Source: Anthoceros angustus
Lineage: Eukaryota; Plantae; Anthocerotophyta
Length of the DNA stretch: 64,000 nucleotides
Assembly: GCA_010909165.1 (NCBI GenBank)
Contig: MU008187.1
Location: forward strand, 624,247 to 688,246
Reading direction: 5' to 3'
Of this stretch, positions 1 through 64,000 are shown piece by piece (the first letter of the stretch is position 1; the number at the start of each line of letters is the position of its first letter). The notes under the pieces were generated by a model. That model searched no databases, was not told the DNA's origin, and was given only the letters and a program-made list of their open reading frames with translations. The position numbers and the translations under genes were made by a program.

Positions 1-959
1 GAAGCAGAAATAGAAGCTCCGTGAGCGTGAGAGCGTCGGGCGAGTCCGGCAAGAGGTTGCGGAGGCTTGAAAACGTGGAAGGTGAATTCTTCGTGGACAA
101 GAGCTGCATCGACTGCGACACATGCCGGTGGATGGCGCCGGCCACCTTCTCCGCCAAGGCAGGCCAGTCGGCGGTGCACCAGCAGCCGGCCACGGAGCAG
201 GAGCGGCTCAAGGCGCTGCAGGCGCTGCTGTCGTGCCCCACGGGCTCCATCCGCACCCAGACGCCGCCTCCCGACATCTTCCAAGCGCAGCTCACCTTCC
301 CCATACCTGTGGCGGAGGACGGCCAAACCCTACCCGGCGTCTACCACTGCGGCTACCACTCCCCCAAGTCCTTTGCCGCCACCACCTACCTCGTGGTCCG
401 GGACGGGGGCAACATCCTGGTGGACTCCCCGCGCTTCACCGAGAAGCTGGCCGCGCGGCTGGAGAGCATGGGAGGCGTGCGCTACCTCCTCCTCTCGCAC
501 GTGGACGACATCGCCGAGCACCAGCGCTGGCAGCAGCGATTCCGGTGCGAAAGAATCATGCACGAGACGGAGATCCATCGCGACGCGGGATTGGCTGGCG
601 TGGAGATGCCGCTCCGGGGCGTCGGGCCCTGGCCTCTCGGCCCGGACGCTGAGCTTGTGTTCAATCCCGGGCATTCCCCTGGCTCCGTCTCGCTTTTCTT
701 GAAGGACAGGATGGCTCTGTTTACAGGGGACCACGTCGCTTCAGGGGAGGATGGGGAGTTCCAGATCCATCGCGAGTACAATGCACACTCTGTGGAGGTG
801 CAAATCGAAAGCCTGCGGAACGCCACAATGCCCCTGCATTTTGTGTGGTTGCTCCCTGGCCATGGAAGGAGGTACAAATTCGACAGCCTTGAACACAAGA
901 ATCGAGTGCTTGAGGACGTGATTGCACGTGAGGAGGCCTTATTCACTAACAAGTCATGA
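1..959 (+). CDS. 4Fe-4S ferredoxin + metallo-beta-lactamase-fold fusion protein, intronless in the window, 5'-partial, probably plastid-targeted
   Basis: Frame is open from the window edge (SRNRSSVSVRAS..., Ser/Arg-rich like the end of a transit peptide). Contains CIDCDTC...CP ferredoxin motif, then MBL motifs LSHVDDIAEH, PGHSPGS, FTGDH and LPGHG. Stop TGA at 957-959. Confidence 0.85.
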   Translation, partial: SRNRSSVSVRASGESGKRLRRLENVEGEFFVDKSCIDCDTCRWMAPATFSAKAGQSAVHQQPATEQERLKALQALLSCPTGSIRTQTPPPDIFQAQLTFPIPVAEDGQTLPGVYHCGYHSPKSFAATTYLVVRDGGNILVDSPRFTEKLAARLESMGGVRYLLLSHVDDIAEHQRWQQRFRCERIMHETEIHRDAGLAGVEMPLRGVGPWPLGPDAELVFNPGHSPGSVSLFLKDRMALFTGDHVASGEDGEFQIHREYNAHSVEVQIESLRNATMPLHFVWLLPGHGRRYKFDSLEHKNRVLEDVIAREEALFTNKS

Positions 960-1582
960 CACTCATTCCACCAACGAGCTGCCAGGTTGCAAAGTACCTC
1001 AAACCGTAAGGGGGTTACGAGCTGAATTGCAAGATCTGAACATAGCGGAATTCTAGTTCAAGTGTACATAGTCAGTGTGGGTCTTTTTCCAGACTGCGTA
1101 CGCTCCATCCCACACTGTATGTAATACATCAAATCTTCCCTGTATTCTTCTTGCATAGAGTATTACAAGTCGGTGCCCTGTTCGGGCTGTCCAAGAAAAA
1201 CAGGCGGGCATTAGGAACGAGCATCTTTCTACGTAAACAACTGCACAGACAAATCCTGTCATTTGCAGTGTTTAAGTGTAATAAGCTGCTTGCCGGCAGC
1301 TCTTTTAGATTCTTCCTGGAGAGAGAGAGGGCACAACCCGGCTGTCTGCATTCGCAGCTGGCTAGGTGGTTGAGGCATCGCGGGATCCCTCGGCCGGCGT
1401 AACCGGATCAAGTGAATGGCAGCAGCAGGCGCAGGTTCTCTCTGCCTGGGTTTTCATGTACAGGGAGGGCCGGGCCCGTTGGGCGGTTATATATGGCACC
1501 CGCTCCACTCTTGGCGTCCTTATGTCATACCCAGCTCCTTCGGCTTGGCAGATGGACTAGAGAGTGGAGGGGGGGTCGAGAG

Positions 1583-4331
1583 TCATAGCTGTTTAGATTC
1601 CTCCATGTCCAGCAAAGCTTTGTCTGCCTTCTCAACTGCTGCTGCGAGATCGCTCTCGGAAGGGAGCAATCCAAGGAAAGGTAGTGGAAGGAGGGAGGAC
1701 ACATTGCAGATGATGAGGAGGAGGAGCAGGTGATCGAAGTTCGTGCTGGTGACGCCCAGCACCTGTGTCAGCCCGGCGCCCATTAGTCCGCCTGTGACGC
1801 CGGCTCCGTTGCTGATGGACATGAGTGTTGCGAACAGGGTGGCTTCGACACCTGGGGGACAAAGCCTGGCTGCCAGAACTAGGATAGGCATGAAGGATAC
1901 CTGGAGAGGCCAGTAGGAGCCACTGGTTATTTCTAGAACAATGTAAACAGACCTCGTTCACCCAAACCATGGTACTCGTTGAGGGGTCGGGCTGACTCAC
2001 CTGTCCCAAAACGGTGAGTATCAACGAGTCGCCCATGGCAAACCACTGGTCACTGATGCCCAAAGCGCGATTAGCCCCCGTCACCAGTAAGAGCTGAATG
2101 GACAGGACAACGAAGGAAAGAAAAAGTTATCAGAAGCACAACGGAAGGTTACGACATGGTTGGTGTACTAGCTGTCATGAGATCAGGTCAGCACGTGTTT
2201 TACCTGAGTGAGACCCAGAACCGCTCCCACGATTGTTGTCCAGAAAAACATCTTCTGAAGAGACACGTGCTTCAGCCAGCCGTTATAGACGCCCACTCCT
2301 ACTAGTGAGGCAACTGATGTAACCAACCTTACACGTCCAAGGAATTCAGGCCCAAAGCCCAGTTTGTTGGTACTGTACCATCAGACGAGAACCCACAATC
2401 AGAAGCTGCTGCTGACCATTCGAGAAAGCATAGAAATCCTAGCGACAAAAGCCTCTACAATGAGTCTCGGGGTCATGGTGCTCACGTGAAATAGAACATG
2501 GCGGTATCTGAAGTAGGTGTGGCTTGCCACAAAAAGATAAATAAAGTTGGCAAGAAAATATTCGGCTCCTTAGCTGTGCGCCATAAGTGGCCCATCTGCA
2601 CCCTGGCTAAATCCACAACCCCTGAAGCCCATTTGGACCCAGCGTTACCCATTGTTCCCGACGCATAAACAGATTGTTCTTGAACTAATCCTGCAACGGC
2701 AGAGGTAATGAGAGGCAACAGAGCCGTTACACCAAACACAAACCTGCACGTACATACGTCTGGTGCAGTTAGACAAGGCAGAGACACAACAACAACACCC
2801 TGACAGTTGCAAAAGCTTTCTGCTCTATGTTTCCAGCTTCTCGAGTACTCACATCCCAAGTCTCACCTCACGCCATATGATTCTACGAGGTAGCCACTGA
2901 AGTAAGCGCTAACTATTCCTCCGGTTGCTGAAGACCCCCAGCAGAGAGACTGCAGCGAGCCAGCAGTGCCCTGAGACTCTCCACGAGCTCGCTCAACAAC
3001 CATGGAATCGACAACCTACATGAAAATACATATGATGAGCACAAAGAACCAGAGCTCCAAAAAATTGAAGGCCACCCTGAACTTTAAAAATGCTACAGAT
3101 CGTGTTCCAACTACTTAGCACTAAGGAAACCATGCACTTACAACATCAGAGAAAGCCACAGACAAGGAGCTGAGGAATATTGCAACTAGAGCTGTATACT
3201 TGCTGTCCACCAAAAATGCAAGGCCACCCCATGCTACAGCTCCTAGGAAGCCACAAAGCACAAGATAAGACCTTCTTCGGTACCCGAAAAGAGGAAGTCC
3301 ATCACTGTGACAAGCATCATCCAGACGACGTTCAGTGAATCATGTTAACAAAACTTGCTCATGGGAGGGCAATCAGGCGTAGGGACCCACTCGCCTTACC
3401 TAATAAAACCATAGATGGGCTTCACAAGCCACGGGAACGCAGAAACACCCGACAATAGAGCAGTCTGCAGCACAGAACATGGAGTATAAGCTTATATAAC
3501 TTCCAAAGTAGCTATCCGAGTACACAATATCAGCCGAGTGAGCTGAGGAGGCACCTCTGCAGGGCTCAAATGAAGATCATCCTTGAGGAAAAAACTGACA
3601 GCAAGCCGAGAAAGCCCCAAAATCCCTTGCACGAAATACACCATGGAGATGGCAACAATATCAGGGGACAATTCCACGCCAAAAAGGGTCAGCTTCCTCT
3701 TGGATGGCTTTTTCTCCGGCCCTAGCAAGTCAATAGCTTCACTTCCATCCAACTCTTCCCCTCGGAAGCTCGGACTCTCTACATCGCCCTCATCCTGGAG
3801 AGGCTGTTGGCCTCGCAACGTCTGCGAATCTGGTGATGGAGAAATTGCAAACCAGTCTGTTACCACTTAACGAGCTAGGTGTGAGGGTACGACCACAAGC
3901 CCGAGGCATACAAACACTACCTTTGTTTGCAGCGTAGGATGGACTGCTCTGCCTCATAAAGCGGCCGTCAGAAGCAAAGTCCCAAGGTGAATCCTCCCGC
4001 CGACTCATTGCTCCTGGGAACCTAGCTGCTTTCCCTTTCCTGATGGCGCAGCAGCGGTGGCAGGGGGACACTGTTGCGGCGAACCATTTGCTCCCGGCAC
4101 GTACTGTTCTAAGCCCTGAGCTAGAGAGACGCCTGATGCCGGGATTGCACGACCCGGAGAGTTCCACTCCACCAGCCCCGCGTCCGGCTCTGCCTCCGGT
4201 CGGTCGACCTTCCTTGTAGATAACCTGTGTAGACAGGATTCTACTTGATAACATGGCCAGCAACTATATACGGCTCCGAGTCGAAACACCAAGGGGAGTG
4301 CCTTCCGAGACACGTTTGCAACGTTCAGCAT
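1583..4331 (-). CDS. Folate-biopterin transporter (BT1/FBT family, plastid type), multi-exon; 5' end uncertain
   Basis: Exons joined by GT-AG introns give [86 protein letters not shown] and [28 protein letters not shown]. Stop at 1583-1585. The start at ATG 4331 is tentative. Confidence 0.9.
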
Positions 4332-4840
4332 CGACGATGCAAATTTTCGAAATGGGTGCGCACATTCAGCGCTAGCGACGATTACCGTCTCCTTGGCCAC
4401 ACACTGTGTCGTGCATCACGTACGTGCTTGACATCCATCAGACCAGACAAGTATCTGCTGTCCAGTCAAACTCAAAGATTCACAAGATTGAAGTGGCATG
4501 TACGTTGCAAAAAAGCAAGTCTTAAGGATTAAAGCTTTGGGCTTTACAATGCACATGAAGGGATCAAAATACTTGTGGTTAGATTTCCCTCATGCAGAGC
4601 AGACAGATGGTTCACAAAAGCACATCTAGCTAGTGTTTCCCCCACTTGTTGCTGCCTAGCTATAGCCTACGGGCGTGGAGGGCCCCTGGTGCGATGTCCA
4701 ACCTACACGCCTACCTCGGCAGGCACGTGGGTGCCGGTAGGCCTGGACTCCCGACATGTGCAAACAGGGCAGTGGTGGACAGGTGCTGCACATCCGAAAA
4801 CTCCACCGCCCCGACAAAGAATGAATTTGCTAAATCTTGC

Positions 4841-7463
<2,623 letters not shown>

Positions 7464-7642
7464 GCCGAGCGCACCAATCAAAAAGACGTCTCGTGATTCT
7501 CAGACTGCTCCTCCTTCACCGGTCGAGCGCACAGAGAGAGCCGGGGTGAAACGCAGAGGGACCAACTCACAGATCTCGAATAAGTGTGGGGAAGTGAACA
7601 CAACCGGGAAAGACTGCTTCAACACCAACCCCACGCACTCTC

Positions 7643-7882
7643 TATATAGAAGAGGCTTTTCTGGGTCTCGGTAAATGCGGTCTCCTGCTGCTTCTAGCGA
7701 GATGCCACGTCAGCAGCCACAGACCACGTCACAGCGCAGGGGCGGACCAATGAGAGGCCGAGTTGGCGTGGCACGGTGGCAGCGACCAATGGGCGGCCTC
7801 GGCCACGCACTGCCACGCTGGCGCGGCCCGGTCCGAGCCAATGCGGTCGCCAGAAGGTGCTGGCCGCCGGGCATGCTATTTA
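7643..7882. promoter_or_regulatory. Bidirectional core promoter shared by BiP and GRP94
   Basis: TATATA at 7643-7648 (BiP side) and TATTTA at 7877-7882 (GRP94 side). Two UPRE TGACGTGG on the minus strand at 7705-7712 and 7724-7731. CCAAT at 7747, 7786 and 7838. Further CCACG at 7803 and 7813. Confidence 0.75.
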
Positions 7883-8020
7883 CCGGCGTCAGCCGGTCGG
7901 CGCGGGGACTACTGCTTCCCAGTTCCAGCTTTACATGCAACAACAGAACGCTGAGAGAGCCGTGGCAGGGGCCAAGATTGGGACCGGATTGGGCTGGATT
8001 TGCTTGTGGGCGCTGCAACC

Positions 8021-11000
8021 ATGAGGCGATCGGGGGCGGCTTGGCTGCTCTGCCTGCTTGTAGCCTTCGCGGTGTTGAATCATGACAGTGAGTGGCGCGC
8101 TTTGGCCTGTGTGGGCGGTCGTCAGCTTTGAGGGATCTTGTGGGCTGGTGGAGTGATCGATGCGCCTGCGGATTTCTGAGGGGGCGTTGCATGCAGAGTT
8201 GCCGATGACTCTTTGAGGGTCATGCGCGGGGGGTGTGATTGTTTTGTGGGTTGTGGGCGATGGAAGGAAGGACGGATCAGTCTTGGATCTTGGGTGTGGC
8301 GTTTTAGTCGTGCATGTAAAAGGGGATGGGAGGAGGGGTCTTGGTGGGGGAGGGAGCAAATTGGCGGTGTTTGGTGATGTGTTCTGGTGGGCATTGCGGA
8401 GGATGTCGGAATGCGGTGCATTGCAGGCTTGAATTGAGCTGGCATCGTTGATCCGTAGGCATGCATAGACCAGTTCCTGTTTGGAGTGCTGGGCTGTGAG
8501 AGGCTTGATGTCGTGTGAAATGGCGGCCTTCTATGCTACATGGCTGGTTTGTCGAGTTCTGCGGATCACGTGGTTTTGAGATCTGGGTCCCATGTTCTTG
8601 TCGGACAGTGGTTTTGAGTTCTGTTTTGGGGCACTATGCAGGTTGGCAGTCCCATGTGAAAGCAGAGGAGAGTGTCGATGCCGATTTGCGAGACGCACCT
8701 AAGATCGAGGAGAAGTTCGGCGCCGTCCCTCCCGGGCTGTCCACTGATTCCGAAGTCGTACAGAGGTGGTTAAGGCGCCTGGCTTTTCTATTCGGATGCT
8801 TTGTGGGGCAGAGGGACGGTTGCCCCTCTGCTCTCCCTGCTCGTTGTGAACGCTCGCTGAAGAGTTGTTGTCGGACTGTTGATACAGGGAAGCAGAGTCG
8901 ATCAGAACATTGAGGACTCATGGAGAGAAGTTTGAGTTTCAGGCTGAAGTGTCCAGGCTTATGGAAATTATTATCCACTCGCTGTACAGCAACAAGGACA
9001 TCTTTCTGCGAGAACTTATCTCGAACGCCTCAGATGTGAGTCCTTCGGGCGTGCACGTGTTGCAGTGATGTAGTTGTGTGGCATTGTACTGGGTTCAAGC
9101 GAGCTTGAACCTTGTTGGTTTGACCATGGCAGGCACTGGACAAGATCAGGTTCCTATCACTCACTGATAAGACCGTCCTTGGGGAGGGTGAGGACAGCAA
9201 GTTGGAGATTGAGGTACTGTATTCTTTTCCTTTCTTTCATGTTGTCAGCATGGATTGCTCAAAAGGAATAATGTTAATTTGCAAGGATGAGCTCCTGACA
9301 TCTATCTTGGGAACAGATCAAAGTGGACAAAGATCGAAAACTCCTGTCTATTCGGGACAGGGGTGTTGGCATGACAAAGGAGGACTTGGTTAAGAACCTT
9401 GGCACAATTGCCAGGTCGGGCACATCAGGTACTTGGGAGGTTTCTGAGGCATGGTGCCTCTGATGGTCGAATTTCTCCCTTGTCTCCTAACAGTAAGGAC
9501 TTTCCACATCTTAAATTTTGACTGCTTTTGTCAACTGGTTTGCAGCATTCCTTGAGCAGATGCAAAAAGGAGGTGATTTGAACCTGATCGGGCAGTTTGG
9601 AGTAGGATTTTATTCTGTCTACCTTGTCGCTGACTATGTCGAAGTGATCAGCAAGCACAATGATGACAAACAGTGAGTGGTGGAATTCAGATTCTCTGGT
9701 GAAGCAGATGGGAAAGTCTTGTGGAGTTGAGTGATGACTGCCCCATACTCTTCAGGCAAGTTGCTCACTGTAGTGTGCCCCAATGTCCATCGCAGGCACA
9801 TCTGGGAATCCAAAGCTGATGGAGCGTTTGTAGTCCTGGAGGATACTGAGAATGAGCCGCTCGGTCGGGGGACGGAGATAAGAATACACCTGAAGGATGA
9901 TGCCAGCGAGTACGCTCAAGAGGACAAACTTCGAGTAAGTTCTATGTCTGCTCTTGTCTGACTATTCTTGCATTAGAACTTGAAGTAGAGACAAGCCAAT
10001 TTCTCTCTCTGCACAATGTGATTCTCACCAGCCATTGACTACAGGAGCTAGTCAAGAAATACTCAGAGTTCATCAACTTCCCCATCCGTCTCTGGGCAAG
10101 CAAGGACATTGATGTGGAGGTGCCCGCAGATGAGGAATCTGAAGAAGTGGCCGAGGATGAAGAGCTGAAAGAGAGTAAGCTTTCATTTCTGAGGCTGAAT
10201 GTTTTGCTGCTTTGCACAGGAGCAGCCAAATGTTGCAATTTCAAGCAATCATGCAGAGAGCTTTGGACATGATTCTGACTTAGATTTCGTTTTAACCACG
10301 TTGCTGCAGCTGAGGAGACGGTTGAAGATGTGGAAGAAGATGGTGCTAGCGATAAGAGTGAGTAATCCATGTGTTTCCGCTGTCTCTGACCTGCGAGCCA
10401 ATGATGTGTTATCTCAAATCTGTTTGGAACATGTGTATCCAGAGCCCAAGACAAAGACTGTCAAGGAAACAAAGTGGGACTGGGAGGTCCTGAACGATGT
10501 GAAAGCTGTATGGCTGCGGAACCCTAAGGAGGTGTCTGAGGAGGAGTACTCCAAGTTCTACCATACTTTGGCCAAGGTAGTCCACTTTGCCGCTAGGTGT
10601 AGTTCTACCCTTGGTGATTTATTGTTTCCAACTTGCCAACAGTGCTCGACAGTTCTCTACCAGCTCCAAGAGCGTTGCTTTACGGTCCTTGTTGTCATGG
10701 CTGAGGACTTCCGTCTGTCAAGTAGCAGATCCAGAAGCTGACCAGTGGCATTTGGTGCTCAGGACTTCGGTGAGGACAAGCCTCTCGCTTGGTCACATTT
10801 CAGCGCTGAAGGTGATGTAGAATTCAAGGCAATCCTATACATTCCCCCCAAAGCGCCATATGATCTTTTTGAGAACTACTATAACACGAAGGCAACAATC
10901 AAGCTCTTCGTTCGGAGAGTTTTCATCACAGATGAATTTGATGAGCTGCTCCCCAAATATTTGAGCTTCATCAAGGTATATGAAGTGACGGGGGCTTTGT

Positions 11001-12807
11001 GGATCTCTGTTAGCAAACACTTTTGTGCGTGGGAAAACTTGCCTGGAAGCTGACTCACTAGATGCGTACTTCGTTGTTTGCAGGGAATAGTCGACTCGGA
11101 CACTTTGCCCTTGAATGTTTCACGAGAAATGTTGCAACAACACAGCGCTCTCAAGACCATTAAGAAGAAGCTTGTCCGAAAAGCTTTGGATATGATCCGC
11201 CGAATCTATGAAGAGGATCCTGATGAAGCCCACGAAGGCAAAACATCTGGTATGTACGTGGATTCAATCAAAGCAAGCCCTAAATGTCCAGGATTGTTCG
11301 AAGCGAAAGTGTGTATTGTGGAAGGTCGGGATTGTTCACCACCAGCTGTCAGTTGCTTTGCTCTGAATCTCCCCTGAATTGTTCAGATGAGGAAACGGCC
11401 GTGGAGAACTCTGAGAAGAAGGGGAAATACGTGAAGTTCTGGAATGAGTTCGGCAAAGCTATCAAGCTAGGAGTGATTGAAGATGCAGCCAATCGTGCTA
11501 GGTTGTCTAAGCTACTGAGATTTCACAGGTACAGTCACAGTCGAATCACCTTGTGGAGTCTGCATGTCAGCTGACATTGTATGCTAACGTGGCCTACCGT
11601 CATCCATGTGTGTATTGGCAGCTCCAAGTCAGGTGGCAACTTGACATCACTCGATCAGTATATTTCCCGAATGAAGGAAGGACAAAAGCAGATCTACTAC
11701 ATAACTGGTCAGAGCAAAGAAGAACTGGAGAACTCTCCGTTCTTGGAGAAGCTGCTCGCAAAGGGTTATGAGGTAGGAGCTTGTCTTGCTGTCATAGCCG
11801 GGTGCTTGTGTGCATGCGTTTGCAAATATATCCCAGCTATTCGAGTCCAGTCCTGCTTACTGACGCACCCCGCGGTTTATGCTTGTTCGTGCCACAGGTG
11901 ATCTACTTCGTGGACCCTATCGATGAGTACTTGATGCAGAACTTGTCTGAATATGAAGAGAAGAAGTTCCAGAATGTTTCCAAGGATGACCTCAAGATCG
12001 CTACCAAGGCGGAAAAGGCAAGGAACAAGCAGTTGAAGGAGTCGTTCAAGGATCTGACCAAGTGGTGGAAAGAGGCCGTTCCCGGAGACAGATTAGAGTC
12101 CGTGAAAGTGAGCAGTCGCCTTTCCGGCACTCCTGCTGTCGTAGTGACCTCCAAATTCGGATGGAGCGCAAACATGGAGCGCATCATGCAAGCCCAGACT
12201 CTGACAGATCCCAGCAAGCAAGGCTACATGCGAGGGAAGAGGATCCTGGAAATTAACCCTAGGCATCCTATTATCAAGGACCTGAGGGAGAGGGTGGCCA
12301 GCAACTCAGAGGTAAGCTTCGGCAGCCATGTCCGGTCTTTGTCTGTGCGACCTTGCATGTGATCGCTGCTGTACGTAACTCACATCGGGTCCGTGAATCT
12401 GTTGCAGGACGAGAGTGCTAAAGCCGTGGCAACCCTAATCTACGAAACCGCTCTGCTCCAGAGCGGTTTCATCCCAGACGACTCGAAGGACTTCGCAACT
12501 CGCATCTACTCTGTGATCAAGTCGAATTTGAACTTAAGCCCGGACGCGGACGTGGAGCCTGAGGAGGAGGTTACTGAGGAAGACGAGACCGCGGCAGAAG
12601 CAAAGGATTCCGACAAGGTACGCACCCACCTACCTACACACGGTGACCTTGGCCAGGTTGTTAGTTCCTGAAAGCATGGTGGTAACATTTTTTTCCTTTG
12701 GACAGGGAGGGGATCACGAACAGGACGCACATCCTGACGAGGAATTCGAGAGCTTTAATGCCCAGAATTTTGACGACTCGAGCTTCGACCTGAAAGACGA
12801 GTTGTAA
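8021..12807 (+). CDS. GRP94: Endoplasmin / GRP94 (ER HSP90, SHEPHERD ortholog), multi-exon
   Basis: Exon 1 [22 protein letters not shown] (ATG 8021, donor at 8088) splices to WQSHVKAEE...[11 protein letters not shown]. Further motifs [34 protein letters not shown] and LEINPRHP. Ends FDLKDEL* with TAA at 12805-12807. Confidence 0.98.
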
Positions 12808-15332
12808 TCGCCACAGCCAGAACAGGCCATGTAATTTTGCCAGGAGTAGAGACACACTTGAGATGCTAGTCTAGTCTAGAGAAAAGACATGGACAAAAAG
12901 TGGACAATTGTCCTCGGCGGGTGGGAGAGTAGTCCAGCCTCCCCCAGCGTGGTCTCGTTATATAATGGAAATCATTGAGCAGTCTTTGGTGCGTGAGACT
13001 GACGTCAGAGTCCTTCTGACCTGAAAGCTACACCCCACATTCCAGACCAGGGTGGACAAACCTCTGGCCTCGTGTTGACATGCTGCCTGCTTCACAGTAT
13101 GCATTTTCCATTGCCCTTCACACAACCTGCTGCATAGGTGCCCACATTTCCCACTTAGAAAGCATGCAGCATGTGCTATTCGCTGTTTGCTATTTGCCGC
13201 TGGCACTAGCAGGAGACCGACCCTGACATATCTAGCCAGCCGAGTCATCAGCTGCCAGTAGCAGCAACCCGAAAAATCGCCCCCCGGCCCACCGTCACAC
13301 TGGAGCACGATTTTTCTCCCAGGCTATCGCGATTTGCACATTGCACAAGCGGGAGTCGGCCCCAATATCTGCCTCATCCCAGTCAGCTTGGTGTCTCAAT
13401 CATGCTGCTGCTGCTGCCAAAATGCTTCTCTATTCTGGCAGATATTTGGAGGGACCTGTCACAGTGCCCCTAAATTGGCGTCAAAGGGCAGGCTAGGCAG
13501 AGCCCACCCGGTGCCCAACCGTCGTGACTGCACCAATGGCGGCTACCGTATGCAGCACACCAAGGACGTTACCGCTCTACATATCTTCGAACGACTAACA
13601 CGCGCTGTGTACCATGTATCTACGCCTGTGGCCCTCCTACCCTACCCGGCCCCGCATGAATCTACGTCTGTGGTTCCCCACTGCCGGTACGTACAGGTCC
13701 GAGTCTTCCTTCACGTGTGTTCGTGGTGCTCCCTTTTGCCTGCAACCTGCGTCCCAGGTTTCGAATCTCTCGACTTGTTTTTGCAGATGTGTCCGCATAC
13801 ACACACACGCTTAGGGTTTACTGTTGCTCTCACTTGTGATGGCAACAGCTGTAGCCATGCCTCTATTTCGGGTGAGCAATGTGCGCCGTGCCTTTGTGGG
13901 CGGTGGATTCTTGGGGTTCGGAGGCGTCAAAGGACATGTAACGACAACATTGCTAGCCTTTCAGCTTTACCACCAAGTTATAAATCTTCCATAGCTATTC
14001 ATCCTGGCATTGACATATAGTCAAACATGACCTTGCTTTGCTAGTTGGTTGCTGCTGATATGATGAAGTAACAGCTTGCCTTGTGTCTTCGTGTGTCCAG
14101 ACTAACATGCATGTTACTTTGATTTCCAAGCACAACACTTGGAATTACCAGGTCCTATTATTGTGTATACAAATAGATAGTTACCACAGGTTTAGTTCCT
14201 TGCTGTCATGACAGCAAGGAAAGCAACGATGGCAAAGGAAGTAATTGCCTTCCATGGTTTGCCAGGTAAGCTCTCCAAGAAGTGTGTGGAGAGAAGGAGA
14301 AGTGCCTTTTCATCATCTTACACATACAAGCAGAAGTGTTTTCTAGAAGCAGCATCATCAGAAAGTAAATCGATGGTGGACACCAAGGATACATGAGGGA
14401 TAACAAGCAAGAAGAAGCATGTGAAGGTTCTTGGAGGATGAAATTCATGAGTTACTAAAAGATAATCAAGCAGTGGAGATCAATACAAATAATTGAAATT
14501 TGAAAACTAAACAGGTAAGACTAGAGCACACCACAAATAACTGAAACTTGAAAACAAAATTGGCCAGACTAGAGCACACCAGTTATGACATCTCTCTCCA
14601 AAATCTTCAAATGTGCTTTATGATGTAGCACAAGACTATAAGAATACAAAGTGGTTGATGTGGTAGGGAACACAGATGGGAGAATTGGGCAGCACCTGTT
14701 CTTTTTATATCTTAAAAGAAATACTTCATAACTTCAGCAATATACGACATATGTGTCATGTTCTATCTACGAAAACAATACATCAAACGACATCTAAAAC
14801 AAGTTTTTACGGCTCTGTCTTATAATATTTTGACTCCTTTCATGCGGGCAGGATCATATTTTGAACTGTGTTCAAGCGTCCTTGATAAGATAAATTAAAC
14901 TTGTTTCTCTAGTTCATTTTGATGATCTGGACAATGATAAGACACACAAGAAAAACGATGGAGCGGGATGAAGAAGCGATGGTTGCAAGACTTGGTGTGA
15001 TTTGTTAAAAGTGGACCTTTTTTGTGAGGTTTGGTTCTTGTCCGAGAGGCTAGAGCAGGAAAAGTAATACACATCTAGTTGAAGTGAAATCACAATGGTA
15101 TTCATAAAAGTGAAGAACAATGAGGGGAGTGGTCTGTATGTAGTTCTAGCCTAGTTAGAGACGAACGAGGTCCTTGTGGCATATTTCCTGCTCTACCATC
15201 TATTCCGAAGAGTGATCCTATCTCTTCACGGGATGATATGGTTCATGTATCTTTATAAAACTTTCATCAACAATTTCCAATTTCAGTCAGAGCATACTGC
15301 AGACTTCCCAAGCTGCCAATTTTCCACGCTCC

Positions 15333-15407
15333 AAATTTTCCAAGCTACAAACTTTCCACACTGTAAACTTTTCAAGCTGCTTGAAAAGTTTGTGGCTTGG
15401 AAAATTT
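15333..15407. repeat. Inverted repeat / hairpin within an array of aagct(a/g)caaactttt-like units
   Basis: Arms 15333-15355 and 15385-15407 pair over 23 nt with one G:U. An alternative perfect 13-bp inverted repeat spans 15365-15391. Confidence 0.8.
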
Positions 15408-15479
15408 GCTGCTTCTGAGGAAGCTTTCAAAGCCACAAACTTTTCAGGGAGCAAACTTGTGGATAGGTGGTGCGCAAGC

Positions 15480-16510
15480 CTACCTGTACTCATACAACCA
15501 CGGTGACGTTATTTCGTTTGTCTTCTACTTACAATGGACCCTCATCAGGTGATGTCCCACCAGACTTCCTCCAAAAGCACCATTCTATTTATTTCTCCCA
15601 CACAAATCCGACATAATCAGCAATAGATGTGCACCAATATCATTACATATCTATTGTTGACAGCCACTCCCTCATCTATCATCCAAGTAGCCAATCAGTA
15701 GTACATCCTCGAAGAACAAACCCCAAAAACTATGGTGATTGTCTTGTTGGCCATTTAACCCTAAATCTACTCCCAAGATACAGCATGTCAGTATCCCTAC
15801 TGAGATAATGTTATCCAGAGGTCTAACCAATCAGAAACGAGGATCATGAAAGTCATAATTGATATCCAGAAATGGCAGAAATACGCAGCGGATGCTCATC
15901 CAAGCAAGGACCAATAATAAAGTAGAGCATCATGATCAAGCAATTGGTGGTTGGCAGCACAATACCCTCTTGATAAAGGCTCTTTAAGAGTCCCCAATAA
16001 CACATGGGACTATACCAATAAAACTAGAGCATGTGTCTCGTTGTCACCACAAGGACCGATTAAGTTCAAAGGAGACACCATCTTATGTAACCTCAATCAA
16101 TCAAGGAAGGCACTTTCGACACACCGGACCCTACACTCTATCAACTCCGAATCTGCTCCCAAGATACAGCAAATCAGTATCCCCACTAAGATAATGTTGT
16201 TATCCTGAGGTCTAATCAATCAGAAACGAGGCTTACAGAAGCCATCATTGATAAACAGAAACGGCACAAAAGCCGATAAACAAAAACGGTACAAAGCCAT
16301 CATGGATAAATAGAAACGGCACAAAAGCAATCATTGATAAACAGAAATGGCACAAAAGCCATCATGAATAAACAGAAACGGCCCAAAAGGCATCATTGAT
16401 AAACATAAATGGCACAAAAGCCATCATTAATGCAACACGATGCCCTCCCTATACAGGTTCTTTAAGAGTCCCAACAACACATCGGACTATACAAATAAAA
16501 CCCAAGAGTT
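15480..16510 (-). mobile_element. Degenerate, patchwork-duplicated TE sequence, possibly the C-terminal region of an L1-like LINE
   Basis: Diverged direct repeats 15769-15842/16155-16231 and 15979-16030/16455-16500. Minus-strand translation FVWEK*NRMVLLEEVWW resembles the LINE IWxERNxxxF motif. Many stops. Confidence 0.4.
16241..16428 (+). repeat. 31-bp minisatellite, about 6 copies
   Basis: Unit gccatcattgataaacagaaacggcacaaaa, with one internally deleted copy and no unique spacers. Confidence 0.9.
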
Positions 16511-16619
16511 CTCTCAGTTGGTTGTTGCCAACTTTTACTACCAAGGCGAAGAGGCTGACAAAGCCAACCGCATCTCCAATCTAATGTCAGGAAGTAAAAC
16601 ATGAATACAATCCATAAAA

Positions 16620-16690
16620 AATTGTATGCAATGTGTAACAAATTGTATGCACTTTATAACAAATTATATGCAATATGTAATAAATTGTAA
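16620..16690 (+). repeat. 21-bp tandem repeat, about 3 copies
   Basis: aattgtatgcaatgtgtaaca-like units. Confidence 0.8.
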
Positions 16691-18900
16691 CAAGGTCAGA
16701 GAGATCGATCAGCAGCAACTAAGTAAACTAAGAGAGATGATCCAAGAAAGAAAGATATCGCGCATGACATCATTGTATGTTTGCTGCGAAGGGAATGCTA
16801 TGCATAGGTCAAGGACGGATATTGGTTAGCTGAGACTGCGAATGCCCTAAAGTCTGGCTTTTAGAGACGGACATGTATAGATGCCTTTGCCAACTTTTGT
16901 TGTTGAGCCGAAGAGGCGGACAAAAATTTGATAGAATGTTCATCAAGCTAGTTCCTCTCCTTCAAGCACAGTTACACACATATCGAGGTCGTTCTAGGTT
17001 TCCCAGGAGAAAGAATGAAGCCCATCATAGGCCTTTCACATCAATAAGGACAAGGATGAGCCGGTGAGTCAAGATTAATTCATCGAAGCTTCATAGTCTT
17101 GGCTTTCAGCTGTTTTGAGCCCTTCAGATCAAGTGAGATTTTAACCTCAAAGATTAAGCGTTTGTGGTGGTGGATTGAAACCATGCTTTGGGACACCTGC
17201 AGAAACAATAGACACAACATACTGGTTGCACGCAAGCTTGATTGCAATGTAATCAAGTATTCGACTAGTGGGCGCAACAGAAATGGAAGTGCAGTTAGCA
17301 AGATGTTATCACCAAGAAACCTAAGAAGTCCTTGCTACTGTTGAGGAGAAGCAAGTTCAACGTACAACTTGCAAGTGAAGGAGGCTATGTTTAGCTGCAA
17401 TGCTGTTTCAGCCAATTTTTTTAGAAGGTCGGCCTCTTGTGAATAGAGTGCGTAACATTTCAATTACTATGGACTTTGAAATTCGTTCTATGGACTCTGG
17501 AATTCGTGCTACCTCAACTATATAAGTAGTATTTCTCAATTATAATCTAAGATTGAATTTTAAGCGGGTTGATTCCCTGCCTTCTAAGCCTGCTTTTTCA
17601 TTGTGTTCATTCCGTTCCATCTTTTTTTCATAATAAAGTATCCTATTCCTTTTTCATTGTGTTTACTTCATTAAAGGCAAAAGGTAGCCTTCTAGTTCTG
17701 CGTTTTCGTTGTGTTCACTCCATTAAAGACAAAACGTAAGCTAAAGGTAGGCTGTTAGTTTATCATACATCAGCATTGGTAAAGCCACTAAATGCGAGGA
17801 GGCTACTAACAAATTTGTCACTTTGATTCCCAAGCACAACACTTTCACTTTGAAATCCCATGATGTTGTAGAGGCTTGGCTAACAACCCTCGTGGTAATT
17901 CATTGACATACTCCACCTTGATCGTGTCTTTACGTGCAACTTACCATTGAATGGGACCATTCATCTTAACCTGAAATCTATTTTGCAAGCCATTTAAAAA
18001 GAAACTCATTACAAAACAATGAAACCAACAACTTGGGAACTTATAAACGTTCTCGCCCTCTGACTATCATGAACACACAAACTAACAAGACTCCATCAGA
18101 CAGACTCCACTATTGATCCATCTCCACTACATACACTCAACAAAATGAACATGAAGGACACATCAAAATACCCAACTATTACCACCACCTACAGATATTT
18201 GCACGTACCAACGCGAATAGCAGACATAATACACAACCTTCACATGAGTCTTTCCGTTAATTTAAATGGGACATACAGCTTCCCTCATCCTGCTTGTCTC
18301 ATATGTTAGGAAGGCCCACTTTCCGATGCTGGATACACATCTCCTCACCTTGTGGTTCGCCCGATGAACATCTACATATGCTGGTTTCCTCGGAACACCT
18401 ACGCATGCTGATTTCCTTGGAGGGAAAGCACTAAGTGACCGGGATAGCCAACCGTATGTCCCCACAAAGTGATGTCATGGGTTTCCTAAACACGAGAATC
18501 CTACAGGGTATGCGCTGCCCTCATATATATACACAAGGAAGGTATGGTGCTTACATACATATGTACATACAAAGTCCCTACAAACAGACTCCCAGGAGAG
18601 GATAGAGAGTGAAAGCAGGAAGAGGGATGTGGGGTGGGACCGTGTCTCCGCGTGGCTCCATCTTATATGCCGGCACTTTGTCGCGTCTCAAAATATCTTG
18701 TCGACTCTGCCACCAGCAATCCGTCCGTCCAGAGGGGTCTGACCCGGACGACGTTTTCCGGGAGCAAGGCCAGGCATCCGGCGCTTGGAGCGGATATGGT
18801 GCGCTTTTCGAAACCGGCCTGCGCTGGCGAGACGCGACTCGCTCGGCCGCAGTTGCAGTCGACCCAGCGTCGACTGCGGTAACGCTGCACCTTCCCACAG

Positions 18901-18942
18901 CCGCATTCCGCATTCCGCATTCCGCACTCCGCACTCCGCAAT
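18901..18942 (+). repeat. 7-bp tandem repeat (ccgcaHt)6
   Basis: ccgcatt x3, ccgcact x2, ccgcaat x1. Confidence 0.9.
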
Positions 18943-20102
18943 CGGGAAGAAAGCGGGCCGCGATGTGATCTTAACCTATCCAGTCTACTGGCTCACCTAA
19001 CGGGGCCGGGAACGAGGCGACAGCAGCAAGAAGCAGACGCGATTCGGGAGGGAAAGCTGGAGTCACATGATTGTTGCCGCACAGGGAGCAGAGGTTGGAA
19101 GCAGGAACGAGCGGCGCAGAGACCAGCGCGGCGCCGCATAATGCAAATATGCCACCGCAACGCACATTCTCACAAGCGGACAGCAATCGCATCGCAAATG
19201 CATGCCTCCCTTCCTCCCCGACGCGTGTTGCCTCTCTCATCGCGACGTGGCCCCGCCTTGGCGCCCGAGCGCCCGACCCCCCGACCCGCGCTGCATTCCT
19301 GTTCCCATTCGCCCGTTCCCCGCCCGGGGCTCCCAAAACGGCCCAGCCTGCGAATGAAATGCCCGCATTTGATATCCACCGGCCACCTGGGGGCCCGGTG
19401 GCCGCCCACCGGGAACCCGGCACGTGTGCGCGCGGTCGCCCGCTGGCCCCGGTCACCGACCGCGACGCCAACCCCAACCGCCGGCCAGGCCGCACCCATT
19501 GGCCTCCGGCAGGATGGCCGGCGTGGCCCAAGATTTTTCCGTCGGGACGCCAAGGATTTCGCCCCGCTCGCCCACCGGGCTGGAGCGGCTGGATTTCTAG
19601 TCGCAACAGCCCTCTTCCTTCCAGGCACCGGCAGAGCAGCAGGAGCTCCGTCTCCTCTCCGCCCCTCCCCTCTCCTCCCCCGTCGCCTCCCTTCACAACG
19701 GGAAATCCCATTCCCGTAACGTTGCACACTGTCGCCGACCTCCCCGGGTCGCTTCCCTTCCCCTCCCCGATTCCGTTCCCGGGGGAATTCCTGGCCTTGA
19801 GCCTTGCCCAGCGCAGGATTCTGGTTTCCCAGCTGCGCGCATTTTGCATGCACGGAGAGAGCTGCGAGCCTGGGGAGATGGCGGCCGCATTTTTGAAGGT
19901 GGCCCGATTCTGGGCAGCGCCAGCCCGGGGTGGGAGGCGGGTGCTGAGCCTGTGAGGGCAGCTGGAGGAAGGGAGGCTGGGAGGATGGCATTTTGAGAGG
20001 TAGATGCCGAGGGGCCTGAGTGGGGCGGGCTGCGAGAGCCCGTTGTCGGAGGGGAGGAATCGGGGATCCAGTCTCGGGAGCCAGGGGTGGTGTGGGTAGA
20101 GG

Positions 20103-22250
20103 ATGGGTGTTGAGGTTGTGCATCTCTTTTCCTTCTCCGTTGCATTCACACCTGCACCAGGTGCGTGTCGGACGAATTCGGCGGCCTCTCCCGACCTCGC
20201 CTTGGCAGCTGAGGATTCCCGGGTGCTGCTGCCGGGGAGGCGGCATTCGGATGCGTCGCTGCACGCCTCCGGGCCGGCCAGAGCCGGGCTGCAAGGGGGA
20301 TGCTTCGGGGCTGCTTCCGGGGAGGAGTGTGCGGGGAGAGGAGGGGTGTTGGAGTTTGCGAGGGCGAGCTTCTGGGGGGACCGGGAGCAGCTGCGAGCGA
20401 ATCCGGGGGGGAGGCTGGCGAGGCAGCCGTCGGGTTGCGCGTGTGCCCGGCTGTACGATGATTTTGGGAGGGAGAGTGGGCCTGATGAGGATGGGGGTGC
20501 TGGGAACTCCTGCTTTTCCAAGGGGCAGGTGGAGGACAGGCCTGCCTCCGAGAGCTCGGGTGGCGGGGAGCCTTCTGGGACCTCGAATGGGGATTCTGAT
20601 TCCCCCAGGCTCGGGGACAGGACGTTCAGGCTCATGAGCCGGCGCCTGGCAGCTGCCTGCAGCTCGGAGCTTGACGGGGATGGGGGCCAGGCTGCATTCG
20701 GGGCCCAGGGCGGGAGGGAGAAGAAGAACAAGATTAAGGAGCAGGTGGCTGGCGGAGTGCAGATTCCCTCGTCCCTCAGGGACCTGAGGCGGAAGGCGAG
20801 AGCTAGGACTGTGGAAGGTGGGGTGGAGGGAGTACTAGTGGCGGGAGTTGGTGCTGGTCTTGTAGGAGACTCGGCTGCCACCTGCTGTGCTTTGAAGAAT
20901 GCTTTGGCGTCCATAGTTTTTATGATGCGGGCGCTGCAGAGCTACTCTGTGTACATGCGGGAGGTGCTGTTTGCGCATGCGGATGCCGATAGTCAGGAGC
21001 TGGCAGCCCTGGTGGGAAAGGAGATGCATGGTTCTGTGCTGTGGCTGTTCGAACGAGTGTATTCCTGCTCGCCCAAGCTCATGGTGTCGCTCATGATTCT
21101 GCTGGCCAACTTTACGGTCTTCTCCATGGGGAGCAATGTTGCCAGAGCTGCGCTGGTGGAGGAGTCCACAGTGTCCATGACGCCGACATTGGTAGACCAC
21201 AGGTTGGGGTTGGGGGAACATGATATGTTGCCTTTTAAGGACTCCGGGAGCTGTCCACAGGCTCAGTCCGACTCTGTACCATATCCTTTCAGCGGCCCGT
21301 CCCTGCGCAATTGCGCTGCCTCTGATCTCACAGGCTCCTACCATTCGTCGTCTAGGTTTGGCTCAGGTGGGGGCCATACTAGGAGTGTACCAGTAGCAGG
21401 ATCGCATGGTGGTGATTCTGGGAACGGAGGGTCGTTCCAGCACAGACCCGGGCTTCCCCAGGATGAGCCCGGTGCCAGCAGGTTTGTGGACTCCTCAGGA
21501 GCTGAGCATCTCAACATGCTGGCTGCCAGCGAATGGCTGGCGGAAGATGAAGAAGAGGCAGGCAAGGCAGGGGTTACCCTGGCAGTCTCCACTGCCGAGG
21601 CCACGGTGTCTAGCACCTCGCAGCTTGCCAAGCCCGAACCTTCGCTGAAAGAGCTCCTGGAGGAGACGGTGAAGGAGCTGGAGCTCAGGAGTGGTGAACC
21701 CTACCACCATGTGTATCTCGACCAGGAGACCATCCGTAGATTAGTGGCCCCGGTTACCGTAAAGATGGAGAGAGACGACTACATCTGCTTCGACCGTACT
21801 GATCTGGAGTACCAGCATGCGATCGGGGCTGAGCCCAGCAACCCTTTGCTGCTTGCAAACTATGCACAGTTCCTATACGTTGTCCGCCATAAGAACGACA
21901 GGTAACATCGCTGTTCCTAAACGTACTGTACTGTCTGCTACTGTAGTGTTCTTCCAGATAGACTGTAGCACACACATGCTGATGGAAAGCTTTTCCCGTG
22001 CGTTTTTGGTGTGTGCAGTGCCGAAGCCTTGTTCCACAGGGCTCTTGAGGCAGATCCAGCTGATGGAGATGTCATCGGGCGGTTCGCCAGCTTTTTGTGG
22101 CTTGCTCGAGGTGACTGTGCAGGTGCGGAGAGGGCTTACAAAGCTGCCATCGCCTTGGAGCCCTCCAACCCCTACCATGCAGGGAGCTATGCACATTTCC
22201 TGTGGCACTCTGAAGAAGACAGTGCCTGCATCATGAGCCCCATGACCTGA
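20103..22250 (+). CDS. TPR-repeat protein (At1g07280/At2g29670-like family), 2 exons
   Basis: Starts MGVEVV. Conserved block IPSSLRDLRRK...CCALKNALASIVFMMRALQSY...VGKEMHGSVLWLFERVYSCSPKLMVSLMILLANFTVFS. C-terminal TPRs NPLLLANYAQFLY, VIGRFASFLW and YHAGSYAHFLW. Intron 21902-22018. Confidence 0.9.
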
Positions 22251-22855
22251 GTGATAGATCAGTGTCTCGGAAGGAGTACACCATAGTCTCGTTTTTTCTC
22301 TCTGCTTTCAAGTTCGATGCACAAGTGAGCGTCAACTTAACGAGCTGTATAGTAAGCACCATCTCCAACTGATGGTGATGGTGGTGCCAATACATACAGG
22401 GAAGCTCAGCTGTTTGTTGTGACTGGGAAGAGATGTTGTGAAGCAGCACAGCATGGCGATGTTGTTGGATCCCTCCAATTTTTGTTGTTGGGGAACTCCA
22501 ATTTTTTCAAGTTGGGAGTTGTAGCTGTGTGCGTTCAATACAGGCTACTGTAATGCAGGTTGTTGATCGTTTTTGTGGTGTAACTTTTCATGTCAAGCCT
22601 CTGGAACATAATAGATTCCTAAAGGGATGTTACAGTACCGGCAGTGGTTGTTTGGAACGTGGTGGACTGTCGACATGATCACAATGTATCTCAAATGGTG
22701 CGTGCATTCGCCGCTGGAACCCAAGTCAGGGGATTACAAAATGATTAGGCCAGCTACATCAATTCCTCGATGGATATAACTTCCGTATGATTCACAGTTT
22801 GCGCAACGCATTCTGGGCGACATGGGTCACGTGAGCTTGGCAGAATCAGCAGGCT

Positions 22856-25682
22856 TCAGCTTTGAAGAGAAGTTTTATGAGCAGTTTCAGATGAGAAAGG
22901 GGATCCGTAAGGGGCAGCTAGACCCAGGAACCGCATTATCCTAATGCGCCGCAACTTCTTCTCAGGTCTCCTGTGTCCGATGTCCTCCTCCTGCACCACA
23001 GACATTGCAGCTAGCAAATGAAGACGACTGATGCATTCCCACCAGGGCGAAGAGAAATAACTCATGACACTTGCTGAGTAGCTGGCCTCGCTAATTACAA
23101 GGATCACACCTTTAGGCTCCGTTCTTTGACCTTAGCTCCCTTTTTTCTGGCACCAGCGGTATGACATACCTCGAACTGGACCTTGGGTTTCCTTGTTCTT
23201 GAAGCCCTTCGCTTTTCTGGTTCCCCATTCTCAGATTTTGCTTGTACAGAGCCATCTTGAGACCCCTTCGTCCCTGCAGGAACAGAATCTGCATGAGCAA
23301 CCGTCGACAAAACACTACGGACGGTTCTTGGTAGCATGTTCAGAACGTAGTTAACCATTAGCGTCTGCTTTTTGCGAGCTCTGCTCTGACTCGGAAGCTG
23401 GGCCATCCCAGTTCAGTGGTAGTTTTCCTGAAGTCCTGAACTCTACGGCCTGCATGCAAGATTTGATCCCACGACGTAAGCGCCGAATCAACCAGCACAG
23501 GTCATGCTTTAACAACACTAAAAAGCGGATCATACCTCTTGCACTCCTTTTGTCAATAACTTTTTCCGTGTTCGAGACCTCTCTTGTAGCTTCTGCCATC
23601 TCAAAGTATGTTCAGCGCATTAGCAACTGCGTGACCTTTCTGCAGGTACCAAATAGCCCAGACTTGGCATAGCTTACCACATCGAATTTCGACAAGCCCG
23701 TATTGGGATCCACCCAAGCACTGCAAGTCAGGCAAACCACAACTTGTTCAGCTTGCCAGTCTGAACAGTAAAGCAGATCAGCATCTAAAACAAGAGCAGT
23801 CAAGGAGGGCATTAGAGCACGAACTGGTCATAGGTGCCGAAGAAGCGCACCGCAAGATCATGTGCTGCATGTTTATCGCCTTTAAAGTCCTCATTTAGAT
23901 CTCTCTCATCCCGTACCTGCGTTCAAGTTTTGCAGATCCTTGTTTGTCCTTGAAGCTTCTTTCCAATCAGAACACCACTGTGCGTGTACACGCATTGGCA
24001 ACCAAGCATAGTACCTGAGCAGGCCACCAGGGGAAACGGCCAAACTTTGCCCAAACAACTTCACCCGGAGCAAATAGTGCATTCTGACTAGTTCCCTCTC
24101 CAATACCTGGAAGGTCAACCTCCATACCAGCTGACATACGAGTATCCTCCCCTGGAGACCTGAACGCTACAACAGCCATGTGAGCAAAACATTTGCCCCT
24201 ACGGAATCACCTGAACGCCCACCCAGGAGGCTGGAGGCAAACCTTTCATGCGAATCATGGCCATTGGCAGCCACATCATCGTCAGAACGGTACTCTAGTT
24301 TGGCAGGCCCCCGATGACCTCCAAAACCTTCCAATCCTCGATCGGGGCTGGCACTGGTTGCTTCTGCATTGGACCCATCCTTGTCACCTTCATAGTCATC
24401 ACCTGTTTCCAAGCATTTCAGCCCAAAAGAGTTAACTTGACAAGCACCTTGCCATGAATACTCGGAACCTCAACCCCAGCAAGGGATCAGAGCATCTGCC
24501 TCCTCAACCGACTCTCAAACACATCACTTGCATGACAGTCAGCAACGGGTTTCAACATATCCAGCCCCTAGCTGCAAGCTTAATTGCAAACAACACATCG
24601 GATCCTTGCTGACGAAGTTAGCACTAAACAGGACGATGATATCGAACAGACAAGGAGCCGACGTGAATGAAACACCAAAGAGAAGGGAAGACAGTGCCCT
24701 GACCAAAAGAATTGTGGCTCCTGTGACTCAAATGTTGTATTCAATCATCAGTTAGCGACGAACATAACATGCTCTTCTCGTTAACGTAAGCTTCACGTTT
24801 TGACGAAAACTTCAGTATACTTCTACTAATCTTCATTCCAGAAAAACACTCTAACCTTCTGAGCCTGTCAAGTGCTCTTCTTCCTCAATGCCATCCTCCC
24901 GCCAATCCATGCCTCGTTCTTTGCCAGGTTCTTTATCTCTCTCTGTTAAAATTTCAACCAACTCTCTCATCACAGATTCTCAGCCACAGCGCAATGACCC
25001 CGCAGAGACTCCCCACAAACTTTTCTACAACCCGCACAAAGTAATAGGACACTATCTGGTCTCCAGAGAGCAGGGGGGGAGTACCAGAGCCCCAGGAGAC
25101 ACACCCGCAACAGACCTACAACAAGGTCAGCACTGTACACCTCCTCAGCATCCTCTCACTGAATTAGCGTCACAGCCCATTCAGAAAGACCGCAGCAAAC
25201 CAACCGCACCAGGCCCGCCAAGTGAAGCCATGCTCGGCGATGGTGCCTGGCTTGCTGGGGTCACTAACCGGGCTGCTTTCACCAATTCATCTTCCCGGGT
25301 GAAATTGCGCAAGATGTTCACCAACAACAGCCGGGCGTGAACGCACTCCCAACAGAGCTACGTCCGAAATGCTGCTCTCCAGACAAAAGGTGGATGAAAA
25401 CCCAGACACCGAAGGCAACAAGCGATTCAGGCATCTACAGCGCAATCCCCTGGTCCTCCACAGGTGCAAATTGGCAATTCAGAGGCAACCATGCGGGGGC
25501 AGGCAGATGAAGAAACCTCGCAAGTCGATCACATGGTTCTCGTAGCTGTCGGAGTCGTAGGCGGGCGAAGCCCTTTCTGGAGTCTGCGCACGTGCTCCTG
25601 CTGCTCTGCCACCGGCCTCCCCAGGCCCCCTTTGTTCCTGCTCCTCCTCCTCCTGCTCACCTGGCGGGCTCCCTCTGCGCAT
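22856..25682 (-). CDS. PWWP-domain protein, multi-exon; start tentative
   Basis: GEVVWAKFGRFPWWPAQ|VRDER...VRFFGTYDH|AWVDP assembled across GT-AG introns. C-terminus IMRFLGLAAPYGSPF. Putative exon 1 MRRGSPPG (25661-25682) is phase-compatible with the acceptor near 24403. Confidence 0.8.
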
Positions 25683-26277
25683 GTCTGCGCTGCCTACCAG
25701 CTTCGACTGGATGCTGGGACAGGAGGCTTGGAAACGATGCTGTCTCACCAGTTTATATACGCGCTGCTGAAGATGGTGGCCAGCAAGCGCAAGGTGTTCG
25801 TTAGCAAATGTACTCGACTCACTTTGCGCGTTTCATCCCCACGTTTTTAAACTCGTTAAACTCCTAATTCTTGGAGCATGATGCGGATTTTGCCAAGTTT
25901 GCCAACGGGAACGGAATCCAAACTAGGTAGACAACGTATGTCCCACTGTTCCACTCGCGGCATCTTGGTCAATCGAGCTCGCGCTTGGATTTTGCCGAGT
26001 TCGCCAATGGAAACGAAATCAGATCTGGACAACGTCTGCCCGACAAGCCGCGACGGCATCTCAGCCGTTCCAGCTCTCGGGCAAGCTCGAGCTCGCGCGG
26101 ATCAGAGCTACATAATCGCAAAGCGAAAGGGAAGACAGCTCTGCGATGTAGTAGATGTTGGAGCAATCACCGAGGACGCGAGTACCCCAGATTCCTTGTC
26201 TGATATCAGGAATAAGGAGTAGTGCCCTATTTTGAATCGAGAGTGGCCAAAACGGCCTGTCCACGCTGACGCAGAAT

Positions 26278-26358
26278 TGTTGACAATGGGATTCGAACCC
26301 ATGCCCTTTCGGACCAGAACCTTAATCTGGCGCCTTAGACCAACTCGGCCATGTCAAC
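26278..26358 (-). tRNA. trnL-AAG: tRNA-Leu(AAG)
   Basis: GTTGACATGGCCGAGTTGGTCTAAGGCGCCAGATTAAGGTTCTGGTCCGAAAGGGCATGGGTTCGAATCCCATTGTCAACA. Acceptor stem, CCAGA/TCTGG anticodon stem with TTAAGGT loop, long variable arm and TTCGAATCC T-loop. TTTT terminator about 25 nt downstream. Confidence 0.97.
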
Positions 26359-26611
26359 TCGTTGACTGCAAATCGTTGACAATGAAATTTAAACCTGTGC
26401 TCTTTCGGCCAGAACCGCGCTTCACTATCCTTGAATTAAACTCTTATTTTGTTAGTTAAATACCTTGCCACCACTAACTATATATGTATAGTAGTTCCCA
26501 TTCTCCGCCAGATTCAAAACCAAGATGCCTTGGCCTCTTGGCCGGAGACGGTCTGTGTGACACAACTAAGCAAAGCTTAAGCTTTCGGAGTTGTAGGGAT
26601 AACTAGCAACA

Positions 26612-26797
26612 CTCATCTTGCTTGGGCAATGCATCAAACACCTCCTATGCATTAACCATACACCCTAATCACTTAGCATACATGTTTATCAAAGTGATCG
26701 ACACAAATGCATCAGCTTGAAGTCCTTTTGCATGAGTGCATATACGCATATTTGCATGAAGCTGCCTTTCGAAATGCAATGCTGCCACATTTGCACA
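26612..26797 (-). pseudogene. PPR gene fragment, inverted paralog of 34340-34508
   Basis: Translates CANVAALHFERQLHA...KGLQADAFVSITLINMYAK versus CANVAALHLGRQLHAEIKEKGLQADLFVASSLINMYAK in the intact gene. Nucleotide similarity continues through ggaggtgtttgatgcattgcccaa. Confidence 0.85.
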
Positions 26798-26967
26798 ACC
26801 GAAAGTCACATCTTCGACTTGGACTTGAATTACCCATGATGGAGGACTGGATGGGATAATTAATTCACACTCACTTACTCTTAGCAAATAGAACCAAACG
26901 AAATCTTTGCAGCTTCTCTGGTCGGAAACGAGGTTGCGCAGAGTCTTCCGGACAAAATGAGGAGACT

Positions 26968-27092
26968 TGGAGATCTATTGCCCGAAATTTCTGAAAAGGA
27001 GCCGAACCCTTGCCCTTACAAGACAAAATAAGGAGTCTTGGAGATCCATTGCCCGAAATTTCCGATTAGGAGCCGAACCCTTGCCCTTACAA
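26968..27092 (+). repeat. About 70-bp tandem duplication in probable TE-derived sequence
   Basis: ttggagatc(t/c)attgcccgaaattt...ggagccgaacccttgcccttacaa occurs twice. Confidence 0.85.
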
Positions 27093-27380
27093 ACCAGAAC
27101 CTTAGATCAACGACAACCAAGACGACAACAACACTTCACCTATAATCGTCAACAACCTTAACATGGCGCCTTTGGATGCATAGCCGCTTACCAATGAAAG
27201 TAGTCCTATCCCACTAGATCAAGTTGGAGGTCCTCAAGTCTCAATCTCGGTGGGTCGCCCTGTAGATGATCAACCATACGAATCTCTCAATATAATATCC
27301 TTCTTTCGGCTTGTGAAGTGGGATGAACTCCAAGTAAACCATATCATATGACATAGTGAACAATGACTTTGTGTCCTCCT

Positions 27381-30300
27381 TGACAAAACAAGGAGCGGAA
27401 GCAATTGTGTGCAAGAGCAAAAAATGAAATAGGCAAGTTTCAAAACTGTGAGACATATAAAGTAGTTATAAAACTGAATCTACCGGTAGTGTCTGTTCAT
27501 GTCTAGGGTGCCCTAAGTTAAATCATAGAAATACTATGTTCAAACGTGCCTTAAATATGAGATCCTCTACACTCCCACTCGCTTTGGAACAACATGAAAT
27601 GAGGCTAACTAACTTACACGTCTAGTTCACTCTTGAACAACACTTGAAATACAGCAAGTCAACTTGATGAAGAGAAATTCTCTCGCTTATGAAACATTAT
27701 TTGACAAATCTGTGAGACCCAAAGTAGAAGAGAAATAATCATGTTTAGACTTTGATAAGCCCTTGGTAAATAAATCAGCTAGGTTCTCCTCTGTTGGGAC
27801 ATATTCAATAATAACTTGATGCTCAACAACTACAAATTCGCCTCCACCATTTGTGCAAACAGCTTTCAGCTGAACATTGAGTTGTTGTTCAGCCTTGTTG
27901 ATGTACTCAAGAAATCTATTTGCTGTTTCAGACTTGTGCCACAGAAAATACGTGTGTGTCATTCTAGTGGCGTCGTCCACAATAGGCATGAAGTACAAAG
28001 ACTGATTGAAGGAGGCACATGGCATAGTATCACATAGGTCTGTGTGGACCAATATATTCTAATGGAGAGATTGCTCGCATTGCAGGACTAGAGGGAAAGG
28101 GAGCTACACAACTCTTGGCATGTACTCAAGAAATCTATTTGCTGTTTCAGTCTTGTGCCACAGAAAATACGTGTGTGTCATTCTAGTGGTGTCGTCCACA
28201 ATAGGCATGAAGTACAAAGACTGATTGAAGGAGGCACATGGCATAGTATCACATAGGTCTGTGTGGACCAATATATTCTAATGGAGAGATTGCTCGCATT
28301 GCAGGACTAGAGGGAAAGGGAGCTACACAACTCTTGGCATGTACTCAAGAAATCTATTTGCTGTTTCAGTCTTGTGCCACAGAAAATACGTGTGTGTCAT
28401 TCTAGTGGTGTCGTCCACAATAGGCATGAAGTACAAAGACTGATTGAAGGAGGCACATGGCATAGTATCACATAGGTCTGTGTGGACCAATATATTCTAA
28501 TGGAGAGATTGCTCGCGTTGCAGGACTAGAAGGAAAGGGAGCTACACAACTCTTGGCGTATACACATGACTCACATGGTGGTAACGGAGACAATTGAGAT
28601 AAAGGTTCTGCATAAAGCTGATTGTTTTGAGTGAGAGATACCAACTTATGTGAATTAACATGTGCTAGCCTATTGCTTGGATTGAGTCAAGCTTGCAACA
28701 TTGCCAACATGTGATGGGGGCAGATCTTTCCTGTATAGGTCATTAAAAGGTCAACCAGTACAAAGACATGACGAATTAGGAGGATTGATTGTGTCCCGGA
28801 TCATGCAGGTGTCTCCAGCAAAGTGAATAGTGTATTGATTTGATAGTGTAAGTTTGCGAATTGAAAGTAAGTTCTTAAACATTTGAGGGACATGGCAGAC
28901 ATCCTCTAACTTCATAATTCTACCTTCCTCACAGGACAACAACACAGTGCTTCTTCCTTGGACTTGAAGACCACTATCGTCACCCAACAGTACGAAGCTA
29001 CCTGGGTCACAAGACTGATCTAATGAAAAGAAAGATTCAGTGTGACAAATATGGGCTGAAGCTCCACTATCAATGTACCAACTGTACGTGTCTTTCTTTG
29101 TGGTGACCAAATATACAGCTAAGAGACCTTGTGTTTTTTGTTGTGCAATATTTACTAAAAGTGGTAATCCTCTCCTTGGATCTCCAGCTCTTTTCTTACG
29201 ACTTTCCTTCTTGTAATGTCTTTCTACTTAGCACCAATGGCAGGCTCCTTTCCTCCTTGGTGATGGAGATGAGGTGAACGGCCGATTGTTGTAAGGAGGA
29301 CGTCCTAGTCCTCGTCCGCATCCTTGTCCTTTCCCTCTGCCTCGTATATATTAATGTGTTCGGAGACAGCTTCGTTTTCACCCATCTGCATCTCGTAAAA
29401 TGACTTTATTGCATTTAACACACTCATTGTATCTACTCCTTTGTAGAGTTGATTTAAGTTCCTCCATGCGGTGGTTGCATCTGTAGCTCCTGTAACATGC
29501 TGAGCAGTTGTCCTGTCAAGTCTAGATAAGATAATAGTGCGTGCCTCCTTATTGGTCTTCGCCCAAGCTGCTTCATCGATTACTAATGCTGGATTTGCTC
29601 CGATTGTTACAGGCTTGGCATAGGTGCCATCAACGACCGTCTAAAGGTCATTATCTTCTAGAATGCCCTGCATTCTTATCGCCCAAATGTCGTATTCCGT
29701 TCCAAAAAATCTGTTGCGCCCCTTAAAGTCGATATTGACTGTATTATTTATTGTCGGGCTGGTTGTGGTAGATATACTACCTGATCTAGATGCCATGTTT
29801 ATAAATCGTGTGGTTGTCCTAGTTTGAATATGCCTGCAATTTTTGTTAGGAGGAGACCACGTTCAAAAGGGCTCAATACCCTAATCATATTTTGCACTAG
29901 AAATGGTGCTAGCTACTGCGAACTTAATAAGCACATATTCAACGTACCACAAATTAGGTGAGGGTTCACTTACATCTATGGATTCTTCCATTTTGACAAA
30001 GGGTACATTGCTAGTGGTAGGATTCCTGGCTCTAATCAGAGATGTAATTTGCTGATCTATCTCAACTAATTTCTTGTGCAGCTTGGTGATGTCTGATTAC
30101 TGTCTAGTAATTACTTTCACTAAATTGGAGGAAGCTAAGCGGTGGCATTTTTCAAACTGCTGTAGGAAGGTAAATGCCTGCAATTGCAAATTCTCTATAC
30201 TTTCTATCTAACATTCAATGATTTGGATTGAAGTGCGCATTTGATGCCTTTTTGTCATTGTATTCAAAGCAGGGTCTTAAACTACATCTGCACTGTACAG

Positions 30301-30640
30301 GACCATGTGGCACCTGACTGGGAATTTTATGGCTACGGTGTTAGAAGGGTGAGAATTCATGCAAGAAATTCCCAGTGTTTCCACCGCTGTGCCTAGGCAT
30401 TATGCTAATATTTACAATTGTCTGTACATTAAGGCTATGATTGTTATGGCTCTGATACCATGACAAAACATAGGAGCGAAAGCAATTGTATGCAAGAACA
30501 AAAAAATGAATTAAGCAAGTGTCAAAACTGTGAGATATATAGCGTAGTTATAAAAATGAATCTAGTGTTTGTTCATGTCTGAGGTGCCCTAAGTTATTTC
30601 TTAGAAATACTATGTTCAAACGTGCCATTAATCCTCTACA
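27381..30640 (-). mobile_element. Ty1/Copia LTR retrotransposon, internally deleted and non-autonomous
   Basis: LTRs 27381-27571 and 30461-30640 (TG...CA). PBS TGGTATCAGAGC (tRNA-iMet) at 30449-30460. PPT at 27572-27582. TSD CTCCT/CTCTT. Protease WYIDSGAS, integrase RLAH...CESC and VHTDLC...VDDATR, RNase H end ENLADLFTKGL. Confidence 0.92.
27903..28557 (-). repeat. 219-bp tandem triplication inside the Copia integrase region
   Basis: Units start at 27903, 28122 and 28341 and are nearly identical. Confidence 0.95.
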
Positions 30641-32453
30641 CTCTTGAGTCTTGCTAGGGTTTATGTTTGAGCCAATTCAACCCTCAGAGACGGTCCTGTA
30701 ATGTGCTGAAATCTGCACGAAGCACAATTTTCATGACATATTTCCTTTTCCATAGGATGCAGGCACGTATGGCTTCATGGAATCTATGAGGATAGCTTGA
30801 ATGCAAGTTGTATTTGGCGATAACCATTTGGCATTTCCTTCCCACTTCGGATTCCCCGCATCCACATTCCTTCTTCACTCTTCCCACAGCCTCATGATTC
30901 CGGCACTTCTTCTCCACCGCAATACTCACTTCTTCTTCAAGACTCGCTCCTCACTCACCCTCCCCCTTCTCTTATCCTTAGCAATATCTTGCCATACTTG
31001 CTGGATCAAGTATGGGAAGAGATCAAACAAGCTTCCGTCTCAAGAACACGAGCAAGAGTCAAACAAGGGAGTCAGACAACGTGTTCCTGAACAGGTCGCA
31101 TCTCTTGAACATCTTGCTATCAGCATAGGATCCCTGGCATCTGCGATATCATCTTCAGCTTCCTGGGTGAAGTTCCGGGGTTGCAAAGACACGAATGTGA
31201 TCGGGAAGCACTGGAAGAATCACATGGGTGGTTGAGCTACGGTTGAGGATTTCAATGAGAGTACGTATCACATGGAGTGAGACATCGGGCAACGACATCC
31301 CTTCTTCTTAATTGGATTTGCTAAAAGTTAGACTACTTTGTGGGTGCTATCAATGGTATGGGGGCTAGGCATTTTCGTTCTCGTCACCTTCTCCGGATTC
31401 CCACTTTTTCACCAATATGCAATGAGGTTGCCTGAGGTATCACCAACCACGTGGACCACAGTGCTACATGTCATAAACCACCTTGCGGGTGCACGAACCG
31501 CCTCTCGGTAGACCAACCATTCACGGCGTGTATAAATCACCCAGTGGATGCATCAATCAAACACCAAACATACCAGCAGTATCATTAGATGCTTCCAATT
31601 TTCTTGAGCATTGAATTCGTTATAATTTAAAAAATATATTTTTAATTAAATGTTTTTGAGAAACAAAACGTGAATAAATAATATCAAGAAGAAAACCATG
31701 GCCAAAGGTTCAAAAAAGGAGAGTAGATGATACAAAATAACAAAAGATGCCAACTAAAGGCTGCCCGGATCAACAACCATCTAGCAGCCGGAAATTTTGT
31801 AAGTTTAGATACCATTAGAATACTATCATGTAAGTATTTTACGAAAATTCAAAATTTTTCATCTTCCAATACGCTTCTAACCATTATAAGAAGAGGTGCT
31901 TACCATCTTAAGGCCCCATTGAGCCTAAAGATAATAAACACCCTCCCCCCTTCCATAGGTTGTTCCTCTTTGTCTCTACCCCAAAAGTCTCCACGCCCAA
32001 ATACTAGATCAATTTCATTAAAAATGAAAGGAAAAATCAAATATAAATACTCGATCAATTTCACCGAAAAGAAAGGAACAAGGAAATTGAACGCCAAAAC
32101 ATGAGAGAGAAAAAACACATGATCTTTAGTGTCTCCCCCGCACTACCGCAAACCTAAGACATGATCTTTGTTGTCTCGCTCACAACAAGGGCCGCTGTCG
32201 GAAGGTTCTCCAAGTCCACGCCCTCTAAATTCCATGGAATGTAAATATTCAATAAATTTCATAAAGAAAAAAAGCAACAAGGAAATTGAATGCCAAAAAA
32301 TGCGAGAAAAATTATTTGATCTAGGTCCCATTGTTTTTGAGATTATGAGCCACAACCTTCAGAATCATAGGCGGCCCGACCACGTCAAAGTACCTCTCTA
32401 TAGGCTGCTTGCAAGGCGGACAAACACCTCCATCGCAACGACGCGCTGCAGCC

Positions 32454-32545
32454 AACAAGGTGGCAACATGGCTCGTTCACACGAGACCTTAGGGCTGCAG
32501 CAAACAAGCTGGCAACATGGCTCGCTCACACGAGATCTTAGGGCT
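32454..32545 (+). repeat. 49-bp tandem duplication upstream of the PPR gene
   Basis: aacaag(g/c)tggcaacatggctcg(t/c)tcacacgaga(c/t)cttagggct at 32454 and 32503. Confidence 0.9.
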
Positions 32546-32974
32546 TTCTGGCAGAGAAAACAGCATCACATATCGGAATTCCGGCAGCACGCGCGCATGC
32601 CTTTCTCCCGCAAGCGTAGGGCAGAACTCCATCGATTTCCAGGAGTCGGTACTTCCTGCACCAGGCATCCTAAACCCCTCGAACACCAAGCATGTTCTTG
32701 TGCTTCTCCTCCGGCTTCACCGAAGCGCCTGGATCGGTGATCGCCTCTTCTTCCCCACTTGAAGCCTGTTAACGGGTGAGCAATAACTCCCGGAGACTGA
32801 TTGGATGTTGCCAAAACCCTTTGAAAGTAGGGCCCACTTAAAGGCATGCTTAGAAGCTTGTGTTCGTAACTGGTCGAATTTCCCTATCTTGGGATTTCCA
32901 ACGGAAACGTAGTCCGATCATCATGGTGGGAGAGAGACATGCACAGATGTACATAGCTTGCGATCCCGATAGGC

Positions 32975-35113
32975 ATGGCTGTCTGGAGTCCTGCAGTTGA
33001 GTCGCGCAAAGGGCATCGGCACCCGTGGTGGGGACCGTGTTTGTGGAACCAACAAGAAGGTGAGAATGTAGGAACAGCTCCCGCTCAGCTGACGTCAAGG
33101 AATCAACTTTCGGCAAACAACGAAGCCGCCAAGTGCAGCACCTTCGCAACAAACTCAGCCCGGCGTGGAGGATGTTTGGCTGGAGACGGATCTTCCAGCA
33201 AGGCTCGTGGCTTGGATGTGCAGCTGGGTGCTCTGGCTATGGAACGAACATCCAGCTGGGGCGTGTCTGCAGGATTCGAAACGGGCGTAACCCCTGGAAC
33301 GGTAAGCCAACTATGTGAGCAGGGGCAGCTGCGTGAGGCCGTTGAAGCGTTGGGATATTTGGTGCACACAGACACTCATGTTGCCAAACCGATTTTGTAT
33401 GCGGTCCTAAAAGAATGTGTGGCGAAGAACGATCTAAGTCTGGCACGGCGGTTTCATGCTCTGGCGGTGAAGAAGGGATATGATAGGGCGGATACGTTCT
33501 TGTGCAACCACATCCTGCGAATGTATGCTTCTCATGACAGGTTGCAAGAGGCCATGGATGTGTTCAACATGGTGGCCAAACCAGATGCCTTCACGTGGTC
33601 AGCCATAATTTCTGCACATGTTAAGCACGGGCAGGATAAGCAGGCGATGCAACTTTATCATCGGATGCGCATGTCCTATGTGAAGCCAGATGGGCATGTG
33701 TTTGTAGCAGCTCTGCAGGCTTGTGCGAGGGGAAGAGACTTGAAGTCTGGACAGGAGGTGCATGCTCATGTGTTGGCTAGTGGCGTTGAGCGTGATCAGT
33801 TTGTATGTTGCTGCTTGGTGGATATGTATGCAAAGTGTGGCAGCCTGGAAGACGCTGAAAGAGTGTTTGACGGGCTTTCTCGGAAGGATGTGGTGATGTG
33901 GAGTGCCATGATAGCAGGATATTCCCAGCTGGCCATGGGTGATAAGGCCCTTTGTCTTTATAGTGCTATGCAAGAAGAAGGCATGGCTGCACCCAATTCT
34001 GTGACATTTGTATGCCTCCTGCAGGCATGTGCAAGTGTGGGCACTCGGGCTTTGGAGAAGGGGAAGCAGCTTCATGCACAGGTTAGGGAACGGGGATTCC
34101 ATGCCGATGTTGTTGTAGGTGGGAGCCTGGTGAACATGTATGCAAAGTGCGGCAGCCTGAAGGATGCTCGAGTTGTGTTTGACGGACTTGGTCACAAAAA
34201 CGAGGTGACATGGACTGCCATGATTGCAGGGTATTCCCAGCAGGGCATGGGGCACGAAGCCCTTCGTCTTTACAGTGCTATGCAAGAAGAAGGCCTGGCT
34301 GCAGCGGATTCTGTGACTTTCGTTTGTCTCTTGCAGGCATGTGCAAATGTGGCAGCTTTGCATCTCGGGAGGCAGCTTCATGCAGAAATTAAAGAAAAAG
34401 GACTTCAAGCTGACTTGTTTGTCGCCAGCAGTTTGATAAACATGTATGCTAAGTCAGGGTGTATGGTTGATGCACAGGAGGTGTTTGACGCATTGCCCAA
34501 ACGAGACGACGTCACCTGGAATGCACTGATTGCTGGATATACCTTACAAGGAGAGAGTGAAAAGGTTTTTGACTTGGTTCAGAAAATGAGGCAGGATGGC
34601 GTCCAGCCAGCCGGCATTACTTTCCTTAGTTTACTTACAGTCTGCAGTCATACGGGTCTAGTGAAAACGGGACAATATTACTTTGAGGCTATGAATAGAC
34701 AATATAGGATAAGTCCCACAGTGGAGCACTACACATGCATGGTGGATCTCCTGGGTCGTGCAGGCCAGCTGGATGAGGCGTTAGCTCTGGTAAGGGCAAT
34801 GCCTGTTCTGCCTGATACTGCAGTCTGGAGCACTCTATTGGGTGCGTGTCGAAAGTGGGGCAATGTGGAGGTGGGACGGTATGCTTTCGATGAAGCAGTG
34901 AAGCTGGACAAGAAAGATGACTCAGCATATGTGTTGATGTCAAACATATATACTGGTGCCCAGATGTGGGAGCAAGCACAGGAGATGCAGGCCATGAGAC
35001 TAAGAATCAGGGCATGGAAGCAACCAGGCCAGAGCTGGTGGACAGACTTGTACGGACTGGTACACAGTTTTGTGGTTGATATAAGGAATATCGCGGAAGT
35101 GAATGAAGCGTGA
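32975..35113 (+). CDS. PLS-class PPR protein with E1/E2 and PG box but no DYW domain (organellar RNA-editing factor type); single exon; first in-frame ATG at 33239
   Basis: Repeated P-L-S triplets (LVDMYAKCGSLEDA.VFD...DVVMWSAMIAGY...NSVTFVCLLQACA). Ends EHYTCMVDLLGRAG, VWSTLLGAC, AYVLMSNIY, KQPGQSWW, then stops 23 residues later. Confidence 0.95.
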   Translation: MAVWSPAVESRKGHRHPWWGPCLWNQQEGENVGTAPAQLTSRNQLSANNEAAKCSTFATNSARRGGCLAGDGSSSKARGLDVQLGALAMERTSSWGVSAGFETGVTPGTVSQLCEQGQLREAVEALGYLVHTDTHVAKPILYAVLKECVAKNDLSLARRFHALAVKKGYDRADTFLCNHILRMYASHDRLQEAMDVFNMVAKPDAFTWSAIISAHVKHGQDKQAMQLYHRMRMSYVKPDGHVFVAALQACARGRDLKSGQEVHAHVLASGVERDQFVCCCLVDMYAKCGSLEDAERVFDGLSRKDVVMWSAMIAGYSQLAMGDKALCLYSAMQEEGMAAPNSVTFVCLLQACASVGTRALEKGKQLHAQVRERGFHADVVVGGSLVNMYAKCGSLKDARVVFDGLGHKNEVTWTAMIAGYSQQGMGHEALRLYSAMQEEGLAAADSVTFVCLLQACANVAALHLGRQLHAEIKEKGLQADLFVASSLINMYAKSGCMVDAQEVFDALPKRDDVTWNALIAGYTLQGESEKVFDLVQKMRQDGVQPAGITFLSLLTVCSHTGLVKTGQYYFEAMNRQYRISPTVEHYTCMVDLLGRAGQLDEALALVRAMPVLPDTAVWSTLLGACRKWGNVEVGRYAFDEAVKLDKKDDSAYVLMSNIYTGAQMWEQAQEMQAMRLRIRAWKQPGQSWWTDLYGLVHSFVVDIRNIAEVNEA

Positions 35114-35938
35114 AACCATCTTTCTCTAAAAAGACAAGGGTGTGTTAGACACTTGGACTCATCACCGGCAGACATCCCTGACGATGCAATGGAAGCTCAT
35201 TTATATAGGCAGAGATGGCAGGGTTGTCACACTGCAAAGACCTTAAGAACAGCGCGGAAGCTGGATGTGAGTTGGATAAATGCAGTACAGGGACCGGAGA
35301 ATGTCTCTGTTAAGGGTAGGAAACCCCAGGGGCTGACTTCCTACATTGCCTAGACACACTGCAGGCATTTGACAGACGGTTACAACGTCTATCTCATCCA
35401 CGCGCTTCCGCAGCACGATGTTGTCCCCAGATCTAGGGCCACTGATGGGATAGGTGGGTGTAAGTTAGCAAGGAGGGACTTGAGTGACCCATGATGGAGG
35501 AAAGGACAAGGATGATTAGGATGAGGTCGTAGAAGAAGATGAGCTCATAGATGGTGCAGGTGACAGCCGGTCGTGTGAGTCTTCCAGACATAATGAGGAC
35601 CCTTGAAAATTCCCGGAATTTCTGGTCCTTCAACTGTAAGAGCGAGGCCTGCACGTTTAATGGCAGCTCTTCACCATGCAATGGTCCAAGAGACTTGGAT
35701 GTAGCGGATAGAAAGATGCTGAAGAAGCTCTCGGAGCCATAACTACAAGAAAAGTACTCTAACGCTTGTCAAGTCAGTGCAGTACAACTGTCAACTATCC
35801 AGCCTTCACAAAGCACACAATTGACAAATATATGAAACTTTGCTTGCGAAGGGTTTATCAGTTAACCAGTCGCCAATGGGGGAAACTACAGTGACGAATC
35901 TTCAGCGCTGATTCTCCACTGCATACTGGACCAGATAC

Positions 35939-38900
35939 TCACATATCTGCGCGCAGCACCCCTGCTATTTGTAGATCTAAACACACTATGGAGTGCCCCG
36001 GCAAAAGAACTTCCATCTCTGTACTTGGATTGGAGAGCACGGTTCTCTTCGGCACAACCTGTACAAGAACAGGTTGTGTATTCGGTGCAAAGTCCTTCTG
36101 TGGAGGAAACCGCCCAAGAAAAACATCAGATGGATAAAGACAGATTTTTCACCTTCTGCGGATGATTGAAGGAGTTCTCATCCATGACATTCTCCGAAGA
36201 CAGGACAGTCATGGATGATATAGCTGACAACCCGTCCAGGCCCTCGACTTCCAAATGCAGTGTTAGCAAATCAACTCCGAAATTGACAATCTGCAAAAGT
36301 GCAGAGGGACTTTATAGCCTCCGTTTGGCACACCTGCGGATTCTTCCCACCTAGCAGAGGGAGTAGTAAAAGATGATACCTTAATTACTAAGAAGTCACT
36401 TTGTTCAGTAATATCATGCCTGCGCAAAGCTGACGCTGCGATTGCTGAAGTGCCTGTGCTGGTACCTGCCTCTAGATAGAAAGGGAGTAAGATAGCTCCA
36501 TTTGAATGCTGGAACAACTTCTGAACCCAATAACTAGGAGTTCCGTATTGTTGCCAGGAGTTGAAGACAATAGCATCTGGATTCCATCTGCTTCCACGAA
36601 AATGAAGGTGCAAGTGGCACATATCAACACAGCAATGGGAGCAATCGACTCATGTCAATGGAGGAGCCACAGAACCAGGATCTCAAATACCTCCTGTCAT
36701 TCTCGTTGACGAATAGAGGTGCGTAACTTGCCATTTCCACGACATCACTGTTACAGGATACCAGCATCTTAGATCAAAAAATACCTTGCCTCAAAGAGTG
36801 CATACTTTTGCACATTCTGATGTCTCCCTACAGGACTGTTTAGCCCCCATGTCTGACCTGTTGAGCTCCAATCCTATCATGAAAGCTGCTTCCCCAAGAG
36901 CGGCCAAGAGGCTGCCTGTCCCTGAATCGGTGCCTACAACAGCATACTCACTAACAAACACCTACATGGTGGTGCAAATCAGAGGGCCACAAATTGGAGC
37001 TGGGACAGTGAAATGTGCTGAACAACCTGCCAAGGAATCCACTGCAGGGATGGTTACCTTGGGTCCAACTCTCGAGACATAATCGAATTGATGACTCATG
37101 GCAAACAGATTTGTTGCTGTGGTGTAGATCTACAAGAGCAAGAGCAAGGCACCGATGAGTTTTTGCTATGGAACCTGAAGAACTGTGACCCGGTGGAACA
37201 GGCAATTACATGAAAGTCATATAGATCTGCAGGATGATCCAGAGGTCTTAATGTTGCATCACAGTTCGAAATGAGCTTGATGTCGGGATAGTGCCTTTTG
37301 ATGGCTGCGTAGAACTCTAGGTAGTTCCCTGAAATGAGCCAAAGGCAGAGGTTATACAACAGTTTGCAAATATTTTACAAGTGTTAGAAATGAGACAACA
37401 AAGCCAAATTGGTATGTTTTTCAGCTCTACCTAAGTAGTTTAGTTTCCCACAATCCTCATTGCCGATAGCAATGTAACGCAGTGGAAAGGGATCAGGGTG
37501 ACCCATTTTTCCACGCAATGAACCCCACTCAGTGGTCACATCGCCCCTAGCAAACTCTATGCCATCAAGAGTGTCCTGCGTAACAACCCCAGCATTAATT
37601 TATCTGGGCGGGCTGACCAGTGGATGGGAAACAGTTTTGCAATTGCGGTTACCTTAATAAACGGGCCAATCAGCGACGTGGCAATCTCGTCACCGTGGCT
37701 GATGCCTGTAACCAACAGGCAGTCGATCAGTGACGTCCCCACTGTAGGTACAACTGGAGCAAGCCTCATGCTAATGCTGGATCACGCATTGAATCCCTGG
37801 AGCTGGCTTTACCGTTGTTGAAAACCCAAACCGGCAGGGTACCCAAGTCCTCTGCTAGCTGCAGGAGCCAAACACATTAAATAGTCAGCAAGGATTGCCG
37901 TTACCAAGGACCCGAATCAGGATGCTGCACCAAATGTCCCAGCGACATACTTGCAAATACTCAAAGTATCCAAGACCATCATCTGACCAGTAGTCCCACA
38001 CATCCCCCAAGTGACCAGGCCGCTCTTCCCACGGTCCCACAGTTTCTTTCCAGCGCCAAGCATTAGCCAATCGACCTCCCTCCACATAACAACCACCTAC
38101 AGCAACATCACCTCCCATGAGCAAATGATTGCCATAAGACTTGGTCCCAAGGTAAAGCTACTATGCATACGATGGAGGAAAAGGTGGAAGTACCTGGGAA
38201 TCGGAAAAAGGCAGGGTTTAAATCAGAAAGCATAGTAGCGAGCTGTTTGCGAAACCCATGTCCCTGCAAACAGGCAGCAGCCCAAAATTATGGAACTGGC
38301 TGGACCGATGAGACACTTGAGCACCAAGAGGTTTTAAATAAAAGCCGCACAACCCAGAGATGCAACCTTATATGTATCTACAGGCATAGCTGAAATCTGA
38401 TCCAACCAGATCGTTCCTTTGTCCCTGCTAAGCAACACAAGCCTTGCTTGATGGTCCGTTGCTGTTGCTTTTAGAGTAAGCTCCTGTCGGCTCCACCGAC
38501 TAGCGGACAAGCTGTCGACACTGACCACAATGCAAGGACATCAGTCTCAAGAAACCTGCCGTCAGAGTAACTGAGGGAAGAACCATGGGAGCCATCCGCC
38601 TTACATCAAATACTGCTGCGCCAGAATCTGCACCCCATCCGAAGAGGTAAATGCGACAGAGAGATTCACTGCACCTTTGGAGAGCAGCCAGAGGACAACC
38701 TTGTACTCGTTAGGGGCAGATATGTCCTGCACAAACGAACGACAGCTTTCATTAACTTCGTGCGGTCTGAAGAAGAACAGCAGCTGGCATCAAGGAAAGA
38801 CACCGAGTTGCTGTACCATGCCCCAGAAGCCTGGATTCGCCGTACCAACACCACCTTCAGGGCACGGATTCGAGCCAACTATATTGCATAGAACATCCAG

Positions 38901-39469
38901 ACGCAAAGCCACAGGATTCCGCTGGAAGCATGATGACCTATCAGTCTCTAAAGCTACTTGTGTTCCGTCCCCAACTCGATACCAAGGAGCTATGTTGGAT
39001 GGAGTAGTCTGACCACCTGCCTCAAAGCCTTTTCGGAAGAAGGTTGCGATTGGATTCAGAAAAACATATGGAAGGTGACAATGTGCACAAGGAAAGGTGC
39101 GTTCGCCGTACATTACCCCGATTGCTCACCAATTCTGCCCAGATGCCACCAGCTCCTGCATGATTGATTTCCTACCCAGAACACAAAGTGGTGCACCTTA
39201 ACAAGCAGCTCTCAGCTGACGAATTCGCTTTCAACAGCAGGAAACCAACAACCTCAGATGCTCAGACTCCAAAGCTGGCCAACCTCAAAGAAGATCCCAA
39301 ACAGTGTACGAGGGATGAGCCGGCCTTTGTGTGCAGGATCAACCGTCAAGGTCAGACCTCCGTCGGGCTCAGTTTGGGTCTCTGCGTGACCCTCATCGAT
39401 TGCTCGGACTGCCACCAAATTCACAAGAACTACAAGCAGTGCCAGCAGCAGAATCAGGCCCCCCAACAT
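35939..39469 (-). CDS. Alpha-L-arabinofuranosidase (GH51), multi-exon
   Basis: Signal peptide MLGGLILLLALLVV. Motifs IPRTLFGIFFE, RFPG|GCYVEG, WDYWSDDGLGYFEYLQ, YIAIGNED and FNSWQQYGTPSYWVQKLF. Last exon VVPKRTV...LRADM* with TGA at 35939-35941. Confidence 0.95.
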
Positions 39470-39993
39470 CCGACGCTGGTTCCGTAACGGACCGGGCGTG
39501 AATGTTGCGCTCAAATTCATCATGCAAGACATGGTTGCCGCAAACAGTCTTGAATTCCCAGACTAAGCTGTGGCCTGGTGCTGGAATCGTGCATTCGAGA
39601 ACATGATCGTTAACGCTCTCGAACGGCAAATTCGGAGGGCATGATCCCCAAAGCAACAATCCTGGACATCTGGGAGGCGGCGTTCACAACAAGAGGGCGG
39701 GCAGTGGGTCCGCCACAACAAGATGACCATCCATGCTGCAAGAATGAGCGGAAATAGGATAAAGCACATGCCTCGGTCCGTACCATGTCCCACGGCCACA
39801 GACAGATGGACAGCAGTCTGTTGCATGTTGCGTCGGGCAAAAATCTTCCAGATAAAAGGATGACGCAGTTGGACAGATATTTATGCATATACATTACACA
39901 CATCTTTGTCGCAATATGGACATCGTCCGAAGAGGGAAGAGGGCAGGCACTGACACAATCCACATCAGGACAACGTTTATTCAAAGTCACGAC

Positions 39994-42207
39994 TCACGAC
40001 CACTGGATCTCGTCATAGCGTTTAGGCTTTGTGGCGAGCTTTGTTCTGCAGATGGGACAAGCCTTGCCCAACTTTTTCCTACGAAAGAGATTCAATGCAC
40101 ATTCGTGGCAGACTCTGGCATGACCGCAGTCCACCATGTAGGCCCTGGGATGCTCCTCGTCAAATTCCTCCAGGCATACAGCACATTCAACCGACATTTC
40201 AGGCAGCTCGGGTGCTTCCTTCTTGGTCACCGCTCGAGCTCCTTCAGCCTGCTTCTTGAGAGTCTCCTCCTCCTCGAGCCACTTCTTCAGCACTTCCTCC
40301 TTCTCAGATCCGAACTCCTTCATGAGCTCCACTTCAGCCAGCTTATGCTGATCGACCAGCTGCATCTCCTCTTGACGGGCCTTTGCAAGCAACTCATCTT
40401 CCGCTCGACGAAGATTTGCCGCGAAATCCTGGGATTTGGCCCACATCTCCAGTTCCTTCTCGAACCGATTCTTCTGCGAGTCTTCCTCCAGCGCTTTCAC
40501 TTCCCCCTGCAGAGCGCTCACTTCAGTCTCCAAAACCTTGATCTCCTCGAGTCTCTTGATCTGCGCTTGCTGCAGCTGTGCCTCGTTCTCCAGCATTCTC
40601 TGCCTCATCTCATGCTCACGCTCCGCGCTCCTTGCTTTGAACAGGTTAAGCTGAGCGGTGAACTCGTCATCCAGCTCTGCCAGCTTCTTTGCAAACGCAG
40701 CTTCCAGTACTTCCCGTCTGTTCTTGAGGTGTTGCAGCTCTGCCTCCTCCCTTACCAGGAGATCAGCAACACGCATCTTCTCACATTGGTACTGCTTATG
40801 GCTCTCTGTTAAATTGGCAACAGCAAAACTTTCCTCCCGAATCTTGGCCCTATCTTGCTCTTGCGCCTGTTTCCTCCTTTTGGCATACACATTCACCTTC
40901 TCCTCCTTACTCTCCACTGACCAGCTCAGCAGGTGCCTCTGCGGGTCAATTTCCTCCATGTCCGCCGTCTTAGCGAAGTAGCCGAACACCTGATCAGCCA
41001 CCGGAAAGTCCTCCTCTATCCTCCTCCTCCTCTTCCGCGAGCGGGCCGACGATTCCGGACTCCCCGGATGCTTCCATCGCAGCCATTCTTCCCGTCCCTG
41101 CTTATGTGATGCAAGCTTGTCCGTCAAGTGCTTGGCATGAACATATCCAGCCTCCGAAGCAGGAAAGACCATGAGATGTCTGCAGACGCCAGGGACATGA
41201 ACTTGAAGAATGTTGTCATACTTCAGGTCCTGGAGATGATGCTGAAGCCGTTGCTCGATGTGAGGTGGCAGATCGGACTCCTGTCGGGTGTCGGCAATGA
41301 TAACCGTGGGAGGCCAGACGATGGAATCGTCAGGTTTCTCCGGATGCAACGTCCGTCCTCCTTCAATCTTGCCAGCCTGGCGTTCATGCACTCGAAGGGC
41401 CTCTAGAAGCGCTCTGTGGTATCCCCGATGCTGATGCTGCCTCTTCTTCTTGAACTTGTCGGCGTGGTTGATTAGAGCAGTCCATCCCTTGAAGCGCTGC
41501 GTTGTCGGACAGATGTGGCACACAGTTTGCTCCCGGTCTCCAATCACCCGAGGCTTCTCATCCCCGCACACTTCCCGGACGAATTTCTGGAGCCTCGGCA
41601 GCCACTGCTGGTACGCCCTCTCCTGAATTAAGCGCACTTTCTCGTCGTCTTCACTGTCGTACTCCTCCTCTTCCTCCTCCTCCTCCTCCTCCTCCTCCTC
41701 CTCTTCCTCCTCCTCCTCTTCCTCTACTTCCTCTCCCTCCTTCTCGACCTCGTGGATGCCATCGCGGCGACTGTCCTCCATTGGCACATCCGCTGGAGCC
41801 GGAGCCGGAGCCGGAGCCGCCATATCTGACTCTCGCTCAGCAATCGCCTTGTGCATTTCAGGTGCTGCATCAATTGGCCGGGGATCAGCCGACTTTGAAC
41901 GAGAGGAAGGGGAAATGCCATCCCGAGGCTGCAGATCCCTGTCTCGTTGCCCTTTCCGGTCCTGGTCCCGATCCCTGCTGGACTCATCTCTCACCCGGTA
42001 ATCCTTCTCACTGCCGTCATTGTGCTGCTTCTTGTGGTGATGCTGGTCCTTATGATGGTCTACCCGGTGGAGTTTGGAGGAGCTGTAGGGCTGGCAGCTG
42101 GCCCTGGGTGAGTGTGAAGGTCTGCGGGAACCACTAGAACTAGGCTTTCGCTCACTGCGCTTATCCTCCCCTTTGTTGCGCTTACCCCTGTCTGCAGAGA
42201 TTTCCAT
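39994..42207 (-). CDS. SGS3-like protein (zf-XS, XS, coiled coil) with a C-terminal RING-HC finger; uninterrupted 737-aa ORF
   Basis: zf-XS-like CHIC...WTALINHA...RQHQHR. XS domain IVWPPTVIIADT...FPASEAGYVHAKHL...REEW...QVFGYFAKTADM. About 200-aa coiled coil. RING CAVC-x15-CGH-x3-CHEC-x13-CPIC. Confidence 0.88.
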   Translation of the reverse strand: MEISADRGKRNKGEDKRSERKPSSSGSRRPSHSPRASCQPYSSSKLHRVDHHKDQHHHKKQHNDGSEKDYRVRDESSRDRDQDRKGQRDRDLQPRDGISPSSRSKSADPRPIDAAPEMHKAIAERESDMAAPAPAPAPADVPMEDSRRDGIHEVEKEGEEVEEEEEEEEEEEEEEEEEEEEEYDSEDDEKVRLIQERAYQQWLPRLQKFVREVCGDEKPRVIGDREQTVCHICPTTQRFKGWTALINHADKFKKKRQHQHRGYHRALLEALRVHERQAGKIEGGRTLHPEKPDDSIVWPPTVIIADTRQESDLPPHIEQRLQHHLQDLKYDNILQVHVPGVCRHLMVFPASEAGYVHAKHLTDKLASHKQGREEWLRWKHPGSPESSARSRKRRRRIEEDFPVADQVFGYFAKTADMEEIDPQRHLLSWSVESKEEKVNVYAKRRKQAQEQDRAKIREESFAVANLTESHKQYQCEKMRVADLLVREEAELQHLKNRREVLEAAFAKKLAELDDEFTAQLNLFKARSAEREHEMRQRMLENEAQLQQAQIKRLEEIKVLETEVSALQGEVKALEEDSQKNRFEKELEMWAKSQDFAANLRRAEDELLAKARQEEMQLVDQHKLAEVELMKEFGSEKEEVLKKWLEEEETLKKQAEGARAVTKKEAPELPEMSVECAVCLEEFDEEHPRAYMVDCGHARVCHECALNLFRRKKLGKACPICRTKLATKPKRYDEIQWS
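41662..41724 (-). repeat. (GAG/GAA)21 coding microsatellite giving poly-Glu21
   Basis: 63 nt of ctc/ttc triplets on the plus strand. Confidence 0.95.
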
Positions 42208-43420
42208 CCTGAGAGGCTGTGTTCCATCCAGATTATCGGCCAGCTCGAAGACAGGCAGGGGAGTAACGCCCCACTTCCTTTCAAGTGGAGGAAGGCAAGG
42301 GGGTCTGGGGTCCTGACAGCCGAAGGCAGAAGCGTGTATGGTACATACATATATGCATACATGAAATCGGAAATCGGATTCCCAAATCTCGCTTCACAGG
42401 TGTCTACATGAAGACATGCATCGATGGAACAACGTGGCGGGCGGGTGGTGAGTTGTTTGAACAAGAAGTTAGAAGGAGCCCTAATGTCCGTTCCCGCTTC
42501 TCCGTTGCCCTTGGCAGCAACCCCGGGAAGTGGTGGCAGGCTCAGGCGGTGGCAGCAGTCCTGACACTTGATGCCTTCGAAGTAATCAAGGGGAGAGGTA
42601 CATTTGCCCCCGGAAGGATGGTGATGATAGTGTAATGTGGTCCGAGAGCCAGCATGAGCAATTACTCCCTCCGACACTCGGGTGCCCATGGCATCTCCCA
42701 GTGCCGTGGAGAGAGGGATCCAAGGCGCGTGCGCGGGATCCCACCGAGCGGGCTGCCTCTGCCTCTGCAGTCTGCCTCATCAGAGCCTGGAGCCCTGGAG
42801 TCGTGGAGCCTAAGCCCTGCACCCCTTGCTGCAGCATCCTGAATCAGGGGGTGAGGTCAGCATTGCATTGAAGCACAGAACGTGTGGCAGGTACCCGCTT
42901 CATGATTTTCGTGGTACCCGCTGAATACATACGTATGTATTTGGCGGTGTGTTGTCTTGTGTCACCACCTACGCTACCTACCCCACACCCTCTCATTATG
43001 GCCTAAATCATAATTTTGAAGCGAGGCAGCGAGCAGCTATGGCTGTCCTTGCGTCTTGTGGCTCCACCGATTGATTGTGTGTGATAGAGAGAGAGAGGAG
43101 GAAGCGGCAGGCGGCAGAGACCCGCCTGTCCACGGTCAGTCCTAGTCGTAAAGCGGTCAAACTGACCTCCCCACGGGGCCACGACCCACCTCGACCGGAA
43201 ACATTCCCGTACCCAAACCCACCCGCTGCCGCCGCGTACCCGCGTACCAGATGCATGCCAAAGTCCAAAAATCTGCAAAATCTCGTCCCAGCCCATGCAA
43301 ACAGTACATAGACACAGATTGCAGCTGCACAGCTCACAGCACAGCACAACAGCAAAGTAAAGAACCGCGCAGCAAAGCGCAGACAGTCGTTTTCGGTGTC
43401 GGATCTTGGCGAGATGAAAA

Positions 43421-43495
43421 GGGCAGGGGAGGCCAGGGCAGGGCAGGGCTGAGCTGGGCTGGGCTGGGCTGGGCACTGGGCAGGCCAGGGCAGCA
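43421..43495 (+). repeat. (GGGCA/GGGCT)n pentamer G-rich tract
   Basis: cagggcagggcagggctgagctgggctgggctgggctgggc. Confidence 0.85.
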
Positions 43496-43859
43496 AAGCC
43501 AGCAATGCCGTCCTCTGCTCTCCATTACCCTTCCTTTCCTTCCCTCCTTCCTGCTGATGCTCAAAGAATTTCCTTAATAAAAGTACATAAGATCGCTTCT
43601 GACGCTCCCCTCGCAGCAGTTTCTATCACAAACACGCCTCCTGGTTCAATCCAGAAAGTCATCACCTGCCCGGCCTTAGGTCTATGATACACCAAAATTG
43701 GATTGTCCCTAAAGGAGCTCAAAAGCATCCATCTACTACACAACGTTTGGAAGGATTACTACCAACTGGCATCGCTTCCAAGCGTTACTACCAGCAAGTC
43801 TACAAGGCCTGCCCTGTGCGCTACCCCCTCCCTTCCCACCACACCTTTGGATGGCTTCA

Positions 43860-46411
43860 TCATAGCATCGACTCATCCTCTAAGATCTGCTTATCGTAAA
43901 TAGCCATGGCTTGCTCGTGTCCTTGCAACTCATAAGGTGCCCCCGAAGCCCCACCTGACCCAACCACTCCTTGCTCAGCCTCCTCCATCGTCACCTCTGA
44001 CTGCCCCTGCCCACCTATTGCCCCTGATGAATTCGGGTCTGCATCAGTTTCCCCCTGATAGTCCTGGCTCCCATCTCCGTCAGGATCTGTGCCATGGTCA
44101 TTGTCATTCTCATGCTCTTCATGCTCATTCTCATGCTCGTTGTCGTGCTCCTCATTGTCATGCTCCTCCTCATTCTCCTGCTCATGATAATTCTCCTGCT
44201 CCTGATCGTTCTCCTGTTCATTGTCATTGTCCTGCTCATGCTCCTGCCCTTGCTCGTGCTCATGCTCATTCTCATTCTCACCTCTCGCTTCTTCTCCAGC
44301 AGCACTACCAGTTGCGGTGGTTCCTCCATTATCAGCCTGATTCCTGATCCTTTCTCGATAATCCCTCATTTCCACTCTATACCTCTCCTTGTCCTTCACT
44401 CCACGTTCTTGCCAAGGCTACAATCACTCATCAAACCAACACAACATTGAGGATGCGAACAAGGTAAACACCAACATGCACAGGAAGACGAAACCACCTA
44501 AACTCACCCATTTTTCGTCCTCTGTCATCTTGTTCCACAGATCTCCAATCATCCTACTTATCTCCCTATCTTTCGTGGGATGCTCCAATTTTAGTTCCGC
44601 CCTTTTCTCGGCAAAGAAGAAGTTATACCCTGTTCTGTTGGGCCTTGGAGCATCTGGATCCTTCTTTGGCATCTCATCTTTTCTTCTCCTCTTCCGCCGA
44701 GTTCGTACCTCAGAGCCTTGTCCGTTGGCATCAGCAGTGATGCTGCTCATCAGATGGGGCACTGTCGCAAATTGCACTCCCTTACTATTGCTTGGCACAT
44801 GATACAGAACACCACTTAACTTCTCGTCCCCCAAATGTACAGTCACCAGGTAGCCATGCTCAAACTTTCCAGTAATGGCCCCCGTCACAACACTGCCAAC
44901 AGAAGCAGCTGGATCAACTGCAAGGCCACGGCCAATTGCATGTCAGACTAGCCAAATTCTTGGTACTCACATTTCCCCAAAGCATCTGAACTTGGAGGCA
45001 TACCTGAAGGTTCTTGGGGTGCAAGAGACTTCCGCTTCCTAGTTTTCTTAACAGGGGGCTCCAGACCGTCGGAGCCATGATCAGCAGACCCAGGAGTTTC
45101 CATGTCAACTGAGACAAAACACAACCCCCACAATTAGAACCATGAAGCCTGGCATAATTGACCTACCTTAGAGCATTGAGCGGGTTCTTACCGGACGCAC
45201 CCACAGGACCTGTCTTTCCAAGAAAATGTATTTCTTCGTATCGGAGAAGAAGGTTGTTGTATGTCTTCCGAAGCACATAGGAAGCACTTGTTGTCGAACG
45301 AGGAAGACCGAAGGTGATTGTGACCACTTTCCATTTCCTCTCCTTGGTAACCTACACAATAAGCAGCTTATCCCAGATTCAGCTTATAACCAGAACACTA
45401 AGACAATAGCACGGCTTTGCACCTTTTTCATGAAAACAGGACAGAACTTGGCTGCATCTCTACAACGGCCGTATCTTCCCATGTGCCTAAACACCAGCCC
45501 TAGAGGTGGCTCCAAAAAAACCCCACCTTGGCCAAGCCTCCTCGGGCCGTCACTTCCACGTACAGCTTGTGCAAGTCCAAATCCTTGCCACCGATCTTTG
45601 GCACCCTGCGGCAGGCGAGGTCATAGAGTTGATGAGCCTAAAGCAAGCTTATATGGGTGGCTTTTCGTCCACCTAAGTACGCCCCCCCCGGGCGGAGAAA
45701 AAAAGATGCGAACCTGAAATCAAGCAAACAGCCTCGAGATGCTACTCCAAAGGGTAGAAGAATCCTTTGAAGGAGAATCAAAAGTGACGGCACATGACCT
45801 AGAAAAGATACTCGAGGAGGTTGGTCTGCTATCGCGCGCTTGAGAATCGGGGCAAGACCCGAAATTGAGGACGCCAGTGCAGGCACCCATGGTTCAAGAA
45901 ATCAGACTGCTGGCATAAGAGCGGGGGTAAGGGAGGGAAGAGGGTGAGGAGAAGCGAGGGCGGGAGAGTGCACAGACTAGGGTTCATTGAGCTTGGTACA
46001 TGATCGCAGAAGCTGCACAAATTGCGCAGCTGGAGGCCCAAATTGCAAGCAAGAGATTGAGACAGGAGATGCAAGAAAGCATGTTGAGCAAGAGCAAAGG
46101 GATGCAAAGAGAACTCACGAGAATTTGGTCCGGTAGGCCGCGTGACATTTTTTGAGAGTTTCCCAGAAGAGCTCCGACTCGTTCACGATGTCCTCATGCT
46201 TGGCGAGGGGCGCGATGTAGTGTATGCCATACTGCGTGGGCGTGATGAGGGGAGCAGGAGGTGGCGTGGGAGTGGGAGTGGGAGTGACAGTGGGAGTGAG
46301 AGCTGCCTGCGGAGGGGGGGTGACGGCGGTTCCATTTTGCAAGGGGGTATGGACAGCTGCAGCTGGAGACGAGCAAGCAGGCGTTGTAGACATGACCAGT
46401 TGGGCCGACAT
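43860..46411 (-). CDS. ARID + HMG-box protein (HMGB9/10/15-like), multi-exon
   Basis: ARID VPKIGGKDLDLHKLYVEVTARGG...ERKWK...SASYVLRKTY. GAITGKFEHGYLVTV block. HMG box KKDPDAPRPNRTGYNFFFAEKR...IGDLWNKMTEDEK. Acidic His-rich tail. Confidence 0.93.
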
Positions 46412-48049
46412 TGGAAAATGCCGACCAAGGGCGGGAAAATTTTCCAAATTGGCAGTGAGGCAACACGGGAGATCAGAACACAAGAGTCTTGAAGGAGGGA
46501 GGGTGGGAAGAAGGGAAGTGATGCAACCGGATACAGCAGCGCTAAATCTGGTCAGCCCGCCTACAAGAATAGCAAGAAAGAAGCATAGCGAGGGGGAAGA
46601 GGAAGTGAGAAAAAAAGTGCGGAATCAGGAGGACATGGCAGGGGCATTTGCGGGTACCAGCACAGCGACCAGCCTTTGCAAGATTAATACTCAATTAAGG
46701 CAGCCCGGAGACTGAACCGGCCGTGGACAGCCTGCCACCCCCGGCAGCGCCGCCCTAACACGGAATTAGGAGGACATTAAGCACAAAGCCAATGTGCTAC
46801 GGATTAGCAAATGCGAGACGTGGTGATGGTGGAGGGATGGAGCAGCGGAAGCAGCAGGACGAGGAGGCAGAACCAACACGGCAGCAAGGCAGCGGGCAGT
46901 GCAGCGGCAGCAATTTGTAGAGGACGCAGTTGCAGCAGGCTCAGCACAGGACGGACCGGGGGAGACCAGGCCCATGGAGCTACCGCGGCCGCAACCAAGC
47001 ACTCACAGCAGCTCAGCAGGCGAGCAATCAAGAGCAACTCACGCGAGATGGCGCCATTGAGCGATCGGAAGAAAGATCGAGCCACGCAGCCTAGAGAGAA
47101 GACCACTGCAACCCGACCCGGTGTCGTCCCGTCGCGGGCTGCCCGTCCCGTCCCTTCCGCCACGGTGTTGCACCTCCGGTTGATGGGTTGATGAGAGAGA
47201 GAACAGCGAGCGTGCCAGTTACCGCCATGTCTTAAAAGAGAGATCAGGTTGGATGAGCGCGGATCGTGACGAGGGACGGACAGACGTGGACAGACGTACC
47301 CCGCCGAGCGCATACTCGGTTTTTTTAAAACAATAATACGTCGTCAACACTCGCCACCTAGGTACATACATACAATTAAAAGGGACAACCTGAACACTAC
47401 CTGCTTTATTACACCTGTGTAAGGAGGATCGCGAAGGAGGCGGAAAGGGAAGACCCTAAGAGGAGCCGTAGATGGCGAAGAATGAAAGGCGAAGGTGAAA
47501 TGCCAAAAGCGGAGGGTGAAGAAAGTAAGGTCGGAGCACGAGTTCGATGGCCAAGAAAGGTATGAGGTTTAGGCCAACGGTGAAGGAAGGGAGCGTTGGT
47601 AGGGATGAACGGTGAAGGAAGTGCACAGGCGATGAACGGAGTAGGGAGCGATCAGCCTTTGGAGAAGAGGGACAAGAGTTTTAAGGAAACAAAGAAGACG
47701 ACAAGGCTTTTAAGAAAAAGGCTTTATAAAGCTTTTTTCTTTCCTGGCTTCTTGGTATTCTGACACTCAATCGCTGGAATTACTCTGAATAGAGCTCTGG
47801 TTTCGGACGGTACATCGAACTCGCGGATAGCATTTGCTATCTCTGTACCGGTTACTGCTTATACTCCACGCTTTCCTCTACATACTTTTTTATTCCCTCC
47901 CCTCATTCTTCTCTTCCCCAAATCGGGGTTTTTCTCCACTCTCACTGCTTCAATCATCACATCTTTCTTAATTACCACTATTCTTCACTAGCTCATGCTG
48001 CTCCTGTAAGGGCCTCGGGGTTTTTTCGCCCTTTTTTTCCTTTTTTTTG

Positions 48050-48745
48050 CCTTCTTTAAATAGTCTTTTTCCCGTTTTTTGTCAGCCTTTCATTTCTCGT
48101 TTTCACATATGTGTGCTTCCGTCGTGCTCTTTCCCACAAGGTTTTTCAATTTTTTAGCCTTTCTTTTAGCCCTCTCTTTCTTCGCTTTTTTCTTCCTTTT
48201 TTATCGGGCTTTTGTCACTCGAAAAAGTACCATTGTGTTTATCTCGTCGCGCACTTTTCGATAAGGTATTTCGCGATTTTTAGCCTTCCTTAGCTCTCCC
48301 TCTTTGCCCTCTTTGATGGCTTTTTCTTCCATATGTCGTTTTTGGCTCTCGCTTAAGTTACACATGTGCTTATCTCGTCGCTCCTTCCAATGAGATATTT
48401 CATGCTTTTTAGCTTTTCTTCCTTTACCCCTTTGATGGCTTTTCTTTATTTTTATTACCCCTTTGATGGCTTTGTTATCCATCTCTGAGACGTTTTCTGA
48501 TTGTCGTTAAAGTACCATGATGTTCATCTCGCTAAATTACTCGTGTGCTTATCTCAGTCACGTTCTTTCCGATGAGGCTTTTCGCGGTTTGTAGTCTTCC
48601 CCCTTTACCCCCTTTGATGGCCTTTTTGTCCATCTCTAGGACATTTTTTAACTCTCGCTTAAGTTACACATGTGCTTATCTCGTCGCGCTCCTTCCAATG
48701 AGATATTTCATGCTTTTTAGCTTTTTCTTTATTTTTTATTACCCC
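48050..48745 (+). repeat. Pyrimidine-rich nested sub-repeat region (about 305-bp period), TE non-coding type
   Basis: gttacacatgtgcttatctcgtcg...ccttccaatgagatatttcatgctttttagc at about 48357 and 48663; recurrent cccctttgatggc. Confidence 0.8.
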
Positions 48746-48789
48746 TTTTCCCTTGTGGTAGATGTAGTGAATCTTACCATCAATCCTAG

Positions 48790-48996
48790 CCATGAGCCTC
48801 AGTCTTATCAATAAGCTATTTCGGGTCCTGATTATACACATTGGCAAGCAGCTATCAAGTCAGAATACGAGTCACTTATGCACAACCACATCTAGGAACT
48901 CTGCCCTCCCCCTTAGCGGGGAAGATTGTCACATTTAAATAGGTATTTAAGCTGAAGTATAAGGCAGATGGCAGTATTTTTCGATACAAGGCTTGC
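48790..48996 (+). mobile_element. Copia reverse transcriptase, N-terminal fragment
   Basis: EPQSYQ*A...WQAAIKSEYESL, then GKIVTFK*VFKLKYKADGSIFRYKA. Confidence 0.85.
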
Positions 48997-49410
48997 ACAG
49001 GAAATGCCTTTCCCGCTGCAATCTTCGCATTTCCTACAGTTGACGGAAGCACACCCCGCAAATCATCCTGCATCCGACTAAAATCTTCGTTCACCAGGAA
49101 CTAGAACCCTTGCTGAAGCTGCCAATTTTGCTTGCCCCGAAAGGGTTCATAAAAGGTCCGGTTTAAAATTAGTAAATTACTTAATTTTATATCCAAGGAT
49201 TTATATTTATTATGGACATATGAACCCATCTTATAATTGGTATGGTTATAAAGACACTTACCATGAATCTATGGGCTATGTCTTTATTTATCTAATAGCA
49301 TCCACGGCCGATTAATACAGCCTTTATTCTATGAGATTTTATTAGCTTATTTTGATACAAGGAGTGGCGAGAATAGCCAAACAAGCCAACCGAGTCAAAA
49401 GAAACAAAAG

Positions 49411-52400
49411 GTGCAAAAGACAAGAGTCTTCAAGGAAGAATGGAAGGTTGCATTTCATTGGGTGAAGGTGCGCTCAATCCATGGAGAGAATCGAATGTTT
49501 TGTGTTGTTTGTGAAAAACATGGTCATGGTGTAGTGGGACGAGCAAAGGCTGCGACTCAGGCTTGGGTAAAAGTTGGCAGTCAGAACTTTCAGAAGAGTG
49601 CATTGGAAGATCGTGCATATCATTCAGCGTCACTGAAGATGGAGCAAGCCCAAGCCAAGGCTCAACAACCAACCATGCAACGAACTTTGGAAATACATTT
49701 TTCCAAAAAGGATAAGGAGATTCTCAATTTGTTGAAGTTCGCTTATTTCATTGCTAAGAAGGATTTGAGTTTCCATATGTACGAGGACCTTTGTGAGTTC
49801 ATGGGGGATATTGGAGTGGAAGGCATTCCAAAGGTGAAGACATATGGTTCATATCTTACAAATAGTGCTTGCAAAGAGCATGTGGTTCTCATAGCCAATT
49901 TTTACGAACAACAGAAGGAGAGGTTGCGTGCAAGTCCATGGTATGGGATACTCATAGATGAGGGGACAGACAAGGCGATGGTGCAACACATAATTATTTA
50001 TGTGTATTATTTGCATAATGGGACGGTACGAACGGAGTTTTTGAAGCTAGCCAACATAACAAGTGCACGTGCGGAAGGGATCTTCAACGCCTTGGTTGAG
50101 CAATTGCAACTCTTTGATCTGGACATCAAAAAAATGAGTGGATTTGCAAGCGATGGAGCATCAGTCATGATTGGCAAGGGCGAAGGCCAAGGAGATCACA
50201 ATGTTGTGAAGTTTTTGCGGAATGTGAATCCGTATTTTGCTCAAACTCATTGTGTTGCTTCATCAGCTTGCATTGCGGACATCCAAGGTTCCGACTTTGA
50301 GGTGGCGGACAAGATTGTCAAGAAATTGCACGCTCTTCATCATTCAAGTAAGAAGACTACGGCTTTGCGTGAATTGCAAGTGCAATTAGAAATGCAAGTC
50401 TTAAGCGTATCGAGAATTCATGATGTCCGTTGGTTGTCTAGAGGTCAAGCCATGAGTAGAATAGTTTGTCTATTACCAACTTTACTTAAATTTGCTCAAG
50501 AGGATGAGAGCCTAAATTGGCCAAAAGCCAATAAGGGTCCAAGTAGTTCTTCTTCTTTGCAGGGGAAGACTGTCTTCCAAGCTTTACTAACTACTAAGGC
50601 CTTGTTTTCATTTCACTTTTTATCAGATATTTTAGAGGTCCTTAATTCCTTGAATACTAACTTTCAACGTGATTATCTGGAGCCAGTTAGCATAGCTCCC
50701 TCATAGATTTTGTTGAAGTTCGCTTATTTCATTGCTAAGAAGGATTTGAGTTTCCATATGTCGAGGACCTTTGTGAGTTCATGGGGATATTGGAGTGGAA
50801 GGCATTCCAAAAGGTGAAGACATATGGTTCATATCTTACAAATAGTGCTTGCAAGGAGCATGTGGTTCTCATAGCCAATTTTTACGAACAACGGAAGGAG
50901 AGGTTGCGTGCAAGTCCATGGTATGGGATACTCATAGATGAGGGACGGACAAGGCGATGGTGCAACACATAATTATTTATGTGTATTATTTGCATAATGG
51001 ACGGTACAACGGAGTTTTGAAGCTAGCCAACATAACAAGTGCACGTACGGAAGGGATCTTCAACGCCTTGGTTGAGCAATTGCAACTCTTTGATATGGAC
51101 ATCAAAAAAATGAGTGGATTTGCAAGCGATGGAGCATCAGTCAGATTGGCAAGGGCGAAGGCCAAGGAGATCACAATGTTGTGAAGTTTTTGCGGAATGT
51201 GAATCCGTATTTTGCTCAAACTCATTGTGTTGCTTACCGCACGAAGCTTGCAGCTGCAGAGGTAGCATCCAAGATTCCCGACTTTGAGGTGGCGAATAAG
51301 ATCGTCAAGAAATTGCACGCTGCTCTTCATCATTCAAGTAAGAAGACTACGGCTTTGCGTGAATTGCAAGTGCAATTAGAAATGCAAGTCTTAACTGTAT
51401 CAGGAATTCATGATGTCCGTTGGTTGTCTAGAGGTCAAGCCATGAATAGAATAGTTTGTCTATTACCAGCTTTACTTAAATTTGCTCAAGAGGATAAGAG
51501 CCTAAATTGGCCAAAAGCCAATAAGGGTCCAAGTAGTTCTTCTTCTTTGCAGGGAAGACTGTCTTCCAAGCTTTACTAACTACTAAGGCCTTGTTTTCAT
51601 TTCACTTTTATCGATATTTTAGAGGTCCTTAATTCCTTGAATACTAACTTTCAACGTGATTATCTGGAGCCAGTTAGCATAGCTCCCTCATAGATTTTGT
51701 TGAAGTTCGCTTATTTCATTGCTAAGAAGGATTTGAGTTTCCATATGTACGAGGACCTTTGTGAGTTCATGGGGATATTGGAGTGAAGGCATTCCAAAAG
51801 GTGAAGACATATGGTTCATATCTTACAAAATAGTGCTTGCAAAGAGCATGGGGTTCTCATAGCCAATTTTTACGAACAATGTAAGGAGAGGTTGCGCAAG
51901 TCCATGGTATAGGATACTCATAGATGAGGGATGATACATGATGGTGCAACACATAATTATTTATGTGTATTATTTGCATAATGGGACGGTACAACGGAGT
52001 TTTGAAGCTAAACATAACAAGTGCACGTCGGAAGGGATCTTCAACGCCTTGGTTGAGCAATTGCAACTCTTTGATATGGACATCAAAAAAATGAGTGGAT
52101 TTGCAAGCGATGGAGCATCATGATTGGCAAGGCGAAGGCCAAGGAGATCACAATGTTGTGAAGTTTTGCGGAATGTGAATGTGAATCCGTATTTTGCTCA
52201 AACTCATTGTGTTGTTTACTCACGGCTTGCAAACAGAGTAGCATCCAAGATTCCCGACTTTGAGGTGGCGAATAAGATCGTCAAGAAATTGCACGCTCTT
52301 CATCATTCAAGTAAGAAGACTACGACTGCGTGAATTGCAAGTGCAATTAGAAATGCAAGTCTTAATCAGATCGAATTCATGATGTCCGTTGGTTGTCTAG

Positions 52401-53345
52401 AGGTCAAGCCATGAATAGAATAGTTTGTCTATTACCAGCTTTACTTAAATTTGCTCAAGAGGATAAGAGCCTAAATTGGCCAAAAGCCAATAAGGGTCCA
52501 AGTAGTTCTTCTTCTTTGCAGAGGAAGACTGTCTTCCAAGCTTTACTAACTACTTAGGCCTTGTTTTCATTTCACTTTGTATCAAATATTTTAGAGGTCC
52601 TTAATTCCTTGAATACTAACTTTCAACGTGATTATCTGGAGCCAATTAGCATAGCTCCCCTCATAGATTCTGTTGTTGAACAGGTCAAAAGTATGTATAA
52701 AGTTGATAGGGTGAGTATGGGAAGTAGAAAGCTTTTCTCTTTCATTGAAAACTTGAAAAAAAGTCATGGATTGTATGAGGGTTTTGTAATATCTAACTAC
52801 TTTGAAAGTGAAATAAGTTCTTGCATTGCTAGTGGTAACAAATATGCTTTAGCTATTGTTGATGCAGTGAATAATAAGTTTCCTGATCTTTGTGTGTTGC
52901 ATGCTTGTCGTCTATTCAGTCCTAAATTTTATCCTGAAGATGCAGATGAGTGTATTTAATAGTTTGTTAGAGGTATTGTTGAAAAAGTTTGGAACTAACT
53001 CTTTGGATGCAAATACTAATATTGTCGACCCTTTTGTAGTTGATGAGGTGTGTCAAGCTGAGTTGCTAACATTTGTGTCCATCTTGAAGTCTTCTTGTCT
53101 TTGGATTGAGTATGTTAGCACTTACAAAATATACTCAACAACTGGAGTGGGTAATCTTGACACCCTCTATGTTACGTCTTTGGGAATTATGTTTGGTCAT
53201 ACCTTGTAGTACTGTTATATGTGAGCGGGGATTTTCTAAACAAAACTTTGTGATGAATAACATGAGAACTAATCTTAATATTTTGACCCTTCATGCATTG
53301 ATGAGTATATCCATTAATGGTCCGCCTGTTAAGGAGATAGATTGA
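49411..53345 (+). mobile_element. hAT-superfamily (ZNF862-like) transposase pseudogene with an internal ~1-kb triplication
   Basis: N-terminal MFCVVCEKHG zinc finger, IDEGTD, SDGASVM, THCVA, DVRWLSR and hATC STVICERGFS. Units start at about 49728, 50709 and 51696. No TIRs identified. Confidence 0.9.
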
Positions 53346-53565
53346 AATGGTATTTTTAAAGCTTGCAAAGACCAGCTCCGACGATAGAATATACTAGACA
53401 TTTGTATTTTATATTATTATTTATTATTTATTATATTTTGTGACCAAGGGTCGCAAAAGGCATGGTCCCTCCTCGGTCCGGGACCGAGCGTAGCTAGGCT
53501 AAGCGGTCCCGGGGACTAAGATAGTACTCGATCAAGATAGTACCCTGATCATGGCCACTAACAAA

Positions 53566-53769
53566 TCACTTTGAAAATCCAGCGTCAGTTTTGTGGCCAG
53601 TGACACTTCTGTCAGCGTCAAAGGGCACCTGAGCCATTGTCAGATGTGTAATCATCGTTACACGATAGCTCTTGTTGGTGTAATACCCATCAAGGCCAGC
53701 TGCTTCTGCCATAGTCTTCATAAATCTTGAGAGCATTCCTTTAGAAACCCGGAGTTTTGCATACCAAGC
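53566..53769 (-). pseudogene. Tyrosine-recombinase catalytic C-terminal fragment, Crypton/DUF3504-like (not in the ORF track)
   Basis: AWYAKLRVSKGMLSRFMKTMAEAAGLDGYYTNKSYRVTMITHLTMAQVPFDADRSVTGHKTDAGFSK*. Fits the pattern WY...mk.m...AGL...TNHS.R.T.iT.L....v.....tGHk.......Y. Confidence 0.75.
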
Positions 53770-53872
53770 CTAGTCAAAGAAAAGTCGTCTCTCATGTTAC
53801 TCTGTTGTTCAAATAGCTCTAAAAAAGAAACCTAGTGGACCTGCTTCACCGGGGAAAAAACAAGTACCTTTG

Positions 53873-54240
53873 TCTGAAGTCATGTTAAAGCCCTGCACAA
53901 GACAACGTGTCAAGTTTACGATTGCGCATACTGCTACTCACCCTCTGAGTGATGATGGTAAAATTGATGGCGTTCTTGTCCATAGTGAGGGAATATATTT
54001 GGTGCCAATGAAGGATTGTCCGAAGCTGCCAAGGCGCTTTTCTTCTAAGATGGCTGCTCGGCGCGCAGCCGAGTTTGCCCAGAAGAGAAGATGCTTGGAC
54101 ACTCGACCCGTTCCTTTAATGAAAGGCCCATTGTCTAAGATTACTATTATGATTCTGTAACTGAGAGGGGAGTAGTCTACGTTGGTGAAAATGATCATTT
54201 GATCACTAATGATACCATGATCCTTAATGCTGCCAAGGCA
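53873..54240 (+). pseudogene. Unknown ORF-X, copy A (frameshifted)
   Basis: EVMLKPCTRQRVKFTIAHTATHPLSDDGKIDGVLV...GPLSKIT, then frameshift to ERGVVYVGENDHLITNDTM. Paralog of 54468-54846. Confidence 0.7.
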
Positions 54241-54365
54241 TGTCTGCAGACTGGAAGTGTCCGTGGGGCAGGCTTGGTGCAGTAGGCCAACCAGGCGGCT
54301 GCCACGCGATCTGGGCTTGGTGAGTTTTCGATGCCTATGGTTGTCCCTCACCCTGAAGTTGCAAT

Positions 54366-54846
54366 CTAGAAATGTGTGTGGTGATGTACCGTTGCAGCAA
54401 GATAATTGTTCCGATGCCGTATAGGCTGGTCAGTTTTCCATGCCTCTATTGGTTCCTGACCCTGCAGTGCTTTTGTAGCGCTAAGGACCATGGAATCGTT
54501 AGTTATCAAATGGTCATTCTCACCAACATACTCAACCCCTCTCTCAATCAAAGGAACATAGTTAGTAATCTCCGAAAGTGGGCCCTCCACCAATGGCACA
54601 AGTCGGGTGTCCACCCTTCTTCTCTTCTGCACAAATTCAGCTGCACGCGTACGCCGAGCATCCTTCTTAGATGAGAAGTGCCTTGGCGGTTTGGGAGTGG
54701 CCTTTTTAGGCACCAAATAAGTTCGCTCACTTTGCACAAGGACACCATCAACTTTACCATCATCCCGCAGTGGGTGGGTTGCAGTGTGAAGAATTGTTGT
54801 TTTGACACTTTGTCGTGTATATGGCTTAGCCATGACTTCAGCTATA
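54366..54846 (-). pseudogene. Unknown ORF-X, copy B (5'-truncated at the Copia junction)
   Basis: EVMAKPYTRQSVKTTILHTATHPLRDDGKVDGVLV...ERGVEYVGENDHLITNDSM; roughly 70% amino-acid identity to copy A by eye. Confidence 0.7.
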
Positions 54847-54849
54847 GAA

Positions 54850-55310
54850 CCTGGTAGCTCAGGGTTTCTCCCAAGTACCTGGGCTTAACTATCATGACAC
54901 AGTCTCTTATGTGGTGACGTTCCAATCCCTCAGAGTCTTGTTCTTGATGTCTGCATTCTTCTCTCTTTATACATCAGATGGATGTTAAGACTGCTTTCCT
55001 AGATGGGAAGTTGGAAGAGGATATGAGCTAAAAGGAAAGGAGGAATGAGTATATAAGTTGCTTAAAACTATCTATGGATTAAACAGAGTCCTGGAGCCTG
55101 GTACTAGTGTTTTGATGAATTCTTACAGGAGCGCGGCTTTGTTAGGTCTTCAGCTGATTTCAAAGTGTACTTTCTCTAACATGGAATGGAGTTCGTCATC
55201 CTTGCTTTGTATGTAGACGATTGCATTTTCTTGGGGACAAATTTGCCGAATATTAGAAAAGTGAAGAACAGTGTCTGGGTAGAAAGGGGTTTCTCGAGTA
55301 ACTCCTTTTT
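54850..55310 (+). mobile_element. Copia RT, middle fragment continuing from 48996
   Basis: LVAQGFSQVPG, HQMDVKTAFLDG, KTIYGL, and YVDD at 55210-55221. Confidence 0.88.
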
Positions 55311-56469
55311 GCACACGGACTCTTGCAAACCCCAAATTGCATGCTAAGAAATCCTTACTAAAAATAGCCGTTTTGAAGAGTTTAGGTCTTGTTTACGCGT
55401 GCACAAACGTATTTGATTTTAAACTTCATCCAATTCTGAGCCTTCCTAAAAGAAGATCTCACAACCGGCACGTGTACAAACATTTAGAGTTTTTAGGGCT
55501 TGCTGTAATTCTAGTGCGCAAACTTTTTTGCGCACAAACCTTTCATTCGTACCAGTCAATTCTAAGACTATACTCTCGCTCTAGAAAATTTACAAGACTT
55601 TGTTTCTTAGACATTGGGACAATAATATCTTCATTGACCTAATGCTCTTCATCCGTGTGCAGTGCGAGAATGAGAGTGGTATGGTCTGTACTTGGAGCTG
55701 GGCCCATGCCAAACGTTTCAAGATTCAAAAGATGTAAAAGGTTCTCACTACTAGTTCAAAGTTTTAACCACTAGAAAAAAGAGGAGGGCTAAGTCAAGAT
55801 AAGAACATATCCACATTAGGGAGGTGCACAAAAAAAGTTGCAAACGTCGAAAGGAACCCTTTTAAATAACAAAAATATAAAAAAACCAAAAAATGCAAAA
55901 AATACCAAAATTTTAGGGCAAGTGAGCGCACTTGCCTCAAAAAATTGGACTTTTTGGGATTCTTTTTGAGATTTTTTCTCTTTTTTTCATTGGATGAACC
56001 ATCTGGGAATGCACCAGGAGGCATGAACCATATGGGTTCATGCTCCTATGCCCTTTTTGACCTTGGGCCCCCTTGCCCCCTGGTGCGCGCACTTGTTCGC
56101 CCACCTCGGCCCCCTTGCTCCCAGGTATGCACACCTACGTCTTCTTGGCCCCGAGTGCGCAAACATGTTTGCCCACCTCTATCTTCTTGCTCATTTTGCG
56201 CAAACAAGCTTGCACACTATCACATTGGGTGCGCAAACTTGTTTTCGCACTCATCTCGTGCTGTCTGTTTTCTAACAAAAACGCTTGTATGGGATGAGCG
56301 GCAAACATGCACAAATAGCATATAACTGACGGTTCTGATTATCTGTATGGGATGAGTGGCAAACACTCTCAAAAAGAGCCTAAAAAAAAGCGAATACGCA
56401 TTTTTGCTCAAAAAAGATGGGATTTTAGCCATAACCCTTTTTCACCGGAGAAACCCCTTTCTACCCACA

Positions 56470-56705
56470 CGATGTTGAAGGTGTTACTTTGCTCTAATTA
56501 TACTCGGCCTGACATTTTATTGCCAGTTAGTATAACGTCTCAGTTCTTGAAGGAGCCAGGTCATGCACACTCGTATGTAGTTAAGGGAATCCTCAGGTAT
56601 TTGAAAGTTATTATCAAGCATGGGATACATTACGCTCGACAGTTACTGGTTATTGTGATGCCAAGTGGGCTGCTAATCCCGATCTGTCTCCGCATTTTTC
56701 CATAA
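56470..56705 (+). mobile_element. Copia RT C-terminal fragment
   Basis: NYTRPDI...SQFLKEPG...VKGILRYLK. Confidence 0.85.
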
Positions 56706-56990
56706 AAGGGCTACGTGGTTTCAGGCCTCTACTTAAAAGTCAAGCACACAGAGATAGTCACAAGGCATATATATGAGAGATAGAGCAAGAGTTCCTTAAA
56801 TGAATGCTTGATTAGGACTTCATAAGGCACATATTTCAGAGATATAGCAAGGGTTCCTTGCAAGGATGGATGGGTATGGATTAGTTTATGAATCTTCCAG
56901 CTAGTAATCTAGGGTATACATTCAAGTCAAAACTTGATGGAATGAAAAGTTGTGAGCTGTCCTGACATACTTACGAGTAACAATAATTAG

Positions 56991-57203
56991 AAAATATGAG
57001 ATTTGCTAGGTAGTTAAATTATATTATTCGTAGTTAAAACATAAAAACAAATATAAATAAAGTTTACCACTCCTAACAATAATCGAATACTTGTGAATTT
57101 TTTAATTTAAAAAACATGAGATTTGTTGGGTAATCAAATTAGGTTGTTCGTAGTTAGAACTTAAAAACAAATGTGAATAAACTTTAGCACTCCTAACAAT
57201 TGT
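56991..57203 (+). repeat. Diverged 120-bp-period tandem duplication (AT-rich)
   Basis: aaaa(t/c)atgagatttg...ttcgtagtta...cactcctaacaat at 56991 and 57111. Confidence 0.8.
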
Positions 57204-57688
57204 CAGTTATTTATGAATTCTTTCCCTTTCTCAGACTGAATCCTTCAAGCTTATGCTTGGCGGACACGCAAAACTCAGGCCATTCTCGACTCTACTCGGT
57301 AGACACACGAAACTTACCATTCCAAACTCAATCATCATATTTTTGGAACCAAGCAATCTGTGGTGTGTTGAACCCCCTTGCCATGATCCAAGAATGTCTT
57401 TAGTCAAGATAATTTATTGTGTGAGTTTAACAGTCATGACCATGAACATTTGGAATATTGTAATCTTTAGAACTAGCTTTGGAGTCAATAATGTAGTCCC
57501 TAGAACTAGCTTTGGAGAGAATAATGAAGTTTCTAACACAAGCTTTGGCTTGAGGGCAAAGACATGACCAAATAAATGTAATTTGTAAAGTCTATATTTG
57601 GAGTTCTCTTTTGCATGTTGGGTTTTTGTTTAAGATTTATGTCTTTACATCAGTTGGTAGTACGAATCAGTTGGTAGAATCTAATTAC

Positions 57689-58021
57689 GAACAAGTTATC
57701 CTAAACCGTCCAAGTTGGGAGGCAGCTGGAACGGCAGCCTCCAAAGTTACTTAGTATATGGGAAGGCAGGTAGGCCACCTCTTCATCCTACTTGCCTTGG
57801 TGACTTATGGGGCATTGGCTAAAGATTTTGATAAGTTTATCAAGTCATGTGCCAAAGCATACCATGCAAGGAGATATGGAGCGGGAATATGTCTCTCCTA
57901 TGTTACAGCGCTCTTTTAGCAGCAGGTCTCCATTGCTCTCCAAAGGGCACTTGCAGGGGCTATCTTACGGATAGCACCCATTGCTGGAGATGCATCCTCA
58001 ACTAATAGGGGGCATATGTAG
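57689..58021 (+). mobile_element. 3' end of a CRE/R2-superfamily non-LTR retrotransposon ORF (RLE-associated C-terminus), 5'-truncated and degenerate
   Basis: WEAAGTAASKVT*YMGRQVGHLFILLALVTYGALAKDFDKFIKSCA...ALF*QQVSIALQRALAGAILR matches AA..K..KY...F.P.A.ET.G...F.QRLS.A.QR.NA..I. Confidence 0.7.
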
Positions 58022-58260
58022 GCCATTCATTTTCTCTAGTAATATATTACCTTGTAGGTGTTGTATGTGACTTTAACATGGAGCTTAGTTTGATCCTTTT
58101 TTACCGTGACCTTTAAATTCTCCCTTTGATATCCTTTCGCAAATGGGTTCAACCATCCCCTCTTTCCCTGATAGAAAAGTATCATCCTTTAACACATCCT
58201 ACAATGTTGGAGGTTCAAGCCCTTCCTTCAGCATATCCTACAAAGGTTGGAGGGTTGCTG

Positions 58261-58618
58261 TTAGTTTTTGGATGGAGGGTTTTCCTAACCTAGAAATAGG
58301 TAGAGTGCTTACTAAGTTAATTGATTTTTTCCTCCTCATTTATCTTCGTGTATAATAATATTTTAAAATATTAAAAAAAATAATCCACATTATGTGTTTC
58401 CTCTTGAGGTGAGGACGCATCTATAATTAAAATATGGACAAATTAGTTTTTGGATGGAGGGTTTTCCTAACCTAGAAATAGGTAGAGTGCTTACTAAGTT
58501 AATTGATTTTTTCCTCCTCATTTATCTTCGTGTATAATAATATTTTAAAATATTAAAAAAATAATCCACATTATGTGTTTCCTCTTGAGGTGAGGACGCA
58601 TCTATAATTAAAATATGG
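58261..58618 (+). repeat. Near-perfect tandem duplication, 182-bp period
   Basis: Copies 58261-58437 and 58443-58618 differ only in one poly-A length. Confidence 0.95.
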
Positions 58619-59406
58619 TTTGTCCATATTCTCTTATTTCAGTTTTGTACGTTTCTAGCATAAAGGAAGCAGCTCCACAACTATTCACTCATGAGGACTT
58701 ATCTATATTTGAAGTTGATCAAAATATGCTTTGTCCTTCTTCTCTTGTTTGGCTTCATTACATTTTCTAACATAGAAGGAAACAGCTCCACCACTATTGT
58801 AGAAATTTATTCCATAACCTGCTTGCTTCAATTCAGGAGTCTAGCTTCCTCAACCTCTATGTTCTTCACTGCTAATGTCTTATCATTAGCTCCTTCTTTC
58901 CCACTCCATCTCGAAGGACAACATACAAATTAAAAGTTGCTCATGAATATCATTTGTCCTTTTTTCCTCTTATATGTTTTTATTTTGTGCATTTTTTTCC
59001 TAAAGAATGAAGAAAGCAATCCCAACTACCTACTGCAAAATTTATTCTATTCAAATTTCTACCCGCTAAAAACCAGGTGATCTAACCTGCTTGGTTAGTC
59101 ACAATTTCTTGTTTTTGTATTCAATTACGATTATAAATCAAAAAATAATTTTTATACCAAGGTAATTATTTTCTAGAGCTGCTTTGACGTTTGCTGTTAA
59201 ATACCAATATACATAGGTTAAAATAGTAAATAGGTAGGTAAACGCAAACGCAAACGCTTGCTTTGTCGCTTTGTCTGCACCGACTCTAGAGAGAAACTCA
59301 GCCCGTCACGGCAGGTCAGAAAGCTTGCCGGTTGACTGGCCGCCGGACTGCTTCGGCCGCGAAGCGCATTGTACAGATTTAGATCACTTTGCACGCGACA
59401 GCAGCG

Positions 59407-61632
59407 ATGACGAGAGGAGGGCAAGCGTCTTGTCAGGAGACCCTTGATAAACTGGCGGAAAGAATACGCGCGGGGAACTACTATGAGGCACAACAGATGT
59501 ATAAAAGCGTACATGCCAGGTGCGTCGAATGCCTTAAGAGGTTTCGTGTTCTGTCTTTGCTTGCAAGCTTGGAGAGGTGACACAGATTGGTATTCTGAGT
59601 TTCTGAAATCATTGCTTCTTCACCTGCCGTCAAAGGTATATGGCGGCACAGAAGTACGAGGAGGCCTTGGATCTGGTTCAGTCTGGTGCCTGTATGCAAC
59701 TCAAACATGGGCAGGTGTTTCTTCCTTCCTGCTTGGTGCCTTATCTTAAACCCTACATGAAGTTGCTGTTCTGCAAAATGTTTCTGCTGCAAATTAAACT
59801 AAGGAGCTTTAGCAGGTGACCTGTGGAGTAGAGCTAGGGGTGTTGCTTGTGGAAACTCTGGTCAAAGCCAAGGTCCCTTTCGGGAGCTCATCGCTTGGTT
59901 AGTTCCTACTTGGGGGACTGTGCATGTTATTTTTGGGACAGCACTCGATGTGGTCAGCAGCTATCATGCTGCGCACAGTTCACAGCTGTGCACTGCGTGT
60001 TGATATATTCTGGCTGTCTGGCTGGTCCTCAGAGCGAATAAAAAAAGTGTTCCATGCATTCCCCTGTCTATCCAAAGAGGAGTTGAAGGCGAAGGTAGAG
60101 TCAGAAGCCGCTGCAGAAGAACAGATTGCTGTGAAGACCAGAGTCGATGGATGCGTAAAGTTTGTAAGGGCGGCGCTCAAGTATACTTTCTTTTGTTTGA
60201 ACTGCCAGGGGCTTCCTAGTTCTGCACTTTGTCCTGATGTTTCATCGTACAATGTTGTGCACTGAGAGCTTGGGCTGTTCTATGAGGGAGTGGTTGACTC
60301 TGTGGTCACTGCTTTCTGACTTGCTGCTTGTGCAACTGCAGGTGGTCAATTGATTTAGGGAACTCACGAAGAGGAGAACCCGAGTTGCATGACTTGGTGG
60401 CTCTGTACATTTGGGAGCAGTCGGATAAACCGGTGAGTGAGCTGTGAGGAGGAATCAGGGGTTTGATTCGTGTATATTGGTGGGCGTTGTGCCACAGGAT
60501 CTGCAATTGTAGCCCAGACTTCTCGTGTGGTGATGCTCATATTGTAAAAGTCTATTTGAGGTGTAATGTGGATTGGACTTAGGATTTCGGCAAGGCATCA
60601 CAGCATTTCATCCGAGGTAGCCGCCCAGACGTTTTCGCAGCTGCTCTGGTTGATTGCATGACACAGGTATTTCTCTTGACTTTCCAGCAAATTTCTGTTT
60701 GTGTTTGCATATGTCTAAAAGGGGTAGGAGGAGGATAATACCAAGAGATCATATGTTCAAGACTGCAGATGGTGCATGCACTTAATGAAAAAAATTTAGA
60801 TTTTCATGGTTATAGGTTTGTGGATTCTATCCTCTGGTCATTGCCCCTGTGGACAGTTGCTAATGTGCCCTTGGGTTACTGTTGCTACCAGTGCTTTCCT
60901 GGAGAAGCAGACCTGGTGATTGCTCGAGGCATTTTACAGTATGTGATTGTGCCCCTCCTCTTTCTTACGGTTCCTCATTCTTGGACTCAGGTGATGTGTG
61001 GTTGTTCTTTTCCACAAGTTTCTGTGCTCTTCACCTCCAGGTACCTTGCGCTAGGAAACTTGAGAGATGCAAATCAGCTGTGGGATGAGGTTAAGCGACA
61101 ATTTGACGCTAAGAAGCAATCACTCGAGTTTCCGGATACTCCACTTATTCACTTCATCAAATTCTTGCTTCTCACGTATGGCTAATCCTTTTTTGTTCGA
61201 TAGTGAGCTTTGCGGGTGTGTGACAATATTGAGGTTGTAATGGCTGACACAAGTTTCTTCAGGCTTGAGCGAGACGCTGTGCTATTGTTTCGGATGCTTC
61301 GACAGAACTACAAGGCAAGTTTGGATCGTGATCCGACTTTTGACGAGGTAAGTCTCCAGCATGATGCTGCAACCTTGTCCTTTGTGCAGCCCTTAGGTCT
61401 GTACTAGTTAGTACAGAAGGTTGAGGTTTCCCTGTTTCTGGGTCAGTACTTGGATGAAATTGGAGGGCATTTCTATGGGCTACGGAGGAGAACTGGTGTG
61501 CAGGGCATGTTCGGGGACCTAATGAAGGTATTGTGTTGCTGGACTTCCATTGCTGCATGGAAGAGGATTATGCTCCTTTTCACCTTGTTGCTTTTGTGGG
61601 TGCCTGCGCAGATGTTGGCGGGTGAAGGTTAG
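59407..61632 (+). CDS. GET4: Golgi-to-ER traffic protein 4 homolog, 11 coding exons
   Basis: GNYYEAQQMYKSVHAR|Y, GEPELH, FPGEADLVIARGILQ|YLALGNLRDAN, DTPLIHFIKFLL, LERDAVLLFRMLRQNYKASLDRD, FYGLRRRTGVQGMFGDLMK|MLAGEG*. Confidence 0.95.
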
Positions 61633-62137
61633 CCGGTTAGGTTACCTGTTTTTGCACAGCTGTGGGCAAGTGTGCTCACTTAGCTAGCCAGTCGTAATTT
61701 ACACGGACGCTGAAAAGATTTAGGACTTAGGGAGTTGTCGATTTGCAAGTTGAGCACGTCGTTGCAAAAAGTGTTTACTTGGGGGTAGTTTGTTGACCCA
61801 CAAACTGAGGGAGCAATTGCTAAACTGCAGCGTGATATGACGACTTCTATCTAACTAGAGCAGCGACCTACATCTATCTATCCATGATGAATGTTATGTG
61901 AAACAATATATCTCCATTGTGTGCAGCCGACGGGTGTAGAATGGAGCTGCCTGCCTAGAGATGTCGAGCCGGAAGCGGGTGATGTGAAAAGCCTCTAGAA
62001 AACCACCCGGCAGTAGAGAATGCGCGCTTGCAGCCAGCTCGGCGCGGGCTGCCCAGCGAATGCTACAGCATATGCATCTGTAGTCTCCAAAAATGTGTCT
62101 CGCTCGCTCGTGAAATGCTGCTGCAGCTACCTTCCCC

Positions 62138-64000
62138 TCATGTTCCCCAACTCATCACCAGGAGCAGCATGAGGCACATCAAGCCGGCGGCATGGCTGCT
62201 GACCAGAGCTGAGCTGATGCCTGCGGACTTGCGAATATCCGGGACCCTGTTAACAACAACCCACAAGAAGCCAGTGTCAGGAGTATGTTAAGAACCCTTT
62301 ATCCTGCAGTACTGGAGGTCATGAAGCAATGCTTACGATGATTGGTAGGTGCATCCTGGGTAGCCTGCACAAAAGCGCAAGAAGGATGGAAGAAGTTAGA
62401 AGAGAAATTCCTGGTAGCAAGGAAGGAAGGAAGAAGGAAATCTGGGAATTTGTTGGTTACTTACTTGGGTCGTTGGTGGTGACGACGGCTGTGCCTCCGA
62501 AATCGCAGGTTCCGCTCGCCGTGTGCTTCTTCTGGTAGTAGTCGTTGTAGGCATAGGAGGCGTGGTCGAAGACGGTGTCGGGGATGTAGCAGGGCTGGCC
62601 GGGCTGGATGGCGGTGCAGTTGGCCTCGCCCTGGCCGCAAGCCCAATTGAGCCCAGGCAGTAGGGCCTGGTCGCCCACGGATCTCTTGGCGATGCACCAC
62701 GTCCTGTTGGCGGTGACGTTGTACACCACCCCGTTCCCGGTGAGGTCGATGCTGTAGACGGCGCTCTGGTTGGGATAGAAGAAGCCCCAATTCCTGTTAG
62801 ACGCCGCCCCCTGCTGGCCGTCCTCGTTGAAGAGCTCGTAGATGAAGGCCTGGATCTCCTGCCCGCGGCGAGCCGGGGTCCCTCCTCCCTTGATCACATG
62901 CGTGACCAGGTTCTGGTTGTAGCTCTGGGCGTTCTGCACGCTGGCGCCGGCCTCGGTGGTGTCGCCCCGGCTCGGCCACCCCGTCTTGAGCACCACCACC
63001 CGCAGGTTGCTGAAGTTGGCAGCGCCCAGAGCCGCGTACACCGCGTCCAGCACGGCGTCGAAGACGTTGGCGTAGTGCAGGTTGGTGATGGTGTCGTTCA
63101 CGCCCACGTTGGGCAGGAAGAGGCAGTAGTCGAGCGGGATGGCGTTGGCGCCCTGCTGGAACAAGTAGAACGGCTGCAGGTTGAGCATGAAGTAGGAGCG
63201 CGTGTCGGAGAGGAACTGCAGCACCGGGTTGAGGTAGAGGGAGAGCAGCGTCTGGTTGAAGGCGCCCATGGAGGGCGGGAAGGAGTTGGTGAGGACGGCC
63301 GTGGAGTGCGGCGTGGAGATGGCGACCTGGGACGCCAGGCTGGCGTTCTTCAAAGCAGCGTAGAGGTTGTTCATGGCCGCCAGCACGAAGGTGTAGGCGT
63401 TGGAGCCGTCGGAGCGGGTGAAGACCTCCTCGCCCACCGCGATGGCCGTGATGTTCACCCCCGAGGTGATGTGGCGCACCACGTTGTTGTTGATCCAGGT
63501 GGTGGCCGCCACCGCGCTCTGCCCCAGCCCCTCCACCTCGCTGTTCTGCACCGAGATGACGAGCTGCAGCCCCGACCCCGCGAACGCCTCCACCTGCGTC
63601 GCGTCCGACCCGTACAGCCTCACGTGCCGCACCCCCAGATTCTTCAGCAGGAGGGCGGCCGCCGCGGGCGACGCCGAGGCATTTGGGTTGGCGAAGTTCG
63701 ACCCATAGCTCACCCCGATGTACCCCCCTGTAGAGCAGCAATGCAGCAAATTCCACACCACCCATCGTCAGCCAAAGCAGCTGCAAAGGCTCCCGACACC
63801 GAACACACACTGCCCACAACCAGCAAACCCAAACCCAAAGCCAAGCCAACAAGCAAGCAAGCCCACCACAGAAGCTGCACATGGAGACAGGAAGGTGGGC
63901 TGGCGGCAATTGCAGGCCCAGGGAGGGAGGGAGGAACCTGCTGGGAAGACGCAGAAGGCGGCGAGCGAGAGCAGCGCGAGGAGAGCTGCCGGAAACGCCC
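62138..64000 (-). CDS. GPI-anchored GH17 beta-1,3-glucanase-like protein with X8 (CBM43) domain; 5'-partial
   Basis: Signal-peptide exon runs off the window end. Exon 62465-63727 has IGVSYG, AIAVGEEV, VVLKTGWPS, IYELFNED and X8 WCIAK...ACGQGEANC...HASYAYNDYYQ. Exon 62337-62364 SYPGCTYQS. Last exon has a hydrophobic GPI tail and stops at 62138-62140. Confidence 0.95.

What the first reader, a model, noticed from the sequence alone, without database searches (positions are those of the whole stretch)
7464..8020. BiP and GRP94 transcribed head-to-head from one ~230-bp UPRE-containing promoter
Seen: only 557 nt separate the two ATGs, and only about 228 nt lie between the divergent TATA-like boxes (7643-7648, 7877-7882). 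That core holds two exact TGACGTGG copies, three CCAAT boxes and extra CCACG motifs. Known: TGACGTG(G/A) is the UPRE bound by bZIP60/XBP1-type factors; BiP and GRP94 are cooperating UPR-induced ER chaperones and are unlinked in Arabidopsis. Inference: a bidirectional UPR module enforcing co-expression. From memory, unverified, Chlamydomonas BIP and HSP90B genes are adjacent, which would make this an ancient green-lineage linkage lost in angiosperms.
Basis: partly seen in the sequence, partly recalled or inferred. Interest (0 to 1): 0.72.

Follow-up and report, generated by a model that had tools for sequence, protein, structure and literature searches.

The report
Ancient head-to-head BiP–GRP94 gene pair
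The genes for the two main protein-folding helpers of the endoplasmic reticulum, BiP and GRP94, are transcribed back-to-back from one short stress-type promoter region in this hornwort-like plant, and I find the same pairing in green algae, liverworts, peat moss and a fern, so it probably dates from the common ancestor of green plants.

Summary
An intact BiP gene (minus strand, 7 exons, ends HEEL) and an intact GRP94/HSP90B gene (plus strand, 17 exons, ends KDEL) start 557 nt apart. Spliced RNA contigs show both are transcribed outward and leave at most about 400 nt untranscribed. The roughly 230-nt core holds two exact TGACGTGG sites 19 nt apart (P about 3e-5), three same-strand CCAAT boxes (P about 6e-4) and extra CCACG motifs. 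It has no canonical ERSE-I, ERSE-II or plant ERSE.

The same BiP(-)/GRP94(+) head-to-head pair occurs in Volvox (340-nt spacer), Pycnococcus (1261), Riccia (1172), Sphagnum (1539) and Adiantum (about 8.9 kb). Chlamydomonas has adjacent locus numbers. No flanking gene is shared, and no sequence word is shared by the spacers.

The pair was not seen within 10 kb in Physcomitrium, Amborella, Cryptomeria or Chara, and the genes are unlinked in Arabidopsis. So it has been lost repeatedly, not only in angiosperms.

UPR control through the TGACGTGG pair, and its acting on both genes, remain inference. It is a new member of a known kind: conserved divergent chaperone pairs such as HSP60/HSP10.

The parts
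4841..7463 (-). BiP (ER-lumenal HSP70) coding region. Seven exons: 7415-7463, 7061-7325, 6760-6974, 6419-6661, 5832-6311, 5463-5700, 4841-5339. 662 aa, hydrophobic N-terminus, ends HEEL.
   Evidence: Splice joints in RNA contigs, refined to GT..AG with an open frame. DnaK family hits per exon. 81-98% exon identity to the BiP genes of Sphagnum and Riccia.
7464..7534 (-). BiP 5' UTR, the part covered by RNA contigs. In the relatives the contigs run 46-99 nt further, so the start site is probably near 7615.
   Evidence: X2 and X9 contigs lie up to 7534 with loose ends beyond it that resemble the window with indels. The start-site position is inferred from the TATA box.
7643..7648 (-). TATATA box facing BiP
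   Evidence: Sequence. Its position fits the RNA 5' extent.
7705..7712 (-). UPRE-type site 1, TGACGTGG (CCACGTCA on the plus strand)
   Evidence: Exact match. Part of a 17-nt tandem repeat, 76% identical, with a 19-nt period.
7724..7731 (-). UPRE-type site 2, TGACGTGG
   Evidence: Exact match. P(>=2 in the core) = 3e-5.
7747..7751 (+). CCAAT box 1 (GACCAATGAGAGGCC repeat)
7767..7771 (-). CCACG half-site (TGCCACG on the minus strand)
7786..7807 (+). CCAAT box 2 followed after 12 nt by CCACG. ERSE-like, but the spacing is wrong for ERSE-I.
7811..7817 (+). TGCCACG site
7838..7842 (+). CCAAT box 3, 35 nt upstream of the TATTTA box
7877..7882 (+). TATTTA box facing GRP94
   Evidence: Sequence. The relative's RNA contig begins about 44 nt downstream.
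7936..8020 (+). GRP94 5' UTR, the part covered by an RNA contig of a close relative. Ten further loose letters suggest a start near 7926 or a little upstream.
   Evidence: X2 record 6
8021..12807 (+). GRP94/HSP90B (endoplasmin) coding region. 17 exons, 814 aa, signal-peptide-like N-terminus, ends KDEL. The first intron, 8088-8641, is 554 nt; the others are 93-186 nt.
   Evidence: Ten introns supported by RNA joints; the rest modelled against Sphagnum GRP94 with an open frame. HtpG family hits. The tree places it among embryophyte GRP94.

Best explanation
The 557-nt spacer is a compact divergent promoter region for the two main ER-lumenal chaperone genes of a hornwort-like land plant. BiP is transcribed leftward from about 7615 and GRP94 rightward from about 7910-7926, so the two start sites are only about 300 nt apart.

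Between them lie two UPRE-type bZIP sites (TGACGTGG, the core of the plant pUPRE), three CCAAT boxes of the kind bound by NF-Y, and several CCACG half-sites. The most likely mechanism is that the ER-stress bZIP factors bind here and raise transcription of both genes together. These factors are the bZIP60 type, produced by IRE1 splicing, and the bZIP28 type acting with NF-Y.

The arrangement itself is inherited from the common ancestor of green plants and has been kept in many lineages, while the cis-sequences have turned over.

Shown: gene identity and integrity, divergent transcription, motif enrichment, and the phylogenetic spread of the pair. Inferred: the start sites, factor binding, ER-stress induction, and action of the elements on both genes.
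For: Genes and spacer.

Divergent transcription: spliced contigs of the same organism (100% identical) and of two relatives cover both genes and bound the untranscribed gap to 7535-7935. GC skew changes sign at the spacer.

Motif enrichment:
- Two of the three TGACGTGG copies in 64 kb lie 19 nt apart here, P = 3e-5.
- Three same-strand CCAAT boxes, P = 6e-4.
- CCACG x5, P = 0.003, and TGCCACG x3, P = 1e-4.
- The sites lie in short local duplications.

Motif meaning: UPRE is TGACGTGG/A, pUPRE is ATTGGTCCACGTCATC, and NF-Y binds the CCAAT of ERSE (PMC3645738).

Relative's DNA: a DNA-type contig of a 90-95% relative aligns over 7673-7792, which holds the UPRE/CCAAT core, at 92.5% identity. The adjacent 138 nt do not reach 90%.

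Ancient pairing, BiP(-)/GRP94(+) head-to-head with HDEL/HEEL and KDEL tails:
- Volvox reticuliferus, 340-nt spacer.
- Pycnococcus provasolii, 1261 nt.
- Riccia sorocarpa, 1172 nt.
- Sphagnum tenellum, 1539 nt, with a canonical ERSE-I in the spacer.
- Adiantum capillus-veneris, about 8.9 kb.
- Chlamydomonas has adjacent locus numbers.

No other flanking gene is shared between the window and these loci, so the pair is retained specifically. The IRE1-bZIP60 pathway is documented from Chlamydomonas to liverworts (PMC11077094).
Against: - No canonical ERSE-I, ERSE-II or plant ERSE is present in the window's spacer.
- The layout is asymmetric. The UPRE pair lies 57-88 nt from the BiP TATA but about 150-170 nt from the GRP94 TATA-like box, and all three CCAAT boxes face GRP94. 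The region could therefore be two adjacent one-way promoters.
- TGACGTGG is absent from the Volvox, Pycnococcus and Sphagnum spacers. Riccia has only one TGACGTG. No 7-8-mer is shared by the five spacers beyond shuffled expectation.
- TGACGTGG is also a generic C-box/G-box hybrid that other plant bZIPs can bind.
- There are no ER-stress expression data, start-site mapping or binding data for this organism.
- The pair is missing within 10 kb in Physcomitrium, Amborella, Cryptomeria and Chara, so it is dispensable.
Confidence: 0.68

Rival explanations
1. Two independent one-way promoters merely abut. The TGACGTGG pair drives BiP only, and the CCAAT/CCACG cluster drives GRP94 only. The pair has persisted because any breakpoint in so short a spacer would damage an essential gene, which is neutral entanglement, not selection for co-expression.
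For: The element layout is asymmetric. Cis-sequences are not conserved between lineages while the arrangement is. Spacers range from 340 nt to about 8.9 kb, and the pair has been lost in several lineages without obvious harm.
Against: Longer spacers of 1.2-1.5 kb, and 8.9 kb in the fern, offer ample room for breakpoints, yet the pair survived. No flanking synteny survived around it, which argues for specific retention. Start sites about 300 nt apart put every element within the usual range of both promoters.
Confidence: 0.24
2. The ACGT-core sites are general bZIP elements (ABRE, G-box/C-box hybrid, HY5, ABF or TGA type) that serve light, ABA or developmental control. They are not UPR elements.
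For: GCTGACGTGGC contains the ABRE-like core ACGTGGC, and TGACG is the TGA-factor half-site (sequence; general knowledge of plant bZIP sites). No composite ERSE is present.
Against: The exact 8-mer equals the UPRE consensus and the core of the Arabidopsis pUPRE. It is duplicated and accompanied by CCAAT and CCACG enrichment, between the two classic UPR target genes. The only other copy in 64 kb lies in front of an unrelated PPR gene.
Confidence: 0.06
3. The adjacency is a coincidence or an assembly artefact of this genome, and the similar arrangements elsewhere arose independently.
For: None found. Only one assembly of this organism was read.
Against: A DNA-type contig of a related species spans BiP exon 4 through the spacer core. 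The same orientation with orthologous genes occurs in five other fetched genomes from independent projects.
Confidence: 0.02

Closest known systems
HSPD1/HSPE1 (HSP60/HSP10) head-to-head pair with a shared bidirectional stress promoter in mammals
   Same: Two cooperating chaperone genes of one compartment are transcribed divergently from a short shared region. That region carries compartment-specific unfolded-protein-response elements (mitochondrial UPR; see PMC1964532, listed), and the pair is conserved over long evolutionary distances.
   Different: The compartment (mitochondrion against ER), the protein families and the transcription factors (CHOP-C/EBP against bZIP60/bZIP28/NF-Y) all differ. 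For HSP60/HSP10 bidirectional activity has been shown experimentally; here it is inferred.
Arabidopsis BiP3 promoter pUPRE (ATTGGTCCACGTCATC) and mammalian UPRE/ERSE elements
   Same: The core CCACGTCA/TGACGTGG is identical, occurs close to the TATA box of a BiP gene, and is accompanied by CCAAT (NF-Y) and CCACG sites.
   Different: In the pUPRE, ATTGG abuts CCACG at a spacing of 1 nt. Here the nearest CCAAT is 15 nt away and in the other relative orientation, and no ERSE-I, ERSE-II or pERSE spacing is met. The Arabidopsis element drives a single gene, and GRP94 (AT4G24190) lies on another chromosome.
Chlamydomonas reinhardtii BIP1 / HSP90B neighbours (Cre02.g080700 / Cre02.g080650)
   Same: The same two orthologous genes are next to each other. 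Volvox, in the same order, shows the head-to-head layout with a 340-nt ATG-to-ATG spacer.
   Different: I could not read the Chlamydomonas locus itself, so its orientation is inferred from Volvox. The volvocine spacer has no TGACGTGG or CCAAT. The Chlamydomonas UPR factor is bZIP1, whose binding site is not known to me.

Membership tests
BiP (ER-lumenal HSP70) | HSP70/DnaK ATPase and substrate-binding domains | tested here: met
   Exons hit DnaK models at E 1e-27 to 1e-51. The 662-aa frame is open.
BiP (ER-lumenal HSP70) | C-terminal ER retrieval signal (HDEL/KDEL type) and N-terminal signal peptide | tested here: met
   It ends HEEL, as does the Sphagnum BiP next to GRP94; Riccia, Volvox and Pycnococcus end HDEL. 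The hydrophobic N-terminus [17 protein letters not shown] was read by eye; no signal-peptide predictor was run.
BiP (ER-lumenal HSP70) | Orthology to known plant BiP rather than cytosolic HSP70 | tested here: met
   81-98% identity per exon to the HDEL/HEEL-tailed neighbours of GRP94 in Sphagnum and Riccia. No HSP70 tree was built.
GRP94 / HSP90B / endoplasmin (plant SHEPHERD) | HSP90 domains, signal peptide, C-terminal KDEL | tested here: met
   HtpG hits. The 814-aa model ends KDEL and has a hydrophobic N-terminus.
GRP94 / HSP90B / endoplasmin (plant SHEPHERD) | Falls inside the endoplasmin clade of plants | tested here: met
   In the maximum-likelihood tree it lies inside embryophyte endoplasmins (100/98). 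It is outside liverworts, mosses and vascular plants, and 75% identical to Sphagnum.
Bidirectional (divergent) promoter gene pair | Head-to-head orientation with start sites less than 1 kb apart and no gene between | tested here: met
   557 nt between the ATGs. RNA contigs leave at most 7535-7935 untranscribed. There is no Rfam hit in the spacer.
Bidirectional (divergent) promoter gene pair | Shared elements act on both genes; the genes are co-expressed | not testable with these tools
   Only contigs were available, and the tool states that their depths cannot rank genes. Both genes are represented in all three RNA-type runs.
UPR-responsive promoter (UPRE/ERSE class) | UPRE consensus TGACGTG(G/A) | tested here: met
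   Two exact copies; P = 3e-5.
UPR-responsive promoter (UPRE/ERSE class) | [quoted passage not shown] | tested here: not met
   None is present. The closest is CCAAT-N12-CCACG at 7786-7807. The Sphagnum spacer does hold a canonical ERSE-I.
UPR-responsive promoter (UPRE/ERSE class) | Induction by ER stress and binding by bZIP60/bZIP28/NF-Y | not testable with these tools
   No stress RNA-seq or binding data were reachable. An earlier scan note reports a bZIP60 gene with an IRE1-type intron elsewhere in this genome (s1-636895); I did not check it.

The most novel reading that the evidence does not exclude
The BiP-GRP94 divergent pair is one of the oldest surviving gene neighbourhoods of the green lineage, kept since before chlorophytes and streptophytes split. 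On this reading, selection preserves it for balanced, jointly inducible production of the two ER chaperones. Its independent break-up in seed plants and in Physcomitrium then marks a shift to separately regulated, multi-copy BiP families. It may even predate green plants; no outgroup was tested.
Probability: 0.35. Interest if true: 0.7.

Novelty: new member of a known kind. Interest (0 to 1): 0.6.

Why it matters
Gene order is almost completely scrambled between green algae and land plants, so a two-gene unit that survives in the same orientation across both is rare. It points to a functional constraint, most plausibly coupled dosage or coupled stress induction of the two ER chaperones that hand clients to one another.

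It also gives a natural experiment. Lineages with the pair include hornworts, liverworts, Sphagnum, a fern, and volvocine and prasinophyte algae. Lineages without it include Physcomitrium and Arabidopsis. BiP:GRP94 co-regulation can be compared between the two groups.

The 228-nt hornwort core is a very small candidate bidirectional ER-stress promoter. It could be tested, and possibly used as a tool, in transformable bryophytes.

Tried and rejected
- **Literature.** Searches for a published description of a BiP/GRP94 or BIP1/HSP90B head-to-head pair or bidirectional promoter found none. The only trace was the adjacent Chlamydomonas locus numbers in a proteomics table. The Schroda 2004 chaperone review and the Marchantia IRE1 paper (PMC9592932) are not held, so prior mention there cannot be excluded.
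- **Shared cis-words.** A search for words shared by the five spacers gave nothing beyond shuffled expectation.
- **Flanking synteny.** tblastx between the window and the fetched loci gave no hits.
- **Third TGACGTGG (32380).** It lies about 600 nt upstream of a PPR gene and looks like chance.
- **Rfam scan** of the spacer and first intron found nothing.
- **Lycophyte and Ceratopteris look-ups** failed; the proteins are not on record.
- **Chara, Amborella and Cryptomeria** show no BiP within 10 kb. With large genomes and a 10-kb limit this is weak evidence of absence.
- **UPRE conservation in the relative.** The read laying difference table was cut off before the spacer. I therefore cannot say whether the two TGACGTGG sites themselves are conserved in the 90-95% relative.
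- **Joined spliced proteins.** Database searches were done exon by exon, by reference. The joined models were built only inside scripts, for frame checks, identity and the tree. No database search with a joined model was made.

Full report
**What is in the sequence**

The minus strand from 7463 down to 4841 carries a seven-exon gene. Its exons hit DnaK/HSP70 models. Spliced at GT..AG sites that match joints in RNA contigs, it gives an open 662-aa frame with a hydrophobic N-terminus and the tail HEEL.

The plus strand from 8021 to 12807 carries a 17-exon HSP90 gene. Ten of its introns are seen as joints in RNA contigs. The rest were modelled against Sphagnum endoplasmin. The result is an open 814-aa frame with a signal-peptide-like start and the tail KDEL.

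These are BiP and GRP94/HSP90B.

**Transcription**

One run (X1) matches the window at 100% and is spliced, so it is RNA of the same organism. Two runs from relatives (X2 and X9, 95-99% identical) are also spliced.

- On the BiP side, the relatives' contigs lie up to 7534 and continue for 46-99 letters that resemble the window with indels. This puts the 5' end close to where a start site is expected about 30 nt downstream of TATATA (7643-7648).
- On the GRP94 side, a relative's contig begins at 7936 with ten more loose letters. That is about 44 nt downstream of TATTTA (7877-7882).

The untranscribed gap is therefore at most 7535-7935. The two start sites are probably about 300 nt apart; this figure is an inference, since contigs cannot show true ends. 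GC skew flips from -0.15 to +0.25 across the spacer, as expected for divergent transcription. Nothing in Rfam matches the spacer.

**Motifs**

TGACGTGG occurs three times in the 64 kb. Two of those copies lie 19 nt apart at 7705-7712 and 7724-7731, inside a 17-nt tandem duplication.

Simulations with the core's own dinucleotide make-up give the following:

| Motif in the 228-nt core | Observed | P |
|---|---|---|
| TGACGTGG | 2 | 3e-5 |
| CCAAT, same strand | 3 | 6e-4 |
| CCACG | 5 | 0.003 |
| TGCCACG | 3 | 1e-4 |

TGACGTGG/A is the UPRE. Its complement CCACGTCA is the core of the Arabidopsis pUPRE. NF-Y binds the CCAAT of ERSE elements (PMC3645738).

None of the composite elements is present, however. 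ERSE-I, ERSE-II and plant ERSE are all absent, and the nearest is CCAAT-N12-CCACG at 7786-7807.

The layout is also asymmetric. The UPRE pair is adjacent to the BiP TATA. The three CCAAT boxes all face GRP94, the last one 35 nt from its TATA-like box.

**Relatives and ancestry**

I searched with one GRP94 exon by reference, took a full-length hit, and used it to collect named endoplasmins. I then looked at their genomic neighbours within 10 kb. Called gene ranges turned out to run from ATG to stop.

| Species (group) | Result |
|---|---|
| Volvox reticuliferus (chlorophyte) | BiP(-)/GRP94(+), 340-nt spacer |
| Pycnococcus provasolii (prasinophyte) | same pair, 1261 nt |
| Riccia sorocarpa (liverwort) | same pair, 1172 nt |
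| Sphagnum tenellum (peat moss) | same pair, 1539 nt |
| Adiantum capillus-veneris (fern) | same orientation, about 8.9 kb; gene table only, no DNA |
| Chlamydomonas reinhardtii | adjacent locus numbers for ER Hsp70 and HSP90B |
| Physcomitrium patens (moss) | upstream neighbour is a metallo-beta-lactamase-fold gene; no BiP exons |
| Amborella (angiosperm) | no BiP within 10 kb |
| Cryptomeria (conifer) | no BiP within 10 kb |
| Chara (streptophyte alga) | no BiP within 10 kb |
| Arabidopsis | genes on different chromosomes |

In the four species with DNA in hand, a BiP with an HDEL or HEEL tail lies upstream of GRP94 on the opposite strand. Where the pair occurs, the BiP neighbours are 53-98% identical to the window's BiP, exon by exon.

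A DNA-type contig of a 90-95% relative of the window organism spans from BiP exon 4 into the spacer core. The arrangement is therefore also present in that species.

The three negatives in large genomes (Amborella, Cryptomeria, Chara) are weak, because the flank limit was 10 kb.

No gene flanking the pair in the window has a counterpart in any fetched locus, so the pair alone is retained. The simplest history is a head-to-head pair in the ancestor of green plants, followed by several later losses.

**What is not conserved**

The spacers share no 7- or 8-mer beyond shuffled expectation. TGACGTGG is specific to the hornwort-like spacer among those read. Sphagnum instead has a canonical ERSE-I, Riccia has one TGACGTG, and Volvox has neither. 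The arrangement is old, while the elements have turned over.

**Organism**

The window's GRP94 sits inside embryophytes but outside liverworts, mosses and vascular plants. Its best identity to anything retrieved is 75%. Introns are about 90-190 nt. Earlier notes of this scan call the genome a probable hornwort. My tree is consistent with that but does not prove it.

**Mechanism and rivals**

I favour a shared ER-stress module (0.68). On this reading, bZIP60- or bZIP28-type factors with NF-Y bind the core and induce both genes.

The main rival (0.24) is two abutting promoters kept together by inertia. The asymmetric layout and the sequence turnover fit it. The survival of the pair across kilobase-scale spacers, with no surrounding synteny, argues against it.

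A generic bZIP-element reading (0.06) and coincidence or artefact (0.02) are unlikely.

Decisive tests are a dual reporter with site mutations, ER-stress RNA-seq in species with and without the pair, start-site mapping, and a synteny survey without a distance limit that includes outgroups.

**Novelty**

Divergent chaperone pairs with a shared stress promoter are known, HSP60/HSP10 being the example. I found no paper describing BiP-GRP94 as such a pair or noting its conservation. Some relevant reviews are not held, so an earlier mention cannot be ruled out.

Database searches used single exons by reference. Joined spliced models were used only inside scripts, and no database search was made with them.

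Noticed in passing
L009:1021-7427 and L004:24731-25611: In Physcomitrium the gene upstream of GRP94, where BiP sits elsewhere, is a 1055-aa metallo-beta-lactamase-fold protein (tRNase Z-like). In Riccia a Lactamase_B_2 gene lies about 9 kb downstream of GRP94. This may be a trace of the rearrangement that split the pair in the moss.
   Followed up: no
window 8088-8641: The first intron of GRP94 is 554 nt, while all other introns of both genes are 86-186 nt. The same-organism run holds a low-depth unspliced contig inside it (8126-8322). It could be retained pre-mRNA, or the intron may carry something such as an enhancer.
   Followed up: partly
window 32380-32387: The only other TGACGTGG in the window lies about 600 nt upstream of a 712-aa single-exon PPR gene (32975-35113). 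It has no obvious ER link and is probably chance.
   Followed up: partly
window 4841-4855; L005:4757-4846: BiP ends in HEEL instead of HDEL both here and in Sphagnum tenellum. Riccia, Volvox and Pycnococcus have HDEL. This retrieval-signal variant is shared by two bryophyte lineages.
   Followed up: no
window 7605-7620 and 7903-7918: A 16-nt direct repeat (CGGGAAAGACTGCTTC / CGGGGACTACTGCTTC, 81% identical) lies at both predicted start-site positions. It is in the same absolute orientation at both, so it reads differently for the two genes. Possibly chance.
   Followed up: no
L008:6640-8739: The Pycnococcus BiP as annotated (640 aa) starts MADDSDSD without a signal peptide. A weak match to the window's exon 2 extends to 8748, beyond the called start, so the first exon is probably mis-called and the true spacer differs from 1261 nt.
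   Followed up: no
window 39994-42207: Another first-reader note on this window reports an SGS3-like protein fused to a RING domain (s1-300259). I did not look at it.
   Followed up: no
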